From: Camelus dromedarius
Taxonomy: Eukaryota
Direction of reading: 5' to 3'
NCBI RefSeq assembly: GCF_036321535.1
Contig: NC_087444.1
Span: 46,748,146-46,812,000, forward strand
DNA: 63,855 nt
Below are positions 1 to 63,855 of this stretch, one piece after another. Under the pieces are notes generated by a model. It was not told the origin of the DNA. It saw only the letters and a list, made by a program, of their open reading frames with translations, and made no database searches. The first letter of the stretch is position 1; the number at the start of each line of letters is the position of its first letter. The position numbers and the translations under genes are program-made.

Positions 1-1319
1 AAAAGATCGACAGCGTTTACTCTCCGGAGCCAAACGCTTCTTGTTTTGATTATCCTGGAGGCTGGAGGCTGGAGGCTGCCGATCCCCGATCAGTTAAGTC
101 TTGTTAGCAAATTAATGGTTGTAGATTACAATGGTGCAGGACATGAGTTTTAGCCCCCGGCTTTAACTTGAAATGACAAAAGTATGCATCCTTCCAACCC
201 CCATTTTGCTCTGCAATTTTCCTCTTTGAGCACCTCACGATTCTCAAATAATTGTTCATGATGACTCCGGGCCTTTGGGGAGGTGGGCTTGGAAGCATTT
301 ACTGGACAGTTTTCTAAGTGGCCCAATTACCCATTTCTCCATGCCTGAACGCCTCACCTAAGTCAAGTTTCCTTGTGCATAAATACTACTGAAGAAACAA
401 AAAACAAAAACCAAAAAATAAAAAACCCCAAAGCATTCTGACTCTGAAAACTATCAGATGACAAAGACAGATGAGAACTGGTGCTTGTTTGAGCATTCTT
501 CTGGAACTTTAAATCAAGAGAAACCAAGAGTCACAAAAGAACTTCAAATGTGTGCATTCCGTCTTTCCCAGGAACCTAAGAGACCTATTTTCTACCTAGA
601 TCTTGGTCCTGAGGGCTTGATCTTCTATTCATTTCCATGCATTTGTGAAGAGTCGCCATAAATTTTCACAGGTTACCTTGCTCTGTCTTTTCTTCCTGGG
701 ACTCTAACCTTGCTATTTGCTGAAGAGTTCCACTCTAAGCTTCAGACAAGATGAGACATTGTTCCTCTATATTTGAGGTGAATGGGTGAAAGAATTACAA
801 CGCTTTCCTAAGTATGGAAATATGAGAAGTTGCAGAAGGTTCTTTCGCTCCGGAGGCCCATGTTTGGTAAGAGTTAAGTGTCACTTATCCCCTAATAGTA
901 CATATTCAGAGGGTTCTATGGCAGTAACTGAAAAAAACAGGGTTATAATGTCCCTGCCCTCCCTTTTCATTCACTCAAATAAAGAATTTCATATTCTAAG
1001 GCATCTGTTCTAGCACCCAGGATGCTATCTGAGCCAAGGGCTCGGAATATCAGCATAGCATGCCCCAATCAGCAGCACAGGTCAGAGACTTCACAAAACA
1101 TGGGTGACTACTGCATTATTATATTACATATATAATGCATACACATAGTATATGTAAATAATTAGACACATTAAATATTACTTACATATACAATTACGTA
1201 CAGTGTTGCATGCGTTCATGTTTCTCTACCTTTCTTCTTTAGAGAACAGAGGGTAATATTTCATAACACATGAAGATTAGGAAAATGCAATGATTAAAAA
1301 GAAGACACCAGAACTTCAC

Positions 1320-1575
1320 TGCCTGGCCTCAAGTCTTGGTTTGGCCACTTACAACCTGTGTTATCTCGGGTAAATTCCCTAGCCTTTCTGGGTCTTAGTT
1401 ACCGTCGCTGAGGTATCTCCTGAGCTTTATGGTAAGTCCACGAAACAGAGATGGAAGCAGCACTTCCTTCACTGGGTTGGCATGAAAAGGAAGGAAGGAA
1501 ATAAGAGGAAAACACTTAGAACAGTACCGGGCAGATGGTAAAGATTCATCAGAAGTGAGCTGCTATTACTATGAC
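1320..1575 (+). mobile_element. MIR SINE, split fragments
   Basis: Core ...gccacttacaacctgtgttatctcgggtaaa... and tail aacacttagaacagtaccgggca resemble the MIR consensus. Confidence 0.6.
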
Positions 1576-4022
1576 GATGATCACCATCACCTTCTTCGTA
1601 GTTAATAGCAGAATTATGATTAAGACGCACGTTTCTGAATCCCTTCAGTTTGTAAGGCCAGCACTTCCTAAATTTTGATGGTGTGATCCACCAGCATGAT
1701 TTTTAGTGATGAGGATTGTATTTTCAGCCTTTTTAAGTCAACTTAAAACAGCAACAACATTTAAAGAGTGACTTTAGTCCTGTCCTCAACAACATTACTG
1801 GGGAACCATGGATCCATGTGCCAATTATGCCTTTCCAATCTAAAGCAAAACACCTAACTTTGAAAATTAAAAAGTATTCTTTGGCGTATTACAAAATCAC
1901 CTGGTGTGCCACCAGAGCACTGTTGTGTGACAATTCAGGAGCCTCTGAGCGAGGCCTTGGCACATTTCAGAAGGGCCCAACCTGTGTAAGAACTGGGAGA
2001 CATTTGACATTTGGCAGAAACCCACCACCACTATCCATGTGGACAATAAATACACAACCTTGTCAAGGGACTGAGCGTGGATGACTGTCAGTAAGCTTCC
2101 TTCACACAGCACACATTCAGCTCTGAATCCAGTCTCAGTGCTAAAGGACTGAAAGGAGTTCCCTTTCATTAGCCTAAGTTCCTAGTAATGCGAGCATTGT
2201 GCTGGTGGGTAGACGCAGACTGGAGAGGCCCTTGTGGGAAAAAAAAAAAGACACTGTATCTGGAGGACTCATCCCATCTCTGCAGACTGGATTAAATGTA
2301 TTTTGACCCCTGCACTAACCCATTTTCATGTGATACATTTGGTACAAGAAGAGATTAATTACTTAGGAAAAACAAGCGAAAGTCCCTACAGCAAATATAT
2401 TATCGCTGTATAGAACGAGACACAGAGGTCTGCACTGGCACCATTAGCTCGGCTATAATAAATGAGATGCTCTATGTGATGTATAATATGGTAAAGAAAA
2501 CGCAGCTGTTTGCTTCTGTAGGAAAGTGCATAGGTGCACTGCACCTGAGTCTGCCAAACACTTAATAAGGCCTCAGCCACAAAGCTGCATCCCTGCGAAC
2601 AGCGATGGCTGAAAACCATTATCCATGGATAATTAACTGTGTCAGGACACTGAGGTCCTAACATGAGGTCCTCATAATTCCCCACTAAGGGAAAGACAGT
2701 AAAACATTATTATAATATATTACTAATATTTAATAAGAAGACTGCTCTATTTGTGTGTTATTAATGCAAGCTGTAAGTTACAGCAGCATTTGAATTATTA
2801 TTAGCTCTTCTGGGCACTCTATCTTGAAGGGCAAAGCACCCCTTTGAGCCGAAGTAAAGAAATACTTCCACTTGGGATTAAAATTTAAAAAATATATTTG
2901 CAATTTGTTCTGCTTATTTACCCTCTGATAACATAACATATCTATGGTGAATATTTATCACTGGAAAAGCCATTGCTAAAATGACCAGCATTAAGAATGT
3001 TCAAAGCTACACAGTTGTAAACCATGTCTAGTGTATTCCTTTGATCTTTAGAAGAGTCCACCCTTTCGCCTTCTCCAAGTATCTTGGTCATTTTGAGACT
3101 CTCCCCTGTAACACCAAGTCTTTAAATTTCTCGGTAACAAGCCTCTTTGATGCTTGAAGACAAAAGCCTCTCTCCATTTATTAAGATGACTTCCTACTGT
3201 GTGGGGCTGTTCTTTACCTCATAATTAAAATAGCACCTGAACACAGCCATCTGTGAACATGGATTAAGTTTTTACAAAACGTGAATATCCTTTCATTTTT
3301 TTTTTTTGTGACAAATGCCTCTAAACCTCATACATAATTTGTGTGACATACCCCACACCGAAGGAAAAAAAAAAAAAAGCTTAAATAAACTTTTACTCCA
3401 AAAACAAAAAAAAAGAGGAAAGGAATTAGGATAAACATTTTGCTCTTCACTGCAACCTTCCATGCATCAATAAAATCCATAAATTAATGTACAGCTCTGT
3501 AATTTGCTCAAAGAATGAATGAGCTGTCAGTCTTTGCTTTCTGTTTCTAGGATTCTGTCAGTTTATGGCAACCCAGAGACACAGTTTGCCACTTAATTTT
3601 CCTCTTCCTTTTTCAAATACACACATTTTGGAAAAGACATTATTTATACAAAAGGCTGCCAAGATACTGGGTTAAGATGGATTTGGATATACAGACTATT
3701 TCACAAGCTAGTCTTATTTAACCAAAATAGAGTCTCTTTGGGAGTTTTCTGCACAAACTGCAAATCCATAAATGCAGAGATTATAAACATTGATACAGAC
3801 ATTTCTTCCAGCGGGTTTTCTGACCCGATGTTAACTTTACATTAGAAATTCATGTTTCTTTAGAAATGTTGGCTTATTTCAGTGAAATGGTTCCTCTGGT
3901 ACAGTTGGGGGCTGTGATGTCAACCGGGCTCCATTGTAATAACCCTTATGAAATATTTACGATGAAACTGAACCACGCACGCGTAACAGCTGACTTTTGC
4001 GGCAGCCAAGGTTCAAGCTTAC

Positions 4023-4402
4023 CTTTTTCTTTTTATTAAAGGAAAGACATAGTTTTTATATTTTCCTCTTCTCCAGAAGATCAAACCCACATGTATTTAA
4101 CAACTTCCCAGACCACACCTCCATATGACCATCAGCCTCAGAGACAAGATTGAAAGATGAGTCTGATCACATGACATCTTCGGGCCATGAAAGAACAGCT
4201 GGGTTCCCCCATGGCAGAGCTGGAAATATGGCATAAACTCGAGGGTGTAATAGGAGAAATGGTGATCACCAGCAATGGAGTCCCCGTCCTTCCTTCCTGA
4301 GAACCAAAACCTTCATCGGATTCAAAACTGCCAACATTTTTGCAGACGCCCTTTTTATGGTGACAATGAGTGCCATATACACTTCATTCACTTTTGAAAA
4401 CT
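4023..4402 (-). other. Candidate non-coding exon, 380 nt
   Basis: Acceptor gtctttcatctttccttttacag|AG, donor AAAAG|gtaagc, with AATAAA just before the donor. Confidence 0.18.
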
Positions 4403-5084
4403 CTGTAAAAGGAAAGATGAAAGACTGCCAAGTTAAAGGCAAAAATATATATATACACACACAAATATTTCCTCCAAGCGAGAACCAACATAGAACAGAG
4501 TAATACTACAAGGTCATGGAAGGCAGCACCCAGACTGCATCCTCGTCTCCAGGCCAAAGTCAGTGCCGCTGTTCCCAGGAAGTATGAGAAGGCTGAGAAG
4601 AGTTTTCACTCTGAGCAGGCAGGACGCACATTCCATATCAGAATCCTACCCACACCATCCAATTTGCAGACATGTATTGATTAGCCTGAATAATATCTGA
4701 ATTATTGCTACCATTCAAATAGTTAGACTTCACAAGCCTGCATACACAATCTGAATTTTCCCCTTCTCTTGAAAATGTAGGCGACCCCACAGTAACACAG
4801 ATTCAGCCTCCTTGCTACCCACTTCAGACAGGGCAGGAACTTCCCTGTTCACCCCAGTCTCACATCTCTGCCTTCATTCACCCAGACTATCTGCCAGGCC
4901 CTGGAGACATTTTAGTTTGCATTCTCTTGTCTGAATCCACTAGAAAACTCACAAGTACCCAAGTACCAAGCTGCTCTCATCAAGAGCTCAGAAGAGCACT
5001 TCCTTGAGAAAGCCTGATGCCTCTTCGGGCACGATTTCACCACTTCATGTGCCCTCCTAACCCCTCAAAACCAGCTCTCTCCAG

Positions 5085-5700
5085 AAAATATGGAAACTCT
5101 AATTTGAAAAGATACATGCACCCCATTGTTCGTAGCAGCACTATTTACAATAGCCGAGACATGAACCAACCTAAATGTCCATCAACAGATGACTGGATAA
5201 AGAAGATGTAGTATGGAATACTACTCAGCCATAAAAAGGAAAAAACCATTTGCAGTAACATGGAAGGACCTAGAGATTATCATACTAAGTGAAGTCAGTC
5301 AGAGAACAACAAATATCATATGATGTAACTTAGGTGTGGAATCTAAAAAAATGATACAAAGAACTTATTAACAAAACAGAAATAGACACTCAGACATAGA
5401 AAACAAATTTATGGTTACCAAAGGGGTAAGATAGGGGAGGGATAAATTAGGAGTTTGGGATTAACATACACTACTATACATAAAACAGATAACAAGGCCC
5501 TACTGTAGAGCACAGGGAACTACAGTCAGTATCTTGTAACCTATAATGGAAAAGAATCTGAAAAAGAACATATAGATAGACAGATCTATACATCTATCTA
5601 TATACAGATATATAGATATAAAAATAACTGAATCAGTTTCCTGTACCCCCTGAAACTAACACGACATTGTAATCAACTATAATTCAATTAAAAAAAAAAA
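5085..5700 (+). mobile_element. L1 3' end (ORF2 C-terminus remnant + 3'UTR + polyA), cetartiodactyl L1_Art-like
   Basis: aacctaaatgtccatcaacagatgactggataaagaagatg ... gtagagcacagggaactac ... gaaactaacacgacattgtaatcaactataattcaatt + polyA. Confidence 0.93.
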
Positions 5701-6807
5701 TCACAGTACCTTAAAAAAGAAGAAGAAGAAAAAAACCCCAACAAAACAAAAAACCAGGTCCCATTCTCTCAGTCACATAGCCAGGCATAATGGTCTTCGG
5801 GGCCCTTGGGACAAAGGCTAGAACTTGTGTGAACGCACAAAACACGCCCCAAAATACACAGGGAGAAATCCCCAGCTCAGGGAAGGCCCACCTTACTTAC
5901 CATGCAGAGTTGTCACCCTGAGCCGGGCCGCCCCTCTTTGTGTTTGCTTCACTCAAACTCGCCCGCAGATTTCTCCATGCAGGCTGTACTTTCTTAACAC
6001 ATCCTCTCTGACTTTTCTGCCACAGCCTGTTTCCAGGGCAGCTGCTGGAAGATGCTGTGCTTCACACGGCTCCCTATTCTCAGAGGCCCCCTCANNNNNN
6101 NNNNNNNNNNNNNNNNNNNNNNNNNNNNNNNNNNNNNNNNNNNNNNNNNNNNNNNNNNNNNNNNNNNNNNNNNNNNNNNNNNNNNNNNNNNNNNNNNNNN
6201 NNNNNNNNNNNNNNNNNNNNNNNNNNNNNNNNNNGCGGAAATGTAAAGCTTCTACTTCGTGTGAGGAAACAGAAAAGAAGTGTGTTTATTATCCCAATAA
6301 GATAACCTGCTCATTTCTTTAAGAGGCAATTTTTAAGAGGACGTTCGTTCACAGCGAAATCTCACTTGAGCAGATTAGATGAAAAATAACCAGCGCAAAC
6401 ACAATGCCTATTTCAGCCAAGGGCTTTTGCGAAGCGGGAATCACCCAGAGAGACATGCATGGGTCTGCTGGGAGGCATGGCCACGGATTACTTCCGTCCT
6501 GCTCCTCCCGGAGTCCCCTGAACCGAGCCCAGAGTTAGTTATAGAGTTATCTCTCTCAGACTTTGCAGATGATGCCTTACATCATGACAACAGAGAAGAG
6601 GCAAGGTCTCTGGACCTGCCTGCCTACAACAAGTTTCTGTAAAGTAATGAATACAGACAGCTTGGGGACCGTCCACCTGTGCAGCCTGCCTCTTCCCGCC
6701 TGCAAAGTGAAACCACCAGGGACTGGCAGAAGGTACTTGTCTGACAGGGCCAGGGCAGCCTTCCTCCTCCATGACAGCCTGGGCCTCCCCTCTTAAACTT
6801 GACCCAC

Positions 6808-7059
6808 CGTAATTCCTTCACANNNNNNNNNNNNNNNNNNNNNNNNNNNNNNNNNNNNNNNNNNNNNNNNNNNNNNNNNNNNNNNNNNNNNNNNNNNNNN
6901 NNNNNNNNNNNNNNNNNNNNNNNNNNNNNNNNNNNNNNNNNNNNNNNNNNNNNNNNNNNNNNNNNNNNNNNNNNNNNNNNNNNNNNNNNNNNNNNNNNNN
7001 NNNNNNNNNNNNNNNNNNNNNNNNNNNNNNNNNNNNNNNNNNNNNNNNNNATGGTGAAA
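6808..7059 (-). other. Candidate internal exon, 252 nt, core hidden by N-run
   Basis: Minus acceptor ctcgctttctttccag|TTTCACCAT lies 9 nt from N-run 6823-7050; donor TTACG|gtgggt lies 15 nt beyond it. Length is divisible by 3. Confidence 0.4.
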
Positions 7060-8554
7060 CTGGAAAGAAAGCGAGCTCATGGTATCATTACGGCACATGC
7101 TGCCTTAGCAAAGCCTATGCTTTCCAGGGGTTAATTACAATCACCTTCCAGGGCCCCTGTTCTGGTGGGGAGGAGGCCCGAGCTGGCCAGTGGGGTGGAG
7201 ATTTTGCTGGCAAGGCCACGGGGCACCTGGAGGGATGCAGAGGCTGCCGGCAGGCTGGGAAGAGAGGCCGGATATACCGAGAGCGGGCCGAGCATCTGGC
7301 AGGGTGTTTCCCGGAGCTCAGACCCAGCCCTCCACAAGCCTGCCTGGTAGACACGACTTCATTTTCTTCTCTGTAAAATGCATCTTTTCAGTGAAGACAA
7401 AGATAAGGATGAAAGGAAGGGAGTCAGAACCTCTAGAACGCCTTTCCAGGACTGACTGACTCAGAATACAACAGAACTGAAGCGTTTCCACTTAACATGG
7501 GCATCTCCTTGTGAAAAATTAAGATGGCCCACTAAACCTGAGGTTTCTTAAACTACAAAGTAGCACTCTGTCCAGTGGAGAGGATGGAGAGAAAGCTAAT
7601 CAGAAAAGGCCTGTCAGCCACTCCCCTCTTGGAAAGAAACACTAAACTCTTCCTTTCCTGTGTGGATACCAACAGCCTGATCAATACGCACCAAACACGG
7701 AATATTCTAAACATACTGGAATTGTTCAAATAATTTCAACACACAATGTGAAGGTGACTGACCTATTTTTGTTGTTTGATTTGTTTTGTTTTGTTTTTGT
7801 CCTGGGACAAGAGACTGAAAATCATTCCGATAAATGACGCAACAGTGTCCCCTACAGGCCAACGGAGCTATACTTTACCCCACCCCCACCCCCCCATTAC
7901 TTCCTCAACTGAAAGCCAGAGTCAAACTTTTATCTATAACCTGGAATATACATTACAGAGTAAATTTGTAAAATACACTAGGGACACCCCTGAGATAAAA
8001 TAAAATTACTGCTCTTCATGTGCGGTAAATTGTTTCCCAGATATAAACATACTGTACAGCGGTGATTAACCCATTACAGAGAAGATAAATGCTACCTGTT
8101 TGCCCTAAGGGAAGCTACTCAAATCAGCCTTGACTAACCCAGCTCCGAAATTACTCCACTTAGAGGATTTACAGATTCTTGGAGGCTAAACTTTGATGTT
8201 CTCATCTGTGCCCCGACTCTCTCACCTTCTAGAAGATTGTAACCAGCATAAAAGAGATGACATAGCTATAAAGGTAATAACTTTTTCCTTTAAAAGACTT
8301 ACGGGAGGGAGATGTATAAAGGATGAGCTGGAAACCACTCCCTCACAGAGACACAGAGGCACCCACAACTAAGAAGTGGGAAACGTCTTTAGGTACCAGA
8401 GGAAACAAACATTTACAGATACACGCCCACCCATCTCCACTCTGGGAAGGATCCTGGAAGGCCTCTAACCCCCACACTGTGAGACCCAGGTCAAGCACTA
8501 CGTGAACAGCTGAGTGGATGACAAAGAGGAAAGCCTTGTACCTGCTCCAGCTGC

Positions 8555-8735
8555 ATCCACACAGCGGTGGCCCGAGCTGCGCTGTCTTGGCTTAAATTCC
8601 ATCTCCACTACTTAGCGGTGCTGCCTTGGGCAACGACTCTCCATCTCTATGCCTCCCTTTTCTCACCTCCTAAAGTGTTTAAAGCTGTCCGGCAGTTAGC
8701 GAGTTCTCAGTAAATGGTAGCGGCTAGTATTGCTA
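8555..8735 (+). mobile_element. MIR SINE
   Basis: ccttgggcaacgactctccatctctatgcctccc...ctcacct...; tail ttctcagtaaatggtagc. Confidence 0.6.
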
Positions 8736-9199
8736 AACTCAGGACAACTGCAGGCTGATTTCAAGGCTGGTGGAGGTAGAAAGTGAAGCCACAGGAGTAA
8801 CACCTGCCCTTCCGTTAGTTGCTCCCTGGGCTCTAGCCTTGTCAGAGCTGGAAGATGCCTTCGAGGTCACCGGAAGAAGCCACCTCTTCTGTAGACGAAG
8901 TTGCTGAGCTCTGGTGTCTGTGACTTGCTTAAGAGTCCACAGCCAGCTGGAGACAGGATTCAAACTGGAGTTCAGGCCTCCGCCTGTCAGTTCTATGTGG
9001 CAGTCCTTACCTCGTGCAGGGCCTGACATGGGATGAGCTCTGTCCAGTGTGCCTCCCCACACCAACTCAGCAACGTTGGGCCCCCATCGGGAGGCTAGGA
9101 TTGTACCTGGAGGCACCCTCCCAAAGGAGAGGCCAGGCTGGGTGAATTTGGCTGGGACTGTTCTTCCTTTTTTGGTTTTGATCTGAAGGTGAGGGGTAA

Positions 9200-9435
9200 T
9201 TTTTATTGAACACCTAGCATGTGTCTCTAGGTGTTCTACGTGGGATCCCTTGGTCCGCCCCATGAAACAGCTTCTCTTATTACCCCCTCAGGCAAGTTAC
9301 AAATGAGAAAATGGAGGTTCAGAGGGGTTGAGTAACTTGGGTTAATTATAACTCGTCTGGAATCATAGAAGTGGATCCAAGATTTAAACCCAGGCAATCT
9401 GACTCAGAATCCATGCTCCCAGCCTCTATACCATG
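9200..9435 (-). mobile_element. MIR SINE
   Basis: ttattgaacacctagcatgtg ... acaaatgagaaaatggaggttcagaggggttgagtaacttg ... gatttaaacccaggcaatctgactc. Confidence 0.8.
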
Positions 9436-9789
9436 TTCATAAAATGTTCTTTGAAAGAAACCATTTCCCCCACCATTCACCACTGAGAGCTTGGTCTCTC
9501 TGGAGAGAAGGCAGCCCAGGTTTTATTCTGTGACCCATAATCACATATAGAGTTCTCTCCTATTTCTCGCTCATACCTGGAGACAAACAGCTCTCAGCCA
9601 CTTGCACCGACACAATTTCACAACAGAGCAGCGCTCCTCACGACAGCCTGGCATATAACGAGTCACACACAGACACTTCTGGAGAGCCTGTCCCTTTCAT
9701 CCCTGGGACAAGGGTTTCCCCAGGATCCTGACTTCACCTCCTTCACAGCATTCTTACCCCATACTGTATACTGCACTTCCCCCAAGCAG

Positions 9790-9872
9790 TGTTGCTCATC
9801 TCTATAACCTCAGGGCCGACGGTAGTGCCTGGGATCAGGGAGGCACTCGACAAATATTTGCTGAATCAATAC
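9790..9872 (+). mobile_element. L2 3' end
   Basis: gtagtgcctggg...ggcactcgacaaatatttgctgaatcaat. Confidence 0.65.
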
Positions 9873-10439
9873 ATAACTGACAGCTCACTCCCAGTAACCA
9901 TAACCACCACTTATTAAGCGCTGGAGCGCATTACCCATGTCATCCCCCCAGCGCCTATGAGACATGCACAACTTCTCCTGTTCTCTCTGAAGAGATACCT
10001 GTGAATGTAACATGGCCTGAATTTAAGCCTTCCTTAAAGGGAAGACCTTTAAGGTGACGCATCGTTCGTTTTAAAGTCACTGGGAACCAGGGTGCAGACG
10101 ATCAAAGGAGAAAGGAATGCGATGGCCTCCCTCGGATGGAGATCCTCAGAACACTGATATTCCATGAACAGCTCACCAGTCTGACTCACTAGAACGAGAG
10201 CTGCAAGTTTTATAACAAGTGATTATTTTACGATGAAGATCGGAAGAGAAAATTTTGTCCTTATCTCAAACAGAATGACGATATTTTGGCTCTGCTGAGA
10301 GTCACTGAATACGTAGGGTGTGACCACTACATACATTTTTGAAAAGACATGTTCAGAGTTGCACTTAGGAAGACATTTTTTAGCTGTCATTGCCCTTAGG
10401 ATATACGCTCCATGAGAGAAGAGTTCCCATCAGTTCACA

Positions 10440-10528
10440 TCCCTGCTGTGTTTCCAGTACCCTGGAACAGCACTTGAAGAATAGCTGGTACTTAATAAGT
10501 ATTTGCTGCATAAATAAATAAATGAATC
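10440..10528 (+). mobile_element. L2 3' end
   Basis: tgtttccagtacctggaacagcac...gtacttaataagtatttgctgcataaataaataaatgaat. Confidence 0.65.
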
Positions 10529-11314
10529 CATGTTTTCTCAAAAAGTGGAAGAAGCCCTGCCTCTAAGAAGCAGCCAGCAACCAGTCACGGTCAGAAGGCA
10601 GCCAGGAGCGGGGCTCATCCTGAAGCCTATGTGTTGATTTTATAAATAAGATGCGCGGAAGTCAATTGGCTTCTGTCCCCCGTAAAACTGTTCCAAGCAA
10701 GACAGTAACAATGGTAATAACGTTAACCACACTTGCCTCCTTAAGACAAGTTGCTGTATCTTGGAGAAAAGGTAGCCCTATCTCTAGACTCATTTAATCC
10801 TTGCTCTAAATTTATACAATGTTTCAATTCCTACACATTTATGAGGAGGTTTTATGGAGTTATCGGGTTTTATGGAGTAATCTGGTTCAGAGACACAAAG
10901 GACATTCTTCTGCTAACGGCGGCAGAAAGCAGAAACTGCAATTATTAAAAGAGATGGGACAGATGCTTTAGAAAGAAAGACGCGGATGGCAGCTAGCTGG
11001 CCAGTGCCTCCCTGCCGCTCCCCGGAATTCTCTTCCTTTACTCCTCACATGCACCCCGAACGCTGCACACAAATTCAGCTCATTGCAGGGGACAGTTACT
11101 GAACTGGAGATGCCACAACTTCAAGTTCCCAACTAATTCGGCCAAAAGCAGCAGCCGCTGTCTTGAGCATGGGTGACAGTACCTGGCATGGTCAGGTGAC
11201 TCAGTCACGTGTTATCTCAGAAGAGAACTATACTGTCCTCATCATCCCACAGCCCATCTTCAAGGCTAGGGACGGCGATCTGGGGCTCGGGTTTTACAGT
11301 TGGTGAACAGACAA

Positions 11315-11400
11315 GACAGATCCCCGCCCTCATGAGGTTTACATTCTAGTGAGAGAGACAAAAAATATAAACATAATCAACTACTTATATAGTACATGCT
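11315..11400 (-). mobile_element. L2 fragment
   Basis: ccccgccctcatgaggtttacattctagtgagagagaca. Confidence 0.6.
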
Positions 11401-11539
11401 GGGTTACTTCTTCTCTAAGTTTCCTTGGTGTAGACTCCATTGCGCAGTCATCCTTCTGCGTCCCAGAGTGCCCCACGCGAAGGAGAACAGGAATCTGTCA
11501 CCTGTGTGCCTTTATGAACCTCCCCCGCCCCTCCCCGAC

Positions 11540-11655
11540 ATGAGACTATAAATTATTTCAGAGTCGAGACTGTTTCATATTCATCCTGCCGTTTCCCACG
11601 GTGTCGAGTGCAGTGACTTGTACTTGATAAGCATGTAGTAAATAATAGTTTATAA
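11540..11655 (+). mobile_element. L2 3' fragment
   Basis: gactataaattattt...gagactgtttcatattcatc...tgacttgtacttgataagcatgtagtaaata. Confidence 0.5.
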
Positions 11656-12589
11656 TTGCTAAACTGGACTGGGCCAACCTGTTAGCTTTGAGTAGAACCT
11701 GGCCTGCCATCAGGCAAGAGGAGAGACCAGACCACCATGGAGAAAACCGTAACGTGCCAGTCTTAAAACCGGAGTCCGTCCACACAAGCGAGTCACGCCA
11801 GCTGGCTTACTTGTGGCACCCAGATTAGAGTTCTGAAGCTGACTGGCTTAGAAAGGGAAGTCCTACCCATGATAAGATCTAGGTTATAACCACTGGATTG
11901 TGGACCCCCAACAAAGGTGTCCAAAGTGGATCCCTCCTGGAAGTACGTGGTGATGGGGGGTGCTGCGGAGGACAGGAGGACCGTCTATAATAAGACATCC
12001 GGTTGTTTCAGGAGTCTAGAAAAAAATGCTAACTTGGCAGCCTTTTTAGATACCAAACCCAATATGGAGAAGACGAGTATAAAAACATCTAGGTCTGGAG
12101 AGTTACTTTTAACTGGAAGTAAGTAGTTCTAAAAGCTTTTCTAAAGAACATGCCATAAGCATTTTAAAAAACTGTTCTCAGTAACCATTTTAAGGCTCCG
12201 TGGACCCAAATGAAGTTGTCTGCGATGGGGCTATCGTAAGTCCTGTTTGAGCCTAGAAGCTGAGGGGCTTAGGAGAACAGAGTTTCCATTTACTTAGGCT
12301 ACAGTCCTATCCAGCGTGCAATGTTCAGAGATTCTGTAATGACAGACATGTAAGAGGATGGTAGAGGGAAGCGGGAGGCGACCTAGAGAAACAAGTAAAT
12401 ACGCATGTGGGCCACATGCGGTAAAGAAAGGGCCGTGGTAAGTGGGAACCGGGCACAGCTGCGTACTTGTGACAGCCTCGTTTGGAACTCTATCCATCCA
12501 ATAAGCCAAATACCCCTAACAGGCTTGTGACCTCTTTACCACTTAGGGGTAAGTCGTTAAGTCTGCCATGTTTTAAAATCTCCTAATAA

Positions 12590-13395
12590 AAAACTAATGG
12601 TCTTCAATAAGCCCATGGAAAGATGCTCAACATCATTAGTCATCGGGGACATGTAGATCAAAACCACAATGAGATAACACTGGGATGTCTCGAATCCAAA
12701 AAGAGGACAAGAACAAGTGCTGGCAAGACGGTGGAAAAAATCGAAACCTCTGTGTGCCACTGCTGGGAATGCAAAACGGCACAGGAGTTGGGGAAAAGGG
12801 CCAGGCAGCTCCTCAAAAAGTTAAACATCAAGTTACCATTGTGACTCAACAATTCCATGCCTAGGTTTTTACTCAAAGGGACTGAAGACATGTCACTCAA
12901 AAACTTGCACATGAATGTACACAGTAGCCTTATGCGTGAGAGCCAGAAAGTCAACCCAAGCATCTCTCAGCTGATGAATGGATAAACAAAATGTGGTACA
13001 GCCACAAAATAGGATTAGTTTTTGGCAACCAAAAGGAACGAAGAACTGATACAGGCTACAACATGGATGAACCTTGAAATCATTATGCTAAATGAAAGAA
13101 GCCAGACACAAAAGTCCTGTATGATTCCATTTCTATGAAATGTTCAGAAGAGGCAAGTCTATAGAAACAGAAAGTAGGTTAGACAGACAGTTGTCAAGGA
13201 CTGTGGGGAGAAGGGGAAATTGGGAGTGGGTGTTCACAGGTTCAGGCTGCTGTCTGGGGTGATGGAAATGCTCTGGAATTGGGTAATGGTCACAGCCGCA
13301 CCATCTTGTGACTATACTTTAAAAAAAAATCACTGAACTGTACACTTTCAAATGACTAATTTTATGTTACATGAATTATACCTCGGTTTAAAAAA
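12590..13395 (+). mobile_element. Old L1 3' end (L1MB-like)
   Basis: atggaaagatgctcaacatcattagtcatc...atcaaaaccacaatgagata ... gctacaacatggatgaaccttgaaatcattatgctaaatgaaagaagccagacacaaaag ... atgaattatacctc. Confidence 0.9.
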
Positions 13396-15199
13396 TCCTT
13401 TGGCCTGGCTTTCGTCTGATTGTTTGTAGTTGCACCTTACTTAGCAAAAATTTAAAGGGAGAGCTTTAAAGTTAAAAAGCATAGTTAACGCTTAAAGCGT
13501 TCCTCAAACCCCTGAGTTATACTTCACCTGGCTTTCTGCTCGCTGTAAATCCCCTTGGACATATACAGTCAAGACAACAACTATACTCACTTTAGGTAAT
13601 GTTCAGAAGGGCTGTAATTCTATTTTAAACATAAGTACTGTCTGGGTGAGGCTTCTCTTCTGTAGGCAATGTAGTTCAATACCAGGGGTTTTCAATAGTA
13701 CAGCAATTCTAGACCTCGAAACATCGACAATTAAATACTTTCCTGGGAGGGCCAGAGCAGCGGGCCTCTCTGTTGTGGTAACGATGGCTCCACCACTCAC
13801 TTCCCTTTCCACTGCCTTCCACAGCCTCTTTCTAGGAACCTGCTAAATTCTCATCCCCAGATCAATTCTTAAATTGGCTCCCGAGCACATTTTATCTCGT
13901 GTACAGCACCTCACACCGTACTTGGTTTACAGCAGGCATACAAAATACACAAAAATGCTTCATGAATAAAATCCTTCTCTTTTCCGAATGCAGACACATG
14001 GGATGTGCCGTCAGCAGTCTCTGCAGAAGAGTGTGGGACTCTGTGAACGCCAATGTCACTGGCCAGAAACCGGGACACTCTGTCCACAGGAAGCTGGGAG
14101 AAAGCTTTAAACAGATCACTCTTAGCAATTAATGAGTGCAGAGCTTGTGACCTACCTACTGTTGGCACTGATTAGCATCACCAAGATGTTTCTTTGAAAA
14201 TGGAATAAACAAAGGAACACATATATCTACTCAATTAACAAGAAAAGTGCTGTCTTATTTTTACAGAAAAACTGCCAAGTAGCAGTGAAATGGTGTGCAA
14301 GAGTCACGTGTATATTTAGTATCAAAAAAAAGCACAATGTTCAGCGGCCAGATGGTGAAATGGATCACAATTTTTTTGCGAAGCACTTTCTCTAACATGT
14401 GATTCAGCTACATTCTCTAGACTAAGCATGCAGGCAGGAAAAAAATAATTTGCTTCCCATTCTGACATGTTCGGGGCAAAGGAAGCCCACTGCTTTCCTT
14501 AAGCTGACTACAAATAATTATTCCATGACAAACACGCCCTCAAAATTTTCTGCAACCGAGGAAAGCCACTAGGGATTTGTGTAAAATAAACAAAGGCCCT
14601 GAGTTTTACTATTTTTTTAATTTAGAAAAACAACTCGGGCCTGGACCTCAGACTGTACCTTTTCTTTAGTGCACTTTTCAAATGATAATTTCTTCCACTG
14701 TCACCATTAAATCTTAATCCATTCCAGCTCCTTGCATGGGTCATTGAGTCTATATGTTCGGGCTGTTATTTTAAAATGTTTCCCCTTGGTAGGGAAAGGG
14801 GGGGAGAAAAGATGTTGAGGGCCAGATGGGCCTCTTCACAGTTCATTTATCAAACCTAATACACTGGGCTCTACCCTCCTCTCACTCACGACTGCGGTTA
14901 AACTTCCATATAATTTGGTAATCATTTTCATTATCAGAGAGTGACCCGAAAGCAGCCTATCCTGGGACACCCAGCCCTCTGCAGCTGCTCTTTTTCTGCC
15001 TTTCCCTACAGTAGGCCCTAAGAACCTTCGAGTTTATTAGCTGCAGACTGACCTTTGGGCCGCAGAGGTCGAGCAGGGGTCAGATCAGAGGGCTTGCCCA
15101 GTTCTTTAAAAGCTATAACAAGCTGTCCATCAGGCAGAGTGGACTGTATAAACAAAGCCAAATCTTCAGAAATTCTGTACCACTTCTGTTAACACTTAC

Positions 15200-15425
15200 C
15201 CTGCATTCACACGGCTTCTCCCGATGTACTTTGGNNNNNNNNNNNNNNNNNNNNNNNNNNNNNNNNNNNNNNNNNNNNNNNNNNNNNNNNNNNNNNNNNN
15301 NNNNNNNNNNNNNNNNNNNNNNNNNNNNNNNNNNNNNNNNNNNNNNNNNNNNNNNNNNNNNNNNNNNNNNNNNNNNNNNNNNNNNNNNNNNNNNNNNNNN
15401 NNNNNNTGACACTTTCCTCCAAAAG
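15200..15425 (-). other. Candidate internal exon, 226 nt, core hidden by N-run
   Basis: Minus acceptor ttccctgtaatttag|CTTTTGGAGG and donor GCAGG|gtaagt bracket N-run 15235-15406. Visible open readings: xFGGKC...PKYIGRSRVNAG or FWRKVS...KVHREKPCECR. Confidence 0.45.
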
Positions 15426-15529
15426 CTAAATTACAGGGAACATATGCTTTCAGTTTAAGAGACTTCAGTGAGTCCCAAACAATGGCTCGGCTCCTGGCCT
15501 GAGAGAGAGAGACAAATATTTTAAAAACC

Positions 15530-16110
15530 AAGTTACAAGTTTCGCTTAATATATTCTCCCTAACATCATTAACATAAACGAACCTCCTGGAAGGCGGGGG
15601 GGGGGGGGCTTTATCACAACAGACTTCTGCCGAAGTTACCGCCAGCTGCGGGGGTCTCAGGCGACCTCAATTTCTCGAAGTTGAACTCTTCCCAACACGT
15701 TCTCAAACGTGCAATATAAGGTAATTAGAGTCATCTGTATTTAACTTGCAGAGGAAAAAAAAATGTCTATTATCTAATCTAACTGATCCCCTGATAGCTT
15801 TGATGAAAGTAAAATACTGTAGTCCATTGCTTGGCCTTCGGCGAGCGCTAATTATTAGCTGTCAAAGCACATTTTGCCTCGTGTAATTCCAAAGCACACA
15901 ATGGGCCCAGCTCTGAAAACACAGGCCGCTGGGCGAGCGCGGCACTGGATGCTTTGTAACTTTCACCACCACGCGCCTGATGGCTACGCGGGGCGAGGCC
16001 CAATTCCAGACGGCCAGATGAAGCTTTGATGAGGAAAAAGAAAGGTGTATGGTAACCGTCTGTTTATACAGATCATATGGATGAGTCTTTCAGATCGGTC
16101 ACCAGGATGG
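15530..16110. promoter_or_regulatory. CpG-rich putative enhancer with paired TCF/LEF sites
   Basis: Repeat-free and locally CpG-dense; AGCTTTGATGA at 15796-15806 and 16022-16032; GGCGAGCGC twice; TAATTA homeodomain cores. Confidence 0.5.
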
Positions 16111-16968
16111 GAAACATCAGATGGGGGTGGAGAAGGGGTGGGGGCAAGGATTACGGTTATTTAATACTCTGAGGACACTTTTCCCTTCTGAGTTCTCAAG
16201 CCACCACCCCCTTGAAATTTTCTTTCAGGTGTTTAGTTTTAAGGGGGTCTGCATCGTGTCAGCTGCTAAGCCCTTTCTTTCCTCCTCCCCTACCACAAAG
16301 GGCTTGGGAAGTTTCGTTTCAGATGCTAGACTACATCAACTTCAGCACTGGCTCCAGCTCCTGATTAAATTGTTAGCAGTTAAGGGCCAGAAATGCTGAA
16401 ACCAGACTCCTTTGAAACAGGCCGTTTTGGCCATGCTGTCTGATGAGTCGGTGTATTAGGAAGTTATTGTTAACAAACCAAATGCACTGCCCAGAAGACG
16501 TCCATTCTCGTCATCTCGTCTCTGAGCTGCGCTGTCTTTGGAGGGGCTAGGGGGATGGGAGGGAGTTTGCAAGGGAATTTTTCCCTTCTTTCTTTCTCTC
16601 TCCCTTTCCTGTTTAATAAGAATCACCAGGGGAAACGATATAAAAGGTCAAACAGAGAGAGAGAAACCTCCTAGGTGCCCTCTCATGGATATTCCATGAT
16701 TTAATAAAATATGCATACTTTAATGAATATACAGACTTAAATTGTAATACAAAGAAAATTTAAACATTAATTATTGAAACTTAGATTGAAAATCATTTCA
16801 TTACTGTCACTGAAGCTGTCATTTACTCTGACCACACTGCAAAATAGGGAAGAAGGGGAGAATGTCACTGAGGATTTTAAAATTATGATTTCAATCCAAG
16901 TCTGAATATAGGGATAATGCACAAATTTTAAAAAGCAGCTTTCTGATATCCAATCAGAATGGATTGTT

Positions 16969-17060
16969 TGGTATAGCTCAGCTCGGTGGTAGAGTGCATG
17001 CCTAGCATGCACGAGGTCCTGGGCTCAATCCCTAGTAACGCCATTAAAAAAAAAAAAAAA
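16969..17060 (+). mobile_element. Vic-1-like camelid tRNA-derived SINE with polyA and TSD
   Basis: gtatagctcag..gtggtagagtgcatgcctagcatgcacgaggtcctgggctcaatccc (A/B boxes), A-tail, 13-nt TSD agaatggattgtt (16956-16968) / agaatggatagtt (17061-17073). Confidence 0.85.
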
Positions 17061-19699
17061 AGAATGGATAGTTCATACTCTTAATTGTCTCCTTTCTTGG
17101 AAAATGCTCATCTTCAGCCTTGTTCAGAAAAATCTATTTTTATGATAATTGTTACTAGTAAAGCCATCAATTATTGTAAATCCTGTTGCATGAACTCATT
17201 TGGAGAATATTATGGCTATCAATAAATGTTCTTGACTCCCAGGCACACAGAATTTTTAAGTATCAAATGAGACTCTGACACAAAATCTAGCATAATTTTC
17301 CTGATTCCTCTCCCTCTTGCTTAGAGACAGATGGTAATTCAACAACACAAATTACACATCTAAAGCCTCCAACCCATTGACTGTTTTTCAAAGAAGAGCA
17401 GGATAACACGTTATTTAGCATGCAAGCATCAATTCAGTAAAACTGATGATTTGTGGAAACTTTCTGCCAGTAACAGCCTTCTAACCACAGGTAAGTCCAT
17501 GTGCAAAGAAACTAGGTTGAAGCCAAAGTCATTTCTACTTGGTCAATTCTAAAAATGGGCTTGATGAAGAGTCTACCTGCAAGCGATCTGCCTCCCAAGG
17601 GATGTAGGAGCACTATGTGGATTTCCCAGACATCTGCCCTGACTCAACAGCAATGCTGCTCTTTTAGACTGTTGATTAAAAGGGTTCTTCAGCATCAGGG
17701 ACTTATATTACATTATGCTCAAGACGCAAACATTTATGCTAAATGTTACACTCAGGGATAAATCACATACGCATACAGATGACATCATGCATCACGACAG
17801 AATGTAGGTACCGTGTGCCGCAAACCTAACTTCGGCTGAAAGCATCTGTAACTTGCTTCTTTTCCATGGCGCCTCACACGAGAGGGATGAGACCAGCCCT
17901 CAGGAAGGGCTTTAGCCAAAGAAAGCTCTTATTTTCCAGGGACCACACATCCCGTTCTGTAACGAACTAACCTGGCGTGCCATTCCCTCCTCAGGTTCTG
18001 GCGGGTGGTGAGCACAGCGAGAATGGCGGTCAAGATTTTGTTCCTTTGTTCCACTGGGGCCCCCTCTCTTCTAACTTCATGAAGCACAGCATTTGTCTAG
18101 AAGAAATGATGCCCAAAAAGAGAAAGAAGAAGTGAAAAATTAATAATGAAAAAAAAAAAGCCCATAAGCAAATAAGGACAGTAAATCAATGGCTTTTTTA
18201 TTATAGTTCCCCTGCTAACAAATCAATACAGTAAATGATGGTCAAAAATGGCCAGCATATATTTTGTATTTAATCAATGTACATGGCACATAAGGGAAAC
18301 TCTAAAGCTCCATTGCCTTGAGTAACACATCAAGATACTGCGCATTCTCGCTCTAATTTTCTCAGTGCACAGACTTTTTTTTTTTCTCCCTGGGAACTGC
18401 CTACCATGAGCTATTAATAGAAATGATTTTCACGTCCACTTCACTATGAGTTGTTTGTTTGGCCTTTTAAAACAGAGCAGTCCCTGGCTTTCCCTCTGTC
18501 TGTTTCCCGCCGCCCAGCTGAGGCTTACTACACTGCCTCTTCTTATTTGAATCATTAATTTCTACTTCCAGCCATGCCGGGCATTTTTCTTTTTCTTCGT
18601 CTTTTTTTTTTTTTTTTTTTGCTTTTGCTTCCCTCATTTTCCTTGCTTGTTGCAAATCAAAAGCTTGCAAAGAAAGGAACATTAAGAGCACAAAAATCAA
18701 ATAGTATATCTCCATGAGTATCTTTCCAGCTTTGAAGATCCACTACATATTTCAAATAATAGGTCCAAGGATTCTAATGCACAGCAGACTGAGGGTTTGG
18801 GGGAAGAATCGTTTATCCTATGGTTATGGCTATAGTCTTAAAAAAAAAAAAAAAACTACAACAACACCCAGGCTTCTCCCTAGCATTTGGGAAGGTCACA
18901 CGCTGCTTTTCAGAAGCAGTTGAAACGCAAGCACGTCAAACCCTGCTCTCTCTAACAAGTAGCATTACATCATAGCTCAAATTTGAAACTGTCATTTCAA
19001 CTTTATCTACCACCACTCACCCCTGTAGGCTCTTTTTATATGTATTTTAAACATGCCAATTTATGTAACACTAGAAAAACAATTAAGAAAACAATGGAAG
19101 GTATTCTACTGGTTGAAATTTGAGGGAGCAGATGCCTTTCAAGTTTTAATCACAGAACCTTTCATCACAAGTATTTATCTTCCTACAACTGCAGCAGAAA
19201 CCTCTAGGATTTGTAAATGTTTTTCATTTAAAGTTAGCGGGGCTTCTTTGGAGATGTTATAACCAAAACAATTGCTAAAAGGGATAAAATTGCCACTTTC
19301 TCTGTTCTGATCACTCAGAGTCTTTCTCATTTAACTGATGTCAATACCTGCGTTTACTTGAGGAGCACACTCAAAATTTGATTCTCATTTATCCTGAACT
19401 ACTACTTATTTGCCCCCTATAACATTTTACAGTGCATGTTTAATATCTTCACGACACCCCGAGAAGAAGCGTGGTGACCATTTGCTGTTCTTGTTGCCTT
19501 CCATACATACCCAGTCCCCCTTTCCTGTAATAGCACCCAGATCTCCTGCTGGGAAGTCTTTTATTGTATGTGAGCTTATAGAAGCTGTCAACCAAAGTGT
19601 TCTGCTCGCCCCTATCAACAATGTAGGCCAACTTGATCCTCTTTTCGAGGACACTTAAGAATGACAAAGAAAGGGAAAAAATGTGGAGGCAACTAATCT

Positions 19700-19883
19700 A
19701 TTTCCTTAGTTCTTACTACCCATGGTCCTCAAAGTATTCCTGGTTTCCTGAACTTTCTGAGTCCACATCACTCTTTCTTCTGATATCTTGGGTTACCCAA
19801 TATCCATTCAACAAAGTCCCGTTTTGTTTACATTCATCAGAATCTGCTTCTGTTGCTTACAATCAAACACCTTAACTGATACA
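19700..19883 (+). mobile_element. ERVL/MaLR-type LTR 3' end
   Basis: Terminal ...ctgcttctgttgcttacaatcaaacaccttaactgataca resembles MLT1/LTR16-class LTR ends. Confidence 0.55.
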
Positions 19884-21168
19884 AACAGATAAAACAGGAA
19901 ATAGCATCTTCACCATAGAGGATCCAACATAAACCTGACTAGCATCAGCCAGGAAAAGGACCCTGCTCCCTGCCTCCTCGGCCCAGAATTACAGCTACTA
20001 TACTGGTGATCTACCCAGCTGGACACTCAAGGAGCTTCTGGGGCAACAACATTTTCGGCCCTCCAGCACAGGGCAGAATGCTGGGTTTCTCCAGGCAATT
20101 CTACTGCATGAAGCCCAAGCTCCATATGGCTAAAGCAGGCGTTGCAGATTCAGATACCCACGAGGGCCAGGAAGGTAACATGAATGAGTTAAGCCAGGTT
20201 ACCGGAAGAGAGCACATGCTCTGTCTATAAAGACAGCCGCTATTCAGCACCAGCCAACTCGGCCATTCAGGAAAGCAGTTTCGGTGGTGCCAGATTCGTG
20301 AATTTTCAAAATAAACAAGAAATCTGTTTCGTTTTTTTTTTAATGTGAAGACTGCTGATTTTAAAATGTTGGAAACTAATTTTTAAAAAATTTATTTTAA
20401 GTACCACGTGGGCCAAACAAGAAACAACGATGGCTAAACAGATCTCGGGCAGCTGCCAATCTGTGACCCCTAGCATGAAAGATGTCTAATTTCAGAGAGG
20501 TCCTGGCATCAATGGGTGTTCTAACAACAGCACTGCTCCTTGTCTGTGATTCTCTACTTCATGTACTTAAAGTTGGAAGGAACCTCAAAAAGTCATATAG
20601 TTTATCACTATGTCTACAGGTACATTTTACCAAAAATGCTTCAAATAGAAAACAAAGTATACACCCAGATGGCTCCAAAGACAGGAGGAAAATAAAATTA
20701 TTTTTATTGGCCATTTAACACATTGGACTGTGTTAAAATCACTTTTTTAAAGAAGTCATGTATCTCTTCTTTGCCTTTGCATCATTTAAATTTGATCCAG
20801 AAGCCCTTGTTTCCGGTGGATTCTGAACAGCCTCTAAGGGGGGGAGAGAAGGAAGGATGTAAGAAAGGGGGTCTCAGGAGGGCAGGGAACTGCATCTGTT
20901 TAGTTCACCACTGTATCCCTGCTGCTCGCCTAATGACTTTTAATAAATATTTGTCAAATAGGTAATAAAAACAGGAACTCAAAAAACAAACATTGCAAAA
21001 ACAAAGAGCAAAGGAAGACTGTCTCCTTTTAAGAAATTACTTTTATATAGACTTAAAACTTAAAAAATAGGTAAACTAAGAATTAGTGATGTGCTCTACC
21101 AAGGAGCTCTCTTCACTTCACAAAAGGATTCACTTGCAGGCCTATTTAAATAACTAGCTCCCTTAGTT

Positions 21169-21637
21169 CAGAGTTTCCCAAACTGTAGTCATTCTAGCAC
21201 AGTCTCATAATTCCTGCTGTATTTGTGTATAAGTTATGTAATATTTAATATTTTTATTTAAATTGACCTGTATCATAAAATATAAAATGAATTCCCTTCA
21301 AAATAAAAATGAAAAGCCAGTGCTACTTGTCATAAATGAGAAGATAATCATAAAAATAATATATTAAAAACAAAGTTATGTGTTTATTTCATTCAAGATG
21401 GATACTGTTGCTTGCTGAAGGCTCTGAGACTAAAGCCTGCTTCCTCTTTGTAAAAGAGGCCATTAACAAGTGTAGGAGAATGTTAGAGACACAATCACAG
21501 GGATACAGGGGTTGAAAAGGAGCAGAAGGGGAACTCACTTTCTCCGCGTGGTCCTCACTATGTGCAGAGACCTGGAGCACCACCTAGCATCACCCTGGGT
21601 AACACCGTGGTTCACACCCCACACTCTGGGTGCCCCG
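21169..21637 (+). mobile_element. hAT-Charlie non-autonomous DNA transposon (Charlie4-like)
   Basis: Begins cagagtttcccaaactgtagtcatt; internal gatactgttgcttgctgaaggctctgag; ends caccacctagcatc...gtggttcacaccccacactctggg. Confidence 0.65.
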
Positions 21638-21869
21638 CCCTACTGCAATGGTTTTCCAACACTTCACAGATAAACCTCTTTTCTCTTGAAACATATTCTT
21701 ATGTGAAACTCAAGATATGAAACAAACTGGAGCAGTTCTCTTTGAAGCTTTGAAGGTATGTTAGACCTGAAGGTTCTCCCTTTGTCCCAGGGCATCTCTT
21801 CAAAACCCCAAGGAACATTTGCCAACCTCAAGCCAATGGTGTCTAAGATGGCACTCAAGTTTTTAAACG

Positions 21870-22455
21870 TTTATACATTGCTGGTGGGAACGCAAAAGAG
21901 TGACATTCTGGTAAAAATTCTGGCAGTTTCTTATAAAGTTACATACATACACTTAATATATCACCAGCAATCTCATTTGTAGCGATTTACCTATAGAAAT
22001 AAAAACTTATGTTCACACAGAAACATGCAGACAGATGTTGACAACAGCTTTATTTGTAACTGCCAAAAATGGGAAATAACCTAAATGTCCTTCAAAAGGT
22101 AAATGGATAAATACCATGATACATCCATACAGAGGAATACTGCTCAACAAATAAAAAAGATGGGTACTTGATACAGGCAGCCACTTGGATGAATCTCAAA
22201 CTCATCACGCTGAGTGAAAGAGGCTTGTCTCCAAAGAATAAACACTGACTGATTCCATTTATTTGACATTCTGAAAAAGGCAAATTTTAGGGACAGAGAG
22301 CAAACCAGTGAGGGAATTTCTGGAATGACGGGACCATTCTGTCTCCTGATTGTGGTGGTGGTTATAGGAGTTTATACACACATTAAAAATCATAGAATTG
22401 TATATCCCCAAAGTCGATCTCATCGCACGGAAGTTTTATACGATTTAATTTTTAA
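21870..22455 (+). mobile_element. Old L1 3' end (L1MC/MD-like)
   Basis: cattgctggtgggaacgcaaaa ... aacctaaatgtccttcaaaaggtaaatggataaa ... ctgtctcctgattgtggtggtggttata. Confidence 0.85.
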
Positions 22456-23469
22456 AGTTCATTTCTATCACATTTTTAGGACAAGAGAAAATGCAGGGAA
22501 CAAGACAGCATATAAATACACCTGAAAGATTAAGACACTAGTAAAAATACAGAGAAACATATCTGGATTATAAAACAGATTCTGTTACAAAAAAAAATTT
22601 TTTTAAGATATTGGGAAAGGATGGGTGAACTTAGCTTGAGCATTCAGACCCTAAAATACAGTATTTCATAAAATTTCGGGTGGAAATAAGTCCTTGCACA
22701 GAAGGAAATTTCAGAGTGCCAAAGAGCATTCTTCTTACAAAAATGAACAGTGATACTTTTCACCTTGTAAGTGTTGGCTCCGCAGGGGTGGACTTTACAC
22801 AGGAGATGTTAATAGCCCATTTTCCCATCAGTAGTAATGTAGAACCGTCTTCAAACAAGTACCAATTTTTCAACAGTCTCTTATTACCAAAAACACATTC
22901 TCCGTATCTGCTTCCCAAAATACAGGAGAAGTAAACCACAGGTTTAGGAACCATGCTCTGGAGGTTAAATTTCATGTCATTAGTGATTCTCTTTGAAGAG
23001 AAATCTATGGAAATGCTGGCCTATCAGGAAAAGACTAAGAATATTCCTAAGAGTGCTGGCTGCTCAAATCCCAGCTGTCACCGCCTAGCTGTGGGCCTTC
23101 TTCACAACTGCAGAATGGAGAGGAACCTCCCTGGGGGCCTGGGGAGGACCAGCTGCCCAGGTACCATGCTACTGTGATTTCATCTTAAACGCACCCATCG
23201 ACCTTGTGCTAAGTTGTGCTATTTTAACAAGAGGATTCCTACAAGTATCTATAACTTGAAATGAAAGATTTCAAAAGGAAATCAGGCAACTACTGAACAG
23301 TCACAACCATGAGGAGCTTCTACCAGAAGCCAGAGGCATCTTCTTTTGCATATTCTCAGCGCGAGCAAATGTTTATCCTTTGAGGGTGGGTTTTATTTTT
23401 AGAATCAGTCATGCTTTTATTGGACTTCTCTCCATTAGTAGACCCTTCCCTCTAGGCCCCCACCCAATA

Positions 23470-24730
23470 CCTGTCCTGTCCTGCTTAGCCTCCTCTCATT
23501 CTGAGATCCTCAACTGTGGTGAGCCCAGAGCTCTGCCCTCAGTATCCCTCTCATGTCTCCTGCTTGCTCCCTCTGTAGGTGACCTCCCCTCCAACCTCCC
23601 CTTACAGTCCCTATAGGCTAATGGCTTCAAGCAGACATCTACCTCCAAACAGACCTCTCTGTTGAGCTCCAGCCCCAGAGAGCCCGCAACTGGCTCTCTC
23701 TCCTTCAACGCACACCTCAGACATGGCACCTCAACCTCAACGTGTCCACATCTGAACTACAATTTTTGCTCGCCACTGTCTTTCCTCTTCATCAACATGC
23801 TTCTCCTCCTGTATTTCCCTAGAACGGACAATGATACCACTGTCAACGCCATCACCAAACGAGATATCCACGAATCACCCTCGTCTCCTCCCTTTCCTTT
23901 CTCTGCACTCCCTACCCTTGAACATTACCTCCTGTCACTCCTCTCTGTTCAGTCTCACTCCGATTAATTTATTCTCCACTGCCATAGGCTTAGTCCAGGC
24001 CATCTCTCATCTGGGCCGTGAAATGGTGCCCAAAGAGCGTCTCTCGGTCAATCTTGCCCCTTTCATGAATTTTCCTCCTAAAGGAGGGGTATATCAAGGC
24101 CAAAGGAACTCAAGAGCTTTAGCCTCCAAGACCCACCTAAACCAGAGCAGCTCTGTTCATGCATCCTTCAGCTACTGGCATTTGAGAGATACAAAACAAC
24201 ATATATTTTTTAAAGCCCACATTCCTTAACCTGAAAAAAAAGCAAAAGCAAAAAAAAAAATAATAAAAAATAAAACCCCACCTCATTTTAATATAGGCCC
24301 CACTTACTTCTCAAGTCTTAGCTCCTTCTGTCTTCTATTCCATATAAAGTAAGTGCAATTCTCTGAAAATACATGCCTATTCTATACTACACATTCACCT
24401 GTATCTGGTTGTATAACTTACCAGTAACTACTAATTCTTCAAGACACATCTCAAATAACACCTCCTCTGTGAAGTCCTCCATGAACCACATCCTTCCACC
24501 AAATCAAGCAGAGTGGATCACCCCTTCTTATGCGCCGCCTCTGAGCATCTCACAAACCACGTCTTATTCCATTGCAAATATGTATTCACAGGACGTTTCC
24601 TCCTCCGGACTGTGAGCGCTATTACAGCAGGAAGGGTCTCTACCCCTTTTTTCTTCATATTCTCCAAGGTGCCTGGTTAGGTGCCATGTCATGAAAGTAG
24701 ACTCCTGACAGATGCAGGTTGAACAAAAGA
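23470..24730 (+). mobile_element. L2 (two pieces, ~23470-24020 and ~24430-24730)
   Basis: Pyrimidine-rich L2 ORF2 remnant (ctcaacctcaacgtgtccacatctgaac; tagtccaggccatc) and 3' part (ctcctctgtgaagtcctcc; ggactgtgagc). Confidence 0.7.
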
Positions 24731-25331
24731 AGCCAATGACACGTCAGGGCATGTCTCGTGAATGAGATGAACAGAGTACTATTCAGGATCAAAACTATAT
24801 GCGAAACAAGCTTTGGTTTGATTCAAACTATTCACGAAGATAATTCTAAGAAAAAAGTTATAAAACCTATGTTTAAACAACAGCCATCAAGAAAAACAAG
24901 TACATGTAATCCCTAGGTGACTACCTAGAAGGGCCGTATTTATTTGGATAGCTGTACCAAAAAAACACATGCTTTTACTACATTATGACCACATTTAACT
25001 CACGCGCACCCTCCCAATAAGCTAAAAGAAGTCTCACTCTCTCCATGTCCGTGGAGAAAACTACTCTGGTAACCCATAGAGTTCTAAGGACCTCCAAGAA
25101 TTCCGCAGTGGCTTTAGCTGCTCCTGGCTGAAAACTTTACACATAAAAGATTAAGTAAAAAATCCACACCCAGAGAGAGAGAGATTAACTGACTGACTGA
25201 TGGAGAATGAGAAAAGAAAAACCAAAACTGTAAGGCTCTAAGAAGCCTTGAATTTTAGGCTTAAGTTTCACATCTTTCCGGGAAAAAGTCTCCCAATTCT
25301 GAATTTATTCAGTTAAAACTGAGCAACTCAC

Positions 25332-25469
25332 CTGATTCTTGTTGGCTATATTCTCACACTCAGTAACTTTTAGTCCGTCCTGGCTATAGGATAGCACGAG
25401 GGAAGGACTGTGGACATACGTGCAATATGCAGAATTGGCCGCATATAAGGGTTTCAGACAGGAACCACT
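25332..25469 (-). other. Candidate cassette exon, 138 nt, phase 0-0 frame open
   Basis: Acceptor ttctccttttaactcccag|AGTGG, donor AATCAG|gtgagt. Frame 0 reads SGSCLKPLYAANSAYCTYVHSPSLVLSYSQDGLKVTECENIANKNQ (no recognised homologue); the other frames have stops. Confidence 0.33.
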
Positions 25470-26924
25470 CTGGGAGTTAAAAGGAGAATTATGGTATTCA
25501 CTCATTACTAATAATTGTGTATCAGCCTTTAATTCTTTTGGTTCCTTTCTGATCTGAAGTAACAGCTTCTGATAGGCCTTCAACTCCAAAACCTACATTT
25601 AATCCATCCTTCCCACAAATCAGAAAACTTGGTCTACGGAAATGCCCGGAAACAGGAGGCCTTCTATAAATATGGCGGGTGATCCCTCTGCTTAGTTCAT
25701 TAAAAAAAAAAAAAAAAAGAAAGAAAGAAATCTGCTGCTGTTTTGCCAATTTCAAAAGCCATGTAAGCCCCAGGATGCCACAAGCGCATGCCTTTCCTGC
25801 CTTCCCATCTCCCTACCCTCGCCGCCACCACCAAAAAAGTCCCACCGCTGTGATGGGAAAAATGCCATTCCTAACACGTTTTATATACATAGCCGCCTCA
25901 TGTGAGGGTTGTATTTCCCCTCTGCACACACAAATTACAGAGATATGCTCTGCCTGATAATGAGGGCTAAAGGTTCAACTTGTGAAGAAACTTGGTTTAA
26001 GATGTTATCAGCTGGGAAAGCTATTTCCTCACATCAACATTGCCACGGGCTGTCAAAAACCCAACCAGGGCTCTCCTCTTCAAAAGTCCAGGAACATTTT
26101 TTTTTTCCCTGTCTTTCTTCCCCCTCCCCATCACCCCCCTTTTAAAAAAAAAAAAAAGAAGAAGAAGAAGAAGAAAGGCACAGAACCCACTGAGATAGCC
26201 TTGGTCCCATCAAAGAGAGGTCGATCTCGGGTCTTCCTTCATTTACTGATTGTCAGTGTAAGATGGCTCTTTTGTGAGGCCTCTGTGGCTCGATGCTGAG
26301 TGACGCCTTCACATTTTCTAAACTGGACTAGGCACCACCGAAGATTTTCAGCGTGCTCGGATCCACAGCCCGGCAGAACAAATAAACATTCCTCTCAGCC
26401 TTTTTGCCTACTTTATCTCCCTCTCCGGGAACAAGAGGGTTTGGGGGTGCTAATGTTTACACAACGTTCAAACTTTCTTCCCCCTGTTTCCTGAATTTGA
26501 GAAAACACATCCTGGATGACCTCGGCTGAGAGATAACACCAAGTCACCACCCGGTGCCACGTCTACTGGACCACTTAAGGCTGCCGTCTTCATCCCGTCC
26601 CTCCCCTCCCCCACCCCTCACAGCCTGACCAAGGAAAGCAGGAGATAAGCTAGACTGTCTTGAAAGGCAGGCACAAAGGCAGGAGTCTCCAAGAGGCTGC
26701 CAACAAAGCGGCCTTTTATTCCCACCTAAAGATGCACTTGGTTCAGTTCATCTCAAAGACCCACTGATTTGAATGAACATCTCAGCCGAGTTGACCAAAT
26801 GAATCCTCAAAAATGTCCCCAGAAGACAGATTTTGGCATTCTTCCATTATGTGCTATTGAGATGAGGGAGCTGAGAGTGATCAAGAATGTCTGCAGGGAA
26901 AGAATTCAGGGAAAATGCTTCTTT

Positions 26925-27075
26925 GATCCGTTTCCTCATCTGTAAAGGGGTGTATGTAACAGCACCTAGAGTGCTTGAGACGATTACATAAGACCATCCA
27001 TCTAAAGCACGTTGCCCAGGGCTTGGCACATATAAAATGCTTGACAGATATCAGAAATTGTTATTGCTGTCATCG
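26925..27075 (+). mobile_element. MIR SINE
   Basis: gtttcctcatctgtaaagggg ... aaagcacgttgcccagggcttggcacatataaaatgcttga. Confidence 0.75.
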
Positions 27076-27662
27076 GCAGCATTATGTGTTTTAAAAATCA
27101 GGAAAAAAGATCACAGAAGATAATGGATACTGATTTTTTTTAATCCTAAAATACCACAGTCATGAATTTGAATAATTACTTAATATTTTTCCCAAAGCAC
27201 TTTCACAGTAGTTCCCATTTTTTCCTCCTCCTACTAGTATAGAAATCACTCTATTTTATTTGTTTCACTAAAAGCTACAGAACCACAGCAGCCTGCCTGG
27301 GATCACATAACTCTCAGGACAGTTGTGTGGGTGACCGCTGGGATGCCCGGGCTGCTGGGGGACAAGAAAGCCTGTCCCAGTTGTGGAACCTGGGGTCTTG
27401 GGGCAGTGAGTCAAAGCCAGACCTCAGAACCCAGGTGGCAACTTTTGTGGAAACACAAAGTGATCCATGTGTTTNNNNNNNNNNNNNNNNNNNNNNNNNN
27501 NNNNNNNNNNNNNNNNNNNNNNNNNNNNNNNNNNNNNNNNNNNNNNNNNNNNNNNNNNNNNNNNNNNNNNNNNNNNNNNNNNNNNNNNNNNNNNNNNNNN
27601 NNNNNNNNNNNNNNNNNNNNNNNNNNNNNNNNNNNNNNNNNNNNNNNNNNNNNNNNNNNNNN

Positions 27663-27847
27663 AAAAAAGAGAAGAAAGAGAAAAAGGGAAGAAGAGGAGA
27701 AAAGAGAGAGAGATTCAAAAGAAAGAGGAAAGGGGAGGGAAGAGAGAAAAGGAAGCAAGAAAGAGAAAAAAAGAAGGAAGAAAGAGAAGAAAGAAAAGAA
27801 AAGAAAGAGAGAGAAAGGGAGGAAAAAAGGTGAAGAGGGGAAAAAAA
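27663..27847. repeat. Polypurine (A/G) low-complexity tract
   Basis: About 185 nt almost entirely A/G (only ttc, c and t interruptions). Confidence 0.95.
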
Positions 27848-27919
27848 GTGTTGTTTATAAAAGCCAGCTGCTTGGGTCTTGGCGCCAGCAGCCCCTCATC
27901 CCGCTATTTGACGCTCGCA
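27848..27919 (+). promoter_or_regulatory. Putative TATA-containing core promoter or conserved element
   Basis: TGTTTAT forkhead site overlapping TATAAAAG (27856-27863), CAGCTG E-box, CA initiator at 27886-27887, several CpGs. Confidence 0.3.
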
Positions 27920-28338
27920 NNNNNNNNNNNNNNNNNNNNNNNNNNNNNNNNNNNNNNNNNNNNNNNNNNNNNNNNNNNNNNNNNNNNNNNNNNNNNNNNN
28001 NNNNNNNNNNNNNNNNNNNNNNNNNNNNNNNNNNNNNNNNNNNNNNNNNNNNNNNNNNNNNNNNNNNNNNNNNNNNNNNNNNNNNNNNNNNNNNNNNNNN
28101 NNNNNNNNNNNNNNNNNNNNNNNNNNNNNNNNNNNNNNNNNNNNNNNNNNNNNNNNNNNNNNNNNNNNNNNNNNNNNNNNNNNNNNNNNNNNNNNNNNNN
28201 NNNNNNNNNNNNNNNNNNNNNNNNNNNNNNNNNNNNNNNNNNNNNNNNNNNNNNNNNNNNNNNNNNNNNNNNNNNNNNNNNNNAACGGGCTTCTTATGAT
28301 AGGAAATGGGATTTGATTTCTAGCCTCTGCATACTTAC

Positions 28339-28565
28339 TGAAAGCCTTTTCTTGACCTTTATGGAGTTTACAAAATCATTGTTCTTTCTCCCCCCACGTT
28401 TCCCAAGTAGCGTAATAGATTCGTTTGTTTCAGGAGAGTCCACACTTCGTCACTGTTCCATGCAGTCTATGTAATAAAGCTGATTCATTCAGAGGTGAAA
28501 GAAACGGAATAATTATTCTTGCCAAAAGCACCCAGGAATCATTCTAGCTTCTGAGCATTCACCTT
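28339..28565 (-). other. Candidate non-coding (UTR or poison) exon, 227/224 nt
   Basis: T-rich acceptor ending tctttgtctttaaag|AAG (NAGNAG), donor TTTCA|gtaagt. Stops in all three frames. Confidence 0.28.
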
Positions 28566-29419
28566 CTTTAAAGACAAAGAAAAAAAAAACACCCTGAAAT
28601 CTATACAGTAGTGGGGAAAGCCTTACAGACATACTTTTACTACCCTCACCTCCCTTTCCCATCACTCTGAAATGAAGCCATTCGATTCAGGGAAGAATGT
28701 CCCCTTATTTTCCAGTTGTTCCACTGTCTGAGTGACACTCCGGTCCAGGCAAATGGGGAAGATGTCACTTCAGGAGCAATTCTATCCAACTTAACAGTCT
28801 CCTAGCTTTATCCATTACTAAAATCTTAGCAGACTGTTACTTTCAGTCTAAGGGGAACAGATACACATTGCCACAATGTTTTCCTTTCAAGGATTTTCAA
28901 ATGACAGCACTAAAAATGGTAATACCATCAGTAGCTTCCTTTGTCAGTTCTGACATGTGTTGGCGGGGGAGGCTTTGTTGGCACCTTTCACTAGAAAATA
29001 TTTATATAATGCTTCCCGTCTCGGAATTTTTAGGTGTTGAAATTATCCTCACTCCAGAAGACACCATATATGGGAAATTCCACTTGACTGCCTATTCATT
29101 AGCAGGGCTGTAATTGCTTCTACCGCTGAAATGAGCTAACAGCACATTTAGAGCTCGAGCCAATGGGAAATACCCTGCCTCCCTGCTGCCTCGCCTTCCT
29201 CGGAAGCTGCTGGTACTTTCTAGGATGAGTGAATTGACTGAAAAACAGTCTCACCAAACAGACAGCATGAGCAAGACTCTTGGAAGAAAGAAGAGGCAAA
29301 GGTCTTGAGTGTGACTCAGTGATGTGGCAACAAAGACCCAACACAAGACTCCTACAAAGACAAGAGAGTGTTGTCACTGACCACTATCTTCTAGAGAGTG
29401 ATTTTGTTTTATTAGAGTA

Positions 29420-29525
29420 TGCTCCATAAGGTACGATGAGAATGTGATTCCCATTTCATAGATGGGAAAACTGAGATTGGGAAGGTGAAATGCCCAAGAG
29501 TAAATACACAGCAGTAGCAGAAGCG
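29420..29525 (-). mobile_element. MIR fragment
   Basis: cccatttcatagatgggaaaactgagattgggaaggtgaaatgcccaag. Confidence 0.7.
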
Positions 29526-30704
29526 CAAGCATGCTAATCTTTACATTCCTTGCTGACTGTTCACTATGATGGGAGATGTATGTTAATTATGTAATAGATA
29601 ATACACAAAAGTATTGTGTATTCTGCTTTATGTTATATACACACACCTAATAAAAAGTAATACACATAAAAGTACCTTTCTGAAGCCTCATCCATGGAAA
29701 TAAACCTACCATAGCTGCAAAATCTTTGGTAAAGAAAATAGAAAGGTTTAAATGACAGCCACGACACAAAGCAGTACCACCTGGGTCTAGAATTAAGTAA
29801 GGACGTATGTATACATTTCACGTAATGAATCCTAGAATGACAGCTGACTTCTCTCCAGTTACTTTAGCAGTGCCTCGCCTCATCTTTGTCTTTTCATCAC
29901 AAACTATTCACTCTATACATAAAAAGCCAGAATTCTCCCAATGCCACCATGGCACATGCCTGCCCCCAATTCCCCGCCACCACTTGGAAGAATCTCCCTG
30001 CACTCATCTGGCTGTTGTCGGAGCCCGTTAATTAAAGGTGAGGGATGGCGAGCTACACCAAGCGCTAAGTAACTGAAACTTGGATGATGTCTGGTTGAAA
30101 AGTGGCTTAGCATCTCCCAATCCTTGGGCAAGTGAGAAGTTACCCGAGCTCTCCATCAGGTCGGCAGCTCCCTCCTTCCCCCCAACATCAGGAGCACAAA
30201 GGCTGAAGTGGTCTGTCATGCACACTGGATTACATGAAGTGTAAAACATTGGGGGGGGGAGGGAGGGGCAGGGGAGGCCTTTGAAAGGGAACGGGAAAGA
30301 GAAATCACACTTGCGAGAGGCTCCAGCTGACAGCTCAGTCCCTAACAAGTGAGACAAGTGAATATGTTTGGAAACCTTGTGGATGCGGGAGGAGTGGGGG
30401 CCTTTNNNNNNNNNNNNNNNNNNNNNNNNNNNNNNNNNNNNNNNNNNNNNNNNNNNNNNNNNNNNNNNNNNNNNNNNNNNNNNNNNNNNNNNNNNNNNNN
30501 NNNNNNNNNNNNNNNNNNNNNNNNNNNNNNNNNNNNNCCCCTGCTTCTGCCCACCCCCCCCTTCACAGTAACATTCAAACCAAGTCCCTGGTGGACATTT
30601 TAACTGCTCGGGAGAGTGAGACCAGAAGGTCCAGTTGAGACCCTTCTACTATCCCCAGGCCTAGAAAACTGCTCCCCCCAAAGTAGCAGTCACAGCACGG
30701 GGTC

Positions 30705-30855
30705 CATTTATTTAGTGCTTACTATGTGCCAGATATCGCCACGAGCACTTTATCAATATGATCTCACGTCGTTGAGAAAATAACCGTATATGCGGCACCT
30801 CTATTTTTTAAATGAGGAAACTGAGGCATGGAGAGAGCAAGTAACTCCCCAAAGG
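30705..30855 (-). mobile_element. MIR SINE
   Basis: catttatttagtgcttactatgtgccaga ... aaatgaggaaactgaggcatggagagagcaagtaact. Confidence 0.8.
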
Positions 30856-30859
30856 AAGA

Positions 30860-30969
30860 AAGAAGTTTGGTTTTAGACACGTGAAGCTGGAAATGCTGTG
30901 GGACATGCAGCAGACAGGGGTCTGAGGTAGGAGAGGAAGTGTAAGTCAGACCTGAAGATCTGGGGAAAT

Positions 30970-30970
<1 letters not shown>
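30860..30970 (-). mobile_element. L2 fragment
   Basis: gaagtttggttttagacacgtgaagctggaaatgctgtgggacatgcag. Confidence 0.55.
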
Positions 30971-31027
<57 letters not shown>

Positions 31028-31044
31028 CACGTGCATACACACAC
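30970..31044. repeat. (CA)n microsatellite
   Basis: Near-perfect CA run 30970-31025 (one aa interruption) with degenerate extension. Confidence 0.97.
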
Positions 31045-31070
31045 CATTCTGCACTTTAAATGTCCCTGTA

Positions 31071-31169
31071 ACCAGAAATTGACACAACATTGTAAACTGA
31101 CTATACTTCAATAAAAATATTTTTAAAAAATTAAAAAAAAAACTACTAAGAAAACAATACTCACAAAAA
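31071..31169 (+). mobile_element. Young, severely 5'-truncated camelid L1 with TSD
   Basis: accagaaattgacacaacattgtaaactgactatacttcaat + A-rich tail; TSD aaatgtccctgta (31058-31070) / aaatgtctctgta (31170-31182), preceded by ttt. Confidence 0.88.
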
Positions 31170-31309
31170 AAATGTCTCTGTATCTGAGTTGGGAACAGGA
31201 CAGCACAGAACTGAAATTTAAGCGGAGCTGATGGGGCAGGTAATGAAGAGAAGGTTATGGCGGGCGGGGCAGGAGGGCTTTCTTCCTGTCCGTGTGGGTT
31301 TTAGGATGG

Positions 31310-31530
31310 GGAGACAGAACACAGGGTCTGGAGTCCGACTGCATTCATTGCTAAGCTGGCCACGGGCAGGTGACTTCCCCTTTCTGAACCTCAGTCTCCT
31401 CACCTGTAAAATGAGGGGACATCTAGCACCTACTTCAAAGGATGGACAGGATTCAATTTTTTACACGTCAGGCCCTTCCAGAATAGTGCCTGACACATGG
31501 TAAGCAGGGGTTAGGTATTAGCTACTTTTG
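31310..31530 (+). mobile_element. MIR SINE
   Basis: ctgaacctcagtctcctcacctgtaaaatgaggggac ... agaatagtgcctgacacatggtaagc. Confidence 0.8.
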
Positions 31531-31694
31531 AGTACGAATCACTGAGAGCCACAGGAAAGCTACTAAATTTGATCATCATTCATCTACTACCTCAGCCTTT
31601 CTTTTTCCCTCTCTCCCCATTCAGTGTTGAGCGTCTGTAGCAGTTAAGCTGACATCTCTAACGTGGATGCCTTCTGGCTGGTGATGATGGTGAT

Positions 31695-32165
31695 GATGTA
31701 GCAGCTAACATGACTGAACACTCACTACCTGCCCAGTGCTGTTCACGGGCATGGTATCACTGAATCCTAAAATTAAGTCTATGAGATAATGAGGAAACTG
31801 AGGAATGGAGATTTTGCAGATTAAAAAAAAATAACTGAGATGTAGAAAGGTTAAGCCATCGGCCAAATTTTACACCATCAGTAAGCAATTGAGCCAAATC
31901 TAACGCAGGCATCAGACTCCAGGGACCAAAGCTAACATACAGGTGAACCGATTCACACTTTACAAAGGGCTTTCACGAGCACGATCTCATGCAATTCTCA
32001 TAAAAACTATGTGAGTTGCGCAGACCGAGTATTATGCACCACATTACTACAGACAAGGGCTCTGAGGCTTGGCTACATTAAATAACTCACCCAATATCAA
32101 AATTAGTATAGGAGTCAAGCTACGACCGGAAGGCAGGTGTGCCAGCCCCAGGCCCAGCACGCTTT
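31695..32165 (-). mobile_element. Two adjacent MIR-family fragments (~31695-31940, ~31955-32165)
   Basis: agctaacatgactgaacactcactacctgcccagtgc; aatgaggaaactgagg; ctttacaaagggctttcac...atctcatgcaattctcataaaaactatgtgag. Confidence 0.65.
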
Positions 32166-32989
32166 ATACACACAGAACACATAGAACAGACACTACTGAA
32201 GGCAAATGCCCGTATGATAAATCAGTCAGCCTGAGCCTCAGCTATAAGGTGGTCATTTGTGAGGCCACGGTACCTGGCCACCAGGAGCTTATGATCTAGG
32301 TAGGGAAGTAAAATACATACACAGGGTGAAGCGTGACCAAGGAGGTTACATAAATTAACTGCTGAATGCAATAAAGCTCTTGGAATTGATTTTGATTTAT
32401 AAAACAGTTACTCGACTAGAATGTCCTGTTCATGGCCTCGCATAACCTTAACATTCTCATCTAATCCTGATCTGCTAAGTACTCTTGTCCTTTTCATTTT
32501 GATGCAATGAAAACTAAAATGCAGACCTGTAAGAACAAAGATACAGCTAATAAATTTCACCACCTACGCCTGCCCACCCTTAAAAAAGTCTTATTTTTCT
32601 TAAGATTCCTGAGGTCAGAGTTGAGTCTCGCTGTAGTGAAGAAGCTCATGCTATTGACAATGTGACTATTAAAACTCTAAATGAAGTAACAATCTGGTAG
32701 GGAAAGATAATTCAGTGAAAGTCACGTGGGCAGAGCTGCTGCACTTGTCCCCAGATAACATCTACCTAAGACAAATGCAGTCCCTGCTGGGCCACTCTCT
32801 GGAAACACCACTGTCTGCCAAGTCTTCAATGTCAGCATTACTTACTACTCGGCACATATCTATTCAGAAAAGACACACACACACACAATTTGGGGATACA
32901 GTTCTCAAATAGGAATTCAGGACCTATTTAAGTGCCTATTAAACCAGCAATTTAAGTATATATTACTAATGCATTGATAGTAGCTATGA

Positions 32990-33105
32990 GAATATATATA
33001 TATATATAACTGAATCACTATGCTGTACACCAGAAATTAATGCAACATTGTAAACCGACTCTACTTCAGTTTAAAAAAAAAAAAAGGCAAAATAAACATT
33101 TTTAA
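32990..33105 (+). mobile_element. Young, severely 5'-truncated camelid L1 with TSD
   Basis: gaatatatata...actgaatcactatgctgtacaccagaaattaatgcaacattgtaaaccgac + polyA; TSD atagtagctatga at 32977-32989 and 33106-33118. Confidence 0.9.
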
Positions 33106-33194
33106 ATAGTAGCTATGAAAAGAAAAACACATTTCGGTGGCTATATAAAATATAATCAGGCCAGTACTAATACCAATAACAAAAACAGTAACAA

Positions 33195-33615
33195 AAACCA
33201 TCACTAGTTGAACGACTACCACGAACCAAGCTCTGTCCTGATCACTTTTCATGTTTTCCTCATTAAATCCTCACAACAGTTCAATGAAGCAGGTTTCATT
33301 ATTATCTCAATTTATTGATAAGAAAATCAAGGTACAAAAATATTAAGTACCTCGTCTCAGATCCCACCACTGGTAAGAGGTGGGGTCAGGATGCAAACCT
33401 AGGCAGTCTGGTAGCAGAGGTCACTCCCTCACGCATTAAACTATGTAATGACTCAGGAACACCTTCTATGAGGTGGGGTTACAGCATCTCATTTAATCCT
33501 TCCAACAACCCCACAAAATTGGTTGGTATCACTAACAAACTCATTTTACAAGTGCTTAATAACTGGCCCAGGGTCTCACTGCCGGTGGGCGGCAGAGTAA
33601 GAATGACTAGTAGAA
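33195..33615 (-). mobile_element. Two MIR fragments (~33195-33445, ~33480-33615)
   Basis: cattaaatcctcacaacag...; ggatgcaaacctaggcagtctgg; atctcatttaatccttccaacaacccca. Confidence 0.7.
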
Positions 33616-35280
33616 CTGAGGTAAACGGTATTAAGTTCTTGGCAGTGATTTCAGTGCAGATGAGGGCTCGGAGATGGTCTCTACTTGTGGAAGAAAGAAT
33701 GGCTTGTTCACTTCCGGATGCCTGGAGTCCCATGTGGACACACAAACAGAAGACCTGAGGTCACGGGGACTAGTACGATTTTTGGAATACAGAAGACAAC
33801 ACCAGATGCTTGGTGAGCCTCCTGTCCACCGAGGCTCTTCAGATATCTCGGATCCTTCCTAGCTATAATGTCCAAATCATGGTTGAAAATGACAATATCG
33901 TTTAGGATTTTTTTCACCCTTTCTCACATTTATGAATATTACATCTGAAAGGAATACGAGCGTCAGGCGGAACCACTGATTTCTGAATGCTAGCATTATC
34001 CAGAAAGTTACAAGAGTCGCTGAGTTTGGCAGATGCTACCCTGTTTATATGTTTAGTGCCACTGACAGCAGCCATCATCAGATCTTATATGAGGCTTAAG
34101 CAATAGAAGTGTCGCTTCCTTCTGGTCAGGAGTATACCTACTGTTCACATAAGCATTTAGTTTTAGAATGTGACTGAAAGAACATCTACAGATTTAGCAG
34201 AATTTGTATGCGAAGTTTATGGAAATGAGATTTTCGACTCCAGACTTCTCAGGAATTTATAGAGGGAAACTATCACCACACTGCATTCATTTCCTTAAAT
34301 CATTCCAACTGCGATTTGGACTAAAAGAAACAAAGGACAACCCCACGAGAACACAGAGGGGCTCAGCACACGAGTAGGGTATCTGGTACCTGTCAGCATA
34401 AGCAGTAATGGGCATCTGCCCAGTGGTCCGCCTTTGCCCTTTCACTCATCTTTCAATGCCTCCCATTTATAGAACGCTTAAGTTCTAGGGCTGTAAATGA
34501 CATTTCATTCATTGTTAGGGAAAGAAAGTGATTATTCCAACTTCAATTATGAATACCTTTGAAAAGCTATACCCTCAATGAAGCACCTTGCTATAAACAG
34601 GTACAGACCATGTGAGAGTTGACCTTAGCTTTGAAAATGTAATGTGGTCACCACAGATGTTGCTTTGAGAGCCCCAAGGACAACAAAAACCACATTTCTG
34701 TCTGGAGGGATACGATCTAAAACCTGTTAATACTATTGCTGTTGGCATGAATTCTTACTTAACTCCAACTGGCTGTGCTCAGAACGGTTTTATGCTTTGA
34801 TAAGCAGATATTATTGGCTCATCTTATAGAGATAATTGCCTCTCCTGCCTTGTTTAATGGTTATACATTCCATACCCAAAGATTAAACCATTGTAGAAAG
34901 CCCGTGATGGGCACAGTCCTTTCATGCTGAAACTGTCTCCATGAGACTGAGCAGGGACACTTTAACTTTGGGGTTTACACAATGGGTTTTCTGAAAGGAT
35001 TAGAAAAATGGGCAACAACTGAACCTCCTCCTCCCTCCTGTTCAAGTCTACCACCTGCTGCGGCATTTTTGTTTCAGTAACAAAGAAGCCTTCATGTTTG
35101 AGGCTCATATTTAATGTTTGCTGAACTGGCCCCCTTTCATTTTGGTTAACTCTTAAGGAGCAGAAAAAGAAAGATTTCTTGCCTAACAAACAAATAAACA
35201 CACTAACAATACTTCCCTGATTGACCTGCAACAAATAAATATACATGTGTCTAGGAACACACGTGCACTGGCCTGCTTAC

Positions 35281-35394
35281 CTCTGTACGCCACCCCGAAG
35301 TCAGGAGATGCTCTATTTATATTTAATAAAGCATCATCAGTCACTGAGAGCCGCATAACACTTGTGATTTCATGGTTTGCTACAGTAACAGGTG
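35281..35394 (-). other. Candidate cassette exon, 114 nt, phase 1-1 frame open
   Basis: T-rich acceptor ending ttaacactttacattcctgtttaccacag|CACC with TTAAC branch-like motif; donor CAGAG|gtaagc. Open frame PVTVANHEITSVMRLSVTDDALLNINRASPDFGVAYR. Confidence 0.33.
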
Positions 35395-38300
35395 CTGTGG
35401 TAAACAGGAATGTAAAGTGTTAAAAAAAAAAAGGTGGGGGGAGTGGAAGGGGGATCACTTCAGAGACATTAAGCAGCTTTAAACATTGACAGCAGAAAGG
35501 GAAAATTTTTAAGCAATTTGGTCAGGTCAGTAAAAAGAAACACAGGTCAAAGAAACAAAATGGTACCCAAAAATTCTGCCCATTGATAAATGGCCATACT
35601 GCCTGTGGTTGGGTGCACAGGCAAAAGCCAAGCAACTAACTGTTGTGTGAAAACGAAAATATGCTCTCTTTGTGGTACTCTGACAATAAGTCACTTCAGC
35701 TGGGTGAGCGCTGGAGGCCCCCATCCTCCCTGAGTGCGCGGCTGGGGGAGACATTAATGAAAACAAAAGGGTCCATTTTCATTGTAACCATGCAGAAGGG
35801 TTAAGCATTTGACCTTCAAGTATGGTGTGCTTGTGCTCGGTGGAAAGGTTCTTGACAATATCAACAAGAATTACTGCTGTTCGAGAAAGGGGACACAATT
35901 AAAAACAATCTCAGATGCTTGTTGTACAGCTGTTCAAGTTTCAGCTCTGCCTGACCTCTAAGGATGCTACATGTTTAACGGAAACAATTTAAGATATTTT
36001 AGTGAGTCCCGTAACCATTCACCATCACCATCCTTCCACTTGGGAGTACCTTGCCTTAACCACAAAGGGCTTTTCCAGTAATGAGATTTTACGCTGCGGG
36101 GTTTACCCTTAGAGCCATTTGCCCCCGCCTCAATCTGTCCTCCACTTGCTATCTGACCACCCTGAGAAGAAACCACAGGCCAGATCTTACAGGGGACTTG
36201 GCAGGAGGCCAGAATGTTTGACTTCAGAGAACCCAATTCTTTGAAAATAGTAGGGTGGTTTTCTTTTTTTTAAAGCAAAATCTTATCATACTTTACTTTC
36301 CAAAAAAGATGTTACTGAAGAAAAGTTTTTCTTCTGTTAAGCGCTAATTTATCTGAAAAGTACTTTTCTTTATTTGAACAAATATCACTTATTTTGCACT
36401 CACTTATTTCCAATCTGCGCAAGAGGAAGCCCTGAGATGTCCCCAACAAAGAAACAGGTAAAGAAAAAACAAAGAACACAAGCATTTTTTTCTGAGACAG
36501 CTGAGAAGACGGTCTTAAAAGAAACAGAAATTCTGAGGTAAAAGACTAACTCCTTTGTCTCAGCTGAGGGAAACCACTGTCTTCCTGCTGTTTGATCTTC
36601 TTAGAGTCAGCAAAAGGCTCTGAGACTCTTCCACAAATAAGAGGGTCCCTGGCAAGTGACAGTGGGAAGTTGCTGTCCACCAGTGGGCCGGGACAAGGCT
36701 GGAAAGACGGGGGCTCAAGTCAGGGCCTACCACAGCCTTTAAAGGCACAAACCATAGCAGCCTGCTCCAGATTTGAAGAGGTGAGACGTCCCACTTCTCG
36801 AGAAGAAAGGAAATCCTAAGGAGGTGAAACAAAGGGAAGAGACAGGCCAAATCTCGTACAGAGCGGGGGCATGGGGAAAGTTTTGTTTGTCAAACACACT
36901 TTAATCTCTAGAGTCACCAGGGCTTTGATGTTGCCCCAAACAGAAAATCTACATGGCTTGTGAGATTTACAGCATTTCTAGTGGGAACAGTTTCATGCTC
37001 CAGGGTTTTTCCTTTGGAGATTAAGGTTTATTTTATCCCTGTGTTCCCTGTGTCGGATTGTAAGAGGCTCATCAGAGACAAGGACATTCTCCTGCCCTCT
37101 GACTCATCAGATACACCCAACTTTTATTCATCAAATCAGGTTCGTTTTCAGGGAACAAAGCTGCTGGAGAGGATCCAAACTGTGGGGTAATCACTGTCAT
37201 TCTGACAAGACAGAAGTGTTTCTCTTGCAAAGAGTCAGCTCCTAAGAGAGATCACAAAAAAAGGGGGGGACTTAAACATGGCTGTGCTAATCTCTGTATT
37301 ATAAAAGACCACACAATTCATTTCTTAAGTTGAAATGAGGAGAAGCAAAGTAGATGGGAAAAGAAACAAATCATCACCTCGGCCCGTACATCGAGGCAAG
37401 CCCACCGCAAACCCTGGTGCGCAAACAGTGGTAAGTCACGTAGAACAGAAGGGGTTTAAAAGGGCCACGTGAGGTACAGTTAGTTCACTGGAAGGAGCTC
37501 TGAGCATTTCCATGAACTTGCCTTTCTTTAAGCTGGATCTCATTCTCCTGACCTAAAAGTGAGATCTCATCTGCAATGACAGAACTTTACAATGTCCTAG
37601 GCCACGAAGCTGGCAGTAAATTTCAACTGGATCACACATCATACTTGATCAATTCCAGCTCGACTCAGGAGAAGGACTGATAGGATCACAGAACGACTCT
37701 GCCTCCGTGTTGAGATGTCTTCCTTCCATCAAGGCACTGTCGCCAACGTTTGGACCCATGAGCAGGTCATTTCCTGGTTCTCAACCCTCCCCTCTATCAA
37801 CTAAAGGTTCTACCCTCCACATTCTGTGTGTCTGATTTAGTCTGGTGGTGATGATTCTTTTGCCTGGGCAAGCCAGGATCATTCGCTTTTGCCAAAACAG
37901 AAGGCAAAATACAAAAAGGAATCCGCCGCACACTCCCTAAATGCACGGGTTTAACAGAAAAGAAGTGTATTCCCACTTCGAGGAATGGGACACGTAAACA
38001 GGCCCCTTGGGTATCTTATTCATAACGATGCTAATGGAAGACACTCCTTTCCCACTCCAGTATGTCGATGCATCTCTGAAGTCCTAACACACAAAACCAC
38101 AGAAAACACCAGGGAGGGGGCAGAGACTTGTCTAACAGCAGCACGTGATCGGCAGAGGCTAGAGTATAACCCAGGTGTCCTGGCTTCTGGCTGCACCACC
38201 TTCTAGAGGTTGCCACTTGAGGTTGCCTTTGGACACACATAATTGTAAGTGTGGTTTTACTCAAAGTTGCTACAATTTGATCCTTCTCCTGGTACCCCCA

Positions 38301-38959
38301 GCTACACTCTAATAATACCCAACCATTTTCCTTGCCTTTTCCAAAACACACACTTCTGCAATAACGAAGGCATGTTTGTCCCTTTGGGGGTCAGTTTCTT
38401 CCGTGCAATTTGCAACCAAACACACCTTGGATTTTAAGAGAGCGATCCTGTATTGATTTTTCATTTTGCGCACCAAATACTGCCCCACCTTTATAGCTGA
38501 TAGACAGCATTAACAGTTTCCTTGGCCTTAGAGACCAAATTAATAACACAATCAACAATCTGGTTTTTTATGCCACAGAGTTCAATGTTCGTTTGCAACA
38601 TAAGTTACAAAAGCCACAGCCAGTGCCCAGTGCAATTTTGGAGATGAACTGCTAACTTGCCTCTCGTTTGTGATTTAATACAACAGTGGTTTTTGCAAAT
38701 TAAAATGCTTATGGCTTTAAGTCAGCATTTATTTAGTCAACTACCAGACAACTGAATGTCTACAGGCAGATTGCTGGAGGAACTCAGAAGAAAGCTAACC
38801 GCGATGTCCCCATCTGGTTAAAACATGACTCTTCTCACACCCCTCAAGTGGACCTATAAACATCCCTGGTGGACGGAACTGCTCTGAAAAACTTCCTCTC
38901 AGGTCAGATCACAACAATGTGCAGATAGGTCCATCTGTCTTCTTCCTTGTCCTTCTGTC

Positions 38960-40360
38960 CTTAATGACCTACTGGAACTTTTCACACTCAATTCAAAAGC
39001 AGTGTTGCCCTTGACCCCACTGACTTCTCCACAGGGCTGGACACCATACATCTCCTTCAGTTCCATCACCTACTCCTGGTTTTCCCTGGACCTCTCTGAC
39101 TGCCGTCTCCCGTTGTTTCAGTGGCTCTCCTGTGCTCATCCTTGACGGTGGATCACCCCACACGCCATCTGCGATGCCCTTGGCTCTTTCACATATTCTC
39201 TCTCACTCACTTCGGCTACGTCTCCATGTAGATGGCGGCCAGACGGTAAGTGCTCTCAAGCACGGATGAACATCCAAGAGAACACGGCCCGGCACATGAG
39301 TCACGGAAGGGACGCTCACTGAAGACGTGAATCCAACTTCCACATCTCCACCCGGCTCTGACATCCCTACCAAGCTCCTGATCAGATTTCCAGGTCTTCT
39401 TAGGTACTCTACTGGCTCCTCAAACTCAATACGGCCCTAAACGTCCTCCTCTTCTGTTCCTCTCAGCATGGTCAATGGTATCACCATCCATCCAGTAACT
39501 AAGACTAGATTCCTGTATAACCACCTGTGACTCCTCCTCATCTCTCACCCCTAACACCCAATTAGGAAGTTCTCTGAACCTCTTGAAAAACAAAGCAAAA
39601 TTCTGGAATTCACCCCTTCTTCTTATTCTATTACCGCCCTGGTTCACAAGCTCATCATTGCTCACCAGAACACCTGCAATAGGTCTTCGTGTCCCCAGCC
39701 TCTCCTCTGTCCAATCTGTCCACTGTGCTGCTGCCCATTACAATTTGGAAAAACTGATCTGACTGTACCACTTTCCTATTCAAACATCTTTGAAACCAAC
39801 CCCCACCATGATCTCCAAGGTAAAGGCCAAATTTCTCAGCACGCCCAAGGCGCTTCATAAGTTGGCCCCACACTCTTCTCAGTCGATCTCTAGCTCCTAA
39901 TGCCTGCCCCTTCTCTCTTCCACTCCTCCCCGAACAGGTACCGAAGCACTGGTTACAAGGCACTGTGTCGTGTCTATGAGCCTGGCCGAGTATTCCAGAG
40001 CTGTGCCCTCGTGCCTGCTGTGGGTCCTGCCTGACGGGGGTGGGGGGCTATCCTTCCTCTTCACCTGCGAAAACTCTGCCTATTAAAAGTCAGTTCACTC
40101 TTCAAGGTACAATTAAAAGGCACCTCCTCTTCCACGAAGCCTTCCCCAGCTTTCTCAGTCTGGCACATGTCCCTGGGGCACTCTCACTCCATTTCGTCTC
40201 TGCCTCTCCTTTGACATTCCGCATCGGGCTTCATTTATGTGTCTGTTTCTCTAACATGCGTGTAAGCTCCACGGTCTAGCAACTCTCCATTTTCTCCAAC
40301 ACTTGACACATTATATCTTAAAAAAAAAAAAAAGTTCAGTATCTGCTGGACTGATTAAAG
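38960..40360 (+). mobile_element. Long L2 remnant with small internal insertion
   Basis: tcaatggtatcaccatccatccagt; ctgaccactttcc-like segment; aggcacctcctcttccacgaagccttccc; tgtgtctgtttctc...gtaagctcc. Confidence 0.75.
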
Positions 40361-41689
40361 TCTTTCCTGGATTCTGTGCCCCTCTAGTAGATGCCAGCTG
40401 AATACACAACGTACTTTGTCAAAAGGTTTCGTGGACTCTGCTAGAAGAGGACAGCACAGAAGGAAACGGCCATCTGGGCACCATCCCAGACCAGCCGGTC
40501 AAAGCAACAGGGATGCGGGGCTCTCCAGGAACGATGCTGAGTTATCTTAATTTCAGCCCATAGAGAAAACACACGGATACTCTCTTGGGGGCTCAAAGGT
40601 TATCACATTTCTCCCTCGTGCTCAAGACATGTTTATAAACACAGAAGGCTATAATAAAACTCACATGAGAGACAAAACTCAACTTCAGCAAGTGTTTACA
40701 TTCTAATCAGGACAACAAATCACTTCTCACCAGGAGATTCCAACTCAGTCAGCATGAGGATTCTTGTACCTGTGCCAAGAATACCCTGGGCCAGAGAACC
40801 TCCTGGTGCCTTCAAGCTAGACAGTGTCTCTGGGCATCAATGCAAGAAGAATAAGAAGGAACAGCATCTAAATAAGGGACACATCTGAAACCGCTGTCCA
40901 GATTCTGCATGGCTCCCAGGTGCCAAAATATATGGGCTCTTGATGTCTTCTGAGTTGTCACATGACTCTCAACCTAGTCAAGTATGGGCAGTCCCAGGGA
41001 CGATGGTTCCTGACCTTCCTGCCATGAAAAGGATGGTGGCCAAGGTTCCTGGGGCTGCTTATGTCCAGGAAGGGAGAGAAAAATGTGACCACCCCAGGAA
41101 CCCTGGCCTTTCTTAAAGTCTAAGGTGAATGACGTTTGGAAGATGCTGAAATGAGGAAAGGAACATTACAGAGGGTTTAACTGAGGTTCAACCAGCAGCA
41201 CCTTGTCCTCTGTTTATCCTCCTCAATTCGCCCATCTGCTCAAAACTGGTTGAGGATTGGACAGCGGCTTCACCGTGAGGCTGATCTGGAATGGTTGTAC
41301 ATTTTGGACTTGCCTCTCACAGAGAAAATTTGACAAAAGCTATCTTATTATTGCAGAGAACAGTACCCAAATTAATACAATGGAGTTGGCTTGTATTCCA
41401 ATAATTGGAAGGAATCTGTACAAAGAAACTGCCAGGCCATTCACATTCTATTTTACAATATGATCAACAATTCCCAGTTCTTTGTCAAGGGATGGTTAAT
41501 GAGATTCACAAATTAATTCCCCAAAATCACTTCAGCCATTTTAATGCCTCTAGCAGCCCTGGCTCGTCATGAAACAGACACGTGCTCCCAAATTCTATCT
41601 GCCATAAATACTCAGTGCCTCCAGGATAAAGCCTGAGCGTCCAGGCATGGCCTACGTGGGGGTGACAGGAAAGGGGAGCACAGGGCCCA

Positions 41690-42280
41690 GACTAGCTGGG
41701 CAGGTCAAGGGAGTGTTTCCTGAGGAAGTGACAAATTGATCTGAGATCTGAAAACTGATTAGAAACCATCTATATCTATGTTTGGTGAGAGAAGACATTG
41801 CAGGAAGAGGAAACAATGTGTGCAAAGGACTCAAAGAAAAGGGAGCAAGGTGCATTGGATTCGTTGAGAAAATGCCAACCTGGAGAGCGAAGAGGCTGGA
41901 GGGAAGGTAAGGTGGGAGAGGAGGGGCTGAGGATAAGACATTTTCATCTTTACCCTAAGAGCAACCCGAACCCATGAACAGTTTACATAGGAAGGGGCAC
42001 GATTTGATTTGCGCTGGGAAACACTGCCCGGAGTGCCTTGTAAAGCACACAGGAGACCAGACAGCAGCTAGGGGAGCGATGATGGTGTCCTGGGCCAGCC
42101 TCGTAGCAGCAGAGATGTGAACAAGTGGATATTTCAGGTGTGAGAAGTTCTCAGATTGGATATGTTGGGTGGGAAGGGGGAAGTCTCAGGGATGATTCCT
42201 TGACTTCTTGCGTGAACAAAAGGGGTACCATTTCCTGAGTTAGAGAACGCTGGAAGGAGATGAGCTCTTGGGGACAGCCA
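41690..42280 (-). mobile_element. L2 remnant
   Basis: ttcctgaggaagtgaca..ttgatctgagatctgaa; caggaagaggaaacaatgtgtgcaaagg; gatgatggtgtcctgggcc. Confidence 0.75.
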
Positions 42281-42726
42281 GCCCCACTTCAGCTTGACTA
42301 TCACATGCATTTCCCGGCCACTACCATTTTGCATGCCACTTCCTCCATGGGAAATGTCTACCCCCTTCCCATCCCCAGTACCATCTGCCAGAGTTCTCCC
42401 CATTCTATAAAGACTCAATTCAGAAGTCCCTGCTACCCAAGAAACCTTCTAAAATCACTACTAGCCATCCAGATGTACCCACCATCTTCCAAGCTTTCAT
42501 AGTTTTGTCTGTACCTTTGATCAACATCCTTGTCCACCTGATTTATGAATTACAAAGGTAGCTGTTCCCCTCCTGAGTCCTCCACAGATTTTAGGAAACG
42601 CAGCAGGCACTCAGTACATTTATATTGGTTTAAACTGAGAGAGCTCTCCTGCTAATTTGCTCGTATGTTCACGTATTCATCCGTTCACTCAAATCTAATT
42701 TGGTGAGAGGTCAGATACCTGTTGAA

Positions 42727-42915
42727 CAGCAGTTCTCAGCCCTGAACACATATCAGAATCACCTGTGAGGCTTTTCCACCCACTGCAACTTGGCACTACA
42801 CTGGAATCAACTGGGCGCCACAGGTGAGACCAATTAAATTAGTATGCCTGGAGATGGAACTCACGTGATACTTTTTAAAAGTTAATCTTAGATATAGCCA
42901 AGATTGAAAGTGATA
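42727..42915 (+). mobile_element. MER5-family hAT MITE
   Basis: cagcagttctcagccctgaacacatatcagaatcacctg ... caattaaattag. Confidence 0.65.
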
Positions 42916-43994
42916 GCGTCTGAAATCAAGTTCCTAGAGATGATGCTGGTGTCTTTAAAAAGTTGCCCAGATGCCTCTCATATACAACTTAACGCTGAAT
43001 GCCTCGAATGCAGAGAAATCATATTCCAGACAAGGCTGAAAAGATAAGATTTCTGCAGCTGGTAATAGACAATCACTGAATATCTTTAAACAAGGGAGTT
43101 TGTTAAATGGATTGAACTAAGACGAAGGGACAGCAGGCCATTCCACAAATATCACATACAAAGCACCACAGGCATAAAAAGAGGCAACTCGGAGAGAGCC
43201 TGTACCCACAAAGCTGCATTCGGTTACTTACAACCAAAGAATCCTGACAGATTGAGAGGTTTCAGCAAGGAACCCTCCTGTTTCCTGGGCTGGTAAATGT
43301 AGGAAATCGTTCTTTCACCATGGACCTGTCTGCCAAATCAGCTGAACCAGTCCAGGTGGTGAGAGCAGTTACTCTGACATCCTGTGATGTCATTACGTAG
43401 TGGAATTGAGTTTTATATGGGAAGTAGATGACCCTTTACCCTGCCGAGTCGTACAGCCCAACGCTATAGCTGCTGTTGTCAATGGAAGGTGAAGGGGAGG
43501 GGGGTCTCCCTGCCCCTGGAAACTCGGCATGTTGCCCGATTTTCTGTTTAAAGTTACATTCCTGTTGGAGTCTATTCCAGTCTGAGCTTCAGCTGTTGTG
43601 TTCCACTATGAGGAGCCTCCCTGGCCTATCCTACTTACCTTTATTCTTCCCCCACCTTCATTGGCATCATTGGGTCATCACTGGGTCATTGAAACAGTGA
43701 CATTGTCTGTTCTGGGCCTTTTTCTGCTTGGCCATGGAACTGTGAGTTCAGGCCCTTCCTCTGCACACACAGTTCCTAGGTAAGAGTACTCCCCACTTCG
43801 GGGAGGATTGAGATGACTGTGGAGTGGTAGGGATTTTATTTAAAGCAAGGATGAAGGGGTTGGAGAGCTTTCCTTTGACCTCTCTGTAAACTTGTGTTGA
43901 CAGACTCTAATTCTCAGGAGTTGGGTGGGGACCCCTCTACCACTCTGGGCCCAGCTGGATCACATCTCTTGCTGTGTTATCTCTTGCTAGGCTG

Positions 43995-44085
43995 CAAAGC
44001 TCAGCTCTGTCACCCACTACTTCTGTGACCTTAACAAAGTCACTTAACCTCTCTGAGCCTCAGTTTCTTCCTATGCAAAACAGGA
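43995..44085 (+). mobile_element. MIR core
   Basis: tgtgaccttaacaaagtcacttaacctctctgagcctcagtttcttc. Confidence 0.85.
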
Positions 44086-44502
44086 ACCACTCCTCACTAA
44101 TCATATCTGAAAAAAGTCAAAAAGTCTATTAATGAACTGCACTGGTGAGGATGCGGAGAAAGCAGGCACTGCCTCACATAAACGCTACGTGTGAATCCAT
44201 ATACGTGTACATAAATACACACACACATATAAACTCTGCCACAGACTCTATCTCTGGAAGGCAATTTGACCATTTCTCTTAAAATTAAAGATGCACATAG
44301 TCTTTGATCCAACAGTTCTACTCCTAGGTATCACCACAAATATTATATGTGAAANNNNNNNNNNNNNNNNNNNNNNNNNNNNNNNNNNNNNNNNNNNNNN
44401 NNNNNNNNNNNNNNNNNNNNNNNNNNNNNNNNNNNNNNNNNNNNNNNNNNNNNNNNNNNNNNNNNNNNNNNNNNNNNNNNNNNNNNNNNNNNNNNNNNNN
44501 NN

Positions 44503-44917
44503 CATTCTAAGAGAAGTAAGCCAGAAAGAGAAAGAAAAATACCATATGAGATTGCTCATATGTGGAATCTAAAAAAAAAAAAAAAAAAAAGAGACAGATG
44601 AACTTACTTATAAAACAGAAATAGACTCACAGACGTAGAAAACAAACATATGGTTACCAGCAGGAAAGGGGGTAGGAAGGGATAAATTGAGAGTTTGAGA
44701 TTTACAGATACTTACTGGTGTATATAAAATAGATAAACAAGTTTATACTGTATAGCACAGGGAACTATATTTGATATCTTGTAGTAGCTTACAGTGAAAA
44801 AGAATATAGAAACGAATATATGTATATTCATGTATGACTGAAGCATTGTGTTGTATACCAGAAATTGACACAACATTGTAAACTGACTATACTTCAATTA
44901 AAAAAAAACAAAAAAAA
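44503..44917 (+). mobile_element. Young camelid L1 3' end (5' part under N-run)
   Basis: ILREVSQKEKEKYHMRLLICGI (ORF2 C-terminus), then 3'UTR ...ccagaaattgacacaacattgtaaactgactatacttcaatt + polyA. Confidence 0.93.
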
Positions 44918-44926
44918 CCTTATGTA

Positions 44927-45394
44927 CAGACAGACGTCATTTTACTGCACTTCATTTTACTGCATTTTGCCGATATTGGCATTTTTAACAAATTAAAGGT
45001 TTGTGCCAATCCTACATCAAGTATCCAATAGCACTTGCTCACTTTGCGTCTCTGTGGCACGTTTTGGTGATTCTCGCAATATTTCAAACTTTTCCATTAT
45101 TATCGTATTTGTTATGGTGATCTGCGATCTTTGATGTTACTACTGCAAAAATATTATGACTAACCAAGGGTCAGATGATGGTCAGCAGTTTNNNNNNNNN
45201 NNNNNNNNNNNNNNNNNNNNNNNNNNNNNNNNNNNNNNNNNNNNNNNNNNNNNNNNNNNNNNNNNNNNNNNNNNNNNNNNNNNNNNNNNNNNNNNNNNNN
45301 NNNNNNNNNNNNNNNNNNNNNNNNNNNNNNNNNNNNNTCTCATTTTATTGCAGTGGTCTAGAATCGAGCCCATAATATCTCTAAGGTATGCCTA
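44927..45394 (+). mobile_element. Internally deleted Tigger1 (Tigger1a_Art-like)
   Basis: TA|cagacagacgtcattttactgc 5' TIR region; gatctttgatgttactactg joined directly to caaaaatattatgac; 3' end atatctctaaggtatgccta|TA. Confidence 0.85.
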
Positions 45395-47589
45395 TATTAG
45401 GATATTCATTATAACATTATTTGTAAAATCAGAAGACTAAAGACAGTAGGAGACTTGTTAAATATATTATGAAACCATACAATGAAAACTATGCAGTCAT
45501 TTGAATAAATGTACAAATATGAAAAGGTCTCTAACATACAGTGTTTACTGAATCAGAAAAACAGCACATATAAGTAAGAGTACAGAATATCTCTGGAAAG
45601 GCACATAAAGAAATTGCGAATAGGGCAAACCTTTGGGGAAGGGAGATGGGTGGCTGGGAGAGTGAGTAAGGGGACAGTCTGACCTTGCCCTGTATATGCT
45701 TTTATACTTTTTGAATTCTGCACCGTGTGTGTGTGTCAGCGAATAGTCCTGGGAGAGCTGATCTGAAAGACCTAGCTCAGGTCACAAGCTCATGAAGGAG
45801 CCAGACTAAGGCAATGCACCTCCCGCTGTAGCCGCTAAAGGAAGCTGGTCCCTCAGAGAACATCCAGAGGCTGTGAAGGAGGATCGGATGCTGGATGAAC
45901 AGAGACAACTGTCCAGCTCAGCATGAAAGAGCCTAATGTTGATATGCCAGGCCCAGACACAGGGCACAGGAAAGACCCCAGAGAAACATTCATTTCATAT
46001 TTTGCCTCTAGCATCCAACTGAAAGGTGGTGAATACATCAGAGAAGGCACAGTCACTGGGAGACTTAGGGAATGGTGGAAAATACTGAACTGGGAATTGG
46101 GAAATTTGGGTTCTCTGTCCACCAGTATTTGGCTCTGTTGCCCCCAGACAAGCATTTGTACCTTCGGGGCCCTTCCTTTGCCAAAAGGAAAAGAATGTGG
46201 TGACCACATTTCAACTCTGATGTTCCAGGATTGCACGGCAGCTGGACCTCAGCTTGTCGGAGCCTAGCACTGGGGGTACCACTGGTACAGTCAATAAATA
46301 AGGAGCCCGGGACAAATGCCCCATTTCGCTGGCATTGTGAGGAATAGAGATAACAAAGGAGAAGGCATTCTAAAAAGCACGAAGTGTATAGTTCTCCAGG
46401 GAAGCACCACCTGGGTGTGACTCTCTCATAAGGTTCTCCGGCAACATGAAACAGTAGCCCCATAATATCACGTCTCCATCTCACTAATAAAGGAGGTAGC
46501 CTCGAACAGAGTCAAAGCAAAGGCAATCTTGCAGAAGCCCGTGTGTGAAGAGCGAACTCACAGAGAGTTATTAATCACTCAAGAATTAACACCTTGTGCC
46601 TTGGAAGTAATAAAACCAGTCACCAGAGAATGATAACATCACCTAGAGGGAAGAAGCGAGCGTCCAGCAGAAATCTATACATAAATGTGAGAGAGACCAG
46701 GATGCACAGCCACCACTTACATTCCGAGCACTCCCTCAGCCTCGTAAGTGGTGTGACTGACGTGCCAAAGCGCAACGGCAAGTCCAGGACGGCGTGGAGG
46801 GCACAACCGCTGAGGCGAGGCTGTTAGCCAAAGGATGGGGAGACACGCATGGGAAAGAAAATGCTCTTTTTCAGTAGCGGAAATGACAGATTCCTACACC
46901 TGCTATCCTGAACCAAACCAAGTAACTCATGAATGATACTTTGGCTATATTTCAAAGTACTTTAATGCAAGTTCTGAAGTCCTCAAGACTGTCGCCTCTA
47001 CAAGAGGCAGTGGAGATGTCACTTCCTCCAAACCACAATTCCAACATCCACAATTCCACAAAAACAAACAAACAGAAAGAACAAAGACTAGATCTAACTT
47101 TCCTAAACACGGAAGAGAATCCCAAGTGGTTCACACAAGGGAAGACTTGCCTCTGACCAAAGTCCAAAATTATTAGGCTGCTATTCAATTTTTTGAGAGG
47201 AAAAAAAAAAAAGACCTTTATCAGAAAATGCCACAACTCACTTCTAATTCTCCTAAAAATGTAGTGCTGCTTTTTGGCTGCAGTCAGGAGGTAGACAGGT
47301 CTTGAGGTTAGTGTAAATGATCCAATCTGGGACTGTTTCCCAAGTGAGATCTCAGCAAGTGCGAAGTCATAAGGCGGTTTCGTTTTATTTTCAGTTGTGC
47401 CTGTTTAGCACTCTGCTTCCTCTGACTTTGAGAGGAAGCCAGTCACTAAGGGGTAAAGGTGCTGCACCTTCCAGAGAAACGCATCAGAAAAAGGAGGTCC
47501 TTGCCAGTCTTCCTCATCTGCTCTCTCCCTCCTGGACGCACCAAAGCACACTCCCTCCGGTCCAAACAAGTTTGTGAGCAGATTTCCCA

Positions 47590-47635
47590 CCGCCATGTCT
47601 CGGCTCCCGCCATGTCTCAGCTCCCGCCATCTCGG
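47590..47635. repeat. 17-bp minisatellite, ~2.7 copies
   Basis: ccgccatgtctcggctc / ccgccatgtctcagctc / ccgccatctcgg. Confidence 0.85.
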
Positions 47636-49434
47636 AACACCCTCCACCCGGCTCAAGCTCTCAAAATCCTTTGTATTCCCGAAGGCCCCCATCAGAACCC
47701 ACTTTTCTCCTTTGTTTTTCCTCCCCCTGGATTTCTTACTGCCTTGTGCCTTCTCGACCTGGGAGACCTGAGTCCTCGCTTTCTGTGTAACTTCACCCCG
47801 TGGGCACAAAGTGGAGCAGATGAATGAGTAAATGACTGGGACAAAGAAAAAACATTTCTCTTTCACTCTTTGAAAAGCATTTTCAAATATAGCATCACTG
47901 TCCAGTTTTCTGAGGTATCTTTCCTAAAAATATCTCAGCATGGAGTATAATAGGGACTAAAATGCAAAAAGGGGAAGATGCTGAATTTTCAGATTTAAAA
48001 GGTAGAAACTGTGTCTTTGCGTGTTGCCCTGTTAATGAGAACATTTGACTGCACTGCCACGTTCTTCAGACCACTCGATAAAAAGGCCAGGTCCTCTCAC
48101 AGCTCTTGTTTGCCCTCAAAAATATAATCAAGGCTATTCCAGTCAAGACAGAAAACAACACTGCATAATTAACTGAAATAATTACGGCAGATTCTTTCTC
48201 CCATTAAAGAAAAAAAAATTAAAAGATCCCAGCAGGCCATCCTGTGCTGCATATGCCTGGCTATGTGGACACCATCTATATTTACTCTGGCTTGAGATGA
48301 GGAGATGGAACACTCCAGAACAACCAGTAAGAAGACTGGGCATCAGCGGCAAACAAAATTAGCAAAGGAGGAAGGAGGAGCGGGGAGTCTTCAGCTCCCC
48401 AATGGCATTCACCCCAAAAGCCTCACCCAAGGAGCCAAGTCAGCCTCATGGACTTGGCAACAGCAGCTCTGCTGCTTATAAAATTATGTCCAAACTTTCC
48501 CCTTTGTTCTAGCAAAAGACTTCCTGTGAGAAAGCAGTAATCCTTTAAAGCTTTCCAGTCCAAAGGTCTCTCCTGGTTTGTATTCCCTGCATCCCCAGCC
48601 CCAGGGGAAAAGCTCATCACATCACAAGGCGTTTCTCGGTTCCAAGCCGTACTGGGTCTCAAGGACTCCTGGTGAGGAGAGAAAACTGGTCATCTGAACA
48701 TCCTTTCCTGGGATCTGTCTGAAGTGTAGACAAGCATCAAAGATGAATATTAATATGCCTTCCATCATCAAAAGCGATTGCATACCCAAAGGATGATAAA
48801 TATTTTAATCAGTTTTCAGCTTGTCTAGCGGAAGTCAGTTTACTCCTCAGAGATTTCCCTGGTTCTGTGCCCCAAACCTGTCCAGTCCGAGCTGCCTTCC
48901 CTCTCAAACTTGGGAAATTAATCATAAACAGTCCAAGCTTTGTTGGAGAACTCATTGAATTTTATGACAATTTTACTGTATTAAGTTTTTCAAGAACAGG
49001 GAAATCTAAAAACACGAAGGATGCCAACAAATGAGACAAAACCACCACGATTCTGAGTTTTAGCAGCACTGCTACTCGGAGAAACTTAATAACCTACTTA
49101 CGTCTCTCATTTGGAAAAAAAAGTTTTCCTATTTGCATAAGTTGTTCACCAGTGATTGCTCCATCTTCTCAGCGTAAATGCCAAAGGCATAAAACAGGAC
49201 CCTCTCGCGCATCCTCTGTGCTCTTGACCGTCTTAGGATTTTTAATGAGAAAGATGTTTTAGGGGGCATTGCTGGGAGGGTCATGTTTGTTTAAAAATAA
49301 AACTAACCCCAAAATATTCCTGTGAGGCAGGGCCTAAGGTTTGAGGAAAATGCACAGTTAGAAAGAATACATTGAAGGTCGTGCTGTTTAGCCTGCGTGT
49401 GAGGAAATAGCAGGGCTGGAACCCTGACCAAACA

Positions 49435-50880
49435 TGAATTCATTTCTTTAACAAGTGTCGAAGGCCTGATACGTATCAGGCACTGTTCTAGGAGCTGGGG
49501 CAGTAAGAGTGAGTAAAACAAAGCCTCTGTCCCCATGAGGATTATATAAGTAGAGGCCGACTGGAAACACACATGGTATCATGGCAGATGGGGGAAAGCA
49601 GCAGCGGGCAAAGTACAGCAGAGAGAGCTTGGTCAGAGAAATGCTCTCCAAAGAGGGACAGGAGCAGAGAGACCTGAAGGATCTCAGATCTCAGTGAGCG
49701 AGCGAGTGAGCCACGCAAATAACAGAGGGAAGAATATGGCAGACACAGGCAACAGTAAATGCAAAGGTCCTGGGGCAGGAGGAAGTCGGGCTCATTCTAA
49801 GGGCAGTAAGGANNNNNNNNNNNNNNNNNNNNNNNNNNNNNNNNNNNNNNNNNNNNNNNNNNNNNNNNNNNNNNNNNNNNNNNNNNNNNNNNNNNNNNNN
49901 NNNNNNNNNNNNNNNNNNNNNNNNNNNNNNNNNNNNNNNNNNATTCTAAGTCAAGTAAGCGAGAAAGAGAAAGAAAAATACCACATGATAACACTTATAT
50001 GTGGAATCCCCCCCAGAAGACACAAATGAACTCACTTACAAAACAGAAACAGACTCACAGACATAGAAAACAAACTTAACGGTTACAGGGTGTAGGGGAA
50101 AGGGGTGGGGAGGTATAAATTGGGAGCTCAGGATTTGCAGATACTAACTACTATATATAAGATAGATAAACCACAAGTCTACCGTATAGCACAGGGAACC
50201 ATATTCAGTATCTTGTAGTAACCTATAATGAAAAAGAATATGAAAATGAATATACATATGTCTATGTATGACTGAAACATGAGGCTGTACATCAGAAATT
50301 GACACATTGTAAAGTGACTAGACGTCAATAAAAATAAATAAATAAATAAAAACACTTAAAAAAAAGAATATATAAGGAACAACAACAAAAAAAAATACAG
50401 TTAGAAGGCTAGTGGAGAAGGGGGCAGGGTGGGGGAGACTGTGTTGAGGGGAGGGGGACGCACAAGAGCCCTCGCAAGGAAGCTGAGGTCCTGAACAGGA
50501 TGGAGAGTTTGGGCTAGGGGAGAGAAATAACCTGCCATATTTTAAAGGGGCACTGACAGGGGTGAACATGAGTGGTAGAAGCAGGGAGGTTGTTTCCACT
50601 CGCGGCCATGGCCCTTGGACCAAGGTGGGAGCAGAGAGGGTGGGGGAGGGTGGTCAGATCATGAACCTATTTTGAAAACAGAGCTAACTAGATTCACTGG
50701 TAAGTCCAGAGGCAAAGTAAGAGAACTCCAAGGTTTTGGGTTTGGGCAATGGGAGGGTGCAAATTATTGAACTGTGCAAGACTGGGAGAAAGGCTGGAGG
50801 GAATTGTGGGAATCAAAAGTTTGGTTCGGGATACTTATTACTAGATGGTTGATGAAGGCACACTACTGTTCAGGTGCCCT
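49435..50880 (-). mobile_element. L2 split by a young L1 (pieces ~49435-49812 and ~50395-50880)
   Basis: caggcactgttctaggagctgggg; aacagtaaatgcaaaggtcctggggcagg; ggtggtcagatcatgaacctattttgaa; gaactccaaggttttgggtttggg. Confidence 0.75.
49943..50395 (+). mobile_element. Young camelid L1 3' end (5' part under N-run)
   Basis: ILSQVSEKEKEKYHMITLICGI, then 3'UTR gtatagcacagggaaccatattcagtatcttgtagtaacctataatg ... A-rich tail. Confidence 0.93.
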
Positions 50881-52689
50881 AAGATAGATCCCAGTACCAA
50901 GAAAATCCTAATTTGTTACAGGCACTGGTATATCCCACCACTTTTACCCATTAAAAAAATTCATTGTTACCTGCATGAAAAGTTTATGACATTAAATAAC
51001 ATACAACCCTCTGAATCCCCCAACATCTGTTAAAGGAGCTCTGATGCATAATTCTGGGCATTTCATAATTGCTCACTTAAATTAATAATATTTAAGTCAG
51101 AAGGATATATATTATCAAGCTACCACCTGTTCCAGGTCTTTATAACCAAGGCAGGTCTGCCTCAAACACTAGAAATTAATTTTCAACTTTGCCAAAAGAT
51201 TCCAGATTTTTATTTGAAGCCTAATTTTGTCAATCAATCAAAAACAAGGTGGAGATTATCTGAGGTTTTTAGACACATCAAGGAAAAATTTACAAATGAG
51301 ATTATCACCGGTGGTTCCAGATGCGTTGAGATCATGTAAGGAAATACAAAAAAAAGTTGATCATAATTTACACGTTAGGGAAAAGACAGTGCCAAAAATA
51401 TCATCTACAAATGATCACAGAGACACTTGCAGGAAGACTGAAAAGGCAACATCTCAGTTTCCTTTGGTTTAGAAAAAAATAAAAAGGTCATTCTTTTGCA
51501 GATGTCGATGAGAAGGGAGCAGGGTGATGGTTACGTTACCCTTAATGCACGGAAGAGTCAACTTAATGAGTTTCCAGAGCTCACTGATAAGTCAGGTTTT
51601 GGCACTGTGAGCACATTTCTCCATAGAGACATTTTTGCAAAATATGGAAAGATTCCCAGCCCAGCCTCCCAAAGTATTTAGCCCACATTAAGGGAGAAAT
51701 ATTACCAGCCCTGAGCTCCAAGTCACTGTAAGTCGCTTTAGCTTCAGGACTGACCCCAGCCCTAGAGGAAGGGTAATGAGAAAAGCGGAGGGATGCCGGC
51801 ATTAAGGGATACGCAGTCAAATGGCCTCTAGGTAAGGGGTCCGAAACTGAGGGCTGCTTACACTTCCTTCTGAAATCACGACTGGTGACAACTTGCGTGT
51901 CTACAGTATTTTTATATTTTACAAACTCTCTCATTTAATCATCAAAACACTTTTCTTCAGAAGGTAACAGGTTTAGCGACCAATCAATAACCAACTTGGG
52001 GAATAAGATGCTAAGATCTTGATAATGTTCCCAACAACTGGCACACATCCTTTGGAAGTTTTGTTTCCCTTTCAAAACTACAGGTCTGTCTTTAAAAAAA
52101 ACAAAAAACCCCACATGATTTCAGTCTTCTAGACTGCGATTTTTCTAGCATATTTCAGATATTTATAATAAGATAAATGACAGACTAGAGTTGAATTTAA
52201 TGTCCCCCCCCCCAAAAAAACCCAGAGGAAATAAATAAAGCATACCTTTGTTTTATGCTATATCTTTTCGAGGAAAAGTGGAAATTCCTACCACCCTAAT
52301 CTGGCAGGAAGGTTTCTGAATTCGCATCTGAAATGCTAAGATGGTCTGCTCATCAAAGCAATCCAAAATAAATTCCAGCAGCCAAGGTTGCAATAGCTCC
52401 CCAGGGAAAACTGGTGGGCTCGTCACACCTTTACATCAATCTGAATTCCAGTGTAGTTAAAATTACATAAAACAATAGAATTTGTCCATTTTTAAAAAAC
52501 GTGGAATGTGTGTGAAATGTGTGTGTGTGAGTCTATTAACACAGGCTAGCAAAATTTAGCTATGAAACCAACGCTAAAATAGAAACCTCGGCTGTTTATT
52601 TTAGCTTTCTCTCTGCACACTAATAAGAGTTAAGAAAGATGGCAAGGCTTTTCACCTGGAATTTCCTAGTCCCTGTCGCCCTGTCTCAC

Positions 52690-52823
52690 CATCTTCAGCA
52701 TTTTTAGCCCTGTTCTCCTTGTGTGCAGAGCACAGGCATTGGAATAAGCCTCTTAACATTCCTGGAAGGTAACAGGCACATCCTAGTACTTGGTACCAAG
52801 AAAGCGCAACTCTCACACAGCTC
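52690..52823 (-). other. Candidate exon, 134 nt
   Basis: Strong acceptor ctttctgtttttaacccttccag|GAGC just downstream of N-run 52878-53126; donor GATG|gtgaga. Confidence 0.22.
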
Positions 52824-55800
52824 CTGGAAGGGTTAAAAACAGAAAGTCCTACCCACTGGTTGGCTCTGATGTTCCTGNNNNNNNNNNNNNNNNNNNNNNN
52901 NNNNNNNNNNNNNNNNNNNNNNNNNNNNNNNNNNNNNNNNNNNNNNNNNNNNNNNNNNNNNNNNNNNNNNNNNNNNNNNNNNNNNNNNNNNNNNNNNNNN
53001 NNNNNNNNNNNNNNNNNNNNNNNNNNNNNNNNNNNNNNNNNNNNNNNNNNNNNNNNNNNNNNNNNNNNNNNNNNNNNNNNNNNNNNNNNNNNNNNNNNNN
53101 NNNNNNNNNNNNNNNNNNNNNNNNNNTGTGCTTTCCATGCACATTCTGTTTCTAAGGCTTAAGCCTGAATTCTCGTGGAATTGTAAATTTCTTCCCAAAA
53201 AGACAAGATTCACAACATTTTTTTTTCCTTAATTCATTATTAAGTCCGCAGCAACGAAGGGAAAACACTGGAAAAAACCTGAGAGAAATCCAGAAGGCAA
53301 TCAAAAGAATCAAAACCTGTTTAAAATTCACTGTTAAATTACATGTACAATTTTGTCCCAGAAATTTTACTCTTAATATAATAATACAGTGGTGTGGGAT
53401 TGGAGTCGGGGTGGGGAGGGAGGTATGACAGACCCACCCGTCAGTGATTAGGGGGCCCCAGAGCTCAGTGTCTACACACATAATTTGAATTGTGGGGGTG
53501 CTTGTGACGGTTCACCTGCCTCCCTGTTTCCCTTACCTGTTTACCTGTGTTTATCCTGAGCCACTCAGCACTGAACCAGCCAAAAAGGGGAAAAGGGAAT
53601 TTAATTTTTTCATTTAAAACCACTAGAGATCTCACACCAAATCCTAAATTACTATAATATATTCTGCTCCTATATCAGAAATGCTACCTTTGAAAAATGG
53701 AAGACAAGATTACCTTAGCCAATATAACTTAAAGTATACACAGTAACAATAAAGAGGACAGATAAATATACAGATACATACACATATATATGTAAAAGTT
53801 GGTGACTTCGCCATTAATATGTACAAAAATTAATATTTATATTTACATCACTTTCTTCCTCACACCCCCAAAAATCTTTAATCCCAGGAGAAATGAACTA
53901 AATGAACTAAAATGAACTAGGCTAACTGAATTATGATAGCAAAAACTCATACACACAGTATATATTTCAGTATATGAGAAAGCAGCCCTGTTCCTCTATT
54001 CAGTTACAAAGAATTTAATCTCAAGCACTGTGATGATAGCTTCATTAATCTCTCCAAAAACAAACAAGCTGCTCCTTGGCTCAATCATCCCCCACCTTCC
54101 TGTAACCCACACCAAGAAGGGCTCAGCCAGACAGCATCGGACGGGCTCCTGGCCTGAGCTTTCCCAGATGATTTGCACAGGCCAGGATGACACGGAAAAA
54201 GGCATGACTCATCTTGAAATCAAACTATTATAAGGAACTTGTAAAGGACAACCTTTACATTCTTCAGTGCCTTTCTCTCTTCAAACTTTAACAACAAGAA
54301 ACTGGTAAGAGTATTTAAAAAAAAAACAAACAAAGAAAACACCTACTCATTTTCCACATCTCTCTGCTCTCTGGTGCCAAATTTGAACATAAATGGGTAG
54401 AATTCAATGTAGCCGATAGCTTACTGAACATAATTATATGTTGTGTTTCACACTGTTTCAAAACGGATACATTAAAATAATCCAGTCTTGGCTGCTACCC
54501 ACTAAGTCAATAAAGGTTATTAAGGCCAACTGCCATTTAAAGGCATTGCTATCCCAGCGCGAGGAACCGAGGAACCGTCAAGCCAGGAAATGCAATTCAA
54601 AACATTCAAAATGATCAGGATCCACCCTTCTCTTCTGGAAGAAAAAAAGCAACGAAAAAAGGAAGAGGAAATTTCTCTCCAGTATATAAATCATCCGTGC
54701 TTCTGAAAATGTTTACTCGGGAAACCATTCTAGAGTATTTCTATTGGATTATTCCAAATTGACCTTTTTTTTTTTTTAAGGTCAAAAGGAAATGAATAAA
54801 TGTCATCAATTTAGAACACATCACACCTAGCATTCTTCTCCGCATCACTGTGAATTTGATCGTGTTAAAACATTTTTATAGGTAAAATAAATGTCAGTTT
54901 TGCAAGGCGCGATACCAGGCCCTAAGAGACAAATGGCCTATCCGTTGAATCTCTGGCTACAGCAAGACTTCCTTCCCTCACAGGAGAGTTCGGCTTTTCA
55001 TATTTTTTACCCAGAAAGCCAAGCTTGTACAGTTTCTTTCAAATGGTAACTCTCTTTTATCCTGAAGAATCTTTTCATAATACACTAATCTTGGATGTGG
55101 GGTGGTGGTCTGGTTAAAAGTAAAATAAAATAAAATACAAATATTTGAATAGTGGGAGAGTGTTATAATACCTTCCTGAACTGCCAAAAGAGAGGAAAGG
55201 CTAGGCTAAATTCCTGGGTTAGAAGAAAGGGTTCTGTCGCTTGGGGCTTAATGGCTCATCAATTCATGAGGTAAGAGTCAGGGAAAATGTGGTATTTTAT
55301 CAGAATGTCATTCAAATATAAGGTTTAACATTGACATCACAAGAGCATGCCCAGAGTAAAACTATCCTCGGGGAGGGAAAGGGCAAGAATAAATAATGTG
55401 ATTTAAAAAAAAAATGGTACTTGCTGGAACAGGGGACAGGCAGCAGAGGTGAGGGGAGTTTGAGAGACAGCTGACCAAACTTTTAAAAATATGTGACTGG
55501 TTATGACACGTGAAGCTATTACAACTAATAGAAGAAACGTGATTTCAAAGCTCATTTTCTGTTCTTCTATATCCTCTCTGAGACTCCACCTTCCAACCAC
55601 AAAAGGAAAAAATGAACACAAAAACACAGAGAAATTACAACACAAGTCTCTTCCCTGGTACAAGAGCTGTCAGAGGTTGCTTTAATCATAAGCAAAAGGT
55701 GAAAAGTAATGTACATATTGCCTGAGGTTTTTTGTTTTATTTTCTCGCCCAAAGAGATCGATGCTTTATTGCAGAACAGACAAAAATACATTAATTAGAG

Positions 55801-57444
55801 TTTCACAACACACACGTGATTTTACAATTCAAAAAAAAAAACCCATAAAGATAAAGAAGAATCATAGAATCATTTGTCTTGATAATTGTGGATAATCATT
55901 TTGAGGAATATATTTCCTGGAAGCAAAGTGACTACATTCAGAAATACCGTTTGGANNNNNNNNNNNNNNNNNNNNNNNNNNNNNNNNNNNNNNNNNNNNN
56001 NNNNNNNNNNNNNNNNNNNNNNNNNNNNNNNNNNNNNNNNNNNNNNNNNNNNNNNNNNNNNNNNNNNNNNNNNNNNNNNNNNNNNNNNNNNNNNNNNNNN
56101 NNNACAGTTAATGGTACATTTGTATGCATTTTCCTGAAAGGCTTAGCATCTGGGGGCCTCACACTGGTGGCTCAACATTGCCCCCTACTGCTTACAATGT
56201 AAAAATTCCGAGGTGGTCTGGCACAAAGTAGGAATTTAAACAGCCAGTGCCAGTTCACCCCCCAGTACACAGATGCCGGGTGGGACTGCACTGTCAGAGC
56301 CACAGAGCCGTAGGCTTTTCCAATCATTATTCTCTTCTGTCTCTTCCAATGGCAAAAGTAAATTATTATGAATTTGTTAAAAGTCATTTAAAAAAAATGG
56401 CTTGAGGTAAGGCTTAAATTTAATTTAGAAGTACAATTCCTTTTATCTTGGCCCAAACCTTGCTCTGCTGATAATGATCATCCTGAAACTTCCTGAGAGA
56501 CACTGAGGCCATTGATTTTACTCCGAACCCTTAGTAACGCCACACGGACTGCAAGGGAACTCATGCTGGAGAATTCCCAAGACTGCTCTCCTTTTTAGTA
56601 TTTTTACATGAGAGTTATAAAGAGATGTTCTCATCTAACATGCTATTGCCACCAAACTTAAAAAAATACATATAACTAAATCTTTTAAGTGAATTCATAA
56701 GAGCAACATTGGTAAGCTCAAGAAACCAAAGATCTCACTTAAAAAATACAACCCTTGAACAAAAGCAATTCAAAAACACTTTTTTTTAAAAACAAAACCA
56801 GTGAATTCCTTTCTTATTCGTTTGCCAATTCTTATGCAAAGATTTGCCAAATCACCATCCCGAAGTCAAGCTGATGTCTTAGTGTCAAGATTCAGCAAGA
56901 AGAGAAATTCTAACTCAGATGTAAATGGACAAAACCAGAATTACACAGTGAAAAAGGAACTCCCTGAACCGAAGCTGCCTTTACATACACAGTCCATAAA
57001 AACAGAGCGTGCTCTACACAGGCTAATTTTAGGAACAGAACTGAGGAAATTTAGGCACTAACTTCATCACTTTCAGCCCAGTTTTACAATGCTCAGTTTT
57101 GCATCGATTCACGTCTTTGGAGAAATCCATTTTTGTGATATTATTAGTACACTAAAAGGATTATAACATTCCTCTGTCCGACGTATATCCATGAAAAAGC
57201 ATGGTTTAAAAATCTGAGGAAGTGTCTGGAAAGCAGGGCCTTCTGGGTTCTGACCCAGACTTTCAGACTGGGACCTCATGACTTGCCGTTTCCACTATTA
57301 TAAAATAGGGAGTAGTGACAGCTCCCCGTTTTTGCAAATTAGTTCAGTTTCCAGCACATCTCAAAGTCTGTGCAGTGGTACCACATCTCAGGAGTTTAGC
57401 AGCCTTTTATCGCTTTTCCACTACATTCCAAAGTCGATTATTTG

Positions 57445-57710
57445 GAGGCAGAACAGTGAGGGGGCGTGGGGCATTACCCTAGAGCCAGTCTTCCTGAGTT
57501 CAAACCCCAGCTCCCCCCTTTAACTGTATGACCTTGAGGAAGTTAGGTAAATCTCTTGTGTTTCAGTCTCCTTGTGTGTAAAATGGAGGGGAAAAAATTC
57601 CTACTTTATAGGATTGTCCTAAAAGCTAAATAAATTATGTATACAACACTTCAAATAGTGTCTAGTACTTAATAAATATCATATAAGCATTTGCTATTAT
57701 TACTATTATT
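57445..57710 (+). mobile_element. Near full-length MIR
   Basis: cctgagttcaaaccccagctc...tgtatgaccttgaggaagtta...gtaaaatggaggg...gcatttgctattatt. Confidence 0.85.
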
Positions 57711-57719
57711 TAAATTTAG

Positions 57720-58050
57720 ACTTAAGTCAAGACCTCCAAGTGGCCTCAACTTGCCTTCTAGCTCCATTTCCTACTACATAGCCCCTGAATTTTTATGTCT
57801 CCACTTCTGACTGTGTTTTTACAGTTTCTGGAGCCTCATGCTTCTGTCAAAATGCCTTATCTGACCCTACATTTCCCCACCCAAGGTCCTCAAAAAGCCA
57901 CATCTGCTGTTTCACAACATGCCCAGCTCCAGCGGTCTGAATGTAATACTCCTTCCTCTGGACTCTTGATTTTTTTTTTTTAATCTCTATTACAGGATTT
58001 CATTTTAGCTAATGTAACACCTGGCTATATTCACGCTTCTCTCCTTGTTA
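57720..58050 (+). mobile_element. L2 fragment
   Basis: ctccaagtggcctcaacttgcc...ctggagcctcatgcttctgtcaaaatgcc. Confidence 0.5.
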
Positions 58051-58054
58051 AACT

Positions 58055-58310
58055 GAATGGAGTGGTTAAGCGCACGAGCCACAGAGCCACTCTGCCTGGG
58101 CTTCAGTCTTGCTCCGCCACTTGCTCTGTGACCTTGGGGGACGCATTTAATTTCTCTAGGCCTCGGTTTTCACATCTATAAATTAAAGTTCATAACAGTT
58201 TCTGCACTTCATAGGACTGTTGTTTGAAAAGTTAATATAGGGAAAAACCCTTAGAAGAGTGCACGATGCATATAAAAATGCAAATGAAGTTAGGAATTAT
58301 TGTTGTATTG
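58055..58310 (+). mobile_element. Near full-length MIR
   Basis: gagtggttaagcgcacgagcc...ctccgccacttgctctgtgaccttggggg...ggcctcggttttcacatctataaa. Confidence 0.85.
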
Positions 58311-59329
58311 TTCTCATCTTCACTTCCTTAGCGTATGTGTAACACAGCGCCTTACATGTAGGAAATGCTCCATACGTGCTCATTGCACTGCACTGAGCTC
58401 GTACTGAAAAAACCCTGGCTGCTCCCATTACCTTACCAAGAGTAACTTAACTCACTATTTAGAATAATTAAATATGCATTACCTATGCAAACAAGGCAGC
58501 CGAGGATTAGTAGAGCACAGCATCCCAGAAAATCCGGTCCCAGACCTGTGGTACTTACCACACCTTCCATCTTCTTCCACAGCTCCTCCAGCTGAGTCAT
58601 GGGTTGACACCACCAATTGGTGCACTTTTTGTATCGATTGCCTTGAAACCAAAACTGTCTCAGCCACTCAAATTCGACCTGGGGATCATAAAGACAAGGC
58701 CGTGGTTAGGATGCCCCTGGGATGGACAATCAAGGACAATAAACTTCGTCACTCCATTCTCCAGTAACTTCACAAGCCACAGGGTGAGAAAAGGTGAGAA
58801 AAGCTCAGCTTAACCAGTTCCCAATATAGCTTGGGGTCTCCAGAGCCTTTCTGCAAAGTCAAGAAGGAGAGCAGTCTTAAAGCTTAGTGAGACAACCCAG
58901 GTCAGGCTGTGGATTTTCAGTCACATATCGTCACTCAGACGTGAGGAAACTATAAGTCAATCAACAACAAATCCTGAGACCCTCAAGTATACAGCAGCCT
59001 ATACTGTGTGTGATGGGAAAGACAGAATCTAACAAGATGTGTTTTCATTGAACATCTGTATTAAAGACTATTATTAAGAGCAAAACACAGATACATATCA
59101 GAAAATATCAATTTTAGGTTTCTTAGATCAAAAATAAATATAGAATTTACCCATGAGCCAAGAGGAGCTGGCAGTACTATCAACTCATATAATTAAACAA
59201 TATAAGGCTAATTATGGAGGAACACATTGAACCTCCAGAGCCATTCAGATTGTCACTTTCAATCCAGTCAGAGCCAACAACAATAGGTAAATAGGACATA
59301 AAGACACTAATCACTTCTTTTCCTTCCTA

Positions 59330-59800
59330 CAAACCTACGATGGTAAACTTCTATTATAAGCCTCCTTAGCATTTCTCCTTCTGTTCTAACCAAGCCCCAC
59401 TATTCATTTGGTAACCCACTCCTTTCTCCAGTCTCAGCCCATGTGGTCTGGGTAGAAAGCCAACTCTAATACCAGAGGTAGAATGTGCGATCCACTCTGA
59501 GTCAATCAGCCCACCACATTTCTCTAGTCACTGAGTTGGGTTTGGGGGAAACAGACATATGTTTAATCAGAATAAATCTTGAGACTGTCAGAAGATACAG
59601 GAAGAGGATTCTGCAACTTTTTTGCAGAATGGGAAGAACGGAGGCAACCCAGGAGGAAGCAGCTGCAAAATGAGCAGATAAAAACCAGGTCTTGGTGACA
59701 TCAACTGACTCTTGAACAAGCTATTCCTGAAGCCCTTTTTGCTGAAACCAGTTCAGTTGAGTCTTCTGTTTCCTGCAAATGAAGTAATCCCAACGTATAA
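59330..59800 (+). mobile_element. MaLR LTR (MLT1J/K/L-like)
   Basis: tcagcccatgtggtctggg; ctgagtcaatcagc; ggtcttggtgacatcaactgactc...gctattcctgaagcc; ccagttcagttgagtcttctgtttcctgcaa. Confidence 0.6.
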
Positions 59801-60797
59801 ACATGAGAGGCTAAGTAAAGCTTTGAAAGAATAAGAAATTATTTCTTATCTATTTTCTATCACTCATCTTCAACTTAAGAATCAAATATTACCATTAAAG
59901 TACAATTTCATTCATCCCCTAAGCCCTTTTTACCTCTGCCCTCTGAAGAAATGTAGAACTTTCACAGCTTAATGTTGGGTTGTCTGGCTTTGCTAAGATA
60001 ATCATGTTCCATATACAGGCACAGAGCTATTATAATCTTCACCACAAAGAATTTTTTTTGTTTGTTTATCCATATTGAACTTTCATGAGGCAAACAAAAG
60101 CAACTTGTGAAGATTTAACAATGGTGAAAATGGCTCAAGTAACTAACTTGAGAACACCAAGTCATATGAAAAGGTTTTAGTTTACATTAACTAAACGTTT
60201 GTTTGATATGTAGAACTGATTTCAGTTAAAGCTGTTTAAACAAAACAAACAAAAAAAGGAATGTGGACAATATTCAGACAATTGTTGCTAAACTTTATGT
60301 GTAGTATTAAAAGACAGTGGCTAACAGAGGTAAACTTGACTTCTTTGAAAGGGAAATGAATACAAGTGTAATTCAAGTTCTCTGAAGATACAGGTTTAAC
60401 AACATTATTTATTACAAGGGGGAAAAAGAGTTCTTTTTAGATTTCACATGAAATTTGTTCACACTACAGAACAGCCTAGCAGCAAAGCACCAAGCCCTAG
60501 GTTAGGGAGAGTTGAAAAGGTTTTTCTGTCTTTGGGCTGGTTATTTCCATTACAAGAACAAAACATATAAGCCTTGTCAACCATGACATCCCAGGAAATA
60601 AAACTGATTACCATAGGTAATTAGTTCACTCAGTCTATAAAGGTACACTAGAGTCTGGATTTCAGCAAATTAAAACTCAGAAGCAAGGAGAGGGGCATAC
60701 CTGGAACTCTGCTATTGGACCAGAGAACAAAGAAAGACCCTGTCCGTTTTATTAAATAATGACTTCATCTTCCTCCTCAGATGCTCAACTGTCTTGT

Positions 60798-61050
60798 GAG
60801 GCAGACAGTATAATGGTTAAGAACACGGGCTCTGAAGTCAGTTCAGAACTGGGCTCCACTACTGAAGAGCTCTGTCATCCGTAAAATACGGATAATTACA
60901 TAATAACCACAAAGGTTTGTGGTGAGGATTAAGTGGGTTAATAATGAACAGCCGACCATATGCCAGGCACTTGCTAGATGCTAAGAATACGGACTGAATG
61001 AGGCCCCAAGGCCCAGCACTTACTGTCCTCAAGGATCTCACAATCCTATG
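60798..61050. mobile_element. MIR (+, ~60798-60945) abutting L2 3' end (-, ~60945-61050)
   Basis: aatggttaagaacacgggctctgaagtca...gtggtgaggattaag; catatgccaggcacttgctagatgctaagaatac. Confidence 0.7.
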
Positions 61051-62021
61051 AAATTTTCTGAGCGAGGAAAGTTTTTAGCAACCATGTCAATTCATGCTCA
61101 CCCCCTTCCATTGAGGCCAATCAGGAAAGTTCAATCTTCAAGACTTATTCTTAACAGAGGTGTTTTGTTTTTTTTGTTTTTTTTTCCCATGCATTGAAGT
61201 CTTGCCCATGAGGAACAATCTTTGTGGGCATCAAACCCACTGGCAGGCATTTTCTTCAGCTCTGTAACCTGACTTTTTCATTGAGATGTTGTGGGCAAAA
61301 AAAAATACCACAGGATTTTAATCAAATGCCTCCCCCACCAGTTATCCCATTGCCAAGAGAAGCAGTTGGCTCCTTCCTTAAAATTAATTAAGGAAGCAAA
61401 AAATAGTTCCAGCTGCTTGATTCAGTTTGAGTTACCAAAAAAGTAAGGTGTTTCCTGCACCCCACCCCACCCCATCCTGGCCCCAAACTCTGGAGATGAG
61501 AAAGGAAAGCTACAGGGTGGATGCTGTACAAAAACCAAAGGGCTAGGACTTAGAATAGAAGCCTTGTTGCTTCAATGTTTAAAAAAAAAAAAAAAATCAG
61601 AGTCTCGCCATATTGATTGACAACGCTCCAGCATCCACGGAGGAGAATCTTCATCCCCTCTCCTGGAGTCCCTCCAGGGACGCTCCCAGGTACCTGAGCT
61701 TTCCTGAGGCGCTCTCAGTGTTCGTGATGCTTTTAAACCAAACTCCCAGATTTCGGACTTGCACTTAATGAAAATTCACTATTATTCAATCTTTTGGGCA
61801 AAACTACAATACAAAGATAAGTAATGCCCACAGGTATCAGAAGGCAAATTGACAGCCTGGAGAATTTGTAGGATCTTGAAGTGCCTTCTGGACCATCAGA
61901 GAAAACTGAAAACATGTTCACAACAGTGTTAGTTACCTAGCTGTGACCTGGGACAACATCACTATAACCCCTCTAATTCACCAGCACTGGCCTTCTCTAC
62001 GGAATAGTCAAAGGAGTCAAT

Positions 62022-62175
62022 CAGCACAGGGAACTATATTCAATATCTTGTAGTAATCTGTTATGAAAAAGAATATGACAACAAATATATGCATGTGTAT
62101 GTATGACTGAAACATGATGCTGTACACCAGAAGTTAACAGATTGTAAACTAACAATGCTTCAATTAAAAAAAAAA
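62022..62175 (+). mobile_element. Camelid L1 3'UTR stub
   Basis: agcacagggaactatattcaatatcttgtagta...tgatgctgtacaccagaagttaac...cttcaatt + polyA. Confidence 0.9.
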
Positions 62176-63855
62176 GATTTTCTCAAATTATACACTTTAT
62201 TCATGTATAATGCAAATAATTTTATTTATTACATTTCTTCTTCTTTTGTCTTCTTCCTATTTTGGATATAATTTTCAGTTTTACTTTCCTTGATCTCATC
62301 TATCTTGTCAATAATGTTTTTCAATTGTTATAAAGTTCCTTTGTACTATTGGGATGAGAACTGTAGTCTTTTTATTTTTATATTCTTTTATCACATGCAA
62401 AGTGGATTTAATTTCTTTTTCCATACAGACATCCAACTAATCTTTCCACCATCAGTTATTAAATATTTATTTCTTTCCAATGAAAGAAAAAATAGAAAAG
62501 CTTTTCTCCTGGAAATGTCTTAAAAAACTCTGAAGGGGAAAAACAAACAGAATCCACCCACCTACCTGAACCTTGGTCACTGCGCACTTAAGACATTGGG
62601 GAGCAAAGTTTGTAAGATTCCAAGACCATCAGAGCTACAATATCACCATTTAGTTGGAAATCGTTTCCATCACTCTGACAGGTAAGCAAAAGTCACATGC
62701 TCTTCTTCTGCCAAGTTAGTTTGGGTCCTTGATTTGGTCCCAGGTCAGTGTATGCATTTCCCTCATGAGATGTGGACACATGCCCAATGGAGTCAATGTC
62801 TCAGTAATTTCAGTAATTACTCAGTAATCACAGTAACTAATTTCAGTAATAACTGAAATAAGTTATTTCACCAAGAAAGACATTAGACCAGAGACAGATG
62901 CTAAGGTTCAATCTACAAAGAGCTACCCTATGAAGGCCCTTTCACAGTAGCTCGAAGGAAGATGCAGGTCTGACCAGAACAAGATGAGGACCAAATGAAG
63001 ACATCAAATAGTGCATTTCCCCAGGGGAAATTTACTAGGTATTGAGACCGAATTCCACATTTTACAATTTCCTTCTAAGAAAGAAAACAGACCATTCAAT
63101 AACAAAGCAGGAGATTCTGCTTATAAGTGATCAAAACCCTTTTTAAGAAATTGGAAAAAAAATTAAATTCTTAAGATACTCAGTTCCAATCCCCAAAGTC
63201 TCCAAATTGCTTGGTTAGAAGCTATCTAAGACAAGGAAAGCCAGTCACTTCAAAACTCACACAGCCTGACAGTCTGTAGCATCTAAAACCAAGGGCTTTA
63301 TCCTATAATGAGTCCAGCAAAGGCACATGGCCTTTAAGAAAGAGGAAAGCAAACAATAAGAACCAGGGTAAATATTATGGACATTCATGCTCTCGTTTAA
63401 CAACAGGACACAGTAGAGAGTGAGTGCACCAACTTGTACAATGAAAGAACAGTTTCTGATGATGCGCCCTGACATATGGAATTCACTCTTAAAGTAAGGA
63501 GATGACCTTGAAGAATCAAAGATTGAGGGGACAGAGAAGACTGGCACACTATTTAATTCAAGATCTCTCCATTCAAGCCTAGGCAAGCCTCAAGGGTCTA
63601 AGGTTTCTGACACATCTCTTCCCCAGCTGCTAACATACACAATGTCATAAGGAACCAGCCACTGAAGCAGATGGGTTCAGATGACAATACTTTCCTGTTA
63701 GATAAACAGCATTTTACAGATAGCCCTCACATATCAATGAGAACAAAATATCGGAGTCATTCATAGAAGCCCAGAGAGGATGGGGCGGGCGGGGGAGTGG
63801 TTAGCCCATGTACACTTAAAGAGTGAGCCCATCCTGCCAGCCTGGCTCCTAAAAC

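What the first reader, a model, noticed from the sequence alone, without database searches (positions are those of the whole stretch)
6808..15425. Two N-masked blocks bracketed by phase-compatible minus-strand splice sites: probable hidden consecutive exons
Seen: block 15235-15406 has an acceptor 19 nt outside one edge and a GG|gtaagt donor 35 nt outside the other (226 nt). Block 6823-7050 has a strong acceptor 9 nt out and a CG|gtgggt donor 15 nt out (252 nt). Splicing them keeps two visible frames open across the junction: ...PKYIGRSRVNAG|FT(I/M)...VKELR, or ...KVHREKPCECR|FHH...CEGIT. Inference: these are real, highly conserved exons of the host gene. I do not recognise either peptide, so they may belong to a known gene I cannot name, to unannotated or UTR exons, or to conserved poison exons.
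Basis: partly seen in the sequence, partly recalled or inferred. Interest (0 to 1): 0.7.

Follow-up and report, generated by a model that had tools for sequence, protein, structure and literature searches.

The report
Masked conserved blocks in FTO intron
The two masked stretches lie in the last intron of the camel FTO gene and are not among its nine coding exons; they are either conserved regulatory DNA or unannotated alternative exons, and this could not be settled here.

Summary
On the minus strand, block 15235-15406 sits inside an AG...GT interval of 226 nt (15425-15200). Block 6823-7050 sits inside one of 252 nt (7059-6808). All four flanks are single copy.

The host gene is FTO, on the minus strand. 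Its exons 2-9 all map elsewhere. Exons 7 (58678-58546) and 8 (18096-17972) are in the window and are not masked. Exon 9 lies about 133 kb below the window start. Both blocks therefore lie 2.5 kb and 10.9 kb into the ~151-kb last intron. The reading "consecutive exons of the host gene's coding sequence" is refuted.

Against 200,000 random intervals, B's splice pair is unusual (P about 0.003 per strand; 0.06 expected among the 22 block-strands). A's pair is not (0.46 expected). A third block, 6095-6234, has an equally exon-like pair on the opposite strand.

None of about 400 fetched FTO proteins uses A or B. Their alternative tails map elsewhere in intron 8.

FTO is a known bystander gene in the IRX3/IRX5 regulatory block, which is dense in conserved non-coding elements.

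My odds: about 50% conserved non-coding elements, about 38% real alternative or non-coding exons. Interest is low.

The parts
15235..15406 (.). Masked block A (172 N), unique sequence in FTO intron 8
15200..15425 (-). Candidate exon A, 226 nt. Weak acceptor (PWM 3.7) and strong donor CAGG|gtaagt (10.1). Lies 2.5 kb downstream of FTO exon 8.
   Evidence: pair score about 14, P=0.02 per strand
6823..7050 (.). Masked block B (228 N), unique sequence in FTO intron 8
6808..7059 (-). Candidate exon B, 252 nt (84 x 3). Strong acceptor ctttctttccag| (9.8) and donor ACG|gtgggt (8.5). Lies 10.9 kb downstream of FTO exon 8.
   Evidence: pair score 18.2, P=0.003 per strand
17972..18096 (-). FTO exon 8 (125 nt, TNAVLHEV...RREWHA + AG), not masked. 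Its donor CCAG|gttagt opens intron 8, which holds both blocks.
58546..58678 (-). FTO exon 7, not masked
   Evidence: boundaries set by tblastn plus the best nearby splice sites, approximate to a few bases

Best explanation
The two masked blocks are strongly conserved, single-copy non-coding elements in the ~151-kb last intron (intron 8) of FTO. They belong to the cluster of such elements that fills the IRX3/IRX5 regulatory landscape. They most likely act as long-range cis-regulatory DNA (enhancer or architectural sites) for IRX3/IRX5. They are not part of the FTO coding sequence. On this reading the AG...GT motifs at their edges are chance, or allow at most occasional exonisation.

Shown here: the gene identity, the intron position, the absence of both blocks from the known FTO exons and from predicted isoforms, and the statistics of the splice motifs. 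Inferred: that the masks mean high similarity to human DNA, and that the blocks have a regulatory function.
For: FTO identity: a 250-aa open frame 94 kb upstream hits solved FTO structures at 4e-130 and Pfam FTO_NTD at 7e-84.

All exons are accounted for. Whale FTO maps exons 2-8 on the minus strand. Exon 9, with its acceptor, lies at window coordinate about -133165.

FTO exons 7 and 8 are in the window and unmasked. Nine locally unique blocks of 130-364 nt are masked within 64 kb. The masked stretches are therefore apparently more human-like than the gene's own coding exons. Conservation above that of exons, and clustering, are the usual properties of conserved non-coding elements (PMC5728398).

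The 264 kb examined has no CpG island.

Most masked blocks have no splice-like flanks. One block (6095-6234) has a good pair on the opposite strand, so such flanks do not reliably mark FTO exons here.

No protein among about 400 FTO orthologues and isoforms carries the visible edge peptides or an insertion between exons 8 and 9.

Literature: genes such as FTO are bystanders that carry conserved non-coding elements for a neighbouring target gene in their introns, and IRX3 is such a target (PMC5728398). Human FTO intron 8 holds elements that contact and regulate IRX3 (PMC10393733; bioRxiv 10.1101/2024.02.06.579027).
Against: B's acceptor-donor pair is rare by chance (0.06 expected among 22 block-strands) and lies on the FTO strand.

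The masked part nearly fills the interval between the splice motifs, ending 9 and 15 nt inside them. Conservation bounded by splice sites is the pattern of an exon.

B's length is a multiple of 3 and would keep FTO exon 9 in frame.

Three block-strands score >= 14 against 0.46 expected (Poisson P about 0.01).

Regulatory activity was not tested.
Confidence: 0.5

Rival explanations
1. A and B (or B alone) are real, conserved alternative exons of sense transcripts through FTO intron 8. They could be non-coding or poison exons spliced between FTO exons 8 and 9, or exons of an enhancer-associated spliced lncRNA that runs on to exon 9. Joined to exon 8, A reads S+FWRKVS...KVHREKPCECR and A+B shifts the frame of exon 9. 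The product would lose the last ~50 residues of the C-terminal domain, or the mRNA would be degraded.
For: The splice pairs fall within the range of true FTO exons (A about 14, B 18.2, against 9.2-20.3). B's pair has P=0.003 per strand. Both are on the FTO strand, and the conserved parts are bounded by the motifs. After A or A+B, exon 9 would be read out of frame, with a stop after 24 codons. Many mammals have predicted alternative exons after exon 8. Human AML cells make spliced, polyadenylated sense lncRNAs that start in intron 8 and end in exon 9 (PMC10393733).
Against: About 60 distinct alternative tails after exon 8, from mammals, birds and reptiles, were examined. None starts like A or B, and none recurs across orders as a conserved exon would. 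Those that map at all map elsewhere in intron 8. A's acceptor is weak. A's pair is expected by chance about once in two such windows. It would be unusual for non-coding alternative exons to be better conserved than the gene's own coding exons 7 and 8.
Confidence: 0.38
2. B alone is a conserved, frame-preserving 84-codon cassette exon of FTO. It would insert S-F-T-(I/M)...V-K-E-L between exon 8 and the Arg that opens exon 9.
For: 252 = 84 x 3. Exon 8 ends with 2 nt (AG) and exon 9 supplies 1 nt (G), so exon 8 to B to exon 9 keeps the frame. The frame FT(I/M)...VKEL(R) is open in the visible edges.
Against: No FTO protein of about 589 aa, and none with an insertion at this junction, appears among 104 cluster representatives covering exons 7-8 or among 64 sampled cluster members. 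Annotation pipelines readily report in-frame cassettes. Only 8 codons are visible. A non-coding 76-codon interior would stay open with probability about 0.03.
Confidence: 0.04
3. The blocks are canonical coding exons of the host gene, hidden by the mask.
For: Only the splice-like flanks. At first I matched the visible ...EKPCECR to the FTO motif KPECR.
Against: KPECR lies inside exon 9, far downstream. Exons 2-9 all map elsewhere, with proper splice sites. Exon 8's donor and exon 9's acceptor fit each other in phase.
Confidence: 0.01
4. The N runs are true assembly gaps of unknown length, so the exon lengths and phases mean nothing.
For: The scan program's generic warning.
Against: There are eleven runs of eleven different lengths (130-364 nt) in 64 kb, but none in 200 kb of flanking sequence fetched from the same chromosome.
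Confidence: 0.02

Closest known systems
Conserved non-coding elements of the IRX3/IRX5 (IrxB) genomic regulatory block inside the bystander gene FTO
   Same: Location in an FTO intron. Clustering of unique blocks a few hundred bases long. Apparent conservation above that of the host gene's own exons. No CpG island and no coding evidence.
   Different: Published functional work concerns intron 1 and more distal parts of intron 8 in human and mouse. These two camel blocks lie 2.5 and 10.9 kb after exon 8 and carry exon-like AG...GT flanks on the FTO strand. Their regulatory activity is untested.
Conserved poison or alternative cassette exons (as in SR-protein genes)
   Same: A conserved core bounded by an acceptor and a donor. 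Inclusion of A or A+B would shift the reading frame of the last exon.
   Different: No spliced RNA, no annotated isoform and no visible stop codon. Conservation does not visibly extend into the flanking introns as it does for ultraconserved poison exons. FTO is not known to be regulated in this way.
FTO-lncAML / FTO-207, sense spliced enhancer lncRNAs from human FTO intron 8 (PMC10393733)
   Same: Sense-strand exons arising inside intron 8 from regulatory elements and splicing on towards exon 9. A, with a weak acceptor and strong donor, would fit a first exon.
   Different: By my own estimate from the ~220 kb distance to IRX3 given in the paper, the human elements lie far nearer exon 9, so they are not the orthologues of these blocks. 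Expression in camel is unknown.
Predicted alternative last exons after FTO exon 8 in other mammals
   Same: Same intron and same strand, joined to the exon 8 donor. One of them is conserved in this window at 17118-17073.
   Different: Those exons are unmasked and short, end in a stop codon, and differ between lineages. None coincides with A or B.

Membership tests
Canonical FTO coding exon | Encodes a segment of the FTO protein that aligns to orthologues | tested here: not met
   tblastn of whale and banteng FTO places residues 15-455 on other exons. Residues 457-505 map to exon 9 at C9:46614830-46614980. The visible edge peptides are absent from 403 FTO proteins.
Alternative / poison exon | AG acceptor and GT donor of usable strength on the gene's strand | tested here: met
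   A: 3.7 / 10.1. B: 9.8 / 8.5. True FTO exons: acceptors 4.9-10.2, donors 4.0-12.0.
Alternative / poison exon | Spliced reads or transcripts across its junctions | not testable with these tools
The exon interiors are masked. A search for short protein fragments containing exon 8 found nothing.
Alternative / poison exon | Presence in annotated or predicted isoforms of any species | tested here: not met
   No tail or insertion matching A or B in the isoforms (scripts). Caveat: non-coding and decay-targeted isoforms are not in protein databases.
Alternative / poison exon | Premature stop or frameshift on inclusion | tested here: inconclusive
   A (226 nt) and A+B (478 nt) shift exon 9 out of frame, with a stop after 24 codons in the last exon. 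B alone keeps the frame. Stops inside the masked interiors cannot be seen.
Conserved non-coding element of a genomic regulatory block | Conservation equal to or above that of neighbouring coding exons | tested here: inconclusive
   Indirect only. The blocks are masked, which the operators' notes describe as done on purpose and which other notes tie to human-likeness, while FTO exons 7 and 8 are not masked. Identity to other species was not measured, by instruction.
Conserved non-coding element of a genomic regulatory block | Clustered, single-copy, inside or beside a developmental regulator's landscape | tested here: met
   Nine locally unique masked blocks in 64 kb. The flanks of A and B are unique genome-wide. 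The locus is FTO intron 8, next to IRX3 (PMC5728398, PMC10393733).
Conserved non-coding element of a genomic regulatory block | Enhancer or architectural activity | not testable with these tools
   This needs chromatin data or reporter assays.

The most novel reading that the evidence does not exclude
Block B, perhaps together with A, is a deeply conserved and so far unannotated alternative exon of FTO between exons 8 and 9. It would be better conserved than the gene's own coding exons. It would either insert 84 residues into, or (with A) cut off, the C-terminal helical domain of this RNA demethylase. That would give FTO a conserved switch at the level of splicing.
Probability: 0.2. Interest if true: 0.5.

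Novelty: already known. Interest (0 to 1): 0.15.

Why it matters
As it stands, little. The work places the window in camel FTO, gives the exon map, and shows that the masked blocks are not hidden coding exons. Conserved elements in FTO introns that serve IRX3/IRX5 are a well-described phenomenon. If B, or A+B, turned out to be spliced, FTO would have a conserved alternative or poison exon in its last intron. That would be of moderate interest for how this much-studied obesity-locus and m6A-demethylase gene is regulated.

Tried and rejected
1. My first guess was that block A is FTO exon 8, because the visible ...EKPCECR resembles the FTO motif KPECR. This was wrong: the motif lies inside exon 9 and the true exon 8 is at 18096-17972.

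2. RNA test. I sent nothing from those places to any tool afterwards.

I located exon 9 with the genome search instead.

4. Isoform hunt. Two homologue searches and one cluster listing gave many alternative tails after exon 8, none matching A or B. A third search with the 41-aa exon 8 peptide, aimed at short transcript fragments, found nothing.

5. Rfam found no family in the window.

6. The bacterial promoter/terminator scan was irrelevant to a mammalian locus.

7. A paper search for FTO isoforms, alternative splicing and exons gave nothing. A search for splice variants and intron 8 gave nothing relevant to these blocks.

8. The scan's earlier findings hold nothing on this locus.

9. Repeat origin is rejected for A and B, because their flanks are single copy. 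Blocks 44355 and 49813 do abut a repeat with 12-13 copies in 264 kb.

10. Recursive-splice site is rejected for B, because no GT follows its acceptor.

Locus L001 was fetched automatically and spans block B. I did not read, print or analyse it. My scripts load every locus file but never used that record. I did not look up the masked letters anywhere.
Full report
**What is there.** The window is G000:C9:46748146-46812000 of a camelid genome. Other notes of this scan call it camel. The window holds 11 runs of N, each 130-364 nt long. On the minus strand, block 15235-15406 is preceded by tccctgtaatttag|CTTTTGGAGGAAAGTGTCA and followed by ...GTGTGAATGCAGG|gtaagt. Block 6823-7050 is preceded by cgctttctttccag|TTTCACCAT and followed by TGTGAAGGAATTACG|gtgggt.

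The 200-nt flanks of both blocks occur once in the genome. Their chromosome coordinates leave exactly 172 and 228 positions between them. The 200 kb of flanking chromosome that I fetched has no N at all. I therefore treat the runs as in-place masks of true length.

**Host gene.** A 250-aa open frame 94 kb upstream on the minus strand (L017:5251-6000) matches solved FTO structures at 4e-130 and Pfam FTO_NTD at 7e-84. I took FTO orthologues from the protein libraries and mapped whale FTO (P0245, 505 aa) onto 264 kb of the locus with local tblastn. The hits, in window coordinates on the minus strand, are:

| Exon | Window coordinates |
|---|---|
| 2 | 120600-120520 |
| 3 | 109855-109229 |
| 4 | 94497-94357 |
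| 5 | 73741-73655 |
| 6 | 66099-65950 |
| 7 | 58681-58547 |
| 8 | 18096-17971 |

These are the raw tblastn limits. After refinement with the nearest splice sites, exon 7 is 58678-58546 and exon 8 is 18096-17972.

Exon 8 reads TNAVLHEV...RREWHA plus two bases AG, and ends at CCAG|gttagt. Exon 9 was found with a whole-genome search. Its acceptor is cttcttactcttccag|G at C9:46614980, about 133 kb below the window start. It reads (R)[25 protein letters not shown]...EAKP. Intron 8 is therefore about 151 kb long. A and B lie 2.5 and 10.9 kb into it.

My first idea was that the visible ...EKPCECR marked the end of FTO exon 8. This was a chance resemblance, because the FTO motif KPECR is inside exon 9. 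The main reading of the first stage, consecutive exons of the host gene hidden by the mask, does not hold for the known gene. Exons 2 to 9 were mapped elsewhere, and exon 1 must lie upstream of exon 2. The two genuine FTO exons inside the window are not masked.

**Are the splice motifs more than chance?** I scored sites with a simple position-weight matrix whose frequencies come from memory, so the scores are rough. A scores acceptor 3.7, donor 10.1. B scores acceptor 9.8, donor 8.5. True FTO exons 2-8 give pair sums of 9.2-20.3 with the same matrix, so both candidates fall within the range of real exons.

As a null, I drew 200,000 random intervals of the same lengths from the 264 kb. For each I took the best acceptor within 40 nt upstream and the best donor within 40 nt downstream. 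The results were:

| Pair sum | P per strand | Expected among 22 block-strands |
|---|---|---|
| >= 18 | 0.003 | 0.06 |
| >= 14 | 0.021 | 0.46 |

B is therefore unusual and A alone is not. Three block-strands reach 14 against 0.46 expected. The third is the plus strand of block 6095-6234: acceptor 9.9 at 11 nt, donor 6.4 at 26 nt, 177 nt in all. Blocks beside a repeat also score above expectation. The flanks of masked blocks may therefore be somewhat richer in such motifs than random DNA.

The open frames across the junction cover only about 25 visible codons and say nothing.

**Reading frames relative to FTO.** Exon 8 ends with two bases of a codon.
- Exon 8 to A gives Ser, then FWRKVS...KVHREKPCECR, ending on a codon boundary.
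- A to B gives FHH...CEGIT, again ending on a boundary.
- Exon 9 would then be read out of frame and stop after 24 codons.
- Exon 8 to B alone gives Ser, FT(I/M)...VKEL, then Arg, and keeps exon 9 in frame, because 252 is 84 x 3.

Whether the masked interiors carry stops cannot be seen.

**Search for use of A or B in known or predicted proteins.** Two homologue searches and one cluster listing brought in 403 proteins, most of them FTO orthologues and isoforms, from mammals, birds, reptiles and amphibians.
- None contains the visible edge peptides in any frame.
- None has an insertion between the exon 8 and exon 9 sequences.
- Longer isoforms differ mostly at the N-terminus.
- About 60 different alternative tails follow exon 8. 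They differ between lineages.
- Where these tails can be placed on the camel sequence, they map to other parts of intron 8, at window 17361-17259, 17120-17076 and 11955-11808, and further downstream at about -13.6, -17.9, -24.6, -48.9, -60.9, -63.1 and -96.6 kb.

Caveat: a tail encoded mainly inside a masked block could not be placed by this mapping, and non-coding or decay-targeted isoforms are not in protein libraries.

A last search with the exon 8 peptide, for short transcript fragments, was blank.

**RNA.** RNA runs of the species exist. They hold about 80% of the words of a mostly intronic stretch, so they contain unspliced RNA or DNA. I sent nothing from those places afterwards. In any case the exon interiors are masked, so junction reads could hardly have been laid. 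There is therefore no RNA evidence either way.

**Context.** The 264 kb has no CpG island. Nine of the eleven masked blocks are unique within the locus. Two abut a repeat with 12-13 copies in 264 kb. The largest masked cluster is 27475-27662 plus 27920-28283.

From the literature: conserved non-coding elements cluster around developmental regulators such as IRX3, often exceed coding exons in conservation, and commonly sit in introns of unresponsive bystander genes (PMC5728398). Human FTO intron 8 contains elements that contact and regulate IRX3. These include a CTCF-bound tether (bioRxiv 10.1101/2024.02.06.579027) and enhancer modules that also give rise to spliced, polyadenylated sense lncRNAs ending in FTO exon 9 (PMC10393733). 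By my estimate those human elements lie much nearer exon 9 than the present blocks.

**Weighing.** I start from a low prior that a strongly conserved intronic block in this landscape is an unannotated exon (a few percent). B's splice pair multiplies the odds by roughly a hundred and A's by roughly thirty. The absence of A and B from all predicted isoforms, and the equally exon-like pair on the opposite strand, lower the odds again. My final figures are:
- about 50%: plain conserved non-coding elements;
- about 38%: at least B is a real alternative, non-coding or poison exon of a sense transcript;
- about 4%: B is an in-frame coding cassette;
- about 1%: canonical coding exons;
- about 2%: true assembly gaps.

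**Verdict.** They are not exons of the known FTO coding sequence, and their use in RNA is unproven. The most likely reading, conserved regulatory DNA in an FTO intron, is an already known kind of thing, so interest is low.

Noticed in passing
window 6084-6260 (+ strand), around N block 6095-6234: This masked block has an exon-like pair on the opposite strand: ccctattctcag|AGGCCCCCTCA[140 N]...CTACTTCGT|gtgagg. The interval is 177 nt (59 x 3), the pair score is 16.3 and P is about 0.007-0.008 per strand. It lies only about 550 nt from candidate exon B and points towards it. It is either an antisense exon or a warning that such flanks arise by chance here.
   Followed up: partly
window 17118-17073 (- strand): An unmasked alternative last exon lies 0.85 kb after FTO exon 8: ttctgaacaag|GCTGAAGATG...GTATGA. 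Joined to exon 8 it gives the tail RLKMSIFQERRQLRV plus a stop. This tail is identical to that of a predicted elephant-seal FTO isoform (P0386). It is a conserved truncating isoform that lacks the last 50 residues.
   Followed up: partly
window 27475-27662 and 27920-28283: This is the largest masked cluster of the window, 552 N within 809 nt. On the minus strand it is preceded by a 70-nt polypyrimidine tract, and a TATA-like ttttataaa sits between the two blocks. It is probably the strongest conserved element of this part of intron 8.
   Followed up: no
window 44355-44502 and 49813-49942: These two masked blocks abut the same interspersed repeat, which looks LINE-like by eye (12-13 copies in 264 kb). 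The masks therefore also cover repeat sequence, not only unique conserved elements.
   Followed up: partly
window 58546-58678 and 17972-18096 (- strand): FTO exons 7 and 8 are fully visible, while intronic blocks are masked. These exons are only 75-83% identical in protein to whale and cattle FTO. This C-terminal part of FTO evolves faster than the intronic elements around it.
   Followed up: yes
FTO intron 8, window about +12 kb to -97 kb (flanks L003-L012): Predicted alternative tails after exon 8 from deer, buffalo, whale, ferret, stoat, kangaroo rat and others map to at least eight different places in the camel intron. This last intron seems to be a frequent source of lineage-specific alternative last exons.
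   Followed up: partly
I did not examine it or send it to any tool afterwards.
   Followed up: no
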